From assembly GCA_963422365.1 (NCBI GenBank), contig OY729426.1, positions 2,080,001 to 2,144,000 of the forward strand: 64,000 nucleotides of DNA. The letters run 5' to 3'. Below the pieces are notes generated by a model. That model made no database searches, was not told the DNA's origin, and saw nothing but the letters and a program-made list of their open reading frames with translations. The DNA is from Nitrospirales bacterium (GTDB lineage Bacteria; Nitrospirota; Nitrospiria; Nitrospirales; UBA8639). The translations under genes and the position numbers were made by a program. This document shows positions 1 through 64,000 of this stretch, piece after piece (the first letter of the stretch is position 1; every line of letters starts with the position of its first letter).

Positions 1-85
1 AACCAACAGGCAATGGGTAGCGGAAGGAATGCTCAAAAGAAGCGTGCAGGCAGGAAACCCTACGGGGTTCTGTGCCCATCACTAG

Positions 86-123
86 CCCCCCTCACCCCAG
101 CCCTTTCCCTTAGGGGAGAAGGA
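86..123. repeat. REP-like palindromic element (CCCTCACCCCAGCCCTTTCCC-N-GGGGAGAAGG type)
   Basis: Sequence ccccctcaccccagccctttcccttaggggagaagg resembles the widespread CCCTCACCCC..CCCTCTCCC..GGGAGAGG extragenic repeat; lies just downstream of ftsB. Confidence 0.55.
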
Positions 124-131
124 AAATGTGT

Positions 132-464
132 CTACGGCGACTCAACGAACTGATACACCGTCTCTCCTTCCTTCACATACCCTAACCGATCCCTTGCCAA
201 TGTTTCCAGGGTAAAGAGATCGGATTCCAGACGCTGAATTTCCTCTCGAAAATCGGTATTCGCCTGTTCTAGCGAGGCAATCTCTTCTTTCGTCCTATCG
301 AGTTCTTGTATCATCCTCCAATACCGGGGCAACCCCACCCCTTCCAACATCCAAACGAGGCACAGCGCAATCCCAATGATGAGACCAAGGGGATAGGCCA
401 TAGATCGTGAAATGGACCACTGACGCGGTTTCTCCGCTGGATGGTTTCGATTCTGGCGGACCAC
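132..464 (-). CDS. ftsB: Septum formation initiator, FtsB/DivIC family
   Basis: One TM helix, coiled coil, C-terminal LETLARDRLGYVKEGETVY motif; directly downstream of eno (conserved synteny). Confidence 0.85.
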   Translation of the reverse strand: MVRQNRNHPAEKPRQWSISRSMAYPLGLIIGIALCLVWMLEGVGLPRYWRMIQELDRTKEEIASLEQANTDFREEIQRLESDLFTLETLARDRLGYVKEGETVYQFVESP

Positions 465-465
465 C

Positions 466-1755
<1,290 letters not shown>

Positions 1756-1890
1756 TCAGGCGCTCCTTTCCGCAAAAAGGAATTTCTCCGAAACGAATCA
1801 GCCGATGACAGACATGTTCGCATCATCTTGGGTTTCTGGTGTTTGACAAAACACGAAATGGTCGGGCGGGACGGCAAACAGGATTGGGCT

Positions 1891-3321
1891 TTATTGCGAA
1901 AGCCGTGCTTTGAACAATGCATGCACTTTTTGGGGATTGGCTTTTCCCCCGGAACCTTTCATGACTTGGCCGACGAAGAATCCGATAACCGTGTCTTTGC
2001 CCCCTCGATATTGAGCCACCTGTGTCGGGTACTTCTCGATGACAGCATGAACCAAAGCCAGCAACGTCCCTTCGTCAGACAGTTGCTGAAGTCCTTTTTC
2101 TTCCACGAGTTGAGCGGCCGATTTATCTCCGGCATAAAGTTCTGGGAAAATTTCCTTGGCGACTTTCAAACTGATGGTTTCCTCATGTACGAGTTTCAAT
2201 AATCCCACCAGCCGTTCCGGCGACACAGGGAAAGACTCAACGGTCGTCCCGGATTGATGCCTCTCTCGCAGCAATTCACTCATCATGAAGTTACTAATGG
2301 TTTTAGGTTCGGCAAAGAACGCAACACAGTCTTCAAAATAATCGGCCAAGGCACGAGAACTCGTGAGCACGCCGGCATCATAGTCCGGCAATCCATAGTC
2401 CCTCAGAAATCGCTGATGCCGATCCCGGGGTAATTCCTGAAGGGTGGCTCGTACTGCTTCAATCCACTCGTCTGAAATTGAAAGCGGAACGAGATCGGGA
2501 TCAGGAAAATAGCGATAATCATGGGCTTCTTCTTTGCTGCGCATGACCACGGTTTGGCTACGATTCATGTCCCACAATCTGGTTTCCTGATCGATCGTTC
2601 CTCCCTTCGTGAGGACTTTGGTTTGACGTTTGATTTCATATTCAATGGCATCTTTGACAAATTTAAACGAGTTAATGTTTTTGAGTTCCACTTTCGTGCC
2701 AAATAGGTCAGATCCTATGGGCCTCAACGAAAGGTTGGGTTCACATCGAAGACGACCTTGCTCCATGTTGCCGTCACAAACGTCTACGTACATCAACACG
2801 TCCCGCAAGGACTTTAAATACGCGACGACTTCTTCAGCCGAACGCATATCAGGCTCGGTCACAATTTCGACCAACGGTGTTCCCGCTCGATTGAGATCGA
2901 CGAAACTGCCGGCTCCTTCACTCGCGTGAATATTTTTCCCTGCATCTTCTTCCAAATGCGCTCGCCGAATTCTTACCTTTTTGGAAGTCCCATTCGCCTT
3001 GAACTCCATCCATCCATTCTCACAAATGGGCCTGTCATACTGGGAAATTTGATACCCTTTCGGTAAATCCGGGTAAAAATAATTTTTTCTGGCAAATTGA
3101 TGAGTCGTCCGAACGGTGCAATGCAAAGCCAATCCCGTCCGAATCGCCAGTTCCACCGCACGTTGATTCACGACCGGCAGAGCGCCGGGCAAGCCCAGAC
3201 AAACAGGACAGGTCTGGGTATTGGCGGGCAACCCAAATTCCGTCGCACAACCGCAAAACATTTTCGAATGCGTTCGGAGTTGGGCGTGAACTTCCAGCCC
3301 AATGATAACTTCGAATGTCAC
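1891..3321 (-). CDS. gatB: Asp/Glu-tRNA amidotransferase subunit B
   Basis: [43 protein letters not shown] motifs. Confidence 0.99.
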
Positions 3322-3647
3322 AATGACGTATTGGATTCTTCTGAAGAGGGGCGCCGAGTTTGATGCATAGCCTCTCGCCCCGCATCCACCGCATCCTTGA
3401 CGACCGTCCCTGCCTCATCCAGAAACTCACGGCCTCTGCTCATGACATCGTCCCAGGTATCTGTGGCTTTTTCCGAAAAATCTCGAACATCATCACTCGC
3501 CTGACGCGCCGTGCGGAACAAGGTCTCTCGTGATTCCCGACCAGTTTGGGGCGCCAATAATAAGGCCGTCACGGCGCCGAACGCCATCCCGCTCAAAAAA
3601 GCCAACATCACGCTGCCGGCTGATGCGTCAGCATTAGTGTTTCCCAT
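3318..3647 (-). CDS. YtxH domain-containing protein
   Basis: [24 protein letters not shown] is the typical YtxH N-terminus; paired with the upstream DUF948 gene. Confidence 0.85.
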
Positions 3648-4038
3648 TTCTTTGCCCTCCTTCTTTTTGTACGCGATCTTTCAATGTGAGGGCCACGGCC
3701 CTCATACCCGCCATCACCCGACCCAGACTCATGATAAGCGTCGTACTTTTTCCGCGAACGACTCCATGGACTTGATTGATCGTCTGGCCCATGTCGCCAA
3801 CGGCATTCATCAACACAGACGCCCGCTCCACTCCTTCCCGAGCTTGGGTGGACATGACTCGGACATTCTCACTCGTCCGTTTGAGCTCTTTCAGAAGCCC
3901 GGGCAATTCGGAATTAATCTGTGACAGTAATCGGTCGGATTGAAGCACGGTCTTGCGCAGTTGAATCACAGTCGGAACGATATAGCCCACAAGCACCACA
4001 AAGGCTACAGCAATTACCACGGCGGCAAAATCAATCAT
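3634..4038 (-). CDS. DUF948 (YoxC-like) membrane-anchored coiled-coil protein
   Basis: N-terminal TM helix followed by a helical coiled coil; the usual partner of YtxH. Confidence 0.75.
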   Translation of the reverse strand: MIDFAAVVIAVAFVVLVGYIVPTVIQLRKTVLQSDRLLSQINSELPGLLKELKRTSENVRVMSTQAREGVERASVLMNAVGDMGQTINQVHGVVRGKSTTLIMSLGRVMAGMRAVALTLKDRVQKEGGQRNGKH

Positions 4039-4050
4039 GCGTCACCTTCC

Positions 4051-5520
4051 CTATCGAATACGTGGTCGTTTTTTGTGCCAGTCTGTTGCCAATTCATACG
4101 CACGCGCTGCCCGAAGAACGACTTCTTCTTCAAAGTGGCGACCCAAAATTTGCATGCCGATCGGTAACCCCTTCCGACTCAACCCGCAAGGCAGTGAAAT
4201 CGCCGGAATCCCTGCCAAACTCGCGGAGATGGTGTAGAGATCCGACAGATACATTTGCAGAGGATCTTCTATTTTTTCACCGAGTTGAAACGCCGTGGTC
4301 GGCATCACGGGGGTGACAAGCAAATCGAAATCCTGAAAAACCCGATCGAAATCCTGTCGAATGAGGGTTCGCACTGCTTGAGCTTTGGCATAATAGGCAT
4401 CATAGTACCCACTGCTCAAGGCATAGGTGCCCAGCATCATCCGCCGTTTCACCTCCGGTCCGAACCCTTCTTGGCGCGTGCGCCGATACATCTCCAAGAG
4501 ATCCAGGCTTTCTTGGGCCCGGAATCCATATTTAATGCCATCATATCGGGCCAGATTCGAACTCGCCTCTGCCGTCGCCACAATATAATACGTCGCCACG
4601 GCAACCCCCGTATGCGGGAGTGACACCTCTTGAATCGTACCGCCCAATTCTTCAAGCACGGAGAGTGCTTCGCAGACGGCATTATGGACTTCCGGATCCA
4701 ATCCTTCTCCAAAGAATTCGAGCGGAACCCCGATTTTCAGTTTTTTGACATCTTTCTTCTTAAAAGCCCGCGCAAAATCGGGAACGGACTCGTCGGCTGA
4801 GGTCGAATCCCGCGGATCATGACCGGCAAGCACGTTCATCATCAACCCGGCATCCATGACATTCTTGGTAATGGGCCCGATTTGATCCAGAGAGGAGGCA
4901 AACGCAATGAGCCCATAGCGAGACACCCGGCCATACGTCGGTTTCAGGCCAACGACCCCACAACACGCGGCTGGTTGGCGAATGGACCCGCCTGTATCCG
5001 TCCCCAGAGCCGCAACGCATTCATCGGCAGCCACAGCCGCTGCAGAACCGCCACTCGATCCGCCCGGCACATAGGAAAGTTTCCAAGGATTTCGACTCGG
5101 ACCAAAAGCCGAATGTTCGGTAGACGACCCCATCCCAAATTCATCCAGATTGGTTTTCCCCATAAGAAAACACTGCTGCGCTCGCAGCGTATCCACAACA
5201 GTGGCCGAATACGGCGGGGTGAATCCCCCAAGAATACGAGACCCACAAGTCGTGGGAAGGTCTTCCGTGCAAATATTATCTTTGACGGCAATCGGCATCG
5301 CCATCATGGGCTTCGTTTTCCTCCAGATCCTCAAGGAATCATCCAACGCCTTGGCCTGGGACAGCATGGTCTCTTTGTCGTTCAGCGTAATATAGGCTTT
5401 GACCTTCGACTCCACTACACTGATCCGAAGAAAGGAGGCGCGGGTGATCTCTACGGCGCTCACTTCTCCACGTGTAAATCGATCCTGAAGCTCTTTTAGA
5501 GTACATTTAACAAGTGACAT
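4051..5520 (-). CDS. gatA: Asp/Glu-tRNA amidotransferase subunit A
   Basis: Amidase signature [36 protein letters not shown]. Start placed at ATG 5520 (MSLVK) rather than the ORF-track TTG. Confidence 0.98.
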
Positions 5521-5582
5521 GGCAAGAAAACAGGTTCTACGAGCGAAGGGAAATGGACAATCGAAAGCCCCCCGTTCGGCGA

Positions 5583-5939
5583 TTAGGAGCAATTGAGTAT
5601 TCGATTGTCTTCGTCTACTTGAATGATTCGAGGGCGATGATGCTTTGCTTCGGCCTCATTATAGTACTCATAACAAAAAATGATGACCCGATCCCTAATC
5701 ACCCCTTTTCTGGCCGTGGGTCCATTGAGCACGACTTCGCCGGATCCACGTTTTCCATTGATGGCATAGGTGGTGAATCGCTCGCCATTCTGCAAATTCG
5801 AGACCATCACGAGTTCATAGGGTAAAATCCCAGCCGCATCCAACAAATCTTCATCAACGGTCAGACTCCCCTCATATTCCAAGCAGGCATCCGTAACGAC
5901 TGCTCGGTGGATTTTCGCCCGCAACATGTGTCGTAACAT
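5583..5939 (-). CDS. panD: Aspartate 1-decarboxylase
   Basis: KIHRAVVT, YEG-SLTVD self-cleavage site, NGERFTTY, LNGPTAR. Confidence 0.97.
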   Translation of the reverse strand: MLRHMLRAKIHRAVVTDACLEYEGSLTVDEDLLDAAGILPYELVMVSNLQNGERFTTYAINGKRGSGEVVLNGPTARKGVIRDRVIIFCYEYYNEAEAKHHRPRIIQVDEDNRILNCS

Positions 5940-5960
5940 CGTTTTTCGATTCCCTGGGGT

Positions 5961-6263
5961 TTACCGATCACGAATAATTTGTGGCACGTGAAACAATCCA
6001 TCAACGACTTCAGGCGCGTTGCACAACGCCTGTGCTTGCGACAGTGAAGGACGCACCTCATCTTCACGCAACACGTCGGCATCACTGACGCCCACCGATG
6101 TCGTCCCTCGAATACCGGTAGTATCAACGGCATTTAACTCTTCCATATAGGTCAAAATACGACTCAGTTGGCTACCCAACCGCTCCCGTTCTTCCTGGCT
6201 CAGTTGAAGCCGAGCGAGATCCGCCACATGTTCCACGTCCTCTTGATTAATCTTAATGCTCAT
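5961..6263 (-). CDS. gatC: Asp/Glu-tRNA amidotransferase subunit C
   Basis: VEHVADLARL...LREDEV...NAP...FHVPQI; start at ATG 6263 (MSIKI). Confidence 0.95.
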   Translation of the reverse strand: MSIKINQEDVEHVADLARLQLSQEERERLGSQLSRILTYMEELNAVDTTGIRGTTSVGVSDADVLREDEVRPSLSQAQALCNAPEVVDGLFHVPQIIRDR

Positions 6264-6445
6264 CGATGAAGGCCTTCTCCTCTTCTCCGGCAGGTAGGCT
6301 CCTCCTCCCACCCAAGGATGAGAATCTCATTCTAACAGTAGGTCTGAAATACAACAAAGAGGAATTTATTGTATCATGAAGGGTGTTGAAAATCTACGGG
6401 AGACCTTCAATATGCGGCAACGCTATTGGAGAAAAGAGTCGTGCG

Positions 6446-7177
6446 TTAACGCAGAGATTTGCTCGACGACAAGGCCATCGGCGGTGACATCCACCCCTCA
6501 TCGGCAAAGGAGGTATAGCGTCCATCACCAATGATGACGTGGTCAAGGACCCGTACGCCAAGAATTTCTCCCGCTTCCTGCAAACGTGCCGTTAACGCTC
6601 GGTCTTCTTGACTCGGCTTGGGATCCCCACTCGGATGATTATGTAAAAAAATCACAGCAGCCGCGGACTCACGGACGGCTTCATTGAAGACCTCCCTCGG
6701 ATGCACCAGACTGCTCGTCAAACTCCCTTCGGACACGGTTCTTTCTCGAATCACCGCATGTTTGGCATCAAGCAGGATCACCTTAAAGACCTCGCGCCGG
6801 AAGTCCCGCAACAGCGGATAGTAATGGTGAAAGACCGTTTGGCTTTGAGTAATCACTGTCCCAGTCGTCAGCGGAGTAGACAACACACGTTTTCCCAGCT
6901 CGATGGCCGCTTTGATCTGGGCAACTTTGGCCGGTCCGATACCCGGGACGTCGCAGAGTTCCTGTACACCTCGATTGGCTAAGCCCTGTAAGCCTCCCAA
7001 CTGCTGAAGAAGATCTATACCGACTTGAACGGCCGACGTTTTATGCCGTCCCACCCGAAGCACAATGGCCAGCAGCTGCGCATCCGTCAGAGACCCTGGA
7101 CCTTCCTCTAACAGTCGCTCACGTGGCCGTTCACCTTTTGGCCAATGCACGATCGCGTTAGAAAGTTCCTTGCCCAT
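6446..7177 (-). CDS. radC: RadC family JAB-domain protein
   Basis: ERPRERL, HhH motif GIGPAK, VHPREVF, HNHPSGDPKPSQED, LDHVIIG. Confidence 0.95.
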   Translation of the reverse strand: MGKELSNAIVHWPKGERPRERLLEEGPGSLTDAQLLAIVLRVGRHKTSAVQVGIDLLQQLGGLQGLANRGVQELCDVPGIGPAKVAQIKAAIELGKRVLSTPLTTGTVITQSQTVFHHYYPLLRDFRREVFKVILLDAKHAVIRERTVSEGSLTSSLVHPREVFNEAVRESAAAVIFLHNHPSGDPKPSQEDRALTARLQEAGEILGVRVLDHVIIGDGRYTSFADEGWMSPPMALSSSKSLR

Positions 7178-7338
7178 CCCCTCCTCTTCTTTCCGTCTCC
7201 TGCAGAAAAACCTCGACGACCGTCACCGCAAGGGCAACACATTTCGACCACAGCCGCACTCTCTATCAAAGCGGAGAATCCTTCTCTTGCTGCTAAGAAA
7301 ACCGTATGCTACTTTTTCTTGTCTAAAGGGGGCAAGCG

Positions 7339-7920
7339 GTGCGAGTTGTTGCCGGCACAAAAAAAGGGCGTCGTCTCAAGAAACCCGAAGGGAAAAACCT
7401 TCGTCCGACCTCGGCCAGAGTCCGTGAGGCCTTATTGTCGATCCTTTCCCATCGTATACAAGGCGCACGCGTGTTGGATCTCTACTCCGGAACCGGAGCA
7501 TTAGGTCTCGAGGCATTGAGTCGTGGGGCCCACCCGGTCGTGTTTGTGGAGAATCGTGTCGCTTCAGCACGAATCCTTCGGGAAAACGTCACCCGGTGCG
7601 GCGATGACGAACAATGTGTCGTCATCGCACAAAACGTTGAGATGTTTTTAGCCTCACCCCCAGCATTTGGCGAACCGCCTATGTTTGATATCGTCTTTGC
7701 CGACCCACCCTATCACACCACCGACCTGACACAGCTGCTCGAACAACTCAGCCTAAGTGGAAAAATTGTTTCACGAGGGGTGGTCATTCTTGAACATTTC
7801 GTTAAGCGCACCGTGCCGAGTCAAGTCGGATCGCTCACACAAACGCGTCAGTCTCGGTACGGCGACACCATGCTCACCTTCTTTCAACCGGCTGATTCTT
7901 CGGAGGACGCATGCGACTAG
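7339..7920 (+). CDS. rsmD: 16S rRNA (guanine(966)-N2)-methyltransferase
   Basis: MRVVAG..KGRRL, RPT, DLYSGTGALGLEALSRGA, DPPY; upstream of coaD. Confidence 0.93.
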   Translation: MRVVAGTKKGRRLKKPEGKNLRPTSARVREALLSILSHRIQGARVLDLYSGTGALGLEALSRGAHPVVFVENRVASARILRENVTRCGDDEQCVVIAQNVEMFLASPPAFGEPPMFDIVFADPPYHTTDLTQLLEQLSLSGKIVSRGVVILEHFVKRTVPSQVGSLTQTRQSRYGDTMLTFFQPADSSEDACD

Positions 7921-8396
7921 CCGTCTATCCAGGTACCTTCGATCCCATTACTCGTGGACACACGGATATTGTCAGTCGCAGTCTTGGCATCTTCGACCGA
8001 CTGATCGTGGCCGTCGCGCCCAATCCGCGGAAGGAAGCGTTTCTTCCTCTTGAGGAACGAGTCGAACTTGCGAAAATCGCCACAAAAAAATTCCCCAATG
8101 TGGAAGTGGAATCGTTTGATGGCCTGTTAGTGGAATATGTTCGGCAACGAAAGGCCCATGCCATTATTCGAGGGCTACGAGCGGTCTCCGACTTCGAACA
8201 CGAGTTTCAAATGGCATTACTCAATCGTAAGCTTGACGAACGTTTGGAAACGGTTTTTCTGATGCCAAGCGAAGAATATTCGTATTTGACTTCCAGCATC
8301 GTCAAAGAACTGGCCCTGTTTGGAGGCGACTTGGCGGCTTTTCTCATTCCTGAGGTGTCCAAACACCTTCGTGAAAAATATGGGCACGCACGATGA
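7911..8396 (+). CDS. coaD: Pantetheine-phosphate adenylyltransferase
   Basis: YPGTFDPITRGH, IRGLRAVSDFEHE. Confidence 0.98.
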   Translation: MRLAVYPGTFDPITRGHTDIVSRSLGIFDRLIVAVAPNPRKEAFLPLEERVELAKIATKKFPNVEVESFDGLLVEYVRQRKAHAIIRGLRAVSDFEHEFQMALLNRKLDERLETVFLMPSEEYSYLTSSIVKELALFGGDLAAFLIPEVSKHLREKYGHAR

Positions 8397-9586
8397 AACT
8401 GGCCACCCGTACCACCCGAATCGTCCCGTCCCCGACCTTGAACATTTCGGCAACCGCCAAATCCATGGCGGCTCAAGGCATGGATGTCGCTGATTTTTCT
8501 GCAGGAGAACCGGCATGTGACACGCCTGACGTTGTGAAAGCAGCCGCGAAGTCGGCCATCACAGACGGGTTCACCAAATACACACCGGCCTCGGGTACCG
8601 ATGAACTCAAAGAAGCCATCATGGAAAAATTTTCTCGCGACCAGGGCGTCCGATACGAAAAATCTCAGATTCTGGTCTCCTGTGGGGCCAAGCACACCCT
8701 GTATAACCTTGCCCAAGCTCTTCTAGATCCCGGAGATGAAGTCATGATCCCTGCTCCGTATTGGGTCTCCTATCCGGATATTGTGCGCTTGGCCGATGGA
8801 CAACCGGTTATTCTGGAAACACGGGAGAGCCATGCCTATGCCATCGATCCGAAACAATTAGAAGCCAGCGTCACGACCCGCACCAAGGCACTGATCTTGA
8901 ATAGTCCGTGTAACCCAACAGGGACGCTCTATACACAGGATACGCTTCAAGCCGTAGCCGACGTGGCCAAACGTCACGGCTTTCTGATCATTTCCGACGA
9001 AATTTACGAAAAACTCGTCTATGGAGAAACCCCGTTTCTGAGTATCGTGTCCGCCGTACCTGAGATCGCCGACCAAACTCTTGTGGTCAATGGCGTGTCC
9101 AAAGCGTTTTCCATGACAGGGTGGCGTATTGGCTATGCAGGGGGACCGAAAGCATTAATCGCCGCGATGGCGACGATTCAAAGCCAAAGCACATCCAATC
9201 CAACGTCGATTTCGCAAAAAGCTGCAGTGGCCGCCCTCCAGAAAGGCACACCATTCTTCACCGAACTGCTTGAGGATCTCAGCCCCAAGCGTCGCCTCAT
9301 GGTTGACACATTAAACGCGATGCCCGGCATCATCTGTCCAAACCCTGCCGGGGCCTTTTATGTATTTCCCAATGTTTCTGGAGTCTTAGGCAAACGACAT
9401 GCAAAGGGAACGATCACGACCCCGACGGACTTGGCCACCTACTTATTACATGACGCTCACATTGCGTGTGTGCCAGGCGAAGCATTCGGAAGTCCACACC
9501 ATCTCCGGTTGACCTATACCCCGACGCTGGACACGATTGAACGAGGCCTGAAAAGGTTCGAAAAGGCGATTCAGGCTCTCGCGTGA
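8393..9586 (+). CDS. aspC: PLP-dependent class I aminotransferase (aspartate aminotransferase)
   Basis: PCNPTG, SDEIY, SKAFSMTGWRIGY (PLP lysine) motifs. Confidence 0.85.
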   Translation: MKLATRTTRIVPSPTLNISATAKSMAAQGMDVADFSAGEPACDTPDVVKAAAKSAITDGFTKYTPASGTDELKEAIMEKFSRDQGVRYEKSQILVSCGAKHTLYNLAQALLDPGDEVMIPAPYWVSYPDIVRLADGQPVILETRESHAYAIDPKQLEASVTTRTKALILNSPCNPTGTLYTQDTLQAVADVAKRHGFLIISDEIYEKLVYGETPFLSIVSAVPEIADQTLVVNGVSKAFSMTGWRIGYAGGPKALIAAMATIQSQSTSNPTSISQKAAVAALQKGTPFFTELLEDLSPKRRLMVDTLNAMPGIICPNPAGAFYVFPNVSGVLGKRHAKGTITTPTDLATYLLHDAHIACVPGEAFGSPHHLRLTYTPTLDTIERGLKRFEKAIQALA

Positions 9587-9663
9587 TCCCCAGCTCCTTG
9601 ACTTTACGAATAAAAATATTATTAAAAATAAAATGAAACGGTCTGTGAAATGGGAGGGTAACG

Positions 9664-10032
9664 ATGCCGATATACGAATATGAATGTGAGATCTGCCACC
9701 ATCAATTCGAAATCCAGCAAAAATTTTCCGATCCGCTGATTGAAAAATGCATACAATGCGGGAATGGAGTACGAAAACTCATCTCGGCTCCTGGCATCAT
9801 GTTCAAAGGAACCGGCTGGTATGTAACGGATTACTCTAATAAGCTGAAAGATCCCAACCCGTCCACACCCAATGGGAGGAGTGAAAAAGACGGGGCCAAG
9901 AATGAGGAGAAAGCAGGAAACGCGCGCGAGAACAGTAAAGCCGGCTCCTCTACGCAGCCGTCCGCGTCAACAACGCCATCATCGAGTTCAGCCGCCTCGG
10001 ATGGAGGGTCGTCGTCAAGTTCCGAGACCTGA
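9664..10032 (+). CDS. FmdB family zinc-ribbon protein
   Basis: MPIYEYECEIC...CIQCG...FKGTGWYVTDY followed by a low-complexity tail. Confidence 0.9.
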   Translation: MPIYEYECEICHHQFEIQQKFSDPLIEKCIQCGNGVRKLISAPGIMFKGTGWYVTDYSNKLKDPNPSTPNGRSEKDGAKNEEKAGNARENSKAGSSTQPSASTTPSSSSAASDGGSSSSSET

Positions 10033-10095
10033 CCATCTTATTGTAACTACACGATCTTATCGCGCCTTTCAGTTATGTAGGTTGGATGAGCGTAA

Positions 10096-10117
10096 CCCCC
10101 GCGTCCGCGGGGGCAGG
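10096..10117 (-). repeat. CCTG-hairpin mini-element (CCTGCCCCCGCGGACGCGGGGG)
   Basis: CCCCCGCG/CGCGGGGG hairpin preceded by CCTG on the minus strand; same architecture as the 27-bp elements at 31270, 32886 and 51621. Confidence 0.5.
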
Positions 10118-10152
10118 CTTTCTCCCATCAAGGAAGAGGAGATACTGAAAGC

Positions 10153-10834
10153 TTACAATGGGCATGGACCGAAACGGTCAGCAAATAATTCGTTCCACAT
10201 CAACTGGGCAAACTTCATAGAACCCACGGCATTGAGATGCAAGCCGTCGCTGGAAAAATGCGGAGCTAAGAAAAAAGAAGGGCCTTCCGAGGTCGACTGG
10301 AACCGATCCACACACGGCATCTGATGACGGTGACACCACTCTGCAATCAGACGATTCAATTCCAAGCAACGTTGAACCTGTGAGTGAAGCCAAGCAGGCA
10401 GCGGGCCGGAAGACAGGAACCATGACCCGGCACCGGGGTCTTCGGCTCTAAGGGATGGGACCGTTCCTCCAACGGGTTGGACTCCCACTGCCGAACGCCA
10501 ATGCATATAAACGCTTTAAATGCGTGATAATCATGGAAAGGGGAACGCCCCATCCTAAATCGTTCGTTCCCCCTAAAATCACGGTATACGAGGGAACGAA
10601 GTCAACGACATCACGAGGAAATCGCATCACCATGTCGGAGGTGACTTCGCCACAAATTCCTTTGACAGAGACCCGTCCTCGTGCGCCCAACTATTCCTGA
10701 AGAAATCCGCCATAGTGCGTATCGGGCAGAGGAATCCCCGTTTCAGCCTGGACTTGATACCCCGCAGTAAGACTGTCACCGAAACACACTAGTAGCGGAG
10801 AGGAATGAGTATGCGACTTGGAATTTTTGACCAT
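10153..10834 (-). pseudogene. SGNH/GDSL hydrolase pseudogene
   Basis: From ATG 10834: ...VCFGDSLTAGY... then in-frame TAG (10691-10693), then G.GTND block, a frameshift near 10490, and a C-terminal DGLHLN motif in another frame. Confidence 0.85.
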
Positions 10835-10993
10835 TGCCAGCAACCCTCCCTTGACAGCACCCATTCTCAATGAATAGCCTTAGATCTTTCAAAGATCGAC
10901 CAATCAAGACAATTCGTTCCCCCAACAACGCGGAGGTTCCCGTTACCGATAAACACTTACTCACTGTCTGTTTCGAAGAAGGAGTTCTGTCTT

Positions 10994-11569
10994 ATGCAAG
11001 GACATCGTCAGCTTACTTCACACAAACCCAGCAACAGGTTCCTCCTCCTGATCGGATGCTTCATCATCCCAAGCCTGTTTTGTGTCCCCCCCCACGCCTT
11101 CGCAGATCACCCGTTTCAAGTAGGGATTATTGATCCTCAAGCCGTCCTGGAAAATTCCAACTCCGGGAAAAAGGCACTGGCGACCTTAAAAGAACATGTC
11201 GCAGTTCGCCAAAAATTGTTGGAAGCGGACGAACAAGAATTACAGAAGCTCGAACAACAGCTTCAAGACGGCACGGACCGCAGTGAAACTGAAACGCAAT
11301 TCCTGCGGGAACAAATCCAGAACAAAGTCCAAGATTACCAACGACGACGCCAAATATTCCAGCAGGAAGTGGCGGAAAAGCAAAAAACCATGACGTCGGA
11401 GTACATGAAAAAAATCGCGGTCGCCACCAAGACCGTGGCCGAACGATCTGACTTTTTATTGGTCATTGATAAAGGGAATGAGGCCACGCTGAAACTTGTG
11501 CTCTACGCAGCCGAGGGTTTGGATATTACAGAGGAGGTCTTGAAGGAGTTTAATCAACTCTATCAATAA
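10994..11569 (+). CDS. skp: OmpH/Skp periplasmic chaperone
   Basis: Signal peptide, VGIID..VLENS..GK, coiled coil, LDITEEVL C-terminus. Confidence 0.85.
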   Translation: MQGHRQLTSHKPSNRFLLLIGCFIIPSLFCVPPHAFADHPFQVGIIDPQAVLENSNSGKKALATLKEHVAVRQKLLEADEQELQKLEQQLQDGTDRSETETQFLREQIQNKVQDYQRRRQIFQQEVAEKQKTMTSEYMKKIAVATKTVAERSDFLLVIDKGNEATLKLVLYAAEGLDITEEVLKEFNQLYQ

Positions 11570-11624
11570 GGCGCTCAGTCTTTATGCGAGGGAAGAGGGG
11601 ACATTCGCGTTTTAGTGTCGAGAA

Positions 11625-11999
11625 TCAGGTGGCTGGCTCCAAAGGATATCCTGCCTGCCGCCATGCCTTAATTCCTCCTGCCATGGAAAACACCTGCGTA
11701 TAGCCCATCTCCTGTAAGTTGGCGGCTGACAAGGCCGATCGATATCCTCCACCGCAATAGAGAATAATTTCCGCGTTTTTATCAGGAATCATTTGCTCAA
11801 TATCACGCTCTAAAATCCCTCGGCCTTTATGGATCGCCCCATGAGCATAGCCTTGAGCAACTTCGTGATCTTCCCTGACATCGATGAAATGAAAGGCATC
11901 ACCGAGTTCGAGGCGAGCCATGACCTCACTCGGCCTGCACTCACGAATCTGACGCTTTCTTGTCTCAACGAGTCGTTCGAATCCAAAGATATGAGTCAT
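11625..11999 (-). CDS. Rhodanese-like sulfurtransferase
   Basis: IDVRE, active-site loop YCGGGYRS, MAGGIKAW. Confidence 0.92.
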   Translation of the reverse strand: MTHIFGFERLVETRKRQIRECRPSEVMARLELGDAFHFIDVREDHEVAQGYAHGAIHKGRGILERDIEQMIPDKNAEIILYCGGGYRSALSAANLQEMGYTQVFSMAGGIKAWRQAGYPLEPAT

Positions 12000-12429
12000 A
12001 ACGAAGCCCCTTCTCCTGTAATCGCCTTCTGCGACGTATGTAGCCGATATAGCCGAACAAAAATAATTGTGAATCCGAACAAACTAATGGCGAATGCCAT
12101 GGAAATTTCAGCCGATTTTCTGGCGCCTGAGCCCCTCTCACGACAGATCGAAGATCCTGACTCGTAGTGACCTTGATTCTCATGACGCTGATACGCTCGC
12201 TGACCGATCTCCGACGAAACACCTGAGCGTCGAGGCTGGGACGCTGTGGCAGGCCGTTGTGAACGGTCATCTAGAAAACTCTCCATCGGGCTCCGCAACA
12301 TTAAAAAACGGATGTAAATCCGTAAGCCCCAGCCAGGTTGCCGTCAAATAGCCGGGCTAACGGCAAGGCCTGCTGGTTTGGCCAACCTGGCGAGCCGGCT
12401 TTCCGCACGACGGGTCCTGCCGGGGTGGG

Positions 12430-15400
12430 TTAGAAGCGGAAGGCCCCGGTCAACCCGACGCGGGACTCGGCGGGGGCGCCGGGGCGACGCGTCTGCTCGG
12501 TGAAGAGCGCCGCCTCCAGCCCGTGGGCCCAGCCCGGCACTGCCAGCCGCAGGCCCCCGTGCAGCCGCTGGGCCTGCCCGTCACCCAGACTCAGTTCTCC
12601 GTAGGGCGTCAGCCGGCCCCACCCGTCCCAGACCCTCAGGCCGTAGCCCAACTCCACGTCCAGCCGATCCGGCACCGCCCCCGGGCCCGCCCGTCCCCCA
12701 CTCACCCCACCCGGCAGGGCCCCCGGCTCGCTCTCCCACATCGCCTCCAGCCCGCTCCCCGCCTGACCCCAGACCGGCGTCAGGGAAAAGGCCGGCCCCA
12801 GCCCCGCCTCGCCCGGCGCAACCCGCGCGCTGACACTCGCCCCCCACGCTTCAAAGCCCGCCGCCTGGTGGGCCGCCAGCCAGCGCCCCTGCCCCGTCAC
12901 CGAGACCCCCAGCGCCGGCTGCTCATACGCTAGCCCCGCCCCCACCTCGAGGCCCACACCCGTCTCCGCGTCACCCCCGTCCAGCCGCCCGCCGATCTCC
13001 AGGCTCGGCTGCAGCCGGTGCCCCGCCGCCCACGCCCAGGCCGTCTGCCCCGTCAGCATGAGTCGCAGCCGCTGCACCGCCGCGTCCGCCGCCGGAAGGC
13101 CCGGGACTGCCTCCGAGTCCATCCAGACTCCGACAGCGTCGGTTTTGAGCGACAGGGCCACAGCCCCAACCGAGGACAGGGCCCCCCGTGCCCCCACCGC
13201 CCCCATCCGCATCCCTACGTCGGTCTCCACCTCACCCCGCTTGTCCTTGAGCTGCAACTCGCCCCAGCCCACCCCGACCACGCCCCAGACTTCCATGTCT
13301 TCGTCCACTGCCCAGCGCAGGTAGGGATACAGGCTGGTTACTGCTGACCGCACATCGCCCCGGCCGGCCTCTGGCCCAACCGCGAACCGGCCCCGGCCTA
13401 CGCTATGCGAAACGGCCAGGCCGGCCAGCCCCCAGGGATCGGCGTAGTCCACCCCCACCCAGCCGGACACCACATCCCCCTCCAGCGCCAGCCGGTCCCC
13501 CCGGAATCCCCCCGCCGCCCCCTTCGCCCAGAGCGTCCAGAGACCGGCCGGCTCCGCCGCCTCCGCCTCACCCGCGCCCACAGCCCCAGACCACGCAACC
13601 GCACTGCCCAGCAGAACCTCCCGCACCGAGCGGCTCGAGGCCACTGCCCGCCGGCGCCGCCCAGGCCCGCTACCGGCCAGCTCATCGCCCCGGCCCCCAC
13701 CGCCCCACTCGCCACGGGCTCCCGGCCCCGCCGTGTCGTCCCCCGCCGCCGCCCTGAGCGTCACCGGCCGCCCGCCCAGCGTCACCCGCGTGCCCAGCCC
13801 CGCCGGCCCCCCCATAAGCCGCTCCCCGATGACTGCCACCGCCTGGCTCGCCATCGTGCGCCCAAACCGCCCTAGCCAGTGCGTCGAGACCTCGGCTCGA
13901 GCCGTGTCGCTGACAATGGGGACAAACGCCTGGAATGGCGAAAACTTGCTGGTCGCGCCGCAGACCGCGCTAGGCTGCGCCCCGCCCACAAGCGGCAACG
14001 CCGCCCAGCGGGCAGTACCCGCCTCATAGTGGTACACCGCCACTCCGTCGGCCGGCTCGCCCAGGGGCAGACACACCGTCGCAGTGGCTCCCCCAGGGAA
14101 CGCGGAGAGCCGACCCTTGTTCAGGCTGATGTCCACAGCCGGCGAGACCCGTCGGTAGCCCGGCTGGGCCGGCAAATCCGTTGGGGCTCGCTTCACCGTG
14201 ATCGTGGTAATCGCCTCACCCCCCAGCTGCTCTAGCGGCAGCGTGAGCCCGAGACCCGCCGGCGCCCCCTGCTCTACCTCCAGCGTGATCCGCTGGCCAC
14301 GGCTCACAACAACCTCACCCGCCCGCAGGGGCGCAAACCTCACGTGCCCATCCTGCTCAGCAACCGACACCAACACCCTGATCGTTACCGCCGCCGCCGC
14401 CGAACGCTCGCCGTGCGTATCCGTGACCGTCAGGGCAAAGGTCAGGGCAATGGTCTTAGCCAGATCGCTCGGCGCCGTGAAGCTCGGGCGGACCGTCTCC
14501 GCACCCTCCAGCTTGATCTTCGGCGCGGCAGCCGCCTCGACCGGCTCCCAGGCATAGCTCAGCCCCTCGCCCTCCGGGTCGCGGCTCCCCGAGCCGTCAA
14601 GCGTGACCCGCACACCCTGGGCCACCGTCAAGCCCTCCCCGGCATGCGCGACCGGCGGGTCGTTCCCATCGGTCACCGTGACCACAATGGTCTGTTCAAG
14701 CGTCTTCTCTCCCTCCCCCGTTTGGACAACGGCGGTCACGCCCACAATGTACTGGTTGTTGCCCGCGTCGTTCACAGGGTCCGTACTGGCCTCGTCGGCC
14801 GGAGTCTCGAAGTCGGGCACAGCCCTGAAGGTCAGCACCCCCGTGGCAGGGTCCACCTCGAACTGCTCACGATCAACCCCGCCGACAATGGCATAGGTCA
14901 CAGCCTCGCCCCCCACGGCCAGCACCGTGCCAACAGCACCCTGGTTCTCCGGCACCTCGAACACGGCAGGGCTGACAATCGCCGCCTCGTCGTCGTCAAT
15001 ATTGGTGACGGCAACGTCACTCGCGTCAAGCCCGTTGTAGGTGGCATCCGAACTCGCAGCCGCGGCCAGTACGATCCTGTAGGCCTGGTCGCCATCGTCC
15101 ACCTCGTCATCCACGCCGGTGACCGTGACCGGGGTCGGCTGGTTCCAGGTGGAAGGGGTGAAGGTCAGTGAGGCCGGGAAAACCGTGCCTTCGCCAGTGT
15201 CGGAACTGGTGACGGTGATGCTGACCTGCTCCCTCGGCTGGCTGTCCAAAACGACGCTGATGGTGTCACTACCGCCACCTTCCGTGGTGGCGGTGCCGCC
15301 ACCAGTCTCGGACACCGTGACGCCGGCAGTGTCGTTATCGGTCAGGGTCACACTGACGCCGGTAATGCCCACCGAACCGTAGCCGCCCCCGGAGACTGCA

Positions 15401-18400
15401 TGGGTGATGGTCGTGCTTCTCTCCCCATCGGTCTCGTCATCCACCCCGGTGACGGTGATGGTTTGTACGGTGTTCCAGTTGGCGCTGGTGAAGGTCAGGG
15501 AGGCAGACACGGTCGCCACGCCGGTATGACCGCTGGTCGGGGTGACGGTGACGGCGCCACTCGGCCGGGTGTTGAGCACTACGGTGTAGGTGGTGCTGCG
15601 CCCAGCGCTGGCTTCGGTGACCGTGACACTGGTCTCGGATAACGTGACGCCGGCGGTGTCGTCATCGGTCAGCGTGACACTGACGCTGGGAACACTCACT
15701 GAAGCATAGCCACCCCCGGTGATTGCATGGCTGATGGTCGTGCTTCTCTCGGCATCGGTCTCGTCATCCACCCCGGTGACGGTGACGGGCTGCGCCGTGT
15801 CCCAGTTGCCGGTGGTGAAGGTGAGCGAGGCCGGGGAGACCGTAGCCACGTCGGTATCGCCACTGGCGGGCGTGAGAGTGACGGTGCCCGTCGGCTGGCT
15901 TTGCAGGCCCACACGGTAGGTGGCCGTGTGGCCGCTGCCGCTGGCCTCGGTGACCGTGACGCCCGTCTCGGACACGGTGACGCCGGCCCCGTCGTCATCG
16001 ATGAGGGTCACCGTCACGTCCGGGATGCTCACCGAGTCGTAGCCACCCCCGGTGATTGTATGGGTGATGGTCGTGCTTCTCTCCGCATCGGTCTCGTCAT
16101 CCACCCCGGTGACGGTGACGGGCTGCGCCGTGTCCCAGTTGCCGGTGGTGAAGGTCAGCGAGGCCGGGGAGACGGTGGCGACAGAGTTATCACCGCTGGC
16201 GGGCGTGATGGTGACGGTGCCCGTCGGCTGGCTTTGCAGGCCCACACGGTAGGTGGCCGTGTGGCCGCTGCCGCTGGCCTCGGTGACCGTGACGCCCGTC
16301 TCGGACACGGTGACGCCGGCCCCGTCGTCATCGATGAGGGTCACCGTCACGTCCGGGATGCTCACCGAGTCGTAGCCACCCCCGGTGATTGCATGGCTGA
16401 TGGTCGTGCTTCTCTCCGCATCGGTCTCGTCATCCACCCCGGTGACGGTGACGGGCTGCGCCGTGTCCCAGTTGCCGGTGGTGAAGGTCAGCGAGGCCGG
16501 GGAGACGGTGGCGACAGAGTTATCACCGCTGGCGGGCGTGAGAGTGACGGTGCCCGTCGGCTGGCTTTGCAGGCCCACACGGTAGGTGGCCGTGTGGCCG
16601 CTGCCGCTGGCCTCGGTGACCGTGACGCCCGTCTCGGACACGGTGACGCCGGCCCCGTCGTCATCGATGAGGGTCACCGTCACGTCCGGGATGCTCACCG
16701 AGTCGTAGCCACCCCCGGTGATTGCATGGCTGATGGTCGTGCTTCTCTCCGCATCGGTCCGGTCATCCACCCCGGTGACGGTGACGGGCTGCGCCGTGTC
16801 CCAGTTGCCGGTGGTGAAGGTGAGCGAGGCCGGGGAGACCGTAGCCACGTCGGTATCGCCACTGGCAGGGGTGATGGTGACGGTGCCCGTCGGCTGGCTT
16901 TGCAGGCCCACGCGGTAGGTGGCCGTGTGGCCGCTGCCGCTGGCCTCGGTGACCGTGACGCCCGCCTCGGACACGGTGGCGCCGGCCCCGTCGTTATCGA
17001 TGAGGGTCACCGTCACGTCGGCAATGCTCACCGAGTCGTAGCCACCCCCGGAGGCTGCATGGCTGATGGTCGTGCTTCTCTCCGCATCGGTCCGGTCATC
17101 CACCCCAGTGACGGTGACGGGCTGCGCCGTGTCCCAGTTGCCGGTGGTGAAGGTGAGCGAGGCCGGGGAGACCGTAGCCACGTCGGTATCGCCACTGGCA
17201 GGGGTGATGGTGACGGTGCCCGTCGGCTGGCTTTGCAGGCCCACACGGTAGGTGGCCGTGTGGCCGCTGCCGCTGGCCTCGGTGACCGTGACGCCCGTCT
17301 CGGACACGGTGACGCCGGCCCCGTCGTCATCGATGAGGGTCACCGTCACGTCCGGGATGCTCACCGAGTCGTAGCCACCCCCGGTGATTGTATGGGTGAT
17401 GGTCGTGCTTCTCTCCGCATCGGTCTCGTCATCCACCCCGGTGACGGTGACGGGCTGCGCCGTGTCCCAGTTGCCGGTGGTGAAGGTCAGCGAGGCCGGG
17501 GAGACGGTGGCGACAGAGTTATCACCGCTGGCGGGCGTGATGGTGACGGTGCCCGTCGGCTGGCTTTGCAGGCCCACACGGTAGGTGGCCGTGTGGCCAC
17601 TGCCGCTGGCCTCGGTGACCGTGACGCCCGTCTCGGACACGGTGACGCCGGCCCCGTCGTCATCGATGAGGGTCACCGTCACGTCCGGGATGCTCACCGA
17701 GTCGTAGCCACCCCCGGTGATTGCATGGCTGATGGTCGTGCTTCTCTCCGCATCGGTCCGGTCATCCACCCCGGTGACGGTGACGGGCTGCGCCGTGTCC
17801 CAGTTGCCGGTGGTGAAGGTGAGCGAGGCCGGGGAGACGGTGGCGACAGAGTTATCACCGCTGGCGGGCGTGAGAGTGACGGTGCCCGTCGGCTGGCTTT
17901 GCAGGCCCACACGGTAGGTGGCCGTGTGGCCGCTGCCGCTGGCCTCGGTGACCGTGACGCCCGCCTCGGACACCGTGACGCCAGCCCCGTCGTTATCGAT
18001 GAGGGTCACACTGACGCTGGCGATGCGCACCGAGTCGTAGCCGCCCCCAGAGGCTGCATGGGTGATGGTCGTGCTTCTCTCGGCATCGGTCTCGTCATCC
18101 ACCCCGGTGACGGTGACGGGCTGCGCCGTCTTCCAGTTGCCGGTGGTGAAGGTGAGCGAGGCCGGGGAGACCGTAGCCACGTCGGTATCGCCACTGGCGG
18201 GCGTGATGGTGACGGTGCCACTCGGCTGGCTTTGCAGGCCCACACGGTAGGTGGCCGTGTGGCCGCTGCCGCTGGCCTCGGTGACCGTGACGCGGTTCCT
18301 GGATATGGTGACGCCGGCAGTGTCGTCATCGATGAGGGTCACACTGACGCTGGCAATCCTCACCGAGTTGTAGCCACCCCCGGCTGCCGCATGAGTAATG

Positions 18401-21400
18401 GTCGTGGCTCTCTCCGCATCGGTTCGGTCATCCACCCCCGTCACCGTTACCTCCTGCGGCTGATCCCAGTTCGAAGGGGTGAAGGTCAGCGAACCTGATG
18501 GCGTCGCCACATTCGGATTCCTGCTCCTCGGCGTCACTCTCACGCTTCCCCCCCCGGTCGGTTTGCTGGTCAACACCATCGTGTAGGTCGCCGTCCGCCC
18601 CGCTTTCGTCACCGTTACACTCGACGTAGAAATCGTGACGCCAGCGACGTCATCATCTCTGAGTGACACCGCCACATTCGCGATGCGCACCGGGTTATAG
18701 CCACCACCGCTTACGGTATGGGTAATGCTGGTGCTTCTATCGGTATCAAAGTCGTCATCCACCCCGGTGACGGTGACAGTCTGCGCCGTGTCCCAGTTGC
18801 CGGCGGTGAAGGTCAGGGGCGCGGAGACCATGGCCACGTTAATGTCGCCGCTGCGGGGGGTGATGGTGACATGGCCCGAGGGCCGGCTGTCCAGGACTAC
18901 GCGGTAGGTGGCGGTGCCGCCATCCTCGTCAACCGTGACCGCACTCTCAGACAGTGTCACGCCGGCCCCGTCGTCATCAATCAAGGTCACCGCCACATCC
19001 GCCCCACTGACCGAACCATAGCCACCGCCTGAAGCACTATGGGTAATGCTCGTGCTTCTGTCGGTATCAATGTCGTCATCCACCCCGGTGACGGTGACGG
19101 GCTGCGGGGTCTTCCAGTTGGATGAAGTGAAGGTCAGTGAGGCCGGAGAAACGGTGGCCACAGAGTCGTCACCGCTGGCAGGGGTCACGGTAACGTTGCC
19201 CGAGGGCTGGCTTTGCAGGACCACGCGGTAGGTGGCCGTGTGCCCCGAACCACGGGCCTCGGTCACGGTTATCGCACCAGGCGATGCCGTCACACCAACG
19301 TCGTCGTCATCTGTATTGATCGCCAGAACGTCCGCCGGATCGAACCCGTTATAGTTCACGTCCATGCTCACCGCCGCCGCCAGCCGAATGGTGTAACGCC
19401 GATCTCCATCAGCCCGGTCGTCATCCTTGCCCGTGACGGTGACAGTCTGCGCCGTGTCCCAGTTGCCGGACGTGAATACAAGGCGGCTCTTGTCAACCGT
19501 GCCTTCACTCGGGTCGGAACTGGAGACAGCAATGGTGACTGTGGCGCTCGGCTGGCTGCCCAGGGCTACCCTAAAACGGCCCCTGCCCCCACCCTCCGTG
19601 GTCGTCACGCTGCTCACAGATACCGTCACCTCAGCCACGTCATTGTCTGTGTTGGTCGCCGGAATGTCCGCCGGATCGAGCCCGTTATAGTTCATGTCCG
19701 CGCTCACCGCCGGCCCCAGCCGAATGGTGTAGTCCTGATCCCTATCAGCCAGCACGTCATCCTCCCCCGTCACCGTCACCTCCTGTGGCTGATCCCAATC
19801 GCCGGACGTAAAGGTCAAAGACACCGGGGCCACCTTGCCTTCACCAGGGTCGGAACTGGTTACGGCGATGGTGACGGCCGCAACCGGCCGGCTACCCAGC
19901 GCTACCCTAAAACGGCCGCTGCCCCCACCCTCCGTGGTCATCACGCGCCCGCCCCCAGATACCCTCACTTCAACCGCATCATCGTCTTTGTTGGTCGCCG
20001 GAACAGCCGCCGCGAACCCGCGATAGTGCATGTCCGCGCTCACTGCCGGCCCCAGCCGAATGGTGTAGGACTGATCGCCATCGTCCAGATCGTCGTCCTC
20101 CCCAGTTACGACCAATACCTTTTGTTCGCCCCAGCCCGCGGGCGTAAAGGTCAGAGACGCCGGGGCCACCCTGCCTTCAGTAGTGTCGGAACTGGTTACG
20201 GCGATGGTGACGGCCGCGGTCGGCCGTCTCGTCAACCTCATAGATAGGAATTCCTGTTGCCCGCCCTCGGAAGTCTCCAGCTTGCTCTTCGACAGGATTA
20301 ATCCGGGCCCTTTATCGTCATCAACGTTGGTGACTCTGATGTCTTTCGGATCAATGCCGCGGTAGCCGGCATCGGCGCTGACAGCCGCGGCCAGTACGAT
20401 GGTGTAGGACCGATCACCATCTTCAATCCGGTCATTCACCCCGGTGACGGTGACCGTCTGTGCGGTGTTCCAGTTGTCGGACGTGAATACCAGGCGGCTC
20501 TTGTCAACCGTGCCTTCACTCGGGTCGGAACTGGTTACGGCGATGCTGACGTCGGCCGAGGGCGGGGTATCGAGTACTACGGTGAAGGTGGCGGTGCGCC
20601 TAGCACCACTGGCTTCGGTGGTGGTGACGCGGCTCTCGGACACGGTGACACCGGCCTTGTCGTTATCGATGAGGGTCACCGTCACGTCGGGGATGCTCAC
20701 CGAGTCGTAGCCGCCCCCGGCTGCCTGATGGGTGATGGTCGTACGGCGATCCGTGTTGATCCGGTCATCCACCCCGGTGACGGTAACTTGCTGTGCAGTT
20801 TCCCAATTATCGGTGGTGAAGGTGAGCGAGGCCGGGGAGACGGTGGCGACAGAGTTAGCACCGCTGGTGGGGGTGAGAGTGACGTCGCCCGTCGGCTGGC
20901 TTTGCAGGCCCACGCGGTAGGTGGCCGTGTGGCCGCTGCCGCTGGCCTCGGTGACCGTGACGCGGCTTTTGGACACGGTGACGCCGGCAGTGTCGTCATC
21001 GGTCAGCGTGACGCCCACGCTGGCAATCCTCACCGAGTCGTAGCCGCCGCCGGAAGCCCTATGGCTAATGGTGGTGGTTCTATCTCCTGTATCAATGTCG
21101 TCATGAATGCCGGTGACGGTGACGGGCTGCGGTAGGTACCAGTCGGTGATGGTGAAGGTCAGGGGCGCGGAGACTGTGGCCACGTTAATGTCGTCACTGC
21201 GGGGGGTGATGGTGACGGTGTTGGTCGGCGAGGTCTTGAGTACGACGGTGTAGGTGACGGTGCGCCCGGCACCAGTGGCTTCGGTCACGAGCACACTGTT
21301 GGTGGAGACGGTAACGCCCACGGTGTCGTCATCAACGTTGATGACGGCTATATCGTTCGGATCAACGCCGTTGTAGTTGGCATCGGTGCTGGTGGCCGCG

Positions 21401-24400
21401 GCCAGTACGATGGTGTAGGACTGATCGCCATCTTCAAGCCTGTCATCCACCCCGGTGACGGTGACTATCTGCGCGGCATCCCAGTTGGCAGCAGTGAAGG
21501 TCAGCGATGACGGGGTTACTTTGCCTTCACTTCCGTCGGAACTGGATACACCAATGGTGACGGCCGCCGTCGGCTGGGTATCGAGTACTACAATGAAGGT
21601 GTCGCTACCGCCGGCCTCGGTGGTGACGGTGCTGCCACCGGTCTCGGTGACCGTGACGCCCGCCTCGGACACGGTGGCGCCGGCCCCGTCGTTATCGATG
21701 AGGGTCACACTGACGCTGGCGATGCGCACCGAGTCGTAGCCGCCCCCAGAGGCTGCATGGGTGATGGTCGTGCTTCTCTCGGCATCGGTCTCGTCATCCA
21801 CCCCGGTGACGGTGACGGGCTGCGCCGTCTTCCAGTTGCCGGTGGTGAAGGTGAGCGAGGCCGGGGAGACCGTAGCCACGTCGGTATCGCCACTGGCGGG
21901 CGTGATGGTGACGGTGCCACTCGGCTGGCTTTGCAGGCCCACACGGTAGGTGGCCGTGTGGCCGCTGCCGCTGGCCTCGGTGACCGTGACGCGGTTCCTG
22001 GATATGGTGACGCCGGCAGTGTCGTCATCGATGAGGGTCACACTGACGCTGGCAATCCTCACCGAGTTGTAGCCACCCCCGGCTGCCGCATGAGTAATGG
22101 TCGTGGCTCTCTCCGCATCGGTTCGGTCATCCACCCCCGTCACCGTTACCTCCTGCGGCTGATCCCAGTTCGAAGGGGTGAAGGTCAGCGAACCTGATGG
22201 CGTCGCCACATTCGGATTCCTGCTCCTCGGCGTCACTCTCACGCTTCCCCCCCCGGTCGGTTTGCTGGTCAACACCATCGTGTAGGTCGCCGTCCGCCCC
22301 GCTTTCGTCACCGTTACACTCGACGTAGAAATCGTGACGCCAGCGACGTCATCATCTCTGAGTGACACCGCCACATTCGCGATGCGCACCGGGTTATAGC
22401 CACCACCGCTTACGGTATGGGTAATGCTGGTGCTTCTATCGGTATCAAAGTCGTCATCCACCCCGGTGACGGTGACAGTCTGCGCCGTGTCCCAGTTGCC
22501 GGCGGTGAAGGTCAGGGGCGCGGAGACCATGGCCACGTTAATGTCGCCGCTGCGGGGGGTGATGGTGACATGGCCCGAGGGCCGGCTGTCCAGGACTACG
22601 CGGTAGGTGGCGGTGCCGCCATCCTCGTCAACCGTGACCGCACTCTCAGACAGTGTCACGCCGGCCCCGTCGTCATCAATCAAGGTCACCGCCACATCCG
22701 CCCCACTGACCGAACCATAGCCACCGCCTGAAGCACTATGGGTAATGCTCGTGCTTCTATCGGTATCGGTACTGTCATCCACCCCGGTGACGGTGACGGG
22801 CTGCGGGGTCTTCCAGTTGGATGAAGTGAAGGTCAGTGAGGCCGGAGAAACGGTGGCCACAGAGTCGTCACCGCTGGCAGGGGTCACGGTAACGTTGCCC
22901 GAGGGCTGGCTTTGCAGGACCACGCGGTAGGTGGCCGTGTGCCCCGAACCACGGGCCTCGGTCACGGTTATCGCACCAGGCGATGCCGTCACACCAACGT
23001 CGTCGTCATCTGTATTGATCGCCAGAACGTCCGCCGGATCGAACCCGTTATAGTTCACGTCCATGCTCACCGCCGCCGCCAGCCGAATGGTGTAACGCCG
23101 ATCTCCATCAGCCCGGTCGTCATCCTTGCCCGTGACGGTGACAGTCTGCGCCGTGTCCCAGTTGCCGGACGTGAATACAAGGCGGCTCTTGTCAACCGTG
23201 CCTTCACTCGGGTCGGAACTGGAGACAGCAATGGTGACTGTGGCGCTCGGCTGGCTGCCCAGGGCTACCCTAAAACGGCCCCTGCCCCCACCCTCCGTGG
23301 TCGTCACGCTGCTCACAGATACCGTCACCTCAGCCACGTCATTGTCTGTGTTGGTCGCCGGAATGTCCGCCGGATCGAGCCCGTTATAGTTCACGTCCGC
23401 GCTCACCGCCGGCCCCAGCCGAATGGTGTAGTCCTGATCCCTATCAGCCAGCACGTCATCCTCCCCCGTCACCGTCACCTCCTGTGGCTGATCCCAATCG
23501 CCGGACGTAAAGGTCAAAGACGCCGGGGCCACCTTGCCTTCACCAGGGTCGGAACTGGTTACGGCGATGGTGACGGCCGCAACCGGCCGGCTACCCAGCG
23601 CTACCCTAAAACGGCCGCTGCCCCCACCCTCCGTGGTCATCACGCGCCCGCCCCCAGATACCCTCACTTCAACCGCATCATCGTCTTTGTTGGTCGCCGG
23701 AACAGCCGCCGCGAACCCGCGATAGTGCATGTCCGCGCTCACTGCCGGCCCCAGCCGAATGGTGTAGGACTGATCGCCATCGTCCAGATCGTCGTCCTCC
23801 CCAGTTACGACCAATACCTTTTGTTCGCCCCAGCCCGCGGGCGTAAAGGTCAGAGACGCCGGGGCCACCCTGCCTTCAGTAGTGTCGGAACTGGTTACGG
23901 CGATGGTGACGGCCGCGGTCGGCCGTCTCGTCAACCTCATAGATAGGAATTCCTGTTGCCCGCCCTCGGAAGTCTCCAGCTTGCTCTTCGACAGGATTAA
24001 TCCGGGCCCTTTATCGTCATCAACGTTGGTGACTCTGATGTCTTTCGGATCAATGCCGCGGTAGCCGGCATCGGCGCTGACAGCCGCGGCCAGTACGATG
24101 GTGTAGGACCGATCACCATCTTCAATCCGGTCATTCACCCCGGTGACGGTGACCGTCTGTGCGGTGTTCCAGTTGTCGGACGTGAATACCAGGCGGCTCT
24201 TGTCAACCGTGCCTTCACTCGGGTCGGAACTGGTTACGGCGATGCTGACGTCGGCCGAGGGCGGGGTATCGAGTACTACGGTGAAGGTGGCGGTGCGCCT
24301 AGCACCACTGGCTTCGGTGGTGGTGACGCGGCTCTCGGACACGGTGACACCGGCCTTGTCGTTATCGATGAGGGTCACCGTCACGTCGGGGATGCTCACC

Positions 24401-25557
24401 GAGTCGTAGCCGCCCCCGGCTGCCTGATGGGTGATGGTCGTACGGCGATCCGTGTTGATCCGGTCATCCACCCCGGTGACGGTAACTTGCTGTGCAGTTT
24501 CCCAATTATCGGTGGTGAAGGTGAGCGAGGCCGGGGAGACGGTGGCGACAGAGTTAGCACCGCTGGTGGGGGTGAGAGTGACGTCGCCCGTCGGCTGGCT
24601 TTGCAGGCCCACGCGGTAGGTGGCCGTGTGGCCGCTGCCGCTGGCCTCGGTGACCGTGACGCGGCTTTTGGACACGGTGACGCCGGCAGTGTCGTCATCG
24701 GTCAGCGTGACGCCCACGCTGGCAATCCTCACCGAGTCGTAGCCGCCGCCGGAAGCCCTATGGCTGATGGTGGTGGTTCTATCTCCTGTATCAATGTCGT
24801 CATGAATGCCGGTGACGGTGACGGGCTGCGGTAGGTACCAGTCGGTGATGGTGAAGGTCAGGGGCGCGGAGACTGTGGCCACGTTAATGTCGTCACTGCG
24901 GGGGGTGATGGTGACGGTGTTGGTCGGCGAGGTCTTGAGTACGACGGTGTAGGTGACGGTGCGCCCGGCACCAGTGGCTTCGGTCACGAGCACACTGTTG
25001 GTGGAGACGGTAACGCCCACGGTGTCGTCATCAACGTTGATGACGGCTATATCGTTCGGATCAACGCCGTTGTAGTTGGCATCGGTGCTGGTGGCCGCGG
25101 CCAGTACGATGGTGTAGGACTGATCGCCATCTTCAAGCCTGTCATCCACCCCGGTGACGGTGACTATCTGCGCGGCATCCCAGTTGGCAGCAGTGAAGGT
25201 CAGCGATGACGGGGTTACTTTGCCTTCACTTCCGTCGGAACTGGATACACCAATGGTGACGGCCGCCGTCGGCTGGGTATCGAGTACTACAATGAAGATG
25301 TCGCTACCGCCGGCCTCGGTGGTGACGGTGCTGCCACCGGTCTCGGTGACCGTGACGCCGGGGGTGATATTCGCATGGGCCGGCAGTGCGCAGATGGTAC
25401 AGAGGGTCAGGCCCAGTATAGCGGCGAGGTGCCGCAGGTGTTGACGAGGCTTGAAGGCGTTAGTCCGCCGAACAGGAGTTTCGGGGGGGGTAACGAAGGA
25501 CGCGGTGAGAGCCCGGGGAACAGGTGCGAGAATCCAAATAACCAGGGCTATCCACAT
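12430..25557 (-). CDS. Giant repeat adhesin / autotransporter-like surface protein (4375 aa)
   Basis: Leader ending LCTICALPAHA; about 31 repeats of ~110 aa with LTFT..NW...Q.VTVTGVDD (Calx-beta/Ig-like, Asp-rich); cadherin-like domain (VPENQ...DFETP); PKD-like domain (NDPPVAHAG); C-terminal beta-barrel ending in F (AFRF). Confidence 0.88.
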   Translation of the reverse strand: MWIALVIWILAPVPRALTASFVTPPETPVRRTNAFKPRQHLRHLAAILGLTLCTICALPAHANITPGVTVTETGGSTVTTEAGGSDIFIVVLDTQPTAAVTIGVSSSDGSEGKVTPSSLTFTAANWDAAQIVTVTGVDDRLEDGDQSYTIVLAAATSTDANYNGVDPNDIAVINVDDDTVGVTVSTNSVLVTEATGAGRTVTYTVVLKTSPTNTVTITPRSDDINVATVSAPLTFTITDWYLPQPVTVTGIHDDIDTGDRTTTISHRASGGGYDSVRIASVGVTLTDDDTAGVTVSKSRVTVTEASGSGHTATYRVGLQSQPTGDVTLTPTSGANSVATVSPASLTFTTDNWETAQQVTVTGVDDRINTDRRTTITHQAAGGGYDSVSIPDVTVTLIDNDKAGVTVSESRVTTTEASGARRTATFTVVLDTPPSADVSIAVTSSDPSEGTVDKSRLVFTSDNWNTAQTVTVTGVNDRIEDGDRSYTIVLAAAVSADAGYRGIDPKDIRVTNVDDDKGPGLILSKSKLETSEGGQQEFLSMRLTRRPTAAVTIAVTSSDTTEGRVAPASLTFTPAGWGEQKVLVVTGEDDDLDDGDQSYTIRLGPAVSADMHYRGFAAAVPATNKDDDAVEVRVSGGGRVMTTEGGGSGRFRVALGSRPVAAVTIAVTSSDPGEGKVAPASLTFTSGDWDQPQEVTVTGEDDVLADRDQDYTIRLGPAVSADVNYNGLDPADIPATNTDNDVAEVTVSVSSVTTTEGGGRGRFRVALGSQPSATVTIAVSSSDPSEGTVDKSRLVFTSGNWDTAQTVTVTGKDDDRADGDRRYTIRLAAAVSMDVNYNGFDPADVLAINTDDDDVGVTASPGAITVTEARGSGHTATYRVVLQSQPSGNVTVTPASGDDSVATVSPASLTFTSSNWKTPQPVTVTGVDDSTDTDRSTSITHSASGGGYGSVSGADVAVTLIDDDGAGVTLSESAVTVDEDGGTATYRVVLDSRPSGHVTITPRSGDINVAMVSAPLTFTAGNWDTAQTVTVTGVDDDFDTDRSTSITHTVSGGGYNPVRIANVAVSLRDDDVAGVTISTSSVTVTKAGRTATYTMVLTSKPTGGGSVRVTPRSRNPNVATPSGSLTFTPSNWDQPQEVTVTGVDDRTDAERATTITHAAAGGGYNSVRIASVSVTLIDDDTAGVTISRNRVTVTEASGSGHTATYRVGLQSQPSGTVTITPASGDTDVATVSPASLTFTTGNWKTAQPVTVTGVDDETDAERSTTITHAASGGGYDSVRIASVSVTLIDNDGAGATVSEAGVTVTETGGSTVTTEAGGSDTFIVVLDTQPTAAVTIGVSSSDGSEGKVTPSSLTFTAANWDAAQIVTVTGVDDRLEDGDQSYTIVLAAATSTDANYNGVDPNDIAVINVDDDTVGVTVSTNSVLVTEATGAGRTVTYTVVLKTSPTNTVTITPRSDDINVATVSAPLTFTITDWYLPQPVTVTGIHDDIDTGDRTTTISHRASGGGYDSVRIASVGVTLTDDDTAGVTVSKSRVTVTEASGSGHTATYRVGLQSQPTGDVTLTPTSGANSVATVSPASLTFTTDNWETAQQVTVTGVDDRINTDRRTTITHQAAGGGYDSVSIPDVTVTLIDNDKAGVTVSESRVTTTEASGARRTATFTVVLDTPPSADVSIAVTSSDPSEGTVDKSRLVFTSDNWNTAQTVTVTGVNDRIEDGDRSYTIVLAAAVSADAGYRGIDPKDIRVTNVDDDKGPGLILSKSKLETSEGGQQEFLSMRLTRRPTAAVTIAVTSSDTTEGRVAPASLTFTPAGWGEQKVLVVTGEDDDLDDGDQSYTIRLGPAVSADMHYRGFAAAVPATNKDDDAVEVRVSGGGRVMTTEGGGSGRFRVALGSRPVAAVTIAVTSSDPGEGKVAPVSLTFTSGDWDQPQEVTVTGEDDVLADRDQDYTIRLGPAVSADMNYNGLDPADIPATNTDNDVAEVTVSVSSVTTTEGGGRGRFRVALGSQPSATVTIAVSSSDPSEGTVDKSRLVFTSGNWDTAQTVTVTGKDDDRADGDRRYTIRLAAAVSMDVNYNGFDPADVLAINTDDDDVGVTASPGAITVTEARGSGHTATYRVVLQSQPSGNVTVTPASGDDSVATVSPASLTFTSSNWKTPQPVTVTGVDDDIDTDRSTSITHSASGGGYGSVSGADVAVTLIDDDGAGVTLSESAVTVDEDGGTATYRVVLDSRPSGHVTITPRSGDINVAMVSAPLTFTAGNWDTAQTVTVTGVDDDFDTDRSTSITHTVSGGGYNPVRIANVAVSLRDDDVAGVTISTSSVTVTKAGRTATYTMVLTSKPTGGGSVRVTPRSRNPNVATPSGSLTFTPSNWDQPQEVTVTGVDDRTDAERATTITHAAAGGGYNSVRIASVSVTLIDDDTAGVTISRNRVTVTEASGSGHTATYRVGLQSQPSGTVTITPASGDTDVATVSPASLTFTTGNWKTAQPVTVTGVDDETDAERSTTITHAASGGGYDSVRIASVSVTLIDNDGAGVTVSEAGVTVTEASGSGHTATYRVGLQSQPTGTVTLTPASGDNSVATVSPASLTFTTGNWDTAQPVTVTGVDDRTDAERSTTISHAITGGGYDSVSIPDVTVTLIDDDGAGVTVSETGVTVTEASGSGHTATYRVGLQSQPTGTVTITPASGDNSVATVSPASLTFTTGNWDTAQPVTVTGVDDETDAERSTTITHTITGGGYDSVSIPDVTVTLIDDDGAGVTVSETGVTVTEASGSGHTATYRVGLQSQPTGTVTITPASGDTDVATVSPASLTFTTGNWDTAQPVTVTGVDDRTDAERSTTISHAASGGGYDSVSIADVTVTLIDNDGAGATVSEAGVTVTEASGSGHTATYRVGLQSQPTGTVTITPASGDTDVATVSPASLTFTTGNWDTAQPVTVTGVDDRTDAERSTTISHAITGGGYDSVSIPDVTVTLIDDDGAGVTVSETGVTVTEASGSGHTATYRVGLQSQPTGTVTLTPASGDNSVATVSPASLTFTTGNWDTAQPVTVTGVDDETDAERSTTISHAITGGGYDSVSIPDVTVTLIDDDGAGVTVSETGVTVTEASGSGHTATYRVGLQSQPTGTVTITPASGDNSVATVSPASLTFTTGNWDTAQPVTVTGVDDETDAERSTTITHTITGGGYDSVSIPDVTVTLIDDDGAGVTVSETGVTVTEASGSGHTATYRVGLQSQPTGTVTLTPASGDTDVATVSPASLTFTTGNWDTAQPVTVTGVDDETDAERSTTISHAITGGGYASVSVPSVSVTLTDDDTAGVTLSETSVTVTEASAGRSTTYTVVLNTRPSGAVTVTPTSGHTGVATVSASLTFTSANWNTVQTITVTGVDDETDGERSTTITHAVSGGGYGSVGITGVSVTLTDNDTAGVTVSETGGGTATTEGGGSDTISVVLDSQPREQVSITVTSSDTGEGTVFPASLTFTPSTWNQPTPVTVTGVDDEVDDGDQAYRIVLAAAASSDATYNGLDASDVAVTNIDDDEAAIVSPAVFEVPENQGAVGTVLAVGGEAVTYAIVGGVDREQFEVDPATGVLTFRAVPDFETPADEASTDPVNDAGNNQYIVGVTAVVQTGEGEKTLEQTIVVTVTDGNDPPVAHAGEGLTVAQGVRVTLDGSGSRDPEGEGLSYAWEPVEAAAAPKIKLEGAETVRPSFTAPSDLAKTIALTFALTVTDTHGERSAAAAVTIRVLVSVAEQDGHVRFAPLRAGEVVVSRGQRITLEVEQGAPAGLGLTLPLEQLGGEAITTITVKRAPTDLPAQPGYRRVSPAVDISLNKGRLSAFPGGATATVCLPLGEPADGVAVYHYEAGTARWAALPLVGGAQPSAVCGATSKFSPFQAFVPIVSDTARAEVSTHWLGRFGRTMASQAVAVIGERLMGGPAGLGTRVTLGGRPVTLRAAAGDDTAGPGARGEWGGGGRGDELAGSGPGRRRRAVASSRSVREVLLGSAVAWSGAVGAGEAEAAEPAGLWTLWAKGAAGGFRGDRLALEGDVVSGWVGVDYADPWGLAGLAVSHSVGRGRFAVGPEAGRGDVRSAVTSLYPYLRWAVDEDMEVWGVVGVGWGELQLKDKRGEVETDVGMRMGAVGARGALSSVGAVALSLKTDAVGVWMDSEAVPGLPAADAAVQRLRLMLTGQTAWAWAAGHRLQPSLEIGGRLDGGDAETGVGLEVGAGLAYEQPALGVSVTGQGRWLAAHQAAGFEAWGASVSARVAPGEAGLGPAFSLTPVWGQAGSGLEAMWESEPGALPGGVSGGRAGPGAVPDRLDVELGYGLRVWDGWGRLTPYGELSLGDGQAQRLHGGLRLAVPGWAHGLEAALFTEQTRRPGAPAESRVGLTGAFRF
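15631..17961 (-). repeat. Tandem array of 7 near-identical 333-bp (111-aa) units within the adhesin
   Basis: Shadow ORFs recur at 333-bp period (15719, 16052, 16385, 16718, 17384, 17717); units differ only at a few binary sites. Confidence 0.92.
17962..25359 (-). repeat. Near-perfect 3699-bp (1233-aa, 11 repeat units) direct tandem duplication within the adhesin
   Basis: Copy A 21661-25359, copy B 17962-21660; paired shadow ORFs are offset by exactly 3699 (e.g. 19213/22912, 20444/24143). Confidence 0.95.
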
Positions 25558-25750
25558 TATTTACGCGCGCGTGATTGTTCATCACCTAGCGCATCCATTT
25601 TTATCTTATCTCAATACGCACGGCAATATCATAAAGAATGAAAACACGCATGTACAGTAGGAATATGAACGTGGATATACAGGATAATCAGGAAGCAAAT
25701 AGAGCAGGATTAGGATTCAGGGTTTAATTTTTACGAGGGATTTTATGCGG

Positions 25751-25774
25751 ACGGGCACAGGGGCCTGTCCCTAC
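25751..25774 (-). repeat. GTAG-type REP palindrome
   Basis: Minus strand GTAGGGACAGGCCCCTGTGCCCGT: GTAG tag followed by an imperfect hairpin. Confidence 0.55.
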
Positions 25775-25818
25775 CACATTACGTGCTCAACATAACTGTG
25801 GTTGTTTGCTACGTTCGT

Positions 25819-27050
25819 CTAGAAGCGCAGCGAGGCGTTCAGTTCGATGCGGTGTTCCGGGCGTTGGTGCAGGTCGTTGTGTTCAATGAAGACCTCGGTC
25901 TGTAACCCCGCAGCCCGGCACCTCTAAGCGTACACCTTTGCGCAGCCGCTGCGGCTGTCCGTCTTGCAGGTGCAGTTCTGCATATGGTCTCACCAGCTCC
26001 AACCGGCCCAGGCCTCTACGCCGTAGCTGAACTTCAGGTCAAGTCGTCGCGGCAGCATGGATGCCTTGCCGTCGGTATCAGGGTTGCCCTGCAGGGTAAC
26101 CACTTCGTCTTTCCACAGGGCACCGGACTGGTTCATCGCCTGCTCCCATACCAGCGTCATGGTCAGAGATACGCCGCGCCCGGAGGCAATTGAAACGCGC
26201 TGCCTAACAGCAGTTCACGTATCGAGAGACGCTTACAGTTGCCGTGAGAGGCAGGTAACGGTATATGGTTGTCTTTGTGCCGATACGCCCTATATGCTGG
26301 TCACAGACCGCAAAGAGGTCATGGTGTGCGACCCGCTGGCGATACCCATGCAGGCCCGCCAGAGGCTGGAAGCCGGTATGCCGGGAGGCAGAGACATCGG
26401 CGTCCAGATGCCGCCCACCGAGCGTGAAGTGCGTGTCCGAGGACCCCCCAGATGCATACGCCGGAGAGCGTATGACGGTGAAGTGTTCCCCTATAACGTT
26501 GATCGCCTGACTGCCAGGGTGTGACCAACACGCGCCGGCAGGTGCTGCGCTATATGCTGACGGTCGTCATCGATGACCGTGACCGCTACGCTTTGCACCG
26601 TTACCGAAGCATAGCCACCACCCGATATTGTATACATAATAGTGGTGCGGCGATCTACGTCAATGGTGTCGTCTACAGCAGTGACGGTGACAGGCTACGC
26701 AGTGTCCCAGTTAGCGGCGGTGAAGGTGAGCAGGTTGGAGCGCGCCGCCGTGGAGACTCTGGCACAGAGTTATCACCACTGGCAGGGGTCATGGTGACGT
26801 TGCCAGTCGGCTGGCTTTGCAGTACTACGGTGCAGGTGCAACGCGCCAGGCGCCAGTGGCTTCGGTCAGGAGCACGGTTTGCGTGACTGTCCTGGAGAGT
26901 GTGAACCCATGTGTACCGAACTGGGTGTTAGCTGGCAGTGCACAGATGATAGAGAAGACCAGGACTAGGTAGCGGCGAGGTGCCGCAAGAAGGTGTCAAG
27001 GCGTTGGTCCGCCGAACAGGAATTTCGGGGGGGGGTAAGGCGTTCAGGAG
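25819..27050 (-). pseudogene. Heavily deleted and degraded paralogue of the giant adhesin
   Basis: Leader 26930-27040 aligns with 25380-25495; one to two repeat-unit remnants at ~26560-26880; barrel remnants DLKFSYGVEAW and MTLVWEQA; terminal AGLQTEVFIEH...HRIELNASLRF* (stop 25819-25821) parallels HGLEAALFTEQ...SRVGLTGAFRF*. Confidence 0.85.
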
Positions 27051-27289
27051 CCTGGGCGTGCCCTGTTCCGCGAGTCCTGCCCTCACGGATTCCTTTCCGA
27101 CGCTCTCAGGTTTTCTCTGGGTGACCAGCGTTAACACGTGTTGCCCCTCCATCGTTTGCCTCGAAGCACGGACATGATAAGCCGTGGATTTTTCCACAAC
27201 TCTTTCCTGTTTGGAAGCGACGGGTGCGTTGCCATACCTTGGCGGCAACGTCCATCTGAAGGCATAGCGCAAACGTCTCCAATATTTTT

Positions 27290-27763
27290 ACGTCTATTGT
27301 GCGTTCGGCGGGCGGGAAGCTGGAATTGGAAGACCTGCAGGCTTCGCGCGATTCCATGACCCGGGAAACTGCTTTCACCCTACAGAAGGCCGCCCCGATT
27401 TGGGGTCTGGAGATCACCCGCACCGAGATCATCGAGGTGATTGTCGATGAGCAGACCAAGGCTTCCCCGCAGCAGCCATTGAACGCAGATCAGGAACGGC
27501 GTGCCGTCATTGCGAAGGCTGAGGGCAAGACACGGTCGGTGGAGCTTGCGGCTGGGCGGAGTTCTATCAAGCCCCGAGGAAGGCCGAGGCCATCAGGGGG
27601 ACAGCCGAAGCGGAAGCCTACACCGGGCGCCAGCGGAGGCTGCCCAGACGACGCTGCTCGCGGAAGCGATTGCCAAGAACGGCCAGCCTGCCGTGGAGTT
27701 TGAAATCAGAAAGCGGCACGTTACTGAAATCGCTGTCCCGTCATCCCACTCAGCCCCGAGTCA
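27290..27763 (+). repeat. 474-bp inverted-repeat copy 1 (3' fragment of an SPFH/stomatin pseudogene)
   Basis: Reverse complement of 40301-40774; I found only three mismatches by eye. Confidence 0.95.
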
Positions 27764-27770
27764 AATCAAA

Positions 27771-27812
27771 TTGACATTTCTGAGTCGTTATGATATTTGC
27801 AAGTGACTTTCA
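27771..27812 (+). promoter_or_regulatory. Putative sigma70 promoter with overlapping 7-1-7 Fur/Zur-type operator
   Basis: TTGACA at 27771-27776, weak -10 (TATTTG) 17 nt later, and TGCAAGT-G-ACTTTCA (one mismatch from a perfect inverted repeat) at 27798-27812, directly upstream of a Fur-family gene. Confidence 0.55.
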
Positions 27813-27835
27813 GTAACGAGTTGTGAGCATGATGC

Positions 27836-28255
27836 GTGCAAGCTAAAGTCAAAGATGAGATTGCAGCGGCTGGGAAGCGAATGACGAGGACTCGTCAGGC
27901 TGTGTTGTCTGTGCTGGAATCCACGAAATACCCGTTAAGTCCGACTGAATTGTATAACCGGTTGAAGAAGCAGAAGGTCGCAATTGACCCTGTCACCGTT
28001 TACCGCAACTTGGATACATTAAAGGGACTTGGACTGGTCACGCAGCTTAAGCTGCACCAAGATGGGCAGTTTCGTTATGAGTTGAGAGAAGGTCGCGAAC
28101 ATCACCATCACATTCGATGCAAGAGTTGTGGGCGGATCGTAGACTTGCTGTTGTGTCCGCTTAAAAAGCTCACGGCGATGATTGAGCAAGAAACGCGGTT
28201 TGTGGTGGGTGATCATTCGCTGGAATTTAGTGGCTGGTGTCCCAAATGTCAGTAG
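27836..28255 (+). CDS. Fur-family transcriptional regulator (Zur/Fur-like)
   Basis: RMTRTR, TVYRNL, HHHHIRCKSCG and CPKC motifs. Confidence 0.92.
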   Translation: MQAKVKDEIAAAGKRMTRTRQAVLSVLESTKYPLSPTELYNRLKKQKVAIDPVTVYRNLDTLKGLGLVTQLKLHQDGQFRYELREGREHHHHIRCKSCGRIVDLLLCPLKKLTAMIEQETRFVVGDHSLEFSGWCPKCQ

Positions 28256-28276
28256 CTTCCGCACAATAGGTTAAGC

Positions 28277-28744
28277 ATGAAAACGTTAGGCGTTTCACTC
28301 TCTAAGGCCGGTTCGATCATCTCATTAGTGTGTGCAGTGCATTGCGCCTTAACGCCATTGGCGTTATTGGCGCTTCCCTTATTAGCTGCGCAATATGGCG
28401 GGGCCTTTGAAGGACTCTTTGGCTCGGTGTTTTCTCATTCGGCTGAATGGGTGTTTCTGGGCGTCATCGTGGTGATTGCCGGGCTTGGCGTGCTCGTGAC
28501 CTATCCCGTGCATCGAGACCATCGTCCCGCCACGTTGACAGTGGCCGGTTTTTTGATGTTGTTGTTGGTTCGTTTGTTTATAGAACAAGGTTCGAGTGTG
28601 GAAATCAGCGGAGACTTGATCGGGGCATCGATGATTGCTTGGGGTGGATTTATCAACCGGTCGTTGTGCCGCTGCCATGCTTGTCATGAAAATGCCGCTG
28701 AGCATGGAGCTTCCAGTCCGCTTCCGGCTTCAACGGGTTCTTGA
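28277..28744 (+). CDS. MerC-domain membrane protein (probable metal uptake)
   Basis: SLVCAVHC in TM1, four TM helices, C-terminal CRCHACH. Confidence 0.75.
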   Translation: MKTLGVSLSKAGSIISLVCAVHCALTPLALLALPLLAAQYGGAFEGLFGSVFSHSAEWVFLGVIVVIAGLGVLVTYPVHRDHRPATLTVAGFLMLLLVRLFIEQGSSVEISGDLIGASMIAWGGFINRSLCRCHACHENAAEHGASSPLPASTGS

Positions 28745-28779
28745 TCCATAGGGCGTGTGGTGACTGATCGCGGCCTTCT

Positions 28780-29856
28780 TTAAGGGGTGCCCACATGCAT
28801 GGTCGATTGTTTTGCCAAGGTTTCCGCCAAGTCGTACAACAGGGTTTCCGTGTCTTCCCAACCGATGCAGGCATCGGTGATCGAGACCCCATATTCCAAT
28901 GGTTTGTCTATCCTCCAGGATTGCTTGCCTGGCTTCAGATTGCTTTCCAGCAACAGCCCTAGGATGCATCGTTGCCCTTCGCAATATTGTTTCAACACGG
29001 AATGGGCGACTGGAATTTGACGCGTGTGATCCTTGTCCGAATTCCCATGTGAGCAATCAACCATAATGGGTCTCGTGATTTCCTCATCTACCAACCCGTC
29101 TCGGGCTTGAAGAATATGTTCTCGGCTGTAGTTTGTTTTTCCACCGCCACCGCGTAACACGATGTGTCGATCGGGGTTGCCATTGGTCTTAATCACGGAG
29201 TTGACGCCATCGATGCTAATCCCGACAAAACTCTGCGGTTGTCGCGCTGCCACCATGGCATTGAGTGCGACTTGCAAGCTGCCATCCGTTCCGTTTTTGA
29301 AGCCGACGGGCATGGATAGCCCACTGGCCATTTCTCGATGGGTCTGACTCTCGGTGGTGCGTGCGCCGATGGCTGACCAACTGATGAGGTCGGAAAGATA
29401 TTGGGGAGTGACCGGGTCAAGCGATTCGGTGGCGCAGGGCACACTGTGATCATTCAGGTTCAGGAGAATGGTGCGGGCCTGCTGAAATCCTTCGGCAATG
29501 TCACAACTGCCGTCCAGATGAGGATCGTTGATAAGTCCTTTCCATCCGACCGTGGTTCGCGGCTTTTCAAAGTAGGTACGCATGACGATCAACAGATGTT
29601 CTTGGGTGGCTTCACTCACTTTTTTGAGTGAGGACCCGTAGGCATAGGCCACTTCATGGTCATGAATGGAGCACGGCCCGACGACCACGAGGAGCCGATG
29701 TTGGTCTCGTCCATAGAGGATATCCCTGATGGCCTGACGGGTTTGAAGGACCGTGGCTTCTGCGGCTGAGGTGATCGGAAGTTGTTCTTTGATCTGCCGC
29801 GGGGTCACCAGTTCTTTGATTTCAATGACATGTCGATTATTGAGAGGCTCTTTCAT
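28780..29856 (-). CDS. 3-deoxy-7-phosphoheptulonate (DAHP) synthase, class I-alpha (AroF/G/H type)
   Basis: VGPCSIHD, YFEKPRTTVGWKG, IGARTTESQTHR, VDCSHGNS, SITDACIGW; start at ATG 29856. Confidence 0.95.
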   Translation of the reverse strand: MKEPLNNRHVIEIKELVTPRQIKEQLPITSAAEATVLQTRQAIRDILYGRDQHRLLVVVGPCSIHDHEVAYAYGSSLKKVSEATQEHLLIVMRTYFEKPRTTVGWKGLINDPHLDGSCDIAEGFQQARTILLNLNDHSVPCATESLDPVTPQYLSDLISWSAIGARTTESQTHREMASGLSMPVGFKNGTDGSLQVALNAMVAARQPQSFVGISIDGVNSVIKTNGNPDRHIVLRGGGGKTNYSREHILQARDGLVDEEITRPIMVDCSHGNSDKDHTRQIPVAHSVLKQYCEGQRCILGLLLESNLKPGKQSWRIDKPLEYGVSITDACIGWEDTETLLYDLAETLAKQSTMHVGTP

Positions 29857-30212
29857 GAAAACGACCTTCCTGAGAAATGTGAGGGCTCTCAGGTACCCCA
29901 AAAATGAATACCGCTTGAGGCCTCACCTTCTTTTTTATGCGACCTCAAGGGTCGAAGGATATCGTACAATTGCGTGCATAGCTTAATGGAAATGAAAATT
30001 CACTGCAAGAGAGAGGGGCATAAAGAAAACGGAATGGTCATGATGCTCCGTGGGTTGACGGCTTGGGGCGTTCCGATGGGATGGCGTTGGTGGATGTCGT
30101 GCGTTGTGCGCAGTTGGCGAAGCTCTCAGCTTCCTATACTGTTATACGATGAGAGGGGCATGAAAAATGACAATGGCGATCCCAAGAGGACTGGACTGCA
30201 GAAGGGGCAGGA

Positions 30213-31133
30213 GTGCGTTTGACGAATCGACCGCGTGAACTCTTTGTTCCTGCCAGACTCACCAACGTGTATACGTATGACCCAGGCGAAGTGCGGAAGG
30301 TCGCATTCACGTTGCCGGAGACCGTCGACATCGATGGGCGGGCCGTCCTGGTTCGTGATCGTATGCGTCCCGGGTCGGCGTTTTTGGCTAAACCGTTTGG
30401 TGCCCGGACGCAAAAGTATCGTCGTAGAATGTATACCCGATCCAATTGTTCTGATGACTCCCCCCGTGTGCTGGAAACGATTATCAATGATACTCATCAT
30501 GAGAAAGCTGATACTTCTCCCTGGTGGCAAACCGAAGATCTTGTGCAGCATTACCGCACAGGTGGCTCAATCGATGTGCGTGTGGATTATGATGAAACCC
30601 ATTCGGAACTGGTGGTGTATCAAAACAGTCATGCGGTCGAACGTACCAACCTGGTTTTGGAATCAGATCAGGAATGGCGTTCCATGCGGATCGTGGCGTT
30701 GGCGCTTTCAACGGGCATTACGCCATTTTTGTCGTATCTTCGGTACATGAAGGCCAAAGCGTTCGGAGTCCTGGACGGAACAAAGGGAGGGCATTTCAGC
30801 CTTATCGTGAGTGTCAAAACCCCTCGTCAATTGATGGAGCATCAGGCATTGCTGGATCTGGCCCATGAGTCTCCTCAACACTTTTCGTATCATCCCGTGC
30901 TAACTAGGGAATGGCCGGAGGATTGGTCGCATATAAAAAGGCGAATCATTCAAGTCCAGACGAACGGAGGACAAGAAGAGCGCGTAAACCTTGCTCCGTT
31001 CATTGCGCTAGAACCAAACCTTCAGCAGTGTCATATTCGGTTTTGTGGAAATGCACTGACGCGGGATCAACTTGTTTTGGGGTTGGAGCAGGCGCAATTG
31101 GCTCCGCTCAGTTTTCGAGCTGAAGTGTGGTGA
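30213..31133 (+). CDS. Ferredoxin-NADP reductase-like FAD/NAD(P)-binding protein
   Basis: RxY(T) FAD motif (RRMYTRS), STGITPF nucleotide-binding loop, FCG and terminal EVW. Confidence 0.7.
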   Translation: MRLTNRPRELFVPARLTNVYTYDPGEVRKVAFTLPETVDIDGRAVLVRDRMRPGSAFLAKPFGARTQKYRRRMYTRSNCSDDSPRVLETIINDTHHEKADTSPWWQTEDLVQHYRTGGSIDVRVDYDETHSELVVYQNSHAVERTNLVLESDQEWRSMRIVALALSTGITPFLSYLRYMKAKAFGVLDGTKGGHFSLIVSVKTPRQLMEHQALLDLAHESPQHFSYHPVLTREWPEDWSHIKRRIIQVQTNGGQEERVNLAPFIALEPNLQQCHIRFCGNALTRDQLVLGLEQAQLAPLSFRAEVW

Positions 31134-31227
31134 CGATCTTTCTCGCGACAGTGGCGGCTCAGGTCTCAGAATAACCGGGAATTAAACACTGTAGGGCAGC
31201 ATCCCTGTTCGGGGACGAGGATATGAC

Positions 31228-31782
31228 TTATGCCGCCAAGAGAGGCCGCTTGGAAGAAAGCGCCATGAGCCTGCCCTCGATGTTTGTAATCGGGGATCGC
31301 AACCTACAATTCCATCTGTCATGAGGAGAGGGAAGAGCGGCTTGCTTGGGGGTGAGTGGAGGATAGAACGTGACCCGATGAGCTTCGATATTGTTAAACA
31401 ACCTGTGGCCATTGGCCTCTCGTTCTTGCCAAAAGATACCCTGAACCTCGACGATTCGCCCAGTGGTCATCTGGATGTCCCCTAAGGTTCGATCGTGTCG
31501 CCCAAAGACCAGAACGCGGTCATTTCCTCTCTTGAGGTAGAAGATAAAATTGATGAAATGTTTCGAGTCGTCGAGGTGAAGTTCCAGCCGTGTGACGGTT
31601 CCTCGGATTCGAATTTGCTTTTGATGGTATTGGCTGGGGGACTGAAGCAGTTGCGCGATGGCGACTGATTCAATAAATTGTTTATTTTCAATAGATTGTG
31701 CTGATAAGCAAGAGATGAGGTGGCTGGGGATAAATTGTCCTGACAGACCTAAGACTATGAGCCCCCACCAGACGATACGCAT
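31228..31782 (-). CDS. Secreted OB-fold (CcmE-like) hypothetical protein
   Basis: Signal-like N-terminus; P..YH.KQIRIRGTV and GRIVEVQGIF OB-fold pattern; the C-terminal tail runs through a repeat element. Confidence 0.55.
   Translation of the reverse strand: MRIVWWGLIVLGLSGQFIPSHLISCLSAQSIENKQFIESVAIAQLLQSPSQYHQKQIRIRGTVTRLELHLDDSKHFINFIFYLKRGNDRVLVFGRHDRTLGDIQMTTGRIVEVQGIFWQEREANGHRLFNNIEAHRVTFYPPLTPKQAALPSPHDRWNCRLRSPITNIEGRLMALSSKRPLLAA
31270..31296 (+). repeat. 27-bp CCTG-hairpin mini-element
   Basis: cctgccctcgatgtttgtaatcgggga; near-identical to 32886-32912 and to the outer unit at 51621-51674. Confidence 0.8.
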
Positions 31783-31935
31783 ATTTTACCCTGCCTTCAC
31801 GGATTGGACTCACTGTCTCATGTATTCTTCCCCAGAGCAAGATCAGGATATCTTGAAGGAAGTGGGTTGGTGTATAGAGTAAAAGCAGGAGTTCGAATTT
31901 TCCCTTACATAACACAAAGTTGATAGAGTATTCCT

Positions 31936-32058
31936 ATGACACGGCAACAACGGTATCAGCAGCGTCACAAGGAAGCCGGCCTGTGCATTGATTGTCCCAG
32001 AAAAGCCGTGAGCCAGTGGTTTTGTGCTATTCACTTGAAGAAAAACGGCGGGCATTGA
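31936..32058 (+). CDS. Small CxxC..CxxH zinc-finger-like protein (40 aa; possibly frameshifted)
   Basis: MTRQQRYQQRHKEAGLCIDCPRKAVSQWFCAIHLKKNGGH*; below the ORF-track cutoff. Confidence 0.5.
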   Translation: MTRQQRYQQRHKEAGLCIDCPRKAVSQWFCAIHLKKNGGH

Positions 32059-32253
32059 TGCGGGTGCGTAAGGGCCGTCGGCCCTGGCATCCTGGCGTAC
32101 CTGGACGTCTGCCTCTAACCAGACGATCCCATTTCGGCCTAAGGGGGCCGAGGGCTTTCTCTGCTACGTTCTCTTTCCCGTCACGTATGCGCCTATCGCC
32201 TGCCTTGCCAATGGAACAAAGAATTGCCTTGATGGCCTGAAGGCAATCCTTCG

Positions 32254-32724
32254 TTAGGCTTGCTCTTTTAACATCTTCTCCAACCAGTCGAATGCTTCAT
32301 GATAAATGCCCGGGTGGGTACTTTCTCGGGGTCCGGCCACGTTCAGAACGGTAATGCCCGTATGGGAAATCCACGAGGCGGCAACATGGGGGGCTGGATT
32401 TGCTGTCAGAACGATGACAAGATGGGGTTTGTGAAGGCGCTGGGCGGTGTGGACAGTCAGGGCTGTGCCACTCGTGGGGTCGTTGCGAGTCAGGATTAAC
32501 GTTCCATCCGTGTCGCGGACGTTCCACTCTGTTCGTTGGGAATAGTGCGGCGAGGGAGTCTCTTGCAACGGGTACGTCATCGGGATCATGCCATCTTCAG
32601 CCAGACGCCCCTTCGGGCACCAACCGCCAATCAACAGACCGGCAGCCAAGCCGACATCGAGGACTGCCCGATCAACTCCTGTTTGACCGCCTGATATCAA
32701 TTTTGCAATGAGGTGGTGTGACAT
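32254..32724 (-). CDS. Putative molybdenum-carrier / circularly permuted YpsA SLOG protein
   Basis: KLISGGQTGVDRAVLD, GGWCPKGRLAEDG, RTEWNVRDTDGT, LNVAGPRES. Confidence 0.85.
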   Translation of the reverse strand: MSHHLIAKLISGGQTGVDRAVLDVGLAAGLLIGGWCPKGRLAEDGMIPMTYPLQETPSPHYSQRTEWNVRDTDGTLILTRNDPTSGTALTVHTAQRLHKPHLVIVLTANPAPHVAASWISHTGITVLNVAGPRESTHPGIYHEAFDWLEKMLKEQA

Positions 32725-32805
32725 GAATGTGTCAGTCTGTTTCCTTCTTTTTGTCATTCCCGTCTGCGTTCACTCATTCGCTGAGATTTCCCGCCGTCTC
32801 CTTCT

Positions 32806-32835
32806 GTCATTCCCGACATGTGTCATCGGGAATCC
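32806..32835 (+). repeat. GTCATTCCCG-type (CGTC-tagged family) REP palindrome
   Basis: gtcattcccgac-atgtgtc-atcgggaatcc; the hairpin core matches the 27-bp mini-elements. Confidence 0.65.
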
Positions 32836-32885
32836 AGTGCATATGGAGGGCCGCATCGTAAGCCGCCAACGCAAAGCGCCATGGG

Positions 32886-32912
32886 CCTGCCCTCGACGTT
32901 TGTAATCGGGGG
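32886..32912 (+). repeat. 27-bp CCTG-hairpin mini-element
   Basis: cctgccctcgacgtttgtaatcggggg, with flanks (gcgccatg..., ...ctacaa) similar to the 31270 copy. Confidence 0.8.
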
Positions 32913-33117
32913 ATGTTGCCGCTACAACAGAAAGAGAAGGCAGCCAGCCTCTTATTCTGTCAACAAATGAGTGAACATTGACAATGCCGAGCCACGCGAG
33001 GAATCTGTCTTTTTGCAAGTTGGGTCATGGCAGCCGGCAGGGGTAAAGGTTGAACGTTCGAAAATATTTCGCAACAATTGTACGGCAATTTTGTCAATGA
33101 AGAGCTAACGAGAGCCG

Positions 33118-33789
33118 ATGGCACGAATCCATCTTGATTACTATACCACTTTGGGGGTGACTCCAGAGGCGTCGGATGAAGAGATTAAACGATCCTATCG
33201 CAAACTTGCGCTCAAATATCATCCTGATCGAAATCAGGGAAACAAGAACGCCGAAGAGAAAATTCGCGAAATCAATGCCGCGTATGAAGTGCTCGGTGAT
33301 CCTGAGACCAGGAAATCCTACGAACGGCTTCGGTTTGGGGGTTATGGACGGAAATCGGATTTTGCCGCTGCGGAACCCACCGAAACGATTGATCCGGGTG
33401 TCATCCTTGAAGCTATGGAGAAAAAATTGTGGGAGGAAGGGCGGTCAGAGATTTTTCGAAAATTCATGAATGCCCTTCCCCTGGTGAAACAGGAATTAGC
33501 AAAAATTCGCAAAGTCACGGTCGCCAAATTAGGCTATGACAAATTTCATGAAGATATTGTGAAGATACATGCCAAACACGCGATCGATGAAATCGTGACG
33601 CCTGAGATGGAAGAACGAAAAGAACGGTTGTTGGACGTGGCCTTACACATGATGTTGTCTCAAGGTGTCGACGGCCGTGGCGGCCAGGAAGGAGAGGAGT
33701 GGGTCAAACGGCAATTGACCTCGGCGTTTCGTCGGGGTCGGGTGGACGGCTATTGTGAGGCCTGTGAGTTACTCTATGTTCGGCGGTAA
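33118..33789 (+). CDS. J-domain (DnaJ-like) protein
   Basis: DYYTTLGV...YRKLALKYHPDRN...INAAYEVL; no zinc finger and an unrelated C-terminal domain. Confidence 0.9.
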   Translation: MARIHLDYYTTLGVTPEASDEEIKRSYRKLALKYHPDRNQGNKNAEEKIREINAAYEVLGDPETRKSYERLRFGGYGRKSDFAAAEPTETIDPGVILEAMEKKLWEEGRSEIFRKFMNALPLVKQELAKIRKVTVAKLGYDKFHEDIVKIHAKHAIDEIVTPEMEERKERLLDVALHMMLSQGVDGRGGQEGEEWVKRQLTSAFRRGRVDGYCEACELLYVRR

Positions 33790-33879
33790 CCTGCCACACG
33801 GCCCAATTTGTTGTCCGCTAAGCCCAAGAAGTTCAGACACCTCCGGTTGCTGCGCGCGCAATGGGCGCGCCTTGTCAGT

Positions 33880-36438
33880 CTAAAACCGGTATGTAAAGGC
33901 TGTGTAGTAGAACCCGCCGTTGAACCCGAATGGCGCGGACCGACGCGAGTACTGGAACACGCCGGGAGAGTCCACAATGAGATTGCCCTGACTGTCGATG
34001 ATTCTCCCTGCGCGTGCCTGACCTATTCGGTTTTCATCGGGCGTCACGTTAAATAGGTTGTTAGCTCCGATCTTCAAGATCCCGAATGGTCCGAAGTTGT
34101 AACTGAGCTGAATGTCAGTGAGGTACTTGGGATCGAATTTCTGCTTGGTTCCGTCAGTCACTGTGTATGAGCCGTAGCGGTGAACCATCACGGATGCCGA
34201 CAATTGGTCCAACTGATACAAACCTGACAGCGTGAAGCGGCTTTTGGGCTGCCATTCTTCAATGATAGAGCGATCCTGGTCGGTAAACAGTCCGGGTGGA
34301 AGACCTGCCGGAAGGTTGACCGACCCGGTCTTGGTTTCCATGATAGCTCCGAGTAGTCTGAGGTTCAGGTCTCCCAATGGTATGAACGGTACGTCCCACG
34401 AGGCGACGATGTCCACGCCCTGCGTCCGGGTATCCACCGCATTCATGAAAAACTGCGCTTTACCGACGTTCTCATCGTTGAGAGCGTCCTTGGCTGACTG
34501 CGGAATACCATCCGCATCCGACTCCAATTGGCCGCTTATGATGATTCTGTCATTTACCCTGATATGATAGAAGTCCGTGGTGAGGGTAAACGAGGGAAAC
34601 GGCGTATACACAAACCCTGCGCTCACGTTGAGCGCGGTTTCCCTGTCCAATTCGGGGATTCCTATGGCCTTCGCGATGTCGCTGTCATTCCTGACCGTGC
34701 GAACCTCTGATGGAACCTGCTCGTTTTGTTCGTTTTGCCGGAACTGGGTACTCACGTTGTTAAAGTAAAGTTGGTGCATTGAAGGCGCTCGAAAGCCGGT
34801 GCTCATTGAGCCTCTCAATGCGAACTGTTTGGAGAAGTCCAGTTTCATGGCAAGTTTGCCGTTGACGGTATGGCCGAAGTCGCTGTAATGCTCGTAACGT
34901 ACTGCCGGACTGACCATGACCTTATCAAAAACACCAAGATCATTCATGAACATCTCCACATCCGTGTAGAAGGAAAAAGCGTGCCTTGACTCGTCTACCT
35001 CGTTTTCTGGCCTAAAGCCAGGGAAGACTTGGATGCCTTCTACGCCCTCGCCTGGGCCGTCATAGTCTCTGTATGAGTACTCTTCTCCGGCTTTGATCTG
35101 ATAGTTGTCCCTTCTGTACCCAGCTCCCCAGGCCACGTTCATGACCTGTATCGGTACGTTCCGGATAGGGAGGGAGAAATCCAGGTTGACGGTGGTCAGA
35201 TAGAGTTCCAGGTCGCCGGAATCTGCGGAAGTTGCTCCAGGTTGTCCATTGGCGGCAACCCATGAAGCATTGTGGGAGTTTGTTATATTGAAATTGAACG
35301 TGTTGCCGCCGTGGACCACTCCAAGATCGGCTTTGAGTCCGTTGTCGAACTCTTTGACAAGACCAGCGCCGAATGAAAAGTCCCAGATCGTCGTGTTAAT
35401 CAGCGGCAAAAATCCATCCGGATAGTCTGAGTCAGCGGGATTTCGATCAGACTGGTTTGCCCTTCTATAGAATCCGCCGCTTTCGTTTTCTCTCCTCGAT
35501 AAGTCGGCAAAAGAATAGATCTCTGCCCCACGCCACAGCGAATCGATGGGTTTTTCGAAGTTGAGCGCACTGCTGAACTGTTCCGAATCCGCGTCCCCGA
35601 TTCGGAAGTTGCGACGGTTGAAATTCCTCTCTTTGTCGTTACTTGGATCATCGGTCAGGATGTTGGTAGCAACGTTGTTATCGCAAGGGTTCGGCGTACT
35701 ACATTTAGTGACAGAGTGAGGGTACTGGATGTCGCCGGTCAGGCCCGCTCGGTTGGTCCGCTGCCGATTGCGATATTCGAACGTCGCGTGCAACATGCCG
35801 TCTTCTCCGATCTTGAAGCCCTTGTCGAGGCTTGCGGCGAACTGATCGCCGTCTCCTTCGTAGGTCGTTCCATAGTTCGCGCGGAACCCTCCTTCGTAAT
35901 TGTCCTTGAGGATGACGTTGATGACTCCAGCGATGGCATCCGATCCGTATTGTGCGGAAGCCCCGTCACGCAGGACTTCAATACGCTTGATCGCGCCGAG
36001 CGGGATCGCGTTCATATCAGTGCCTGCGGTGCCGCGTCCGACAGAAGTGTTGACGTGGATGAGTGCGCTGCCGTGACGCCGCTTTCCATTGAGCAGAACG
36101 AGTACCTGATCCGGTCCCATTCCCCTTAGCGTCGCGGGTCGTACGGAGTCCGTCCCGTCGCTGATCGTCGAACTCGATAAATTGAACGAGGGAATCAACC
36201 GCTGGATAGCCCGTCCCACTTCGAGTTGTCCCGTTTTGCGCATGTCTTCCTGTTTAATCAGGTCCACAGGCACAGGGGAATCCGTTATGCTTCTGCCCTG
36301 AATCCTGCTTCCGACAATGACGACTTCCTCAAGTTTGGTCGGCTCGTCAGTGGAATTAGCCTCCTGTTCCTGAGCTGAAACGCCCGGAGCCAGCACACAG
36401 ATGATCAACGCGTTGAGTAACAGTTTTCTATAGAGTAT
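33880..36438 (-). CDS. TonB-dependent outer-membrane receptor
   Basis: Signal peptide, TonB-box-like LEEVVIVGSR, plug motif LRGMGPDQVLVLLNGKR and RIEVLRDGASAQYGSDAIAGVIN, C-terminal YRF. Start uncertain (see findings). Confidence 0.93.
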   Translation of the reverse strand: MLYRKLLLNALIICVLAPGVSAQEQEANSTDEPTKLEEVVIVGSRIQGRSITDSPVPVDLIKQEDMRKTGQLEVGRAIQRLIPSFNLSSSTISDGTDSVRPATLRGMGPDQVLVLLNGKRRHGSALIHVNTSVGRGTAGTDMNAIPLGAIKRIEVLRDGASAQYGSDAIAGVINVILKDNYEGGFRANYGTTYEGDGDQFAASLDKGFKIGEDGMLHATFEYRNRQRTNRAGLTGDIQYPHSVTKCSTPNPCDNNVATNILTDDPSNDKERNFNRRNFRIGDADSEQFSSALNFEKPIDSLWRGAEIYSFADLSRRENESGGFYRRANQSDRNPADSDYPDGFLPLINTTIWDFSFGAGLVKEFDNGLKADLGVVHGGNTFNFNITNSHNASWVAANGQPGATSADSGDLELYLTTVNLDFSLPIRNVPIQVMNVAWGAGYRRDNYQIKAGEEYSYRDYDGPGEGVEGIQVFPGFRPENEVDESRHAFSFYTDVEMFMNDLGVFDKVMVSPAVRYEHYSDFGHTVNGKLAMKLDFSKQFALRGSMSTGFRAPSMHQLYFNNVSTQFRQNEQNEQVPSEVRTVRNDSDIAKAIGIPELDRETALNVSAGFVYTPFPSFTLTTDFYHIRVNDRIIISGQLESDADGIPQSAKDALNDENVGKAQFFMNAVDTRTQGVDIVASWDVPFIPLGDLNLRLLGAIMETKTGSVNLPAGLPPGLFTDQDRSIIEEWQPKSRFTLSGLYQLDQLSASVMVHRYGSYTVTDGTKQKFDPKYLTDIQLSYNFGPFGILKIGANNLFNVTPDENRIGQARAGRIIDSQGNLIVDSPGVFQYSRRSAPFGFNGGFYYTAFTYRF

Positions 36439-36636
36439 GATTCCCTCTTTCTTATAAATTCTAAAATAAAACTTGGTATCATGCCACATAAGACAAATGC
36501 AATGGCAAACAATTCGCTTCGGGCACCCCATAAAGGGGGCACACCCCCTTCAGAATCCCCGTTCGAACCTCACCCCCTTCTACGGCCATTGGTAGGCATC
36601 GTGGCGCCACTCTTTGTCTGATAGTTTTTGATGTTG

Positions 36637-36724
36637 TGGCGGAGGGGGTGGGATTCGAACCCACGGTCCCGTGAAGGACTCCGGTTTTCAAGACCGGCCT
36701 GTTCGTCCACTCCAGCACCCCTCC
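36637..36724 (-). tRNA. tRNA-Ser (TGA)
   Basis: GGAGGGG acceptor stem, CCGGT-CT-TGA-AA-ACCGG anticodon arm, long variable arm, GGTTCGAATCC, encoded CCA; 88 nt. Confidence 0.97.
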
Positions 36725-36736
36725 TGGTTGCACCTC

Positions 36737-36982
36737 TTAGTGCACTGATTCTTCAATGAGAAACCATCCATGCCGTTGCATGCAGACTTCGTAGCTTGCG
36801 GCACCTTTCAGCCCGGCCATGCCCGGGTCGTCTTCACACTCGGTACTCACTCGTTCAAACTCGCCCGGAGCTGCGCCGGGTTTGGACCATGAGGTTTGAA
36901 CTTTCGTAAGCGCGCACCCGCCCATGATTCCGAGTATGGCCAGGATACAGGCCGATAGTCTGATTAGGTTCCCAATGCTCAC
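36737..36982 (-). CDS. Small lipoprotein
   Basis: Lipobox-like IMGGC, WSKPG..F...C and CM...GW pattern. Confidence 0.7.
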   Translation of the reverse strand: MSIGNLIRLSACILAILGIMGGCALTKVQTSWSKPGAAPGEFERVSTECEDDPGMAGLKGAASYEVCMQRHGWFLIEESVH

Positions 36983-37012
36983 AGAGGACCTCCTTGTTAG
37001 GCACAGATGGTC

Positions 37013-38317
37013 TCAGTCCGAACCCTGCCCGTCGTAGGGTGCAGGGCTTGGAGCGATTCGTTCGACTCCATTCATATACGGTCGCAACACCGTGGGAATG
37101 ATGACCGAGCCATCTTCTTGTTGATAGTTTTCCAAAATGGCGACGATCGCCCGACCCACGGCTACGCCGGATCCATTGAGCGTATGAAGATAGACCGGTT
37201 TGCCGCCTTTGTGGCGAAACCGAATATTCGCTCTCCGTGCTTGGAAGGCTTCGAAATTGCTGCACGACGAGATTTCCCTGTACGCTTGTTGCGAGGAGAC
37301 CCAGACTTCGAGGTCATAGGTCTTGGCGGCGGCGAACCCCAGGTCACCGCGGCATAGGCTGACGACTCGGTAGGGCAATTCGAGTGCTTGCAGAATCGCT
37401 TCGGCTGCGTTGGTGAGGTGCTCAAGCTCGGAAGACGATTCCTCCGGGGTGGTGAACACAACGAGTTCGACTTTATGGAACTGATGGACGCGAATCAGAC
37501 CGCGCGTATCTTGTCCATAGGAGCCGGCTTCTCGACGGAAACAGGGTGTCGCAGCCACGTGCCGGATCGGCAAGGCGGTGTCCGGAAGAATTTCGTCCCG
37601 GTACATGTTGGTGACCGGCACTTCGGCTGTTGGGATTAAGATGTACGCATCATCGCGGAGGTGAAACAGGTCGCTTTCGAATTTCGGGAGTTGTCCCGTG
37701 CCGATCATGGCCTCTCGATTGACGAGAGAGGGTGGAAGTACTTCGGTATAGCCATGCGCCTGAATATGGATATCGAGCATCAACGCGGTTAACGCGCGTT
37801 CGAGTTGGGCGCCTGCGCCTAGAGCAATGGAAAATCGTGCCCCGGCGACTTTGCCTGCTCGCTTAAAGTCCAAAATGCCCAGGGATTCTCCTACGTCCCA
37901 ATGCGGTTTCGGCGGAAAGGAAAAGAATGGCGGCTTACCCCATCGACGAACTTCGACGTTCTGCGACGCATCAGCTCCTTGAGGAACCGTGCTATGTGGG
38001 ACGTTGGGAATGCCCAGCGCGTGTTCTTCGAGTTGGGTTTTAAGCGTCCGCAAGTGTTCTGTGTGGATGGCAATATTGTCGCCCAGCGCCCGCATGGCGG
38101 CCACGGCTGCTTCTGCAGGTTGGTTCGTGCGCTTTAATCGGGCGATGTCCTCGGAGCCTTTTTTGAGTTGATGCCGGAGGGCTTCGACTTGGGAAAGTCC
38201 GTCTCGGCGGTCTTGTAACAGCTTTTCGACCTCCTCCCACGCCACCTCTGCTCCACGGGGACCGAGTTGGTCGCGAATTGCTGGTAACTGTTCCCTGAGC
38301 GATCGAATGTCATACAT
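37013..38317 (-). CDS. serS: Seryl-tRNA synthetase
   Basis: [43 protein letters not shown]. Confidence 0.99.
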
Positions 38318-38439
38318 GGAGAAAATCACAACTTATTGAAAAGATAGATGAAAGTTAGCATGTATCTCGGACTCAGTCAACGAAGACACGAAGAGGTGGA
38401 ATACTTGCGGTGGCGTGAGGTTTCTCCTACTCTGAGTCC

Positions 38440-38577
38440 ATGCCGTATCTGTTTCCGCATGAAGACCTTTTCGTCGGGGGTCTGGTATGCGTGATCGTCG
38501 GGCTTTTGCTTGTTCGAGCGGTTATTGCCAGAAGACAGAAAGGAAGAGACCAAAATTCTGCTCAGACCGACCGGTAA
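38440..38577 (+). CDS. Possible small single-TM protein (45 aa)
   Basis: MPYLFPHEDLFVGGLVCVIVGLLLVRAVIARRQKGRDQNSAQTDR*: hydrophobic helix followed by basic residues; no clear RBS. Confidence 0.3.
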   Translation: MPYLFPHEDLFVGGLVCVIVGLLLVRAVIARRQKGRDQNSAQTDR

Positions 38578-38658
38578 CACGTTGTATGACTTGATTTGAT
38601 CTTTTTTTATCGAGTCACTATCATTTCTCCTTTTGTACCAAATTCTACTCGGGAAGAG

Positions 38659-39408
38659 ATGCATATGCATGACATGTCACGAGTGCAACGAAGCGATGGT
38701 CGCCGACCTGATGAAATCCGTCTCGTCAAAATTACCCGACCGTTTCTGAAGTATGCGGATGGGTCCGTCTTGATAGAAATGGGCGAAACCAAGGTTATTT
38801 GCACGGCTTCGGTCGAGGAAAAGCTCCCACCGTTCTTACGGGAGAAAGGGCAAGGCTGGGTAACGGCTGAATATGCCATGTTGCCACGGGCCACTCATCA
38901 TCGGACGCCCCGCGAAGCATCGCGAGGAAAACAAAGCGGCCGGACGTTGGAAATTCAACGGCTCGTGGGCCGAGCGTTACGCGCGGTGACGGATTTGCCT
39001 GCGATGGGGGAGCGCACGATTTGGATTGATTGTGATGTGATTCAAGCCGATGGTGGCACGCGCACGGCTTCGATTACCGGAGCCTTTATCGCGCTTGCCG
39101 ATGCGTTTGCCGCATTGAAAGAAAAGAACGTGCTGACGAAGACGCCGCTGATTGATTATCTCGCTGCCATCAGCGTCGGAAGGGTCGGCGGAGCCTCACT
39201 AGTGGACCTGTGTTACGAAGAAGATTCCACGGCCGAGGTGGACATGAATCTCGTGATGACCGGCAAGGGACGTTTAGTCGAAGTGCAAGGGACGGCCGAA
39301 CGCGGTTCATTTGGAAAAGAGGATTTGGATCAATTTTTGGCTTTGGGTTGGACCAGCATTCAGCAATTGATCAAGCGACAAAAAGACTGTGTCGGCACTC
39401 TCGCGTAG
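38659..39408 (+). CDS. rph: Ribonuclease PH
   Basis: [43 protein letters not shown]; exact start uncertain. Confidence 0.97.
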
Positions 39409-39414
39409 AACATC

Positions 39415-40019
39415 GTGGATCTGGTGTTAGCAACAGGCAATCGAGATAAACAGCAGGAGATCAAGGCGTTCTTGCAGGACCTTGGTTTGACCATTCGGAT
39501 GTTGGATGAGTTTCCCTCAGCGCCGGACGTGATCGAAGACGGCGACACCTGCCACGCCAATGCGAGCAAAAAAGCTCGAACGATTGCACAGTGTACAGGA
39601 AAGCTGACCCTTGCCGATGATACCGGGTTGGAAGTCGACGCCTTAGGCGGCCGCCCGGGCGTGTTTGCTGCCAGATATGCCGGAGACCATGCCACGTATG
39701 AAGACAATTGTCGGAAATTGTTGGACGAATTGACGGGGGTCCCGGCGGAGCAACGGGGGGCTCGATTCCTGACCGTCGTGGCCATCGCCGATTCTGCTTC
39801 TCCTGTCGAGTTCGTGGAAGGTGCGTTACGGGGACGGATCGCGGATCACTGCTCTGGTGACTACGGGTTTGGCTACGATCCGGTTTTTGTGGTGCCGGAC
39901 TTAGAGAAAACCTTAGCGGAATTGACGCTTGACCAAAAGAATCGAATCAGCCATCGTGGACGGGCTTTGGCCAAAGCCAAGTCTGTCTTGAAACGGAAAC
40001 TTGCACGTGAGAACAATGT

Positions 40020-40029
<10 letters not shown>
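39415..40029 (+). CDS. rdgB: XTP/dITP diphosphatase
   Basis: [39 protein letters not shown]; the stop codon lies inside tRNA-Pro. Confidence 0.96.
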
Positions 40030-40097
<68 letters not shown>

Positions 40098-40159
40098 TGG
40101 TTTGTCCCCTTTCTTCCTCGGACTGACTCGCCATGGCTCGACACATCCAGCACTCCTGT

Positions 40160-40236
40160 GCGCCCGTAGCTCAGTTGGACAGAGCATCGGCCTTCTAAGC
40201 CGAGGGTCGCAGGTTCGAATCCTGCCGGGCGCGCCA
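40160..40236 (+). tRNA. tRNA-Arg (TCT)
   Basis: GCGCCCG acceptor, TCGGC-CT-TCT-AA-GCCGA anticodon arm, GGTTCGAATCC, CCA; 77 nt. Confidence 0.97.
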
Positions 40237-40300
40237 ATGACTCGACTCTTGGTCTGGGAAAAGAGAAGCGCATGCCCGTAAAAACACAGAAGACACAAAG

Positions 40301-40774
40301 TGACTCGGGGCTGAGTGGGATGACGGGACAGCGATTTCAGTAACGTGCCGCTTTCTGATTTCAAACTCCACGGCAGGCTGGCCGTTCTTGGCAATCGCTT
40401 CCGCGAGCAGCGTCGTCTGGGCAGCCTCCGCTGGCGCCCGGTGTAGGCTTCCGCTTCGGCTGTCCCCCTGATGGCCTCGGCCTTCCTCGGGGCTTGATAG
40501 AACTCCGCCCAGCCGCAAGCTCCACCGACCGTGTCTCGCCCTCAGCCTTCGCAATGACGGCACGCCGTTCCTGATCTGCGTTCAATGGCTGCCGCGGGGA
40601 AGCCTTGGTCTGCTCATCGACAATCACCTCGATGATCTCGGTGCGGGTGATCTCCAGACCCCAAATCGGGGCGGCCTTCTGTAGGGTGAAAGCAGTTTCC
40701 CGGGTCATGGAATCGCGCGAAGCCTGCAGGTCTTCCAATTCCAGCTTCCCGCCCGCCGAACGCATAATAGACGT
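40301..40774 (-). repeat. 474-bp inverted-repeat copy 2
   Basis: Reverse complement of 27290-27763. Confidence 0.95.
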
Positions 40775-41040
40775 TGCTGCCGTGATGATCGCTTGGTCAC
40801 TATCTTCGATTGTGCACACGGTTTTCTCGGCTTCGATGACCCGGAAGAACACCGTGCCCTGCAGATTCACCTCGACATTATTCGTAAACATCAGAGGTAC
40901 CGTTCAAGAATCGAAAGACAATGGCCGACATGGTCAAGGAACGGCACAATCAAGTTAAGTCCGGCAGGAAGGGTACAGCGTGTACTTACCGAAGCGCTCG
41001 ATGAGGTACACCATGCTCTAAGGAACAACCTGCACCCTCT
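40330..41040 (-). pseudogene. SPFH/stomatin (QmcA-like) pseudogene
   Basis: VQVVP*SMVYLIERFGKY / LPAGLNLIVPFLDHVG / TNNVEVNLQGTVFFRV / WGLEITRTEI / AEGETRS spread over several frames, with a premature stop. Confidence 0.88.
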
Positions 41041-41243
41041 TCCAGACAACGGGCGATCGCAAAGATGAGCACGACGATTGTCACGACCGCATACACATCA
41101 ATTTCCACAGTCTTCATCGTTCCCTCACAGTTTCATTCCTCAACCTAAGAATACGTCTCCGGCTAAATTCAGGCGACAGCTTGCTGAATGCGCAAGCTCT
41201 CGACCGATCATCTTGTGCTTTGTCTCTGTCATGAAAAACCAGT

Positions 41244-41999
41244 TTATGATCGTCCGGAACGTACACCGGACCGCCGGAAGAGCGTCGGTAAGCCGAAGTA
41301 CGCAAAGGCGTCCTTTAAATTCGAGAACCAGCGCTTGGGTCGGCTTATCGTGGGATCGGTTACGTATTCCAACGTGAGGACGACACGTTCCTCCCCTTCG
41401 CCCAGGGGGGTCACAGTATGATGCAGTTTGTCGCCATTGAAAAAGATCAACAAACCAGGATCCGTTGAGAGGCTGAGTTCCTGCACTTCACGCCCAGACT
41501 CTTTGGTATGTAAGCGGCACGCTAACCGGCTGACGGATCGATCCACCAACCCAAGCAATACCGTATAGCGCGCGCCGTTGTAATAGGAGGTATCGTAGTG
41601 CCAACCAATGTGATCGCCTGGCTCGGTGTAAAAATACAGGGCGCAGGCATGTGGGTCATCATCAGGACATCGTTGTAACGGCGTCCCGACGATTCCGCTG
41701 AGCCACTCGATAAACGCCGGCGACTGGTAGAACAACAAAATCGATGGAGCGGCCTGGCGAAGCGAATAATAACTCACACTCCCGCCCTTTTTGTGCGTAG
41801 GGATGTAATTTCGATTTAATTGGGGCCGAACTCGTTCCACTTCTTCCATAAATTGTTCTATGACGCCTTGCGACACAAAGTGACTCAGGGTGACGAATTC
41901 GCCTTGTTCCCAAAACAGCGGCGCAACGTGATGAGCGGGATATCGAGCACATGCCTGATCGAGTTCCTCTATAATAGGGCTTTGTGTGATTTGATTCAT
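41244..41999 (-). CDS. 2OG-Fe(II) oxygenase (BesD/HalD-like fold, HxD type)
   Basis: IGWHYD...LHHTVTPL..GEERVV: HxD...H facial triad plus the 2OG-binding Arg. Confidence 0.75.
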   Translation of the reverse strand: MNQITQSPIIEELDQACARYPAHHVAPLFWEQGEFVTLSHFVSQGVIEQFMEEVERVRPQLNRNYIPTHKKGGSVSYYSLRQAAPSILLFYQSPAFIEWLSGIVGTPLQRCPDDDPHACALYFYTEPGDHIGWHYDTSYYNGARYTVLLGLVDRSVSRLACRLHTKESGREVQELSLSTDPGLLIFFNGDKLHHTVTPLGEGEERVVLTLEYVTDPTISRPKRWFSNLKDAFAYFGLPTLFRRSGVRSGRS

Positions 42000-42100
42000 C
42001 CGTGTTTTCTCGATTCTGAACTCTGATCGTACCTTACCGCAATGGCTCTCTCATTGGAACACGGCATGGAGGATTTCTGCCAACCCCCTGGAATTCTCTC

Positions 42101-42871
42101 TTGACCACAGATCAATTCAGTCACTATGCTCCCACTCCTCTTGCTCTATCTTCAACTCCTCACGGACTTTGCGGACAAGACGCGAACCTCACGGAGCGGC
42201 TCATGACTGTTGCGCTTCCCTTTCGTGAACCACGGTTGGGACAAGATTACTGGATCGAAGACAACATCCTTCCCAATGCCCTTCAAGTGGCGCAACGGTG
42301 TATTGCGAACAGTACCTGGACATTGGGCTCACCCTGGCGTCCGGAGCCTTGGCCTGGTATGAGGGCCCCCAATGCCCTTTTGCCAGAGGAATTGCGTCGC
42401 ATTGAGGAGTGCGTCACACAGCGACTCGGCATCCCGGCACTGCAACCGCAAACCGATTCGGACGTGGGGATCTCCGGCCATAATCATATACAACTTTGTG
42501 GCGGGGCCGAAGGCGTGGCACGTCCTCATGTCGATTCCGCGTCCATTTGCGATTATGCGGCGGTCCTGTACCTCCACCCCAATCCTCCGACTCCTCATGC
42601 AGGCACATCGTTTTATCGGATCCATATGCCGGGAGAAGAACCCGGTGGTAATGTCTGTCCACGGGAACATGAAAGTTTACGAGATATTCCCGGGATGCCT
42701 CAGGAAATAGACCCTACCCTCTTTGAGGAGATTATAGAGGTGTCCTACGTATTCAATCGACTATTGGCCTATAAATCCGACCTGATTCATTCTGCTACTT
42801 CGTATTTTGGGTGGGACACCGAACTCGCTTCAAAACGTATGGCCGTGGTGTTTTTTTGGAAAGTTCTGTGA
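42101..42871 (+). CDS. DUF6445-like 2OG-Fe(II) oxygenase
   Basis: PWPGMR, PHVDS, YAAVLYL, GTSFY, FNRLLAY...IHS, KRMAVVFF; start uncertain. Confidence 0.7.
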   Translation: MTTDQFSHYAPTPLALSSTPHGLCGQDANLTERLMTVALPFREPRLGQDYWIEDNILPNALQVAQRCIANSTWTLGSPWRPEPWPGMRAPNALLPEELRRIEECVTQRLGIPALQPQTDSDVGISGHNHIQLCGGAEGVARPHVDSASICDYAAVLYLHPNPPTPHAGTSFYRIHMPGEEPGGNVCPREHESLRDIPGMPQEIDPTLFEEIIEVSYVFNRLLAYKSDLIHSATSYFGWDTELASKRMAVVFFWKVL

Positions 42872-42942
42872 GGAAAAGACTCTGTCGAAGGAAAAGGGGA
42901 CAGATGGGTAACAATGCTTGCTCTCTTACCCTGCGAGGATTT

Positions 42943-44619
42943 TTAGTCTGTGGCGTTGAGCATCTCTTCGGCAGCCTTCCTGACTGTTTGCGTAATCGTC
43001 GTTCCTCCTAACATTCGCGCAATTTCTTCTTCTCGATCCTTAGCGTGGAGATATTTGACCGTCGCAACGGTTCGCTGATTCACGCTCTCTTTTTTCACCA
43101 GATACTGGTGGTGGGCGTGGGCTGCAATTTGCGGCAAGTGGGTGATGCACATCACTTGGTGTATTTGCCCCAAGGCTTTGAGGCGTTTGCCCATGGTCGC
43201 AGCCACATTGCCTCCAATTCCCGCATCCACTTCATCGAAAATTAACACGGGCACTTGATCCACACCCGCTAACACCGTTTTGATCGCCAGCATCAGCCGA
43301 GAGAGTTCTCCGCCTGATGCAACCCGCGCTAACGGTTGCAGGTTTTCTCCAGGATTCGCACAAAATTCGAACTCGATCTGATCAATACCATTTGGTCCAA
43401 TGTGTTCGGCTTGAGCGGTCACACTGATCCCAATACGGAATCGTGATTTTTCCATCTTTAATTGGGCCAACTCAGTCGCGATTGGTTTTTCAAGTTTTTT
43501 TGCGACGGCTTGACGAGATTCGGACAGCTTCCGCCCCAAGGCCCATAGGTCATGATAGGCGTGCGAGACTTGTTGCTGAAGATTCTCCATGTGTTCTTCA
43601 AGGTTCTCCCATTCGTCCAATTCAGATTGAATCTGGGTTTGACGAGCCAGTAAGCCCTCCAGCGACTTGCCGTATTTCTTTTTCAACCGTTGCAGGAACG
43701 CTAAACGCTCGTCGATCTGCGCGAGCCTTGTCGGGTCGTGTTCAACCCCATCTTTATAACTTCGGGTGGCCAAAACCAGTTCTTCAACCTGAGCGATACT
43801 GCCATCGGTCAACTCACTCCAATGACGAGTCGTCTCATCGATTATCCCCAACCCATGCATCAGTTTCTTGACTTCCGCTAGTTGGGAAAGGATCGACTCG
43901 TGATTGCGATACAACAGATCATAGGCCTGATTGGCGATTCCCGAAAGCCGACCACTATTCTGCAATTGTCGGTGTTCTCGTAGGAGCGCTTCATCTTCTC
44001 CAGGGATTAATTCGGCCTTCCTTAGTTCATCACGTTGAAAACGTAAAAATTCCTCGCGCTCTCGTCGCTCCTTTGACCGCTGGGTGACGTTTTCCATGGA
44101 CTGGACCAGTTCTTGCCATTGATGATAGTGCGTGGTGTACTCATCACGTAAACTCAGCAGGCCTCCGAATGCATCGAGGACGTGCATTTGTACTTTTGAC
44201 GAAAGGAGAGATTGCTGTTCATGCTGCCCATGAATATCGACCAACCAGCCACCCAATTCCACCATCTGATGCAATGGAACCAAGGTTCCATTCACATACA
44301 TTCGACTCCGTCCTTCACGTGAGAGAACTCGGCGAAGCAAGAGTTCCTGCGTGCCCCCCGGCAGCAGATCCCATTCTTTCAATTTTGTGAGAATCAGGGG
44401 GTGGTCTGATAAGGAGAACACCGCTTCTAACACGGCTTCCTTCGCCTCGCTGCGAATATGCTCGCCCGAGGCGCGTCCGCCTAGCACCAAGATCAAGGCA
44501 TCAACCAGGAGAGACTTTCCGGCTCCGGTCTCTCCCGTAAACACTTGAAAGCCCGGCGAGAACTCAAGTTCGAGGTAGTCAATAAGAGCAAAATGTGAAA
44601 TGCGCAGCTCAGCGAGCAT
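42943..44619 (-). CDS. recN: DNA repair protein RecN
   Basis: TGETGAGKS, DIHGQHEQ, ASGGELSR, IFDEVDAGIGG, CITHLPQIAA. Confidence 0.98.
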   Translation of the reverse strand: MLAELRISHFALIDYLELEFSPGFQVFTGETGAGKSLLVDALILVLGGRASGEHIRSEAKEAVLEAVFSLSDHPLILTKLKEWDLLPGGTQELLLRRVLSREGRSRMYVNGTLVPLHQMVELGGWLVDIHGQHEQQSLLSSKVQMHVLDAFGGLLSLRDEYTTHYHQWQELVQSMENVTQRSKERREREEFLRFQRDELRKAELIPGEDEALLREHRQLQNSGRLSGIANQAYDLLYRNHESILSQLAEVKKLMHGLGIIDETTRHWSELTDGSIAQVEELVLATRSYKDGVEHDPTRLAQIDERLAFLQRLKKKYGKSLEGLLARQTQIQSELDEWENLEEHMENLQQQVSHAYHDLWALGRKLSESRQAVAKKLEKPIATELAQLKMEKSRFRIGISVTAQAEHIGPNGIDQIEFEFCANPGENLQPLARVASGGELSRLMLAIKTVLAGVDQVPVLIFDEVDAGIGGNVAATMGKRLKALGQIHQVMCITHLPQIAAHAHHQYLVKKESVNQRTVATVKYLHAKDREEEIARMLGGTTITQTVRKAAEEMLNATD

Positions 44620-44642
44620 AATCACGGCGCATACTCACCATC

Positions 44643-44990
44643 CTAGGCAGTAGCAGGGTGCTGTGTGAGAAGCAAATCAATGACGTGTTTGAATTGGGTT
44701 TTGGGTCTTGCGCCCACTATTTTTTCAACCGGCTGTCCGTTTTTAAAAAAGAGAATCGTGGGAATGCTCATGATTTGAAACTTGCCGGCAATCTCGGGAG
44801 ATTCATCGGTATTGAGTTTCATGACCTTTAATTTTCCCTCGTATTCTTTGGCCAATTCTTCGACGATCGGGGCAACCATCTGACAGGGCCCGCACCAGAC
44901 AGCCCAAAAATCCACCATCACCAATTTATCGGTCTGACCCACCTCAGCTTCCCAATTGATAGCCGTTGCTTGAGCGACGAGTTCGGACAT
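44643..44990 (-). CDS. trxA: Thioredoxin
   Basis: VDFWAVWCGPC, SIPT cis-Pro loop. Confidence 0.97.
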   Translation of the reverse strand: MSELVAQATAINWEAEVGQTDKLVMVDFWAVWCGPCQMVAPIVEELAKEYEGKLKVMKLNTDESPEIAGKFQIMSIPTILFFKNGQPVEKIVGARPKTQFKHVIDLLLTQHPATA

Positions 44991-45118
44991 AGCATCCTCC
45001 TTTTTCCGACAATGACTCCACGATCTCTTTCTATAAAAAATGAAAGGAATCCTAAACGCGTCGCCGAAAGAGTGTCAACTTCCGCGAATGGAAACGGGTG
45101 CCAACCCGCGCCTTTTTA

Positions 45119-45170
45119 TCATTCTGAGAGAAGCGAAGAATCTCGCTTGCCTGAACAAAGACAAGCAGAT
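45119..45170 (+). repeat. Degenerate TCATTCTGAG..GAAGAATCT REP-like element
   Basis: tcattctgagagaagcgaagaatctc followed by the gcttg...caagc hairpin and agatcc. Confidence 0.5.
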
Positions 45171-45191
45171 CCTTTTTGAGTCAGAGTCGCC

Positions 45192-46205
45192 TTACCATTG
45201 CCATTGTTCAGGCACTCCAGCCCACCAATTTTCAGGGTGTGTCTTTTTCCAGGCTTGCACCTCTAACCATAATTGATTCACGCGAGGCTTATCCAGACGG
45301 TTGGCCAGGCCAGCCACCAAATCATATTGTTGCCGGACCCCTTCATGCAGCAGTTCTTTTGCCATCCTATCCAACAGACCAGGAGGATCAACAAGATCCA
45401 GGGTGCCGCGGTCGACCATGGAAAGTGCCAACTGCCCCACCTTGACCCACTCGTCCCGTTTGGCTAACCACTCCAAATACCCATCCAGCGCATGATATAC
45501 ATAAATGAGATGCACGTAACTTTCGACAGAGGGCGATTGATCGACGTTCATTTGGCAGGCTTCAACCGCACGACGGTAATCCCCGGCAGCCAGATACACT
45601 TTGGCCCGGGCCAATGGAGGTTTGTCAACCGGTAGAAAAGACTTTTCTCTATCATTAATTCTTTTTCGTTCAGCTAAATATTCAAAATATTCATTTTCTA
45701 ATGCCTCTAAAACTGCTGGAAAGTCAGGGTGAATATCAGCTAATGTGCCACCTTGACTAGTTGCCTTATCCTCAAGTTTGTGTAAATTAGCAATGTCTCT
45801 CTGTATATTTTTAATTTTAACTCTAACCTTTCCAGTATCTCGTTCTACTCCTTTAGAGTCTGGTGCATATCTATTTATTGGATTTTTTGGATCAAGACCG
45901 CTTATTCCCTTGAAGTAATTTGGAGGCTTTGGGGCTGCACGATTTTTTCTGCGACTTGCAGCAATTTCTTCATCTGTAATATCTCGCATATTATGATCGA
46001 CAAATTGTCTATAAGAATCTGGCGTTTTCTCATTAAAATAATCTTGCTCCCTATTATAAGCATCTGTGTCTCGACGAAACCTATCAAGCTTCTGAATCGA
46101 GCTTTCCGCAACCGAAACACTTGTTCCGGTTAGACACCATCCGAGAAACACCAACAGAAGACTCAGGTGAATCGTTCGAGACTGACACCAAGTCAGCACG
46201 TTCAT
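45192..46205 (-). CDS. Secreted hypothetical protein (TPR-like helices) carrying a 149-codon AT-rich in-frame insert
   Basis: Signal peptide, then an AT-rich block (45642-46088), then the LARAKVYLAAGDYRRAVEAC helical domain at host-like GC. Confidence 0.7.
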   Translation of the reverse strand: MNVLTWCQSRTIHLSLLLVFLGWCLTGTSVSVAESSIQKLDRFRRDTDAYNREQDYFNEKTPDSYRQFVDHNMRDITDEEIAASRRKNRAAPKPPNYFKGISGLDPKNPINRYAPDSKGVERDTGKVRVKIKNIQRDIANLHKLEDKATSQGGTLADIHPDFPAVLEALENEYFEYLAERKRINDREKSFLPVDKPPLARAKVYLAAGDYRRAVEACQMNVDQSPSVESYVHLIYVYHALDGYLEWLAKRDEWVKVGQLALSMVDRGTLDLVDPPGLLDRMAKELLHEGVRQQYDLVAGLANRLDKPRVNQLWLEVQAWKKTHPENWWAGVPEQWQW

Positions 46206-46351
46206 AACGCCCTCCCCGTCGGTTAAAGTTTCGTCATGCGGTCGAAGACAGAATACTACGTCTCGATCCATGAATGCATGAAGCTTAACTTATTCACAAT
46301 GCTGTGATAAAAATGCTTAAACCTCGCACGCCATACAGCAGGGATTCAACA

Positions 46352-47047
46352 ATGTACGCTTTGATACTGGTTGTAGGATTGGTCTTCGCATCCTCCCTCG
46401 TGAACGCGGAGCCAGAATCATGGAAGACACTCAATACGGCCGGCATGTTGGCCTATAAAGAACGCAATTTTGTCATGGCCAAAGAGATGTTTCACCGGGC
46501 CTTGAACGTCCTCGGAGGAACAACCGCGCTTGAGCCTCGCATCGCCACAACCCTCAATAATTTAGGCGCAGCCCATGAAGCATTGGGAGAGTACGCACAG
46601 GCAGAACTCCGTTATCGTCATGCTCTTACGATGATTGAAACAATCCAAGGCCCTGATCATCCTGATGTCGTGGTCGGATTAAACAATCTGGCCTCTTTGT
46701 ATTTTTCGCACAGAGCGTTTGCCAAGGCAGAGCCTCTTTGGCAAAGAGGTCTGTCTATCAGCGAAAGTTTTTTGGGAGACACCCACCCCCATCTTATCCA
46801 AACCCTCGTCACCTTAGGACTCGTGACACAGGTACAAAAAAAGTTTGATCGGGCAGAAACCTACTATAGACGCGCCATTCAAATCGGCAAATATTCCTTA
46901 GGCGCTGAACATTCCAGCCTGATTGCCCTCTATGAGCGATATGCCTCATTATTGCGCCAGGCCGACCGTGAAGAGGAAGCACAAGTGGTCGATCGCCAGG
47001 CGGAGACCATTCGAGACACGAATAAACTTTCCTCTCCGCCTGAGTAG
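46352..47047 (+). CDS. Secreted tetratricopeptide-repeat protein (kinesin-light-chain-type TPRs)
   Basis: ATTLNNLG...GEYAQAE, GPDHPDV...LNNLA, GDTHP repeats. Confidence 0.88.
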   Translation: MYALILVVGLVFASSLVNAEPESWKTLNTAGMLAYKERNFVMAKEMFHRALNVLGGTTALEPRIATTLNNLGAAHEALGEYAQAELRYRHALTMIETIQGPDHPDVVVGLNNLASLYFSHRAFAKAEPLWQRGLSISESFLGDTHPHLIQTLVTLGLVTQVQKKFDRAETYYRRAIQIGKYSLGAEHSSLIALYERYASLLRQADREEEAQVVDRQAETIRDTNKLSSPPE

Positions 47048-47151
47048 ACCGGCAGAATGTTGAAATAGACCTGTCCTGCCTGCCCTGCGTGGAACGGAAC
47101 CTGAAGGTTTCTCATCTTGACCACGGGATTCACCCTGGGTAAAATTCAGCT

Positions 47152-47436
47152 ATGGCACGAATTCCGTTTGATCCTCGCTCCTTTGATTCCACGCGCCCCG
47201 GTATGCGGCGCCCCCAACCCGGACCTCGTCAGGCTGATCCGACGGCCCAATTTCGTTCGCTGAATGCTACCCTCTTGTTTTGCCCGAATTGCAAAGAGGC
47301 GACACCGGCACGGGAGCGGCTCTTGCTCGTCCTGCCATCAGGCAACAAATATGAATACGTGTGTTCCTTCTGCGGCACCTCTACCGGCGAAAAAATCGAC
47401 CAGGACCAACAAGCGCCTCCGTTAATTATCCCCTGA
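47152..47436 (+). CDS. Small zinc-ribbon hypothetical protein
   Basis: CPNC...RERLLLVLPSG.KYEYVCSFCG. Confidence 0.7.
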   Translation: MARIPFDPRSFDSTRPGMRRPQPGPRQADPTAQFRSLNATLLFCPNCKEATPARERLLLVLPSGNKYEYVCSFCGTSTGEKIDQDQQAPPLIIP

Positions 47437-47460
47437 CTTTTTTGAAAACCTTCTCACGGT

Positions 47461-49314
47461 TCAGCGGTTTTTTTCAGGAACCGGCAAGCCTTCCATGGCC
47501 ATGATGCGAAGAGCATTGGTGGTAGGACAGGGCCCCGGACGGAGCCGATAGTCGAACTTCAATTGCTTTTCACCGACCGTTTCTTGAAAATGAACGTTGA
47601 CGAGACCTGCCAATTCTTTTTCCAGGTTGGCTAACTCCACGTCATGCGTCGTGACGAGACCCAATCCATATCCGGCGGTCAGCTCGCGAATAAACGCTTC
47701 GCTTCCTACTAATCGTTCTCGATTATTCGTTCCTTTGAACATTTCATCGATGAGAAATAACACCGGAGGCTCACTATTGACGCCCATCGCTACCAACAGA
47801 TTTTTCAGGCGCTTGACTTCAACATAGAAATACGACAGCCCCTCTTCGAGGGTATCCCCAACTCTCATGCAGGTCTGCATTCGCAGCCACGACCATTCCC
47901 AGGATTCGGCACACACCGGTCCTCCGGCCTGCGCTAAGCAGACATTGATCCCAACCGTTCGTAAAAACGTGCTTTTTCCTGACATATTGGAGCCGGTGAC
48001 CAGGAAGACCTGGCCTAAGCCTTTGAGGGTCAAATCATTGTTGATGCGTTGTCGATGGGCAATCAGGGGATGACCGATAGATGTTCCGGAAATGCCGATC
48101 TCGGCAACCTCCCCCTCCGGCCTTCTGTGGGGCCACGTATAGGATGGATTCAAGTAGGCAAACGTGGCAAGAGACATCGCCGCATCAATGGTTGCCAATC
48201 GTTCGATCCAATCCGACAAAACGGGTCGAAGTCGGCTGCAGACCTTCTGCAAATACCACGTCCACGCTAAATCCCAAGGGACCACGATATGCATCGCAAT
48301 ATGAAAGAGTGGATGCGCTTTAAAACTGAGTCCGCTGCAGATTCTCGCAAGTTGTTTAATAGCCGCCGAGGGTTGTCTATCCCAGGCCCTCAACGGTTCG
48401 GTCACGGTCTGAAGCACCGGAAAACGCCGAAACGACCGCTTCTCGAAAATACCGATGACTGCAGCGAGTTTGTCCAACTCCACATGTAAGTCGAGGGTCC
48501 GTTCAAACACATGGCTCAACCGCCCCCCGGCTACGAGCAGCAACAACACGTAGCCCAGAAAGGGAACGATCCAATATCCCGGGCCTCCGCTCACGACCCA
48601 GAAGACGAACAGGAGTATATCGAGGCCAGCCAAGCCACTCGCCAGCAGCAACAGCGGACCTAACTGAGCGACATGCCCGGTATTGCCTAACAGGCTCCAC
48701 AGGCGATCGGCATTGAGGGGGGTGGGACTCATGCATTTCGTTACGAGTTGAATCCGATCTCGTAATCCCTTTAATGGGGTAAGGGCTTGAACGAGTTTCT
48801 GTCGATTTTCCCATTGGTCGAAAGAGCACGGGTACACATGTTGATGCGCCACCCAGTCCATCAGCCTCGTCTGCCCTTCTCGTGATATCGTCGTGTCCAA
48901 CAAACGAAGCAAAGAATACTCCCCGACAAGATCAAGATCAGCACCGTACGGGTGATCAGAGGGTAGACTCATCGTTGTTTCCTGGATACCGTTCCAATCC
49001 ACACGGAGACGAGCCAAACTTCTTTCTTGAATCTCAAGCCACACCCCAAGGCGACGCAACCGGCTTTCCAAGCGGTGATGAACGTGAGCCACCCCCAGAA
49101 AGCAAAGAAGAAACCCCAGAAACGTCCAATTCCCCATGACGAACCATCCAAGGTTGTACACCACGGCGCAAACCGCAATCCCGACAAGCACGAATCCCAT
49201 ACGGCCCCGGCTCAGGGCCAAACTGACATGCCGGCCTTTTTGAAGAAGGCGTGTACCTCGTTCACTGCCGCGGGATATGATACGGTCGCGTTTGTGCTGA
49301 CGGTCATTCATCAT
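47461..49314 (-). CDS. Membrane-anchored MutS domain V family ATPase
   Basis: N-terminal TM helices; TGSNMSGKSTFLR, LIDEMFKGTN, TTHD; no mismatch-binding domain. Confidence 0.88.
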   Translation of the reverse strand: MMNDRQHKRDRIISRGSERGTRLLQKGRHVSLALSRGRMGFVLVGIAVCAVVYNLGWFVMGNWTFLGFLLCFLGVAHVHHRLESRLRRLGVWLEIQERSLARLRVDWNGIQETTMSLPSDHPYGADLDLVGEYSLLRLLDTTISREGQTRLMDWVAHQHVYPCSFDQWENRQKLVQALTPLKGLRDRIQLVTKCMSPTPLNADRLWSLLGNTGHVAQLGPLLLLASGLAGLDILLFVFWVVSGGPGYWIVPFLGYVLLLLVAGGRLSHVFERTLDLHVELDKLAAVIGIFEKRSFRRFPVLQTVTEPLRAWDRQPSAAIKQLARICSGLSFKAHPLFHIAMHIVVPWDLAWTWYLQKVCSRLRPVLSDWIERLATIDAAMSLATFAYLNPSYTWPHRRPEGEVAEIGISGTSIGHPLIAHRQRINNDLTLKGLGQVFLVTGSNMSGKSTFLRTVGINVCLAQAGGPVCAESWEWSWLRMQTCMRVGDTLEEGLSYFYVEVKRLKNLLVAMGVNSEPPVLFLIDEMFKGTNNRERLVGSEAFIRELTAGYGLGLVTTHDVELANLEKELAGLVNVHFQETVGEKQLKFDYRLRPGPCPTTNALRIMAMEGLPVPEKNR

Positions 49315-49526
49315 GCTGACCGACGACGGTCCGTACGATAGGGAGTCACGTCACCACACCTCAAGGCTCCTTGCCTCAATCGTGTGAACTTCACCTCTGT
49401 GGAGGCGCGTGAATGGACGGGATTATTCAAAGGCGTCACGGTTCCCAACAAAGTCCCCTCTCATTTCACGCAAGCCGAGTGGGAGGGCAACATGTTTGAA
49501 CACGGGGGAATGGAATGCGTTATTCT

Positions 49527-49925
49527 TTATTCTGGAGACAACCGTCTTGAAGGATTCTCGGGAAGGCTTTCTAAATACTCCAGTAAGGCTCGATAGGCCA
49601 GTTCGCGGACTTTGGCTTTCGTCGCCGGTTCTCCATCCAGACTGCGTTTCAGCCAAACCACATCCTGAACTTGGGCGTTTGCATGATTACACAGCGTCCA
49701 CATGTGATGAAGAAATTCCACCGACAATCCAACTTGCACCCCTTCCGATTCAATGCGATCGTCTAAGATAGCCAAAAGGTCTGAAATAGCTTGATCGGCC
49801 CGATACGGCTTCGAAGCATACCCGAACGCCTTCGTGATGGCCTCCTCTTGTTTAGCCTGCTCAACCAAATCATGCATATACTCTTTCAAGAGTCCGATTT
49901 GTCGACCTGAGAGACGCATGGTCAT
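49527..49925 (-). CDS. Hypothetical protein
   Basis: 132-aa helical ORF with plausible composition; no motif recognised. Confidence 0.6.
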   Translation of the reverse strand: MTMRLSGRQIGLLKEYMHDLVEQAKQEEAITKAFGYASKPYRADQAISDLLAILDDRIESEGVQVGLSVEFLHHMWTLCNHANAQVQDVVWLKRSLDGEPATKAKVRELAYRALLEYLESLPENPSRRLSPE

Positions 49926-50046
49926 TTCGAGGATAATTCGATTGCACTCCAGCAGGAAGATGCGGATTCCCGTATCTCAACTTCTTGAGATCAGCAAGCG
50001 CATTGCGGACTTCAGCACGTCAACACAGGAGATCGACGGACGTCAA

Positions 50047-50673
50047 CTAGGCCTTGCCTTCGTCTCCCCACAATTCGGCTAAGCGGGCATCGCGTCCACA
50101 GGTGAAACGGTAAAATTTATAGCGAATCGGGTTTTTGCGATAAAAATCTTGATGGTACTCCTCTGCCGGATAAAATTCCGTGGCTGGGGTAATTTCCGTG
50201 ACGATTGGAGCGCTAAAGGTTTTGGGTTGTTCGATTGCCTCTTTCGACGACTCTGCTGATTGACGCTGCTCATCGTTATGATAGAAGATCGCAGGACGAT
50301 ATTGGTTTCCATGATCACAAAATTGCGCATCCGGCGTCGTAGGATCAATATTGCGCCAATAGACGGTTAACAACTCTTGATAACTGATTTTTTGAGGATC
50401 ATACGCAATCTGAACAGCCTCGGCATGTCCCGTTCCTCCGGCAGAGACCTCTTCGTAGGTTGGATTGACAGTCTGCCCGCCCGTATACCCTGACGTTGTG
50501 GAAAGCACGCCATCAAGTTTATCGAACGGGCCTTCCATGCACCAGAAACATCCTCCGGCGAACGTGGCCATTGCATAGTCGCCCTTGGCCATTTCACTTA
50601 TTGACGGACTGTTCATACCGACGAACAGCCACCCCACTAGTACGAGGAAGAGAAAAAATTTGCAGCCTGTCAT
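50047..50673 (-). CDS. msrA: Peptide-methionine (S)-S-oxide reductase (exported)
   Basis: FAGGCFWC, GHAEAV, FYPAEEYHQDFY; signal peptide. Confidence 0.96.
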   Translation of the reverse strand: MTGCKFFLFLVLVGWLFVGMNSPSISEMAKGDYAMATFAGGCFWCMEGPFDKLDGVLSTTSGYTGGQTVNPTYEEVSAGGTGHAEAVQIAYDPQKISYQELLTVYWRNIDPTTPDAQFCDHGNQYRPAIFYHNDEQRQSAESSKEAIEQPKTFSAPIVTEITPATEFYPAEEYHQDFYRKNPIRYKFYRFTCGRDARLAELWGDEGKA

Positions 50674-50797
50674 TGCCGTGCCTCCTTGATCGGGTGCGAG
50701 GGTGTCTTATTCATTCTACTCCGTGTGGAAAAGGCTGTGCAGATATTTTCTAGGCCCATACCCTTCCTCCATCTTCCATATCCAAGCCTGACGCTCT

Positions 50798-52474
50798 TCA
50801 AAAAACGAGTGAGTCAGGTTGAATATAAAACACCAACACGAATCCGACCAGCACCATCGCCAGCAACGAAACCAGACCGGCGAGACGATTAAGGGGTGCT
50901 GGCAAGCGTATCTGTAGCCAGCGTGCACAGCCCATCAAAACGGCAAGGGCCCCAATCAAGACATGCGTGCTTTGAATAAGAAACTCTTGTTTTCGTTCCA
51001 TCAGCCCATGAGAGTGGGTCAACATGATCATGCCGCCAACGATACACAAAAGAGGAAATACAAATTGGAGGGACTTCCGACCTAATCGTGGTGTTCTCGA
51101 CAGCCACTCGGACCAACCCAACCCGAAGACAACCACCGCAGCGAACCAATGTTGGACGACCTCTGGATTTTGCAAGCTGGCAATAAACCCGATAGATCCC
51201 AACGGCCAATGATCCGGATTGGCAAAAACAAAAATCAGTGCGGATAATCCAAGAAACATGAGTGGCCACAATCGCGCGCATGCCAATCTTCCCAGTTGCT
51301 CAAACAGAGCCACAATGCCCATTGCGAGGATAATCATACCGGAAACGTTATGGTTAAACCGGTCCCAACTCATGTCTTCTTTTTTTCCTATTTCACCGGT
51401 CTTGAGATCAGTCAATTCCGGGGCATTGATCAAAATGCGTTCCGGGCCAAGAAGGTGAGGGAGTTTTGGATCATACATCATCCAGATTTCCGAGAATGTG
51501 ACGGTTTCCTTGTTAACATCAACCGAGGGAGGAAATCCTGCCAGAGAAACCGCCGTAAACAGCAAGACCCCGGCAAGAAGCGTTTCCACTTCAAGACAAG
51601 AAGGAACACGCGAAAACAAGCCTGTCCCCGACGCCTGTCTCTGACATGTCTTATCAGGGGTTTGTAATCGGGGATCATGCGCTTTGCCTGTAGCCCATTG
51701 CCTGGCAGACAGAAAGTTAACGGTAGCTAAAGCCAGCACGCAGACAAACAGCAGGATCTTGACCAAGAGCATGTTGCCGTATCCCGTACCGATCAATCCT
51801 GCCCAACTACCCACGTAATACCACCAGAGAAACACCCCCGGCCCAACGATGAGCCCCACGCATCCCAGCCCTAACGGTGAAAAACGTGCCACCATGGAGG
51901 ACCATCGGCTGGCATGCTTTTTCCGCATCACCCGCCAGAGCCACGTCATGTGGGCCACCCCACCCGCCCAGACCGTCGCTCCACACACATGAACCATAGT
52001 CGCCACCATTAATGATCCTTGATGTTCCAACCGACTGGCCGCATGACTCAGCCATACTTCATTCACCATGAACAAACCGGCCATGAGCAATACCACACCC
52101 CAAGGGAGTCGCCTGGAAACATCTCGCCTGACCCTTGACATCGACCAGGCCAGGCCTACGGCCAACAGGATACCTGATGCCCCAAATTGAAAAAGTCGCG
52201 TTTGCATAAAGGCTTGCAAGCCCAAGGGGCCCAGGACATCGCTCAACGCCGAGACTTTTAACGCCAACTGGAGGACACGTAATCCAGCCATGACACACAT
52301 GCTTAAGACACTCACCCTTAACAGCGCGTCGCTGACAGAATGGACAACGGGGTCCTGATCTTGAATCGGTCTCAGAACCACCAGCGTACATGTAATGCCT
52401 CCAAGGGATAATGACAAGGCAATAAGAGCCACGCCATCCAGCAACCCACTGGTGAATTCAAGAAGTTCCGTCAT
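50798..52474 (-). CDS. copD: Copper resistance protein CopD family (extended)
   Basis: SHAASR, HV.GATVWAGG, GTGYG..LLVK; multiple TM helices; adjacent to copC. Confidence 0.85.
   Translation of the reverse strand: MTELLEFTSGLLDGVALIALSLSLGGITCTLVVLRPIQDQDPVVHSVSDALLRVSVLSMCVMAGLRVLQLALKVSALSDVLGPLGLQAFMQTRLFQFGASGILLAVGLAWSMSRVRRDVSRRLPWGVVLLMAGLFMVNEVWLSHAASRLEHQGSLMVATMVHVCGATVWAGGVAHMTWLWRVMRKKHASRWSSMVARFSPLGLGCVGLIVGPGVFLWWYYVGSWAGLIGTGYGNMLLVKILLFVCVLALATVNFLSARQWATGKAHDPRLQTPDKTCQRQASGTGLFSRVPSCLEVETLLAGVLLFTAVSLAGFPPSVDVNKETVTFSEIWMMYDPKLPHLLGPERILINAPELTDLKTGEIGKKEDMSWDRFNHNVSGMIILAMGIVALFEQLGRLACARLWPLMFLGLSALIFVFANPDHWPLGSIGFIASLQNPEVVQHWFAAVVVFGLGWSEWLSRTPRLGRKSLQFVFPLLCIVGGMIMLTHSHGLMERKQEFLIQSTHVLIGALAVLMGCARWLQIRLPAPLNRLAGLVSLLAMVLVGFVLVFYIQPDSLVF
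51621..51674 (+). repeat. Two nested 27-bp CCTG-hairpin elements inserted in frame in copD
   Basis: Outer cctgtccccgacg...tttgtaatcgggga is split by inner cctgtctctgacatgtcttatcagggg (51634-51660). Confidence 0.75.
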
Positions 52475-52487
52475 GAAACGAGATTAT

Positions 52488-52919
52488 TTATTGGGTAATG
52501 ATGGTAAAACGAATGAAGCCTTTGGTCACGTGACCATCGGTCGCTAATACTTTGTACTCCACGTTGTAGACACCTGGTTGTAACGGTGGAATTTTTGCCA
52601 CAATCGTATCCACTGTTGAAGCATTCGTGACGCCTAGCGGAGTGCAGACTTCGTGCAAATCAACAAGGTTCACTTGAGTAATGGAAGGTTCGAGGGTAGC
52701 ATTGAAATGCAAGACAACCCGGTTGGGGCTAGCTTGTAAAACAGACCCATGTATCGGGAAAGATTCCAGCAAGACTCCATGAGACCACACCATTTGAGAA
52801 AGGACCAGGCACAGCACGAGGGCACACGGCACAAGGCTCAGGCTACGACAGCGGTTCCGAGAGGCGACAGGCAACTTCGACACCATTGAGCGAAAGATGG
52901 TCAATTGTGAACCATGCAA
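52488..52919 (-). CDS. copC: Copper resistance protein CopC
   Basis: Mature N-terminal His (SHGVLLESFP), LQPGVYNVEYKVLATDGHVTKG; true start may be downstream. Confidence 0.9.
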   Translation of the reverse strand: MHGSQLTIFRSMVSKLPVASRNRCRSLSLVPCALVLCLVLSQMVWSHGVLLESFPIHGSVLQASPNRVVLHFNATLEPSITQVNLVDLHEVCTPLGVTNASTVDTIVAKIPPLQPGVYNVEYKVLATDGHVTKGFIRFTIITQ

Positions 52920-53109
52920 AGCGAAGAGTACTCAAGGGGATCATAAGATTTCAAGACAAGAAATCATCGGATTCCAGACATGGCATTGACCGTTCATCTG
53001 CTACACCGTGTTCCCGTTTTCTCGACTGGCAGGATGGTGAAAAAGGGCAACCCGTATCTGCCGCAGTGCGGGTTGCCCAGGCAAAGAAATAGTTGGTCAA
53101 TCATCGACG

Positions 53110-54129
53110 ATGAGGCATGCCATGTTTCAAAAAATCGCGGCGGTCTTTTGCTTTGTTTCAGGGATGTGCCTACTCACCCATTCCCTGCTTTTGGCAAATA
53201 CATCGGATTTTGCCGAAATTGTGAACGAAGCCAAGCACGGGACTGTGGGCATTCTCAAACAGACTGACGCGCAATCGACTTCACCCAACCGGAGTTCTTT
53301 GTCCGTGAGGGGGTCCGGAATCTATCTGGGAGATGGGTATGTTTTGACCGCCCGTCATGCCACGACGCACCTGGGAGCAGGGGAACACGTCGATCCCCTT
53401 CAGATCTCCGTTATTTCAAGCACGCTGGAAGAATTATCTGCCACGTTAGTCGGTGTCAATCAATTTTTGGACATCGCCCTGTATCGCATCCCCCAAGAAA
53501 TGCGACCTCACGGTCTCTCTGCCAGAACATTCAGTCAGGCTGAGGCATTACCGGGAGAACGGGTATTCACCGTAGGCTACCCGCTGGGTTGGGGGCCAGC
53601 CATGAGCTACGGATACATTGGCAATCCCCATACGTTTTTGCAAACGATTCAATCACGTCTCTTGCAAGTCGACCTTTCAGCCTGTCGTGGCAATTCCGGC
53701 GGAGGATTGTTTAATGCACAAGGAGAAATCGTCGGAGTCGTCCACGCGATCATTCAAACTGAAACGACCCAGGGAGAACGTCGTTGCAGCCGATTTGCCT
53801 TTGCCGTCCCGGGCCCTTTAGTGCACAAAATCGTGACGGCTCTCATACAGGGCAAACCAGTCCACTTTTCAAAACTCGGACTGCAACTCACCGCTGTTAA
53901 AATCGGAAAGCAATGGCACATGGCCGTGGCGCAAGCAATGGGGCCGGCACGACGGGCAGGCTTCAAAAAAGGGGACATTCTTTTGTCTATTGACAATCAG
54001 CGAGTTGACTCGGCAAGCCAATTAAAAAACTATTTGATCGAACAGACACGACCCTTTCAGTCTGTCAGCATTCGAATCCTGCGGGATCATAAAGAAAAAT
54101 TGATACGAGTGATTCTAGGGAAAGCCTAA
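53110..54129 (+). CDS. S1C (HtrA-like) serine protease with PDZ domain
   Basis: GSG, LTARH, DIAL, GNSGG catalytic motifs; C-terminal PDZ (AGFKKGDILLSID). Confidence 0.88.
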   Translation: MRHAMFQKIAAVFCFVSGMCLLTHSLLLANTSDFAEIVNEAKHGTVGILKQTDAQSTSPNRSSLSVRGSGIYLGDGYVLTARHATTHLGAGEHVDPLQISVISSTLEELSATLVGVNQFLDIALYRIPQEMRPHGLSARTFSQAEALPGERVFTVGYPLGWGPAMSYGYIGNPHTFLQTIQSRLLQVDLSACRGNSGGGLFNAQGEIVGVVHAIIQTETTQGERRCSRFAFAVPGPLVHKIVTALIQGKPVHFSKLGLQLTAVKIGKQWHMAVAQAMGPARRAGFKKGDILLSIDNQRVDSASQLKNYLIEQTRPFQSVSIRILRDHKEKLIRVILGKA

Positions 54130-54264
54130 GAGAAACGGCCTCTTTGTCCCCCATGCAACCTTTGCGTCGTACGCGCTCCAGCAGGTATCATACAACACGA
54201 TTCGATGCAATCAGAACGAAGCGAATGAGAAAGTGACTGCATCCAGTTTCCGGCCTCAACGGAC

Positions 54265-55179
54265 ATGGCAATGGCAAAGCGTCGTCAATCGCAAAAAGCT
54301 GTCAGTCAGGGAAGTGCTCAGCGTATTTCGCACTCTCCTTCAACTCGCGCGTCGAACCCGAATGCCCCTCTCACCATCGCCCTGCTTGTGCTGACCCTCT
54401 CCGGAATTTTCTTGACGACATACCTCAGTTACGTCGCCTCGTTTGGGACACACCCTGCCTTCTGCAGCGAGGGCTCCGGATGCGATCTGGTCCAAAGCAG
54501 TCGTTGGGCGACTTTTCTGGGAGTACCGATGGCCATGTGGGGCTTATTCACCTACCTTGTGATGGCAACACTAGCTTGGCGTGCCAGGACAAAACCCAAG
54601 AATTGGACGCCCTTGTTATTCATCGCGGTTGGCGGATTTGCCATCAGTGCCTATCTGACCGTGATCTCAGTCGTGGAAATCAAAGCGACCTGTTCCTACT
54701 GTCTTGCCTCATTTTCCATCATCACGACCATCATGATTCTCACCTTCGTGCAACAACCTCCCGACTGGTCAACGTCATTGAAAGAAGCGAGTGTAGTCGC
54801 CGTACTGATCATCGGCGGGCTTCATATCCACTATAGCGGGGTGTTCGACGAAACAGCCGGTCCCGAAGACCCACAACTGCAGGCCTTGGCTATCCATCTG
54901 ACCGACACAGGAGCCAAGTTCTATGGCGCCTCTTGGTGTCCCCGCTGCCAAGAGCAGAAAGCACTGTTCAAGGCGTCCGTAAAACGGCTACCCTATGTTG
55001 AGTGTAGTTCCGGTGGTCGCGGCAGTGTCCGCACGGCACCGTGTGTCGCAAATAACATTCGTAGCTATCCAACCTGGATCATCGACGACCAACGCTACAC
55101 CGGCTTACAGACCCCTCGGGCACTCGCCGGGACCTCTGGCTTCACCTGGAAGGAGTCAAAAAGAGGATCGCCACCTTGA
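54265..55179 (+). CDS. Vitamin K epoxide reductase (VKOR)-thioredoxin fusion
   Basis: C..GSGCDLVQSSRWA loop, TM CSYC, C-terminal YGASWCPRC...SYPTW thioredoxin domain. Confidence 0.92.
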   Translation: MAMAKRRQSQKAVSQGSAQRISHSPSTRASNPNAPLTIALLVLTLSGIFLTTYLSYVASFGTHPAFCSEGSGCDLVQSSRWATFLGVPMAMWGLFTYLVMATLAWRARTKPKNWTPLLFIAVGGFAISAYLTVISVVEIKATCSYCLASFSIITTIMILTFVQQPPDWSTSLKEASVVAVLIIGGLHIHYSGVFDETAGPEDPQLQALAIHLTDTGAKFYGASWCPRCQEQKALFKASVKRLPYVECSSGGRGSVRTAPCVANNIRSYPTWIIDDQRYTGLQTPRALAGTSGFTWKESKRGSPP

Positions 55180-55308
55180 AGTAAAAGAGTAGCCCGAATC
55201 TTAAGAGAAGATCTTCGGCAGGCAGACCTCAATGCGGTTTCTCTCTGTCACCTCTTTGTCCTGATACTCAGTCGACGATAGCCCACCATCATCAGACAAC
55301 TCAGGTGG

Positions 55309-56259
55309 TTACGTTCCATACTCACGATCTCGGCCATGAGGAGCCGTGAGGTCTTGGATGGGACCAATGGGGACGATCCGAGTCGGATTCAGATCATCAT
55401 GCGTCATGTAATAATGCCGCTTGATATGATCAAAGTTCACGGTTTCCGCAATGCTGGCATACTGATAGAGATCCTTGAGATACCCGAACAAATTCGGATA
55501 CTCGCTAATCCGTCGAAGGTTGCATTTGAAATGTCCATAATAGACCGCATCAAACCGAATGAGGGTGACGAACAAACGCCAATCAGTTTCCAACGGGGCA
55601 TCTCCGAATAAATACCGTTGCAGGGCCAACCGAACCTCCAGGGCATCCAAGGCTTCGAACAACAGATGGATCGCCTGTTTATAGACTTTTTGTGACGTCG
55701 CAAACCCTGCCCGATACACGCCGTCATTGACGTTTTCATAAATATAGTGATTGAGGTGATCGATTTCTTGGTGACGATCTTCAGGATACAAATCAACGTC
55801 ATTGGTTGTGAAGTTGTTAAACGAGCGATTGAACATCCTCATCAAATCGTCATCCGCATTGCTCACAATCCGTTTGCTGACCGTATCCCACAACACAGGC
55901 ACCGTGACTCGTTGGTTATAGTGGGAATCCGTCACGGTATAGGTTTCACTGAGAAACGAAAATCCGTTAATCGGATCGAATGAATGCCCCTGCCCTTCTC
56001 GAAAAGCCCAACCGCGGTCATCGCGAAGAGGATCCACTACGGTCATCCCAATCACGTCTTCTAACTTCTTGAGTTTTCGGACAATGATCGTTCGATGAGC
56101 CCATGGACAGGCGAAAGACACATACAGATGATACCGCCCTTTTTCCGCAAGATACCCAGAACTGCCATCTTCACTCACCCACTCACGGAAGGCGTCCTCT
56201 TGGCGGGAAAACGCGCCTTCCGGAGTTTGTTCTTTAGGGAACTGTGGATCAATGGTCAT
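55309..56259 (-). CDS. Glutathionyl-hydroquinone reductase (GST Xi class, YqjG-like)
   Basis: RYHLYVSFACPWAHR, TVPVLWD, GVYRAGFA, RFDAVYYGHFKCN, HIKRHYY. Confidence 0.93.
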   Translation of the reverse strand: MTIDPQFPKEQTPEGAFSRQEDAFREWVSEDGSSGYLAEKGRYHLYVSFACPWAHRTIIVRKLKKLEDVIGMTVVDPLRDDRGWAFREGQGHSFDPINGFSFLSETYTVTDSHYNQRVTVPVLWDTVSKRIVSNADDDLMRMFNRSFNNFTTNDVDLYPEDRHQEIDHLNHYIYENVNDGVYRAGFATSQKVYKQAIHLLFEALDALEVRLALQRYLFGDAPLETDWRLFVTLIRFDAVYYGHFKCNLRRISEYPNLFGYLKDLYQYASIAETVNFDHIKRHYYMTHDDLNPTRIVPIGPIQDLTAPHGRDREYGT

Positions 56260-56462
56260 GCATTCCTTCCTCGAGGGCAAACGCTTTGTGCCCAGGAGCA
56301 CTATCATAAAAGGCAGGGCCTCCTCCGAACAACTTGATGCATGATTCCGACATTCGCCGCGAAAGAATCGGCGGCGCAGCAGACTGAGGGTGAAAATCCT
56401 GGCTGGATTAGTGTAAGCTGGTCAGTCACGAGCCACAATGAGCGGAGAACGAAAAACCTCAT

Positions 56463-57110
56463 ATGGAATTTAACGAAAAACCCATTCAAGCCAAACAAAA
56501 AATGGCTCAGCACCGCCGTGAGATCTCAGGGCGCGAAGTTGACGAGGCGTATCAAGATGATCGAGTCCCGCCAGGACAGCATATCGTCAATAATTGGCCC
56601 GTGCTGGACATTGGTCGAAAACCTCATGTTTCACTTGAGGAATGGAGGCTCGCGGTGGATGGGTTGGTTGAGCATCCCCTCACGTGGACCTGGAAAGATT
56701 ATCACGCTCAGCCACAGCAGCCGTTTACATCCAATTTCCATTGCGTGACCTCCTGGAGCCAGCTTGATATGGAATGGGTCGGGGTGAGTTTTCGGCATCT
56801 ACTCAGCCTGGTACACCCCAAGCCGGAAGCCAAATATGTGCTCTTTGAGTCGTATGACGACTATACGACCAACTTGCCTCTTTCGGTCTGCGACGACGAG
56901 GATGTCTTTCTTGTCCATTCCTGGAATCACAGGCCGCTGTGGAAAGATCATGGGGGACCGGTTCGCATGATTATCCCCAAACGGTATGCATGGAAGGGGG
57001 CCAAATGGATCAGAACCATCACCTTCGTGGAAAAAGACCAAAAAGGGTTCTGGGAAGTACGCGGTTATTCCAACACCGCCTTGCCGTGGGAGAATGATCG
57101 GTATGGATGA
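56463..57110 (+). CDS. Sulfite-oxidase-like molybdopterin oxidoreductase
   Basis: RVPPGQ, FHCVTSWS, YTTNLPL, HGGPVR...YAWKGAKW, GFWEVRGY. Confidence 0.9.
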   Translation: MEFNEKPIQAKQKMAQHRREISGREVDEAYQDDRVPPGQHIVNNWPVLDIGRKPHVSLEEWRLAVDGLVEHPLTWTWKDYHAQPQQPFTSNFHCVTSWSQLDMEWVGVSFRHLLSLVHPKPEAKYVLFESYDDYTTNLPLSVCDDEDVFLVHSWNHRPLWKDHGGPVRMIIPKRYAWKGAKWIRTITFVEKDQKGFWEVRGYSNTALPWENDRYG

Positions 57111-57173
57111 TCGATTGTTGTGACCGTTCCTCTCTAGCCCCTACCCTTTTTCCCTTCCGATTCCTCTTATCGA

Positions 57174-57861
57174 ATGACACCTCCACCTCCTTCACCATCA
57201 CCAAAATTGAACTCTGGCCGCTGGATCTTCCCATCAGCGATCCCTTTGTTGTCACGGGCCAACTCCAAATTGCGCAAAATGCCTTCGTACGGCTTACCCT
57301 TCATGATAGCACCATCGGGTATGGCGAGGATCGCCATTTCCCGCCATCACTGGTGAAGATCGTGAGAGCAGTCTGCTGAAGGCCCAAATATTGGGAATTA
57401 TAAGCATGAGGTGACAATCAGCCTCGACTAAATAAAAGTGGGCTATGATGGACGAAGATATTCGACGATTAGAAGCTCTTCATCGTCATCATGCCGATGT
57501 GGCGTTCTTGATCGATCCCAATCAAGGACACACGCGCGAGGAAGCCGCAACCTTCATAAAAGGCATTGACCGGTTTGGCAAAACTCTTCTCCTCGAACAA
57601 CCGCTGGCCAAGGATGATCTTGAAGGCCATGCTAAACTCCAACTCGATTTCCACCTTCCTATTGCCACAGATGAATCGGCACAATCTCTTCACGATCTCC
57701 AAACCATGATTCAGCACCATGCGGCTGGCTACGTCAATATTAAAATTACCAAAAGCGGCTTGGCGGAATGGATCGCCATGGCAACCATTGCAAAAGCTGC
57801 CGGGTCTTCACGTGATGCTTGGCGGAATGGTGGAAACCCGGACGTCATCCTTGTATCTTAG
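57174..57861 (+). pseudogene. Dipeptide (L-Ala-D/L-Glu) epimerase, enolase superfamily, pseudogene
   Basis: N-terminal LDLPISDPFVV...VRLTL..GYGE fragment and core KIKVG / IDPNQG / EQP / DES / NIKITKSG fragments in different frames; the middle and C-terminus are missing. Confidence 0.8.
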
Positions 57862-57961
57862 AATAGAAAAGCTGAAAGGGCATAGTGCTTCATCTCTTTC
57901 ACCTTTCGATTCAACAGAAGGACAACGTGACTAGATGGTTGGAGTCAACTCTATTGCCCTC

Positions 57962-59032
57962 TTACTCGTGGGCAGGGCCCAGGGCGCCAAGGTAGGGAAA
58001 CTCACCGACGTGTAGGAGGGGGGAATTGGCTTGCAGCCGGTAATCTCCACGATGCGGCGCGACAAAGTGGGGAGAGACATAGACATCTGAAAAGGTATGG
58101 GGTTCGAATGGAGCTAATACGGAGTGGCCATCGACTTGATACTTGACCCCCATCGTATTCAGCCCATTATGCGCAATGGTCACGGTATTCTTGGCTGACC
58201 ACGCAATCCCCACTCTGGCTTCGTCAATAATATTGCCTGCAACCCTCCCCGTTGCCTCGTCTTGAAACTTGACGCCTCCCCCATTCTTTACAAGGGTATT
58301 CTGAATCAGGGTCGCTTTCCCTTGATCCGCCACCAGGACTCCTTCGAACAAGCTTCGCGTAATGATGTTCCGTTCCAGATGCACGATTGACGTTCCCCCA
58401 ACCGACACGCCATGGTCATTATCGTGGATCAGATTGCCGATCAGCTTGGCTTGAGAATCCGCAAACGCAATGCCCGTGGTTTCGCTGCCACTCACAACGC
58501 AATTCTCAATATGCACATCCCGGACTTGTTGCCCAAAAACAAAACCATTGACTGTGAGGTTCTTTAGGGTCACGCCTTCACCGTTAAAAATACCAACCCC
58601 TAGTCCGCCATGTTGTTGAACGGTCAATCCACGAATTTCTACATTCTTGGCCCCATAGGGCCATTTTCCAATATGCAAGGTCCCCACACGCTTTAATCCT
58701 GCGATAAAAACTTTTTCTTGACCTTCCCCAATCACCTTGAGTCCTTCTTTACTGTGTACCGTGACGTCCTCGGCATAGCGCCCTGCTTTAATAAAGATGG
58801 TATCCCCATTTTGCGCGTGATCGATTGCCTCCTGAATGGATAGAAAGTGGCCGGACCCATCCAAGGCTACAGACCAGGTTGACCCTGTGTCGGACGTTCT
58901 TTCACGAGACCCGCTGAGCTCTTGAGCAAGCACCATGCTTACGCCAAGCAACGCACTCACCGCACCGATGGCAAGAATGGGTTTCATCCAATCCCTTGGC
59001 ATCCAGGGTCTGTTCCTCATTGGTGACTTCAT
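57962..59032 (-). CDS. Secreted right-handed parallel beta-helix protein (NosD/pectin-lyase-like)
   Basis: SIQEAIDHA..GDTIFIKAGRY, repeated N.I..N..G strands, GDYRLQANSP tail. Confidence 0.85.
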   Translation of the reverse strand: MKSPMRNRPWMPRDWMKPILAIGAVSALLGVSMVLAQELSGSRERTSDTGSTWSVALDGSGHFLSIQEAIDHAQNGDTIFIKAGRYAEDVTVHSKEGLKVIGEGQEKVFIAGLKRVGTLHIGKWPYGAKNVEIRGLTVQQHGGLGVGIFNGEGVTLKNLTVNGFVFGQQVRDVHIENCVVSGSETTGIAFADSQAKLIGNLIHDNDHGVSVGGTSIVHLERNIITRSLFEGVLVADQGKATLIQNTLVKNGGGVKFQDEATGRVAGNIIDEARVGIAWSAKNTVTIAHNGLNTMGVKYQVDGHSVLAPFEPHTFSDVYVSPHFVAPHRGDYRLQANSPLLHVGEFPYLGALGPAHE

Positions 59033-59178
59033 TCCATATTCTTCTGTATCTTGCTGTATCTAGGACTATTTATTGAACCCACAGGGGACATACAGGAAGT
59101 GCCTTGTCTTGGTCAAGCTTGCGGCCTTCCATCCACGACTTTCGGAGATCGGTAAAATTTTCTATACTAGGAAATGTC

Positions 59179-59823
59179 ATGGTACTGGTAGGCTTAACAG
59201 GAGGGCTCGCTTCTGGAAAAACGACGGTGGCAGGCCTGTTTCAGGAATGCGGCGCATTCGTCATTCAGGCCGATGAATTAGCCCGCACCGTGGTGGCACC
59301 GGGTAAACCCGCCTGTCAAGAGATTGTCAACACATTTGGGACTCACGTCCTTCAAGCCGATCGCACGCTGAATCGAGGCACCTTAGCTAAACTGGTTTTT
59401 CATAATCCTCGAAAATTGTCGGCCCTTAATCGCCTCGTGCATCCTCGCGTTGCACGTGAACAAGTTCGGCAAACCAACGCCATCGCAAGACGACATCCGA
59501 ATGCCGTGATCATTTACGATGCAGCGCTCTTGATTGAAGCCCAGGCACATGAACGAATGGATCGCGTCCTGTTGGTGACAGCCAATCAGACGACACAACT
59601 TCAACGGGCTCGGCAACGAGATGGCCTGACCCAAAAAGAGGCATTGGGACGAATTCGTGGGCAACTGCCCTTGCGCACCAAGCGTCGATTTGCGGATTAT
59701 GTCTTGAATGGCATGTTGCCGATTTCTCAGCTCAGGCTACAGGTGCGACAGATCTATCAAGAACTGCGTCAAGAGGCTGTCTTGCCGCACCGGACACAAC
59801 CAAGCAGGCCACGTCACGCCTAA
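59179..59823 (+). CDS. coaE: Dephospho-CoA kinase
   Basis: VGLTGGLASGKTTV, ADELAR, LNRLVHPRV, LLIE. Confidence 0.95.
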   Translation: MVLVGLTGGLASGKTTVAGLFQECGAFVIQADELARTVVAPGKPACQEIVNTFGTHVLQADRTLNRGTLAKLVFHNPRKLSALNRLVHPRVAREQVRQTNAIARRHPNAVIIYDAALLIEAQAHERMDRVLLVTANQTTQLQRARQRDGLTQKEALGRIRGQLPLRTKRRFADYVLNGMLPISQLRLQVRQIYQELRQEAVLPHRTQPSRPRHA

Positions 59824-59840
59824 CTATTTTCACTTGCCTC

Positions 59841-60773
59841 ATGAAGGATACCGTTATGCACCATGTTGTCATTATTGGATCGGGCCCTGCAGGACTTACG
59901 GCTGCTATTTACACGGCTCGGGCCAATCTCTCTCCGCTCATGATTGAAGGTTCGCAAGCCGGCGGGCAACTCACGTTAACGACTGACGTTGAAAATTTTC
60001 CCGGCTTCCCCACGGGCATCATGGGGCCGCAATTAATTCAAGATATGCGTGTCCAAGCAGAACGATTCGGCACGATGTTTCAGGCGGCTGACGTGACCAA
60101 TGTCGACCTCAGCCACCGACCCTTTGTTTTAACGATTAATGATGAAGACACGATTGACGCCCAATCGCTGATTATTTCTACCGGCGCTTCGGCAAACCTC
60201 TTGGGACTGGACTCGGAAAGTCGACTCCTCGGGCACGGAGTTTCGACGTGTGCCACCTGCGACGGGTTTTTCTTTCGGGGTCAGCCTATTGCCGTCATCG
60301 GAGGCGGCGACAGCGCAATGGAGGAAGCCACGTTTTTGACGAAATTCGCTGACCACGTGACCATCATTCATCGTCGAGACAAACTTCGGGCGTCAAAGAT
60401 CATGCAAGACAAGGCCATGACCAATGAAAAAATTTCGTTCCGTTGGAATTCGGTGGTGGAAGACGTGCTGGGCGATGGCGTGGTCACAGGGCTTCGCCTT
60501 CGGGATAGCGTCACCAATGACACGGAGACTCTGGACTGCACAGGGGTGTTTGTGGCAATCGGGCATACGCCCAATACGCATATTTTCAGGGGACAAATCG
60601 AGATGGATGCCAACGGCTACATTCGAACATCACATGGTACGGCAACGAATGTCCCCGGCATCTTCGCTGCCGGGGATGTCCAGGACCCTCACTATCGACA
60701 AGCGATCACGGCCGCCGGCACCGGATGCATGGCCGCAATGGATGCCGAACGGTTTTTGGAGGCCGAAGGGTAA
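59841..60773 (+). CDS. trxB: Thioredoxin reductase
   Basis: IIGSGPAG, VENFPGF, CATCDG, GGGDSA, FAAGDV.D..YRQA. Confidence 0.98.
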   Translation: MKDTVMHHVVIIGSGPAGLTAAIYTARANLSPLMIEGSQAGGQLTLTTDVENFPGFPTGIMGPQLIQDMRVQAERFGTMFQAADVTNVDLSHRPFVLTINDEDTIDAQSLIISTGASANLLGLDSESRLLGHGVSTCATCDGFFFRGQPIAVIGGGDSAMEEATFLTKFADHVTIIHRRDKLRASKIMQDKAMTNEKISFRWNSVVEDVLGDGVVTGLRLRDSVTNDTETLDCTGVFVAIGHTPNTHIFRGQIEMDANGYIRTSHGTATNVPGIFAAGDVQDPHYRQAITAAGTGCMAAMDAERFLEAEG

Positions 60774-61954
60774 TGCCCTATGCCTTGGTTCACTATCATG
60801 AGCTAGCGCTCAAGGGCCGCAACCGCGGATTTTTTGAACACCGATTGATTCACCATCTCCAAAACTCTCTTAAAAAGACGAACGTCACCGAAATCAAATC
60901 GCTTTCAGGTCGTATCAGGATAACCTTTACGAACAAGTCATCCTGGGAGGACATTCAGGATCGCATTCGTCATACCTTTGGCGTGGCGAATTATTCCTTG
61001 GCCTATTCCCTTCCGATCGACTATGACCCACCCGATATCAAACCACTTTGCGAAGCCATTGAAGCCGCCCTTCAATCGAAAACGTTTGAGACTTTTCGTG
61101 TCACAACGAAACGCGCAGATAAACGGTTTTCAAAGACCTCTATTGCACTGAACAGAGAAATAGGCGCGTACTTGTGTGCCGTGACAGGGAAACGGGTGCG
61201 TCTCAATGCAGCAGACATCAATATTGTCGTTGAAGTCGTCGATCACACCACCTACTTCTCGCTCGTTAAATACCCGGGGCCCGGAGGACTCCCCACGGGC
61301 ATCAGTCGCAACGTGCTCTGCCTCATTTCAGGAGGCATCGACTCACCGGTGGCCGCCTATCGGATAATGAAGCGGGGCTGCAAGGCCATTTTTGTTCATT
61401 TTCACAGCCGGCCTTATCTTTCACGAACCTCTGAAGAAAAAGTCCGCGATCTCGTCTCCCTTCTCACGCGCTATCAATTAGCAACTCGCTTATACCTCGT
61501 CCCGTTTGGGGAGCTTCAACGCAAAATTGTCGTTGGCTCTCGCGCTTCTATTCGAGTTGTCCTCTATCGGCGGATGATGATGCGAATTGCGGAGCAACTG
61601 GCCGAAAAAGAACACTGCTGGGGTTTGGTCACCGGTGATAGTCTCGGGCAAGTCGCCTCCCAAACCGCAGAAAATCTCCAAACCGTGAGCCAAGTGGCTC
61701 ACCTCCCTATTCTTCGTCCATTGATTGGCATGGACAAACTCGAAATTACCAACGAAGCCCAACGAATCGGAACCTTTGAAACGTCTATTGAACCGGATCA
61801 AGATTGTTGTACGTTGTTTGTTCCACGTCATCCAAATACGCGCTGTCAACTCGACACCATCCAACAAGCCGAAAATCTGCTGCCTATCCAGGAGATGGTC
61901 CAGGAAGGGATGGAAACCGCCGAACTCGCCGAGTTTTCTTTTCATGATTCCTAG
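60773..61954 (+). CDS. thiI: tRNA 4-thiouridine synthase (THUMP + PP-loop, no rhodanese domain)
   Basis: YHELALKGRNR, LISGGIDSPVA, TGDSLGQVASQT, DCC; ATG overlaps the trxB stop (TAATG). Confidence 0.95.
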   Translation: MPYALVHYHELALKGRNRGFFEHRLIHHLQNSLKKTNVTEIKSLSGRIRITFTNKSSWEDIQDRIRHTFGVANYSLAYSLPIDYDPPDIKPLCEAIEAALQSKTFETFRVTTKRADKRFSKTSIALNREIGAYLCAVTGKRVRLNAADINIVVEVVDHTTYFSLVKYPGPGGLPTGISRNVLCLISGGIDSPVAAYRIMKRGCKAIFVHFHSRPYLSRTSEEKVRDLVSLLTRYQLATRLYLVPFGELQRKIVVGSRASIRVVLYRRMMMRIAEQLAEKEHCWGLVTGDSLGQVASQTAENLQTVSQVAHLPILRPLIGMDKLEITNEAQRIGTFETSIEPDQDCCTLFVPRHPNTRCQLDTIQQAENLLPIQEMVQEGMETAELAEFSFHDS

Positions 61955-62150
61955 TCTTCTGTTCGCTCCTCGACTTGTCCTGTCGTGTCGCCGCCTTCTT
62001 CTAGAAAGGCCGCATGAGATGCGGCCCTACAGGACGAAAAAAAGGACGTCGACACCTTTGGTTCGTTGACAAGACTTTGACTCGGTCGATATAGTACTCT
62101 TCGCTTCTTAACCCTTTCTTTTCACTCACCTCTTCAACTCGAAAGCCATC

Positions 62151-62966
62151 ATGTCTGATTCTATTACACCCTTTACTTTGAACCAAATCGGGTATAAATC
62201 CGTTCGTTTTTCCAGTAAAGGAATTTTTGATACCCATAAAGACCAAATGGTCGACCCCTATGCCGCCACGAAGATCCCAAAAGAACATCAAGTCCAAGGC
62301 CTTCAGTTTTGGCCACAAGAAAAGGGGAAATTCCCTTCTGTTGTTCTGCTTCACGGAAAATGGGGGTTAACGCCGGACTCAAAAGAGTTGGCCATGCGAC
62401 TGGCCTGTGAAGGCTATGTGGTCATGGTCCCCAACTTGTATGGCCGACAGGGCGGCATGGTCACGGCCAATGCCGAGGTGGCCGATGCTCTCTCAGAAAG
62501 AATTGACCTCACGACAGTCCTGCAGGATATCAATGCATCATGCGAATTTCTGAATGCGAATCTACCCGAAGACCCTAATATGGAATTTACGCTGCGGAAC
62601 GCGCATGCCGCAGTGGGATTAGGCTTGGGCGGAACCTTAGCCCTCCTCTTTGCCCTCAAACGAAAGCGGTTGCGAGCAGCCGTTTCCTTTTACGGGAAAC
62701 TTCCCGACCCTCTTGACTCAATCAAGAATATGTATTGCCCTTTCCTGTATCATGCTGCTGAAGTGGATGATACCGTGACAGCCGAGGGCCTTGCACAACT
62801 GACAAAAATCTCACAGGAATCTGGGAAAACCGTAGAAATGCGCCAATATCCCGGCACCAGCAATGGGTTCTGCGACCAAGTGCAGCCCGCCCTCTACAAT
62901 GAATCAGCAGCCAAGCAAGCTTGGGACGACACCATCTCGTTTCTCAAAAAGCAATTACCCCTTTAA
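62151..62966 (+). CDS. Dienelactone hydrolase family protein (canonical GFCxG nucleophile replaced by GLGLG)
   Basis: VVLLH..WG, RLACEGYVVMVPNLY, AAVSFYG, YNESAAKQAW. Confidence 0.8.
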   Translation: MSDSITPFTLNQIGYKSVRFSSKGIFDTHKDQMVDPYAATKIPKEHQVQGLQFWPQEKGKFPSVVLLHGKWGLTPDSKELAMRLACEGYVVMVPNLYGRQGGMVTANAEVADALSERIDLTTVLQDINASCEFLNANLPEDPNMEFTLRNAHAAVGLGLGGTLALLFALKRKRLRAAVSFYGKLPDPLDSIKNMYCPFLYHAAEVDDTVTAEGLAQLTKISQESGKTVEMRQYPGTSNGFCDQVQPALYNESAAKQAWDDTISFLKKQLPL

Positions 62967-63039
62967 GCAGACCAAACTCATCGGGTCTCAATCAAAGCCA
63001 AAGCGCACCTTGATCATGTGTGTATTACATGGCATTCCA

Positions 63040-63450
63040 AACATTCTTCGTGTCGCGGGATTCAAATCACCCTGCTCGAGTCCCTATGTGTCCATAGGTT
63101 AGGGTTCTCGTCCTGCGGCTTTCTTAGTATGGCCGCACACTCTTGTGGCAAAGGACACTAATTTTGCAGATCTCCTGCGGAAAACAGGTCCTCAGACACA
63201 CACACCCTAAATCTTCGGTCCAGTGGTGCGGTGTTACGTTGCTCAACTCTCACGGAAGCTTTGCAGATCGCCATGCAATCGGATTTTGCGCTGACTGGCG
63301 GGGTTTACTCCCGAAACCCCTCCAATCTTTAGTTGGCTCGCGAAGTTTTTGACGTGGGTCATTCTTCTATTCATCGCCCAATCACCGGTCGGACGACAAC
63401 CCTTTGGCAGGCATCGCCCGTCAGGGGTGGGCACCAAGGCCGAAAGGAAC
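63040..63450 (+). pseudogene. Remnant of 1-pyrroline-5-carboxylate dehydrogenase (PutA/PruA aldehyde-dehydrogenase C-terminus)
   Basis: IFGPV / TEALQIAMQSDFALTGGVYSRNPSNL*LAREVFDVGH..IHRPITG / RQPFG.HRPSGVGTKA across frames, with a stop; left boundary approximate. Confidence 0.75.
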
Positions 63451-64000
63451 GGGGAGGTGCAACAATTCATGGTTCAACGGCTGACCGACGAGAACACCAT
63501 ACGTCGAGGTTTTGCGCCGACTGAGTAAAACCGTACCGCCTTGTAATTTGGCTTCTTCCAATTCCTCGGTAATTTCAATCAGCCGGCCCTTCCCATCGCC
63601 TGCCATCGGAACCATCTGACGCTCGATATACTTGACCAACCCCACACCTTTCACTAACCACAGCATCATGGTGTCAAATCCGGAGATCTGTGTGCCGTCA
63701 CCGGATAAATGCACGAACAACTTCATTTGCGCTTCCATGCGAACCGCTTTCTCATACGTCCCTAACGGCACCGTCACAGATTCTTGCCCATTGATGCTTA
63801 CCGTAGCTTGGATATCCACTGTTTCCGCTTGGCCGTCACGATCAAGATCCAATCCAAGGTTGAGAGTTTTTCGATCCAATTGATAAAAGGTACTCGGCAT
63901 TTCAAGAGGAAATCTCACAATTTGATAGGGAATTAACTGCCGTTCCAAGATCGTGCCAGGCTTGGATCCATAATAACGAATGCCTGCGGCATCACGAAGA
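63421..64000 (-). CDS. Hypothetical protein (5' end outside window)
   Basis: Open frame with ESVTVPLGTYEKA...WLVKGVGLVKY, a pattern seen in DUF3108-like beta proteins. Confidence 0.6.
   Translation of the reverse strand, partial: LRDAAGIRYYGSKPGTILERQLIPYQIVRFPLEMPSTFYQLDRKTLNLGLDLDRDGQAETVDIQATVSINGQESVTVPLGTYEKAVRMEAQMKLFVHLSGDGTQISGFDTMMLWLVKGVGLVKYIERQMVPMAGDGKGRLIEITEELEEAKLQGGTVLLSRRKTSTYGVLVGQPLNHELLHLPVPFGLGAHP

Follow-up and report, generated by a model that had tools for sequence, protein, structure and literature searches.

An AT-rich coding segment lying in frame between the predicted signal peptide and the conserved domain of a Nitrospirales TPR-like protein

A gene for a probably exported protein in a Nitrospirales bacterium carries, in its own reading frame, 462 bp of low-GC coding DNA that is missing from every relative compared. 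The gene lies within the 64,000-nucleotide stretch of DNA that was analysed (the window), which corresponds to positions 2080001-2144000 of C1, the single 2.50 Mb contig of genome G000 (98.6% complete, overall GC content 53.4%). The best explanation, which we hold with a probability of about 0.6, is one joining by illegitimate recombination, that is, Ku-free break repair or recombination with templated bases at the junctions, followed by selection for frame. The capture of a foreign gene fragment is an event of a known type, and there is a small chance that a dedicated capture route was involved.

The host gene (P0003; 45192..46205, minus strand) encodes 337 aa, made up of a probable signal peptide, the insert, and a domain conserved in Nitrospirales that contains a single TPR-like repeat. 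It is situated upstream of trxA and recN, a gene order that is repeated in metagenome loci, and in the source records its homologues are called hypothetical or 'tetratricopeptide (TPR) repeat protein', the close ones carrying the label of Nitrospira sp. MAGs. Translation likely begins at the ATG at 46205, which gives 337 aa, and a start at 46271 is not favoured, since a Shine-Dalgarno-like GGAGG lies six bases upstream of the former (46211..46215, minus strand) and the orthologues begin at the matching place. The first 33 aa (46107..46205, minus strand) are a predicted Sec signal peptide ending in VSVA; the prediction comes from hydropathy (core peak 2.4), and the position of the hydrophobic core and VSVA end is kept across the family. 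Next is a short host linker, ESSIQK (46089..46106, minus strand), and on the far side of the insert is the conserved C-terminal host domain (45195..45626, minus strand). TPR_1 matched 18 of 27 family members at E<=0.1, and a designed TPR chain matched the host domain with an E of 7e-7. In other families of the order, the domain was matched in 5 of 24 genomes.

In a tree of the conserved core of the host gene, the sister of G000 is G001 (support 100/99). Long alignments totalling 1.6 Mb put the identity of the two genomes at ~92%, and their comparison covered all of G001 (106 stretches). The two share 406 of 432 nt in the host domain, identity over the domain is given as 93%, and synteny is as in other family members; the domain is still under purifying selection despite the insert. 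Its dN/dS against G001 is 0.156 (130-codon core), a value within the range of 0.03-0.19 found for the host core over 12 computed pairs, and in the core the G000 branch has acquired 9 synonymous and 4 non-synonymous changes, the G001 branch 5 and 4, respectively. Genomes of the genus range from 1.9 to 3.2 Mb. The two ends of the G000 contig (C1:1-58353 and 2437343-2495695) overlap by 58 kb at 99.8% identity, indicating a circular assembly that was left untrimmed.

An earlier note, made from the sequence alone, had described an insert of 447 bp at 45642..46088. A low-GC core of 149 codons does occupy these positions (minus strand), recognized by its composition and with no homologue found, but the net gain relative to G001 is 462 bp (45627-46088; an alignment gap of 470 versus 8 bases), as a further 15 nt encoding SFLPV (45627..45641, minus strand) is also missing in orthologues. 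The 447 nt of the core have a GC content of 0.353 and a GC3 of 0.18, against 0.51 and 0.53 in the flanking gene parts, in good agreement with the previous estimate of about 36% and a sharp difference from the flanks; just 0.1% of the 447-nt windows of G000 are equally low in GC. Over the whole insert of 154 codons, GC at the first, second and third codon positions is 0.52/0.36/0.18, and the encoded protein has 37% charged residues and lacks Cys and Trp. The segment is open in the frame of the gene, as had been reported for its 149 codons, and none of 20000 base shuffles of the 462 nt stayed open. The codon-position signal and the shuffle result together show the insert to be genuine coding sequence that is still translated in the donor's own frame. 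The proposal that foreign coding DNA lies in frame after a probable signal peptide is supported.

The proposed boundaries fared less well. A precise insertion bounded by a shared AAG is contradicted by the SFLPV codons: these 15 nt are also missing from orthologues, so the AAG at both ends is not a target duplication. Nor does removal of the insert leave IQK joined to SFLPVDKPP, as had been supposed, because the empty sites read ESSIQQ-VQPPLARAK in G001 and ESSAQK-VRSPLARAK in G005, and host sequence restarts at 45626 in G000, with DKPP facing VQPP. Four of the five SFLPV codons have A or T in the third position, which fits the donor. A palindrome with 7-bp arms and a 1-nt centre (45634..45648) spans the 45642/45641 boundary; about 0.025 such palindromes would be expected by chance within 20 nt of either junction, although this is a post hoc and weak test. 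As the 15 nt complete this palindrome, 45642 may be the true donor end, and the SFLPV nucleotides represent either templated filler or the last part of the donor fragment. A small hairpin, GGTT-GACA-AACC (45619..45630), spans the point where host sequence restarts, and a 6-bp palindrome, AAGCTT (46086..46091), is centred on the upstream junction.

Substitutions are also clustered in the adjoining host bases. The last 14 nt of the ESSIQK linker contain three synonymous changes specific to G000 and perhaps one more, and two G000-specific changes are found in the first 4 host nt on the side of the small hairpin. With G005 as the outgroup, this amounts to 5 G000-specific substitutions in 18 junction-side host nt, compared with ~0.6 expected from the 13 such changes in 390 nt of core, a clustering that is a hint only because linker sequences differ throughout the genus. 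Taken together, the junction palindromes and the clustered changes hint at templated repair. The predicted RNA fold of the insert is no better than those of shuffled sequences (z = -0.27). An 18-nt stretch at 45624-45641 also matches G000 at C1:1325684 (minus strand) with one mismatch, probably by chance or through a shared TTGAC promoter-like word.

The host domain is present and the insert absent in all 36 genus genomes first compared and in G061 (37/37 in total), in line with the expectation that orthologues would lack the segment. The long insert is thus found in one of 38 genus genomes, and its absence from 37 relatives, with G001 as sister, makes it a gain on the G000 branch. It is single copy in G000 and has no DNA relative in the 37 genus genomes, and no carrier was detected among these, 400 phylum genomes and 10 metagenome loci. 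All 37 relatives have a short linker at the site, with no long inserts of other kinds. In 15 of them, however, the same linker includes an in-frame REP-like peptide of the GDGPRA type (GDGPRAVP; for example at L003, L005, L006, L008 and L009). The repeat responsible is a 26-nt, GTAG-headed palindrome that we take to be a REP, and there are 41 copies in G008, 26 in G002, 31 in G004, 4 in G001 and 1 in G005, along with one REP-like copy in G000 at up to 4 mismatches. Its presence in the linker of so many relatives indicates that the site tolerates insertions. Linker alleles vary throughout the genus and are patchily distributed on the gene tree.

The 3' end of the host gene is variable as well. 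Charged, in-frame tags of 13-41 aa were seen in 7 of the 36 relatives examined, at loci L163 (G030), L009 (G012) and L019 (G018), and also L004, L008, L013, L023 and L146. In three genomes the tags sit between two copies of the last ~30 bp of the gene, and look-alike C-terminal tags are present in genomes that are not sisters. These tags look like products of local duplication, fast divergence and recombination.

Searches for the donor covered both proteins and DNA. A word-index protein search returned no match at E<=1 among proteins of near length and, among longer proteins, only the protein of the host gene itself. No homologue of the insert was found in the phages and plasmids searched, or in the genus genomes and 400 phylum genomes, and Pfam, NCBIfam and PHROGs gave only sub-threshold coiled-coil matches. 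The best score in the ESM Atlas, 0.75, is a lead only. Two matches were rejected upon inspection. The sole match among 1.84 billion representatives (P0002) is a G5-repeat LPXTG protein with a score summed over six repeats, and the sole match in viral, metagenome and genome contigs falls on the C-terminus of an unrelated, GC-rich protein of 1,000 aa and crosses its stop. A match in G017 contains two stops. A search of the literature, mostly of openly accessible papers, found no account of this case.

An orphan lipoprotein-like gene of 347 aa with a low-GC3 core is present elsewhere in G000 (C1:434640-435680; L048:1498-2541, minus strand), between two NADH dehydrogenase-like genes. It is absent from the 37 genus genomes and had no match in the Atlas. 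Kinship between this gene and the insert, to which it is a helical-hairpin look-alike, was considered and rejected (shuffle p ~0.1), and a two-row profile of the pair brought in nothing further from the 37 genomes.

No dedicated machinery could be linked to the insertion. G000 gave no match to Ku, reverse transcriptase (RT) or, at 98.6% completeness, Y1 transposase/RAYT (PF01797), and none over the cut-off to integron integrase (TIGR02249). By eye, the insert has no attC-like ends, and there is only a short imperfect inverted match between its ends in place of terminal inverted repeats. Comparison with the empty sites of G001 and G005 revealed no target-site duplication, the three Rfam matches to the insert were weak and all far below gathering scores, the Hint domain in Pfam gave no match, and the end pattern of the insert was not found in viral contigs. 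G000 carries three CRISPR arrays, and none of the 128 spacers extracted from them matches the insert (best, 62% identity). The earlier statement that hallmarks of inteins, introns and IS elements are lacking therefore stands, being borne out by end residues, Hint, Rfam, fold, copy number and duplication alike. A single event, with no match to a dedicated recombinase or to Ku, is compatible with illegitimate recombination/alternative end-joining.

The in-frame fit had been attributed to an unexplained mechanism, but no special one is needed. G000 and G001 differ by 455 indels measuring 45 bp or longer (terminal overlap excluded), of which 24 rows kept a long open frame, and this insert is the only one of these below 0.42 GC. 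A genome-wide process of insertion with duplication was considered and discarded, as overlaps were found in only 12 of 541 G000-G001 indel events, mostly paralogues and repeats. Many whole low-GC accessory genes are present in both genomes, showing that DNA of the donor type arrives often. Of 8234 low-GC pieces of 462 nt taken from G000, 466 (5.7%) are open in a preset frame, and with a one-in-three chance of a suitable length, some 2% of random captures would fit. Given a singleton event and ~6% of pieces already open, frame selection can explain the fit without a special mechanism.

Several known systems offer partial parallels. In illegitimate recombination and alternative end-joining, donor and target share 1-10 nt of microhomology at the junction. 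Homology-facilitated illegitimate recombination (HFIR) is usually accompanied by a deletion of about as much as is added, ~1 kb (PMC3240628), and alternative end-joining (A-EJ) is Ku-independent and described as leaving deletions (PMC8071187). The insert is alike in being single-copy foreign DNA without target duplication or dedicated recombinase in a host without Ku, but differs in that almost no host DNA was lost and the fusion is perfectly in frame. Rickettsia palindromic elements (RPEs) are described as ~150 bp long, multicopy and palindromic, and as specifying a conserved peptide (PMC10969869). RPEs and intragenic MITEs are alike in outcome only, in that they too insert in frame and extend unrelated proteins by a peptide. 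The segment in G000 has 462 bp, occurs once, shows no structure and resembles a gene; nearer to the RPE type is the REP-like allele of 26 nt in the relatives. A hypervariable cassette region would be expected to show similar-sized versions at the site, in contrast to the short linker of all 37 relatives, and the other examined Nitrospirales secreted TPR-like proteins encoded upstream of trxA-recN have no long insert. Inteins begin with Cys, Ser or Thr, end in HN or HQ before a further Cys, Ser or Thr, and contain a Hint domain. The insert shares with them an in-frame foreign protein of ~150 aa in a conserved gene, but begins LDRF, ends REK or LPV and has no Cys, and so lacks the end residues as well as a Hint match, and it occupies a variable linker rather than a conserved motif. 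Off-target integration by CRISPR Cas1-Cas2 produces a ~30-37 bp target duplication around a piece of 30-45 bp, unlike the 462 bp seen here with neither duplication nor spacer match.

The insertion is real and not an assembly chimera. Between 98 and 100% of sampled words were found in five sequencing runs from four samples and two studies (no RNA runs were among those listed with sampled words). In X3, one 35-kb contig spans the whole 2.5 kb without differences, although this may be the source of the assembly. The check for junction-spanning sequence proposed at the outset was made with public contigs, and it supports both ends: a contig from a different study (X5) bridges 46088 with 172 host bases, and a 151-nt contig from a third study (X6) bridges the 45627/45642 end. 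No joints skipping the insert and no variant letters in the gene are listed in the X3, X5 and X6 contigs. A chimeric assembly, to which the untrimmed 58-kb overlap and the coincidence of the AAGCTT junction with a restriction site might point, is consequently extremely improbable, with each junction bridged outside the likely source study and no differences seen. Across the three studies the insert is identical in the parts covered, with no empty allele listed, which is compatible with recent fixation and with positive selection as well. One 55-nt record of X5 joins 45624-45653 to 25 unrelated bases, 3 bases from the host restart; these bases had no match in G000 or among viral contigs, and the record is most simply a chimeric library molecule.

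Positive selection would be central if both ends of the exported protein were variable display sites and the 154-aa segment a selected domain, such as a decoy, binding or shielding module. Such adaptive display would accommodate the patchy linker alleles, the charged C-terminal tags with look-alikes in non-sister genomes, and the lack of a listed empty allele in three studies. It is nevertheless unlikely, as a long insert is found in just 1 of 38 genus genomes, the C-terminal tags resemble local duplications of the gene end, and the REP-like repeat that makes up the other linker insert is dispersed genome-wide, numbering 26-41 copies in three genomes, which speaks for tolerance rather than function. 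There is a rather low probability that the insert predates the separation of G000 from G001, having resided in an unsampled Nitrospirales lineage or hypervariable cassette and been imported by homologous recombination with short flanks. Substitutions do cluster in host bases at both junctions, and recombination among lineages seems to affect gene ends, but the divergent tract extends for only ~14 and 4 nt, beyond which the flanks are close to G001, no carrier appeared in the 37 genus genomes, 400 phylum genomes and 10 metagenome loci, and the relatives show an empty site rather than alternative low-GC versions. A non-autonomous mobile element or cassette inserting in frame (MITE/RPE-like, an IS200/IS605 derivative, an integron cassette or a Cas1 off-target product) is highly improbable and largely refuted: the short end palindromes, the weak inverted match between the ends, the branching of an X5 side contig at 45624 and the three CRISPR arrays of G000 are outweighed by single copy number, the absence of target duplication, fold and near-threshold Rfam match, the lack of Y1 transposase, RT and integron integrase matches, the spacers, none of which match, and the absence of the end pattern from viral contigs.

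Under the preferred reading, a single illegitimate joining, a fragment of a protein-coding gene from an AT-rich donor would have entered G000 after its split from G001. The donor may have been an unsampled phage, mobile element or low-GC microbe. The fragment would have been joined in one homology-independent event into the flexible linker between signal peptide and folded domain, without Ku and with templated synthesis of some bases at the junctions, and no targeting would be required. Because of the conservation of the host gene, an insertion could persist only at a tolerant site, and only if orientation and frame were preserved and its length was a multiple of three; captures that did not fit would be purged. 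Judging from the sequence, the product is probably an exported protein of 337 aa with a charged, 154-aa passenger ahead of an intact TPR-like domain; export of the passenger is suggested by the predicted signal peptide, its structure is likely helical (by eye), and it is probably neutral or nearly so. The result is a clean, dated, natural chimeric gene, whose empty site can be read in a sister genome at ~92% identity, and it offers a test of how domains enter bacterial proteins and of passenger neutrality. By itself, a singleton without donor or machinery does not point to a new system. It is decidedly doubtful that the genus possesses a so far undescribed capture route, independent of Ku and assisted by hairpins or template switching, by which pieces of foreign coding DNA become attached to the ends of an exported protein. 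If it did, the gene would serve as a scaffold for display, trying out new peptides in its N-terminal linker and at its C-terminus. The 154-aa segment would then be a newborn domain retained by selection, and the branch seen in X5 at 45624 would reflect ongoing activity of the route.

Two features of G000 unconnected with the host gene were also recorded. A GC-rich island of 14 kb (63-74% GC) lies at 12000-25500 of the window, one of many such islands in the genome, which also contains a GC-rich repeat in 60 copies. In the 99-repeat CRISPR array, the first two spacers (C1:875219 and 875292) match the chromosome perfectly, at 633852-633887 and 691110-691146; one of these targets is within a core-looking ORF, presumably argininosuccinate synthase-like, and the other is within a restriction-endonuclease-like ORF.
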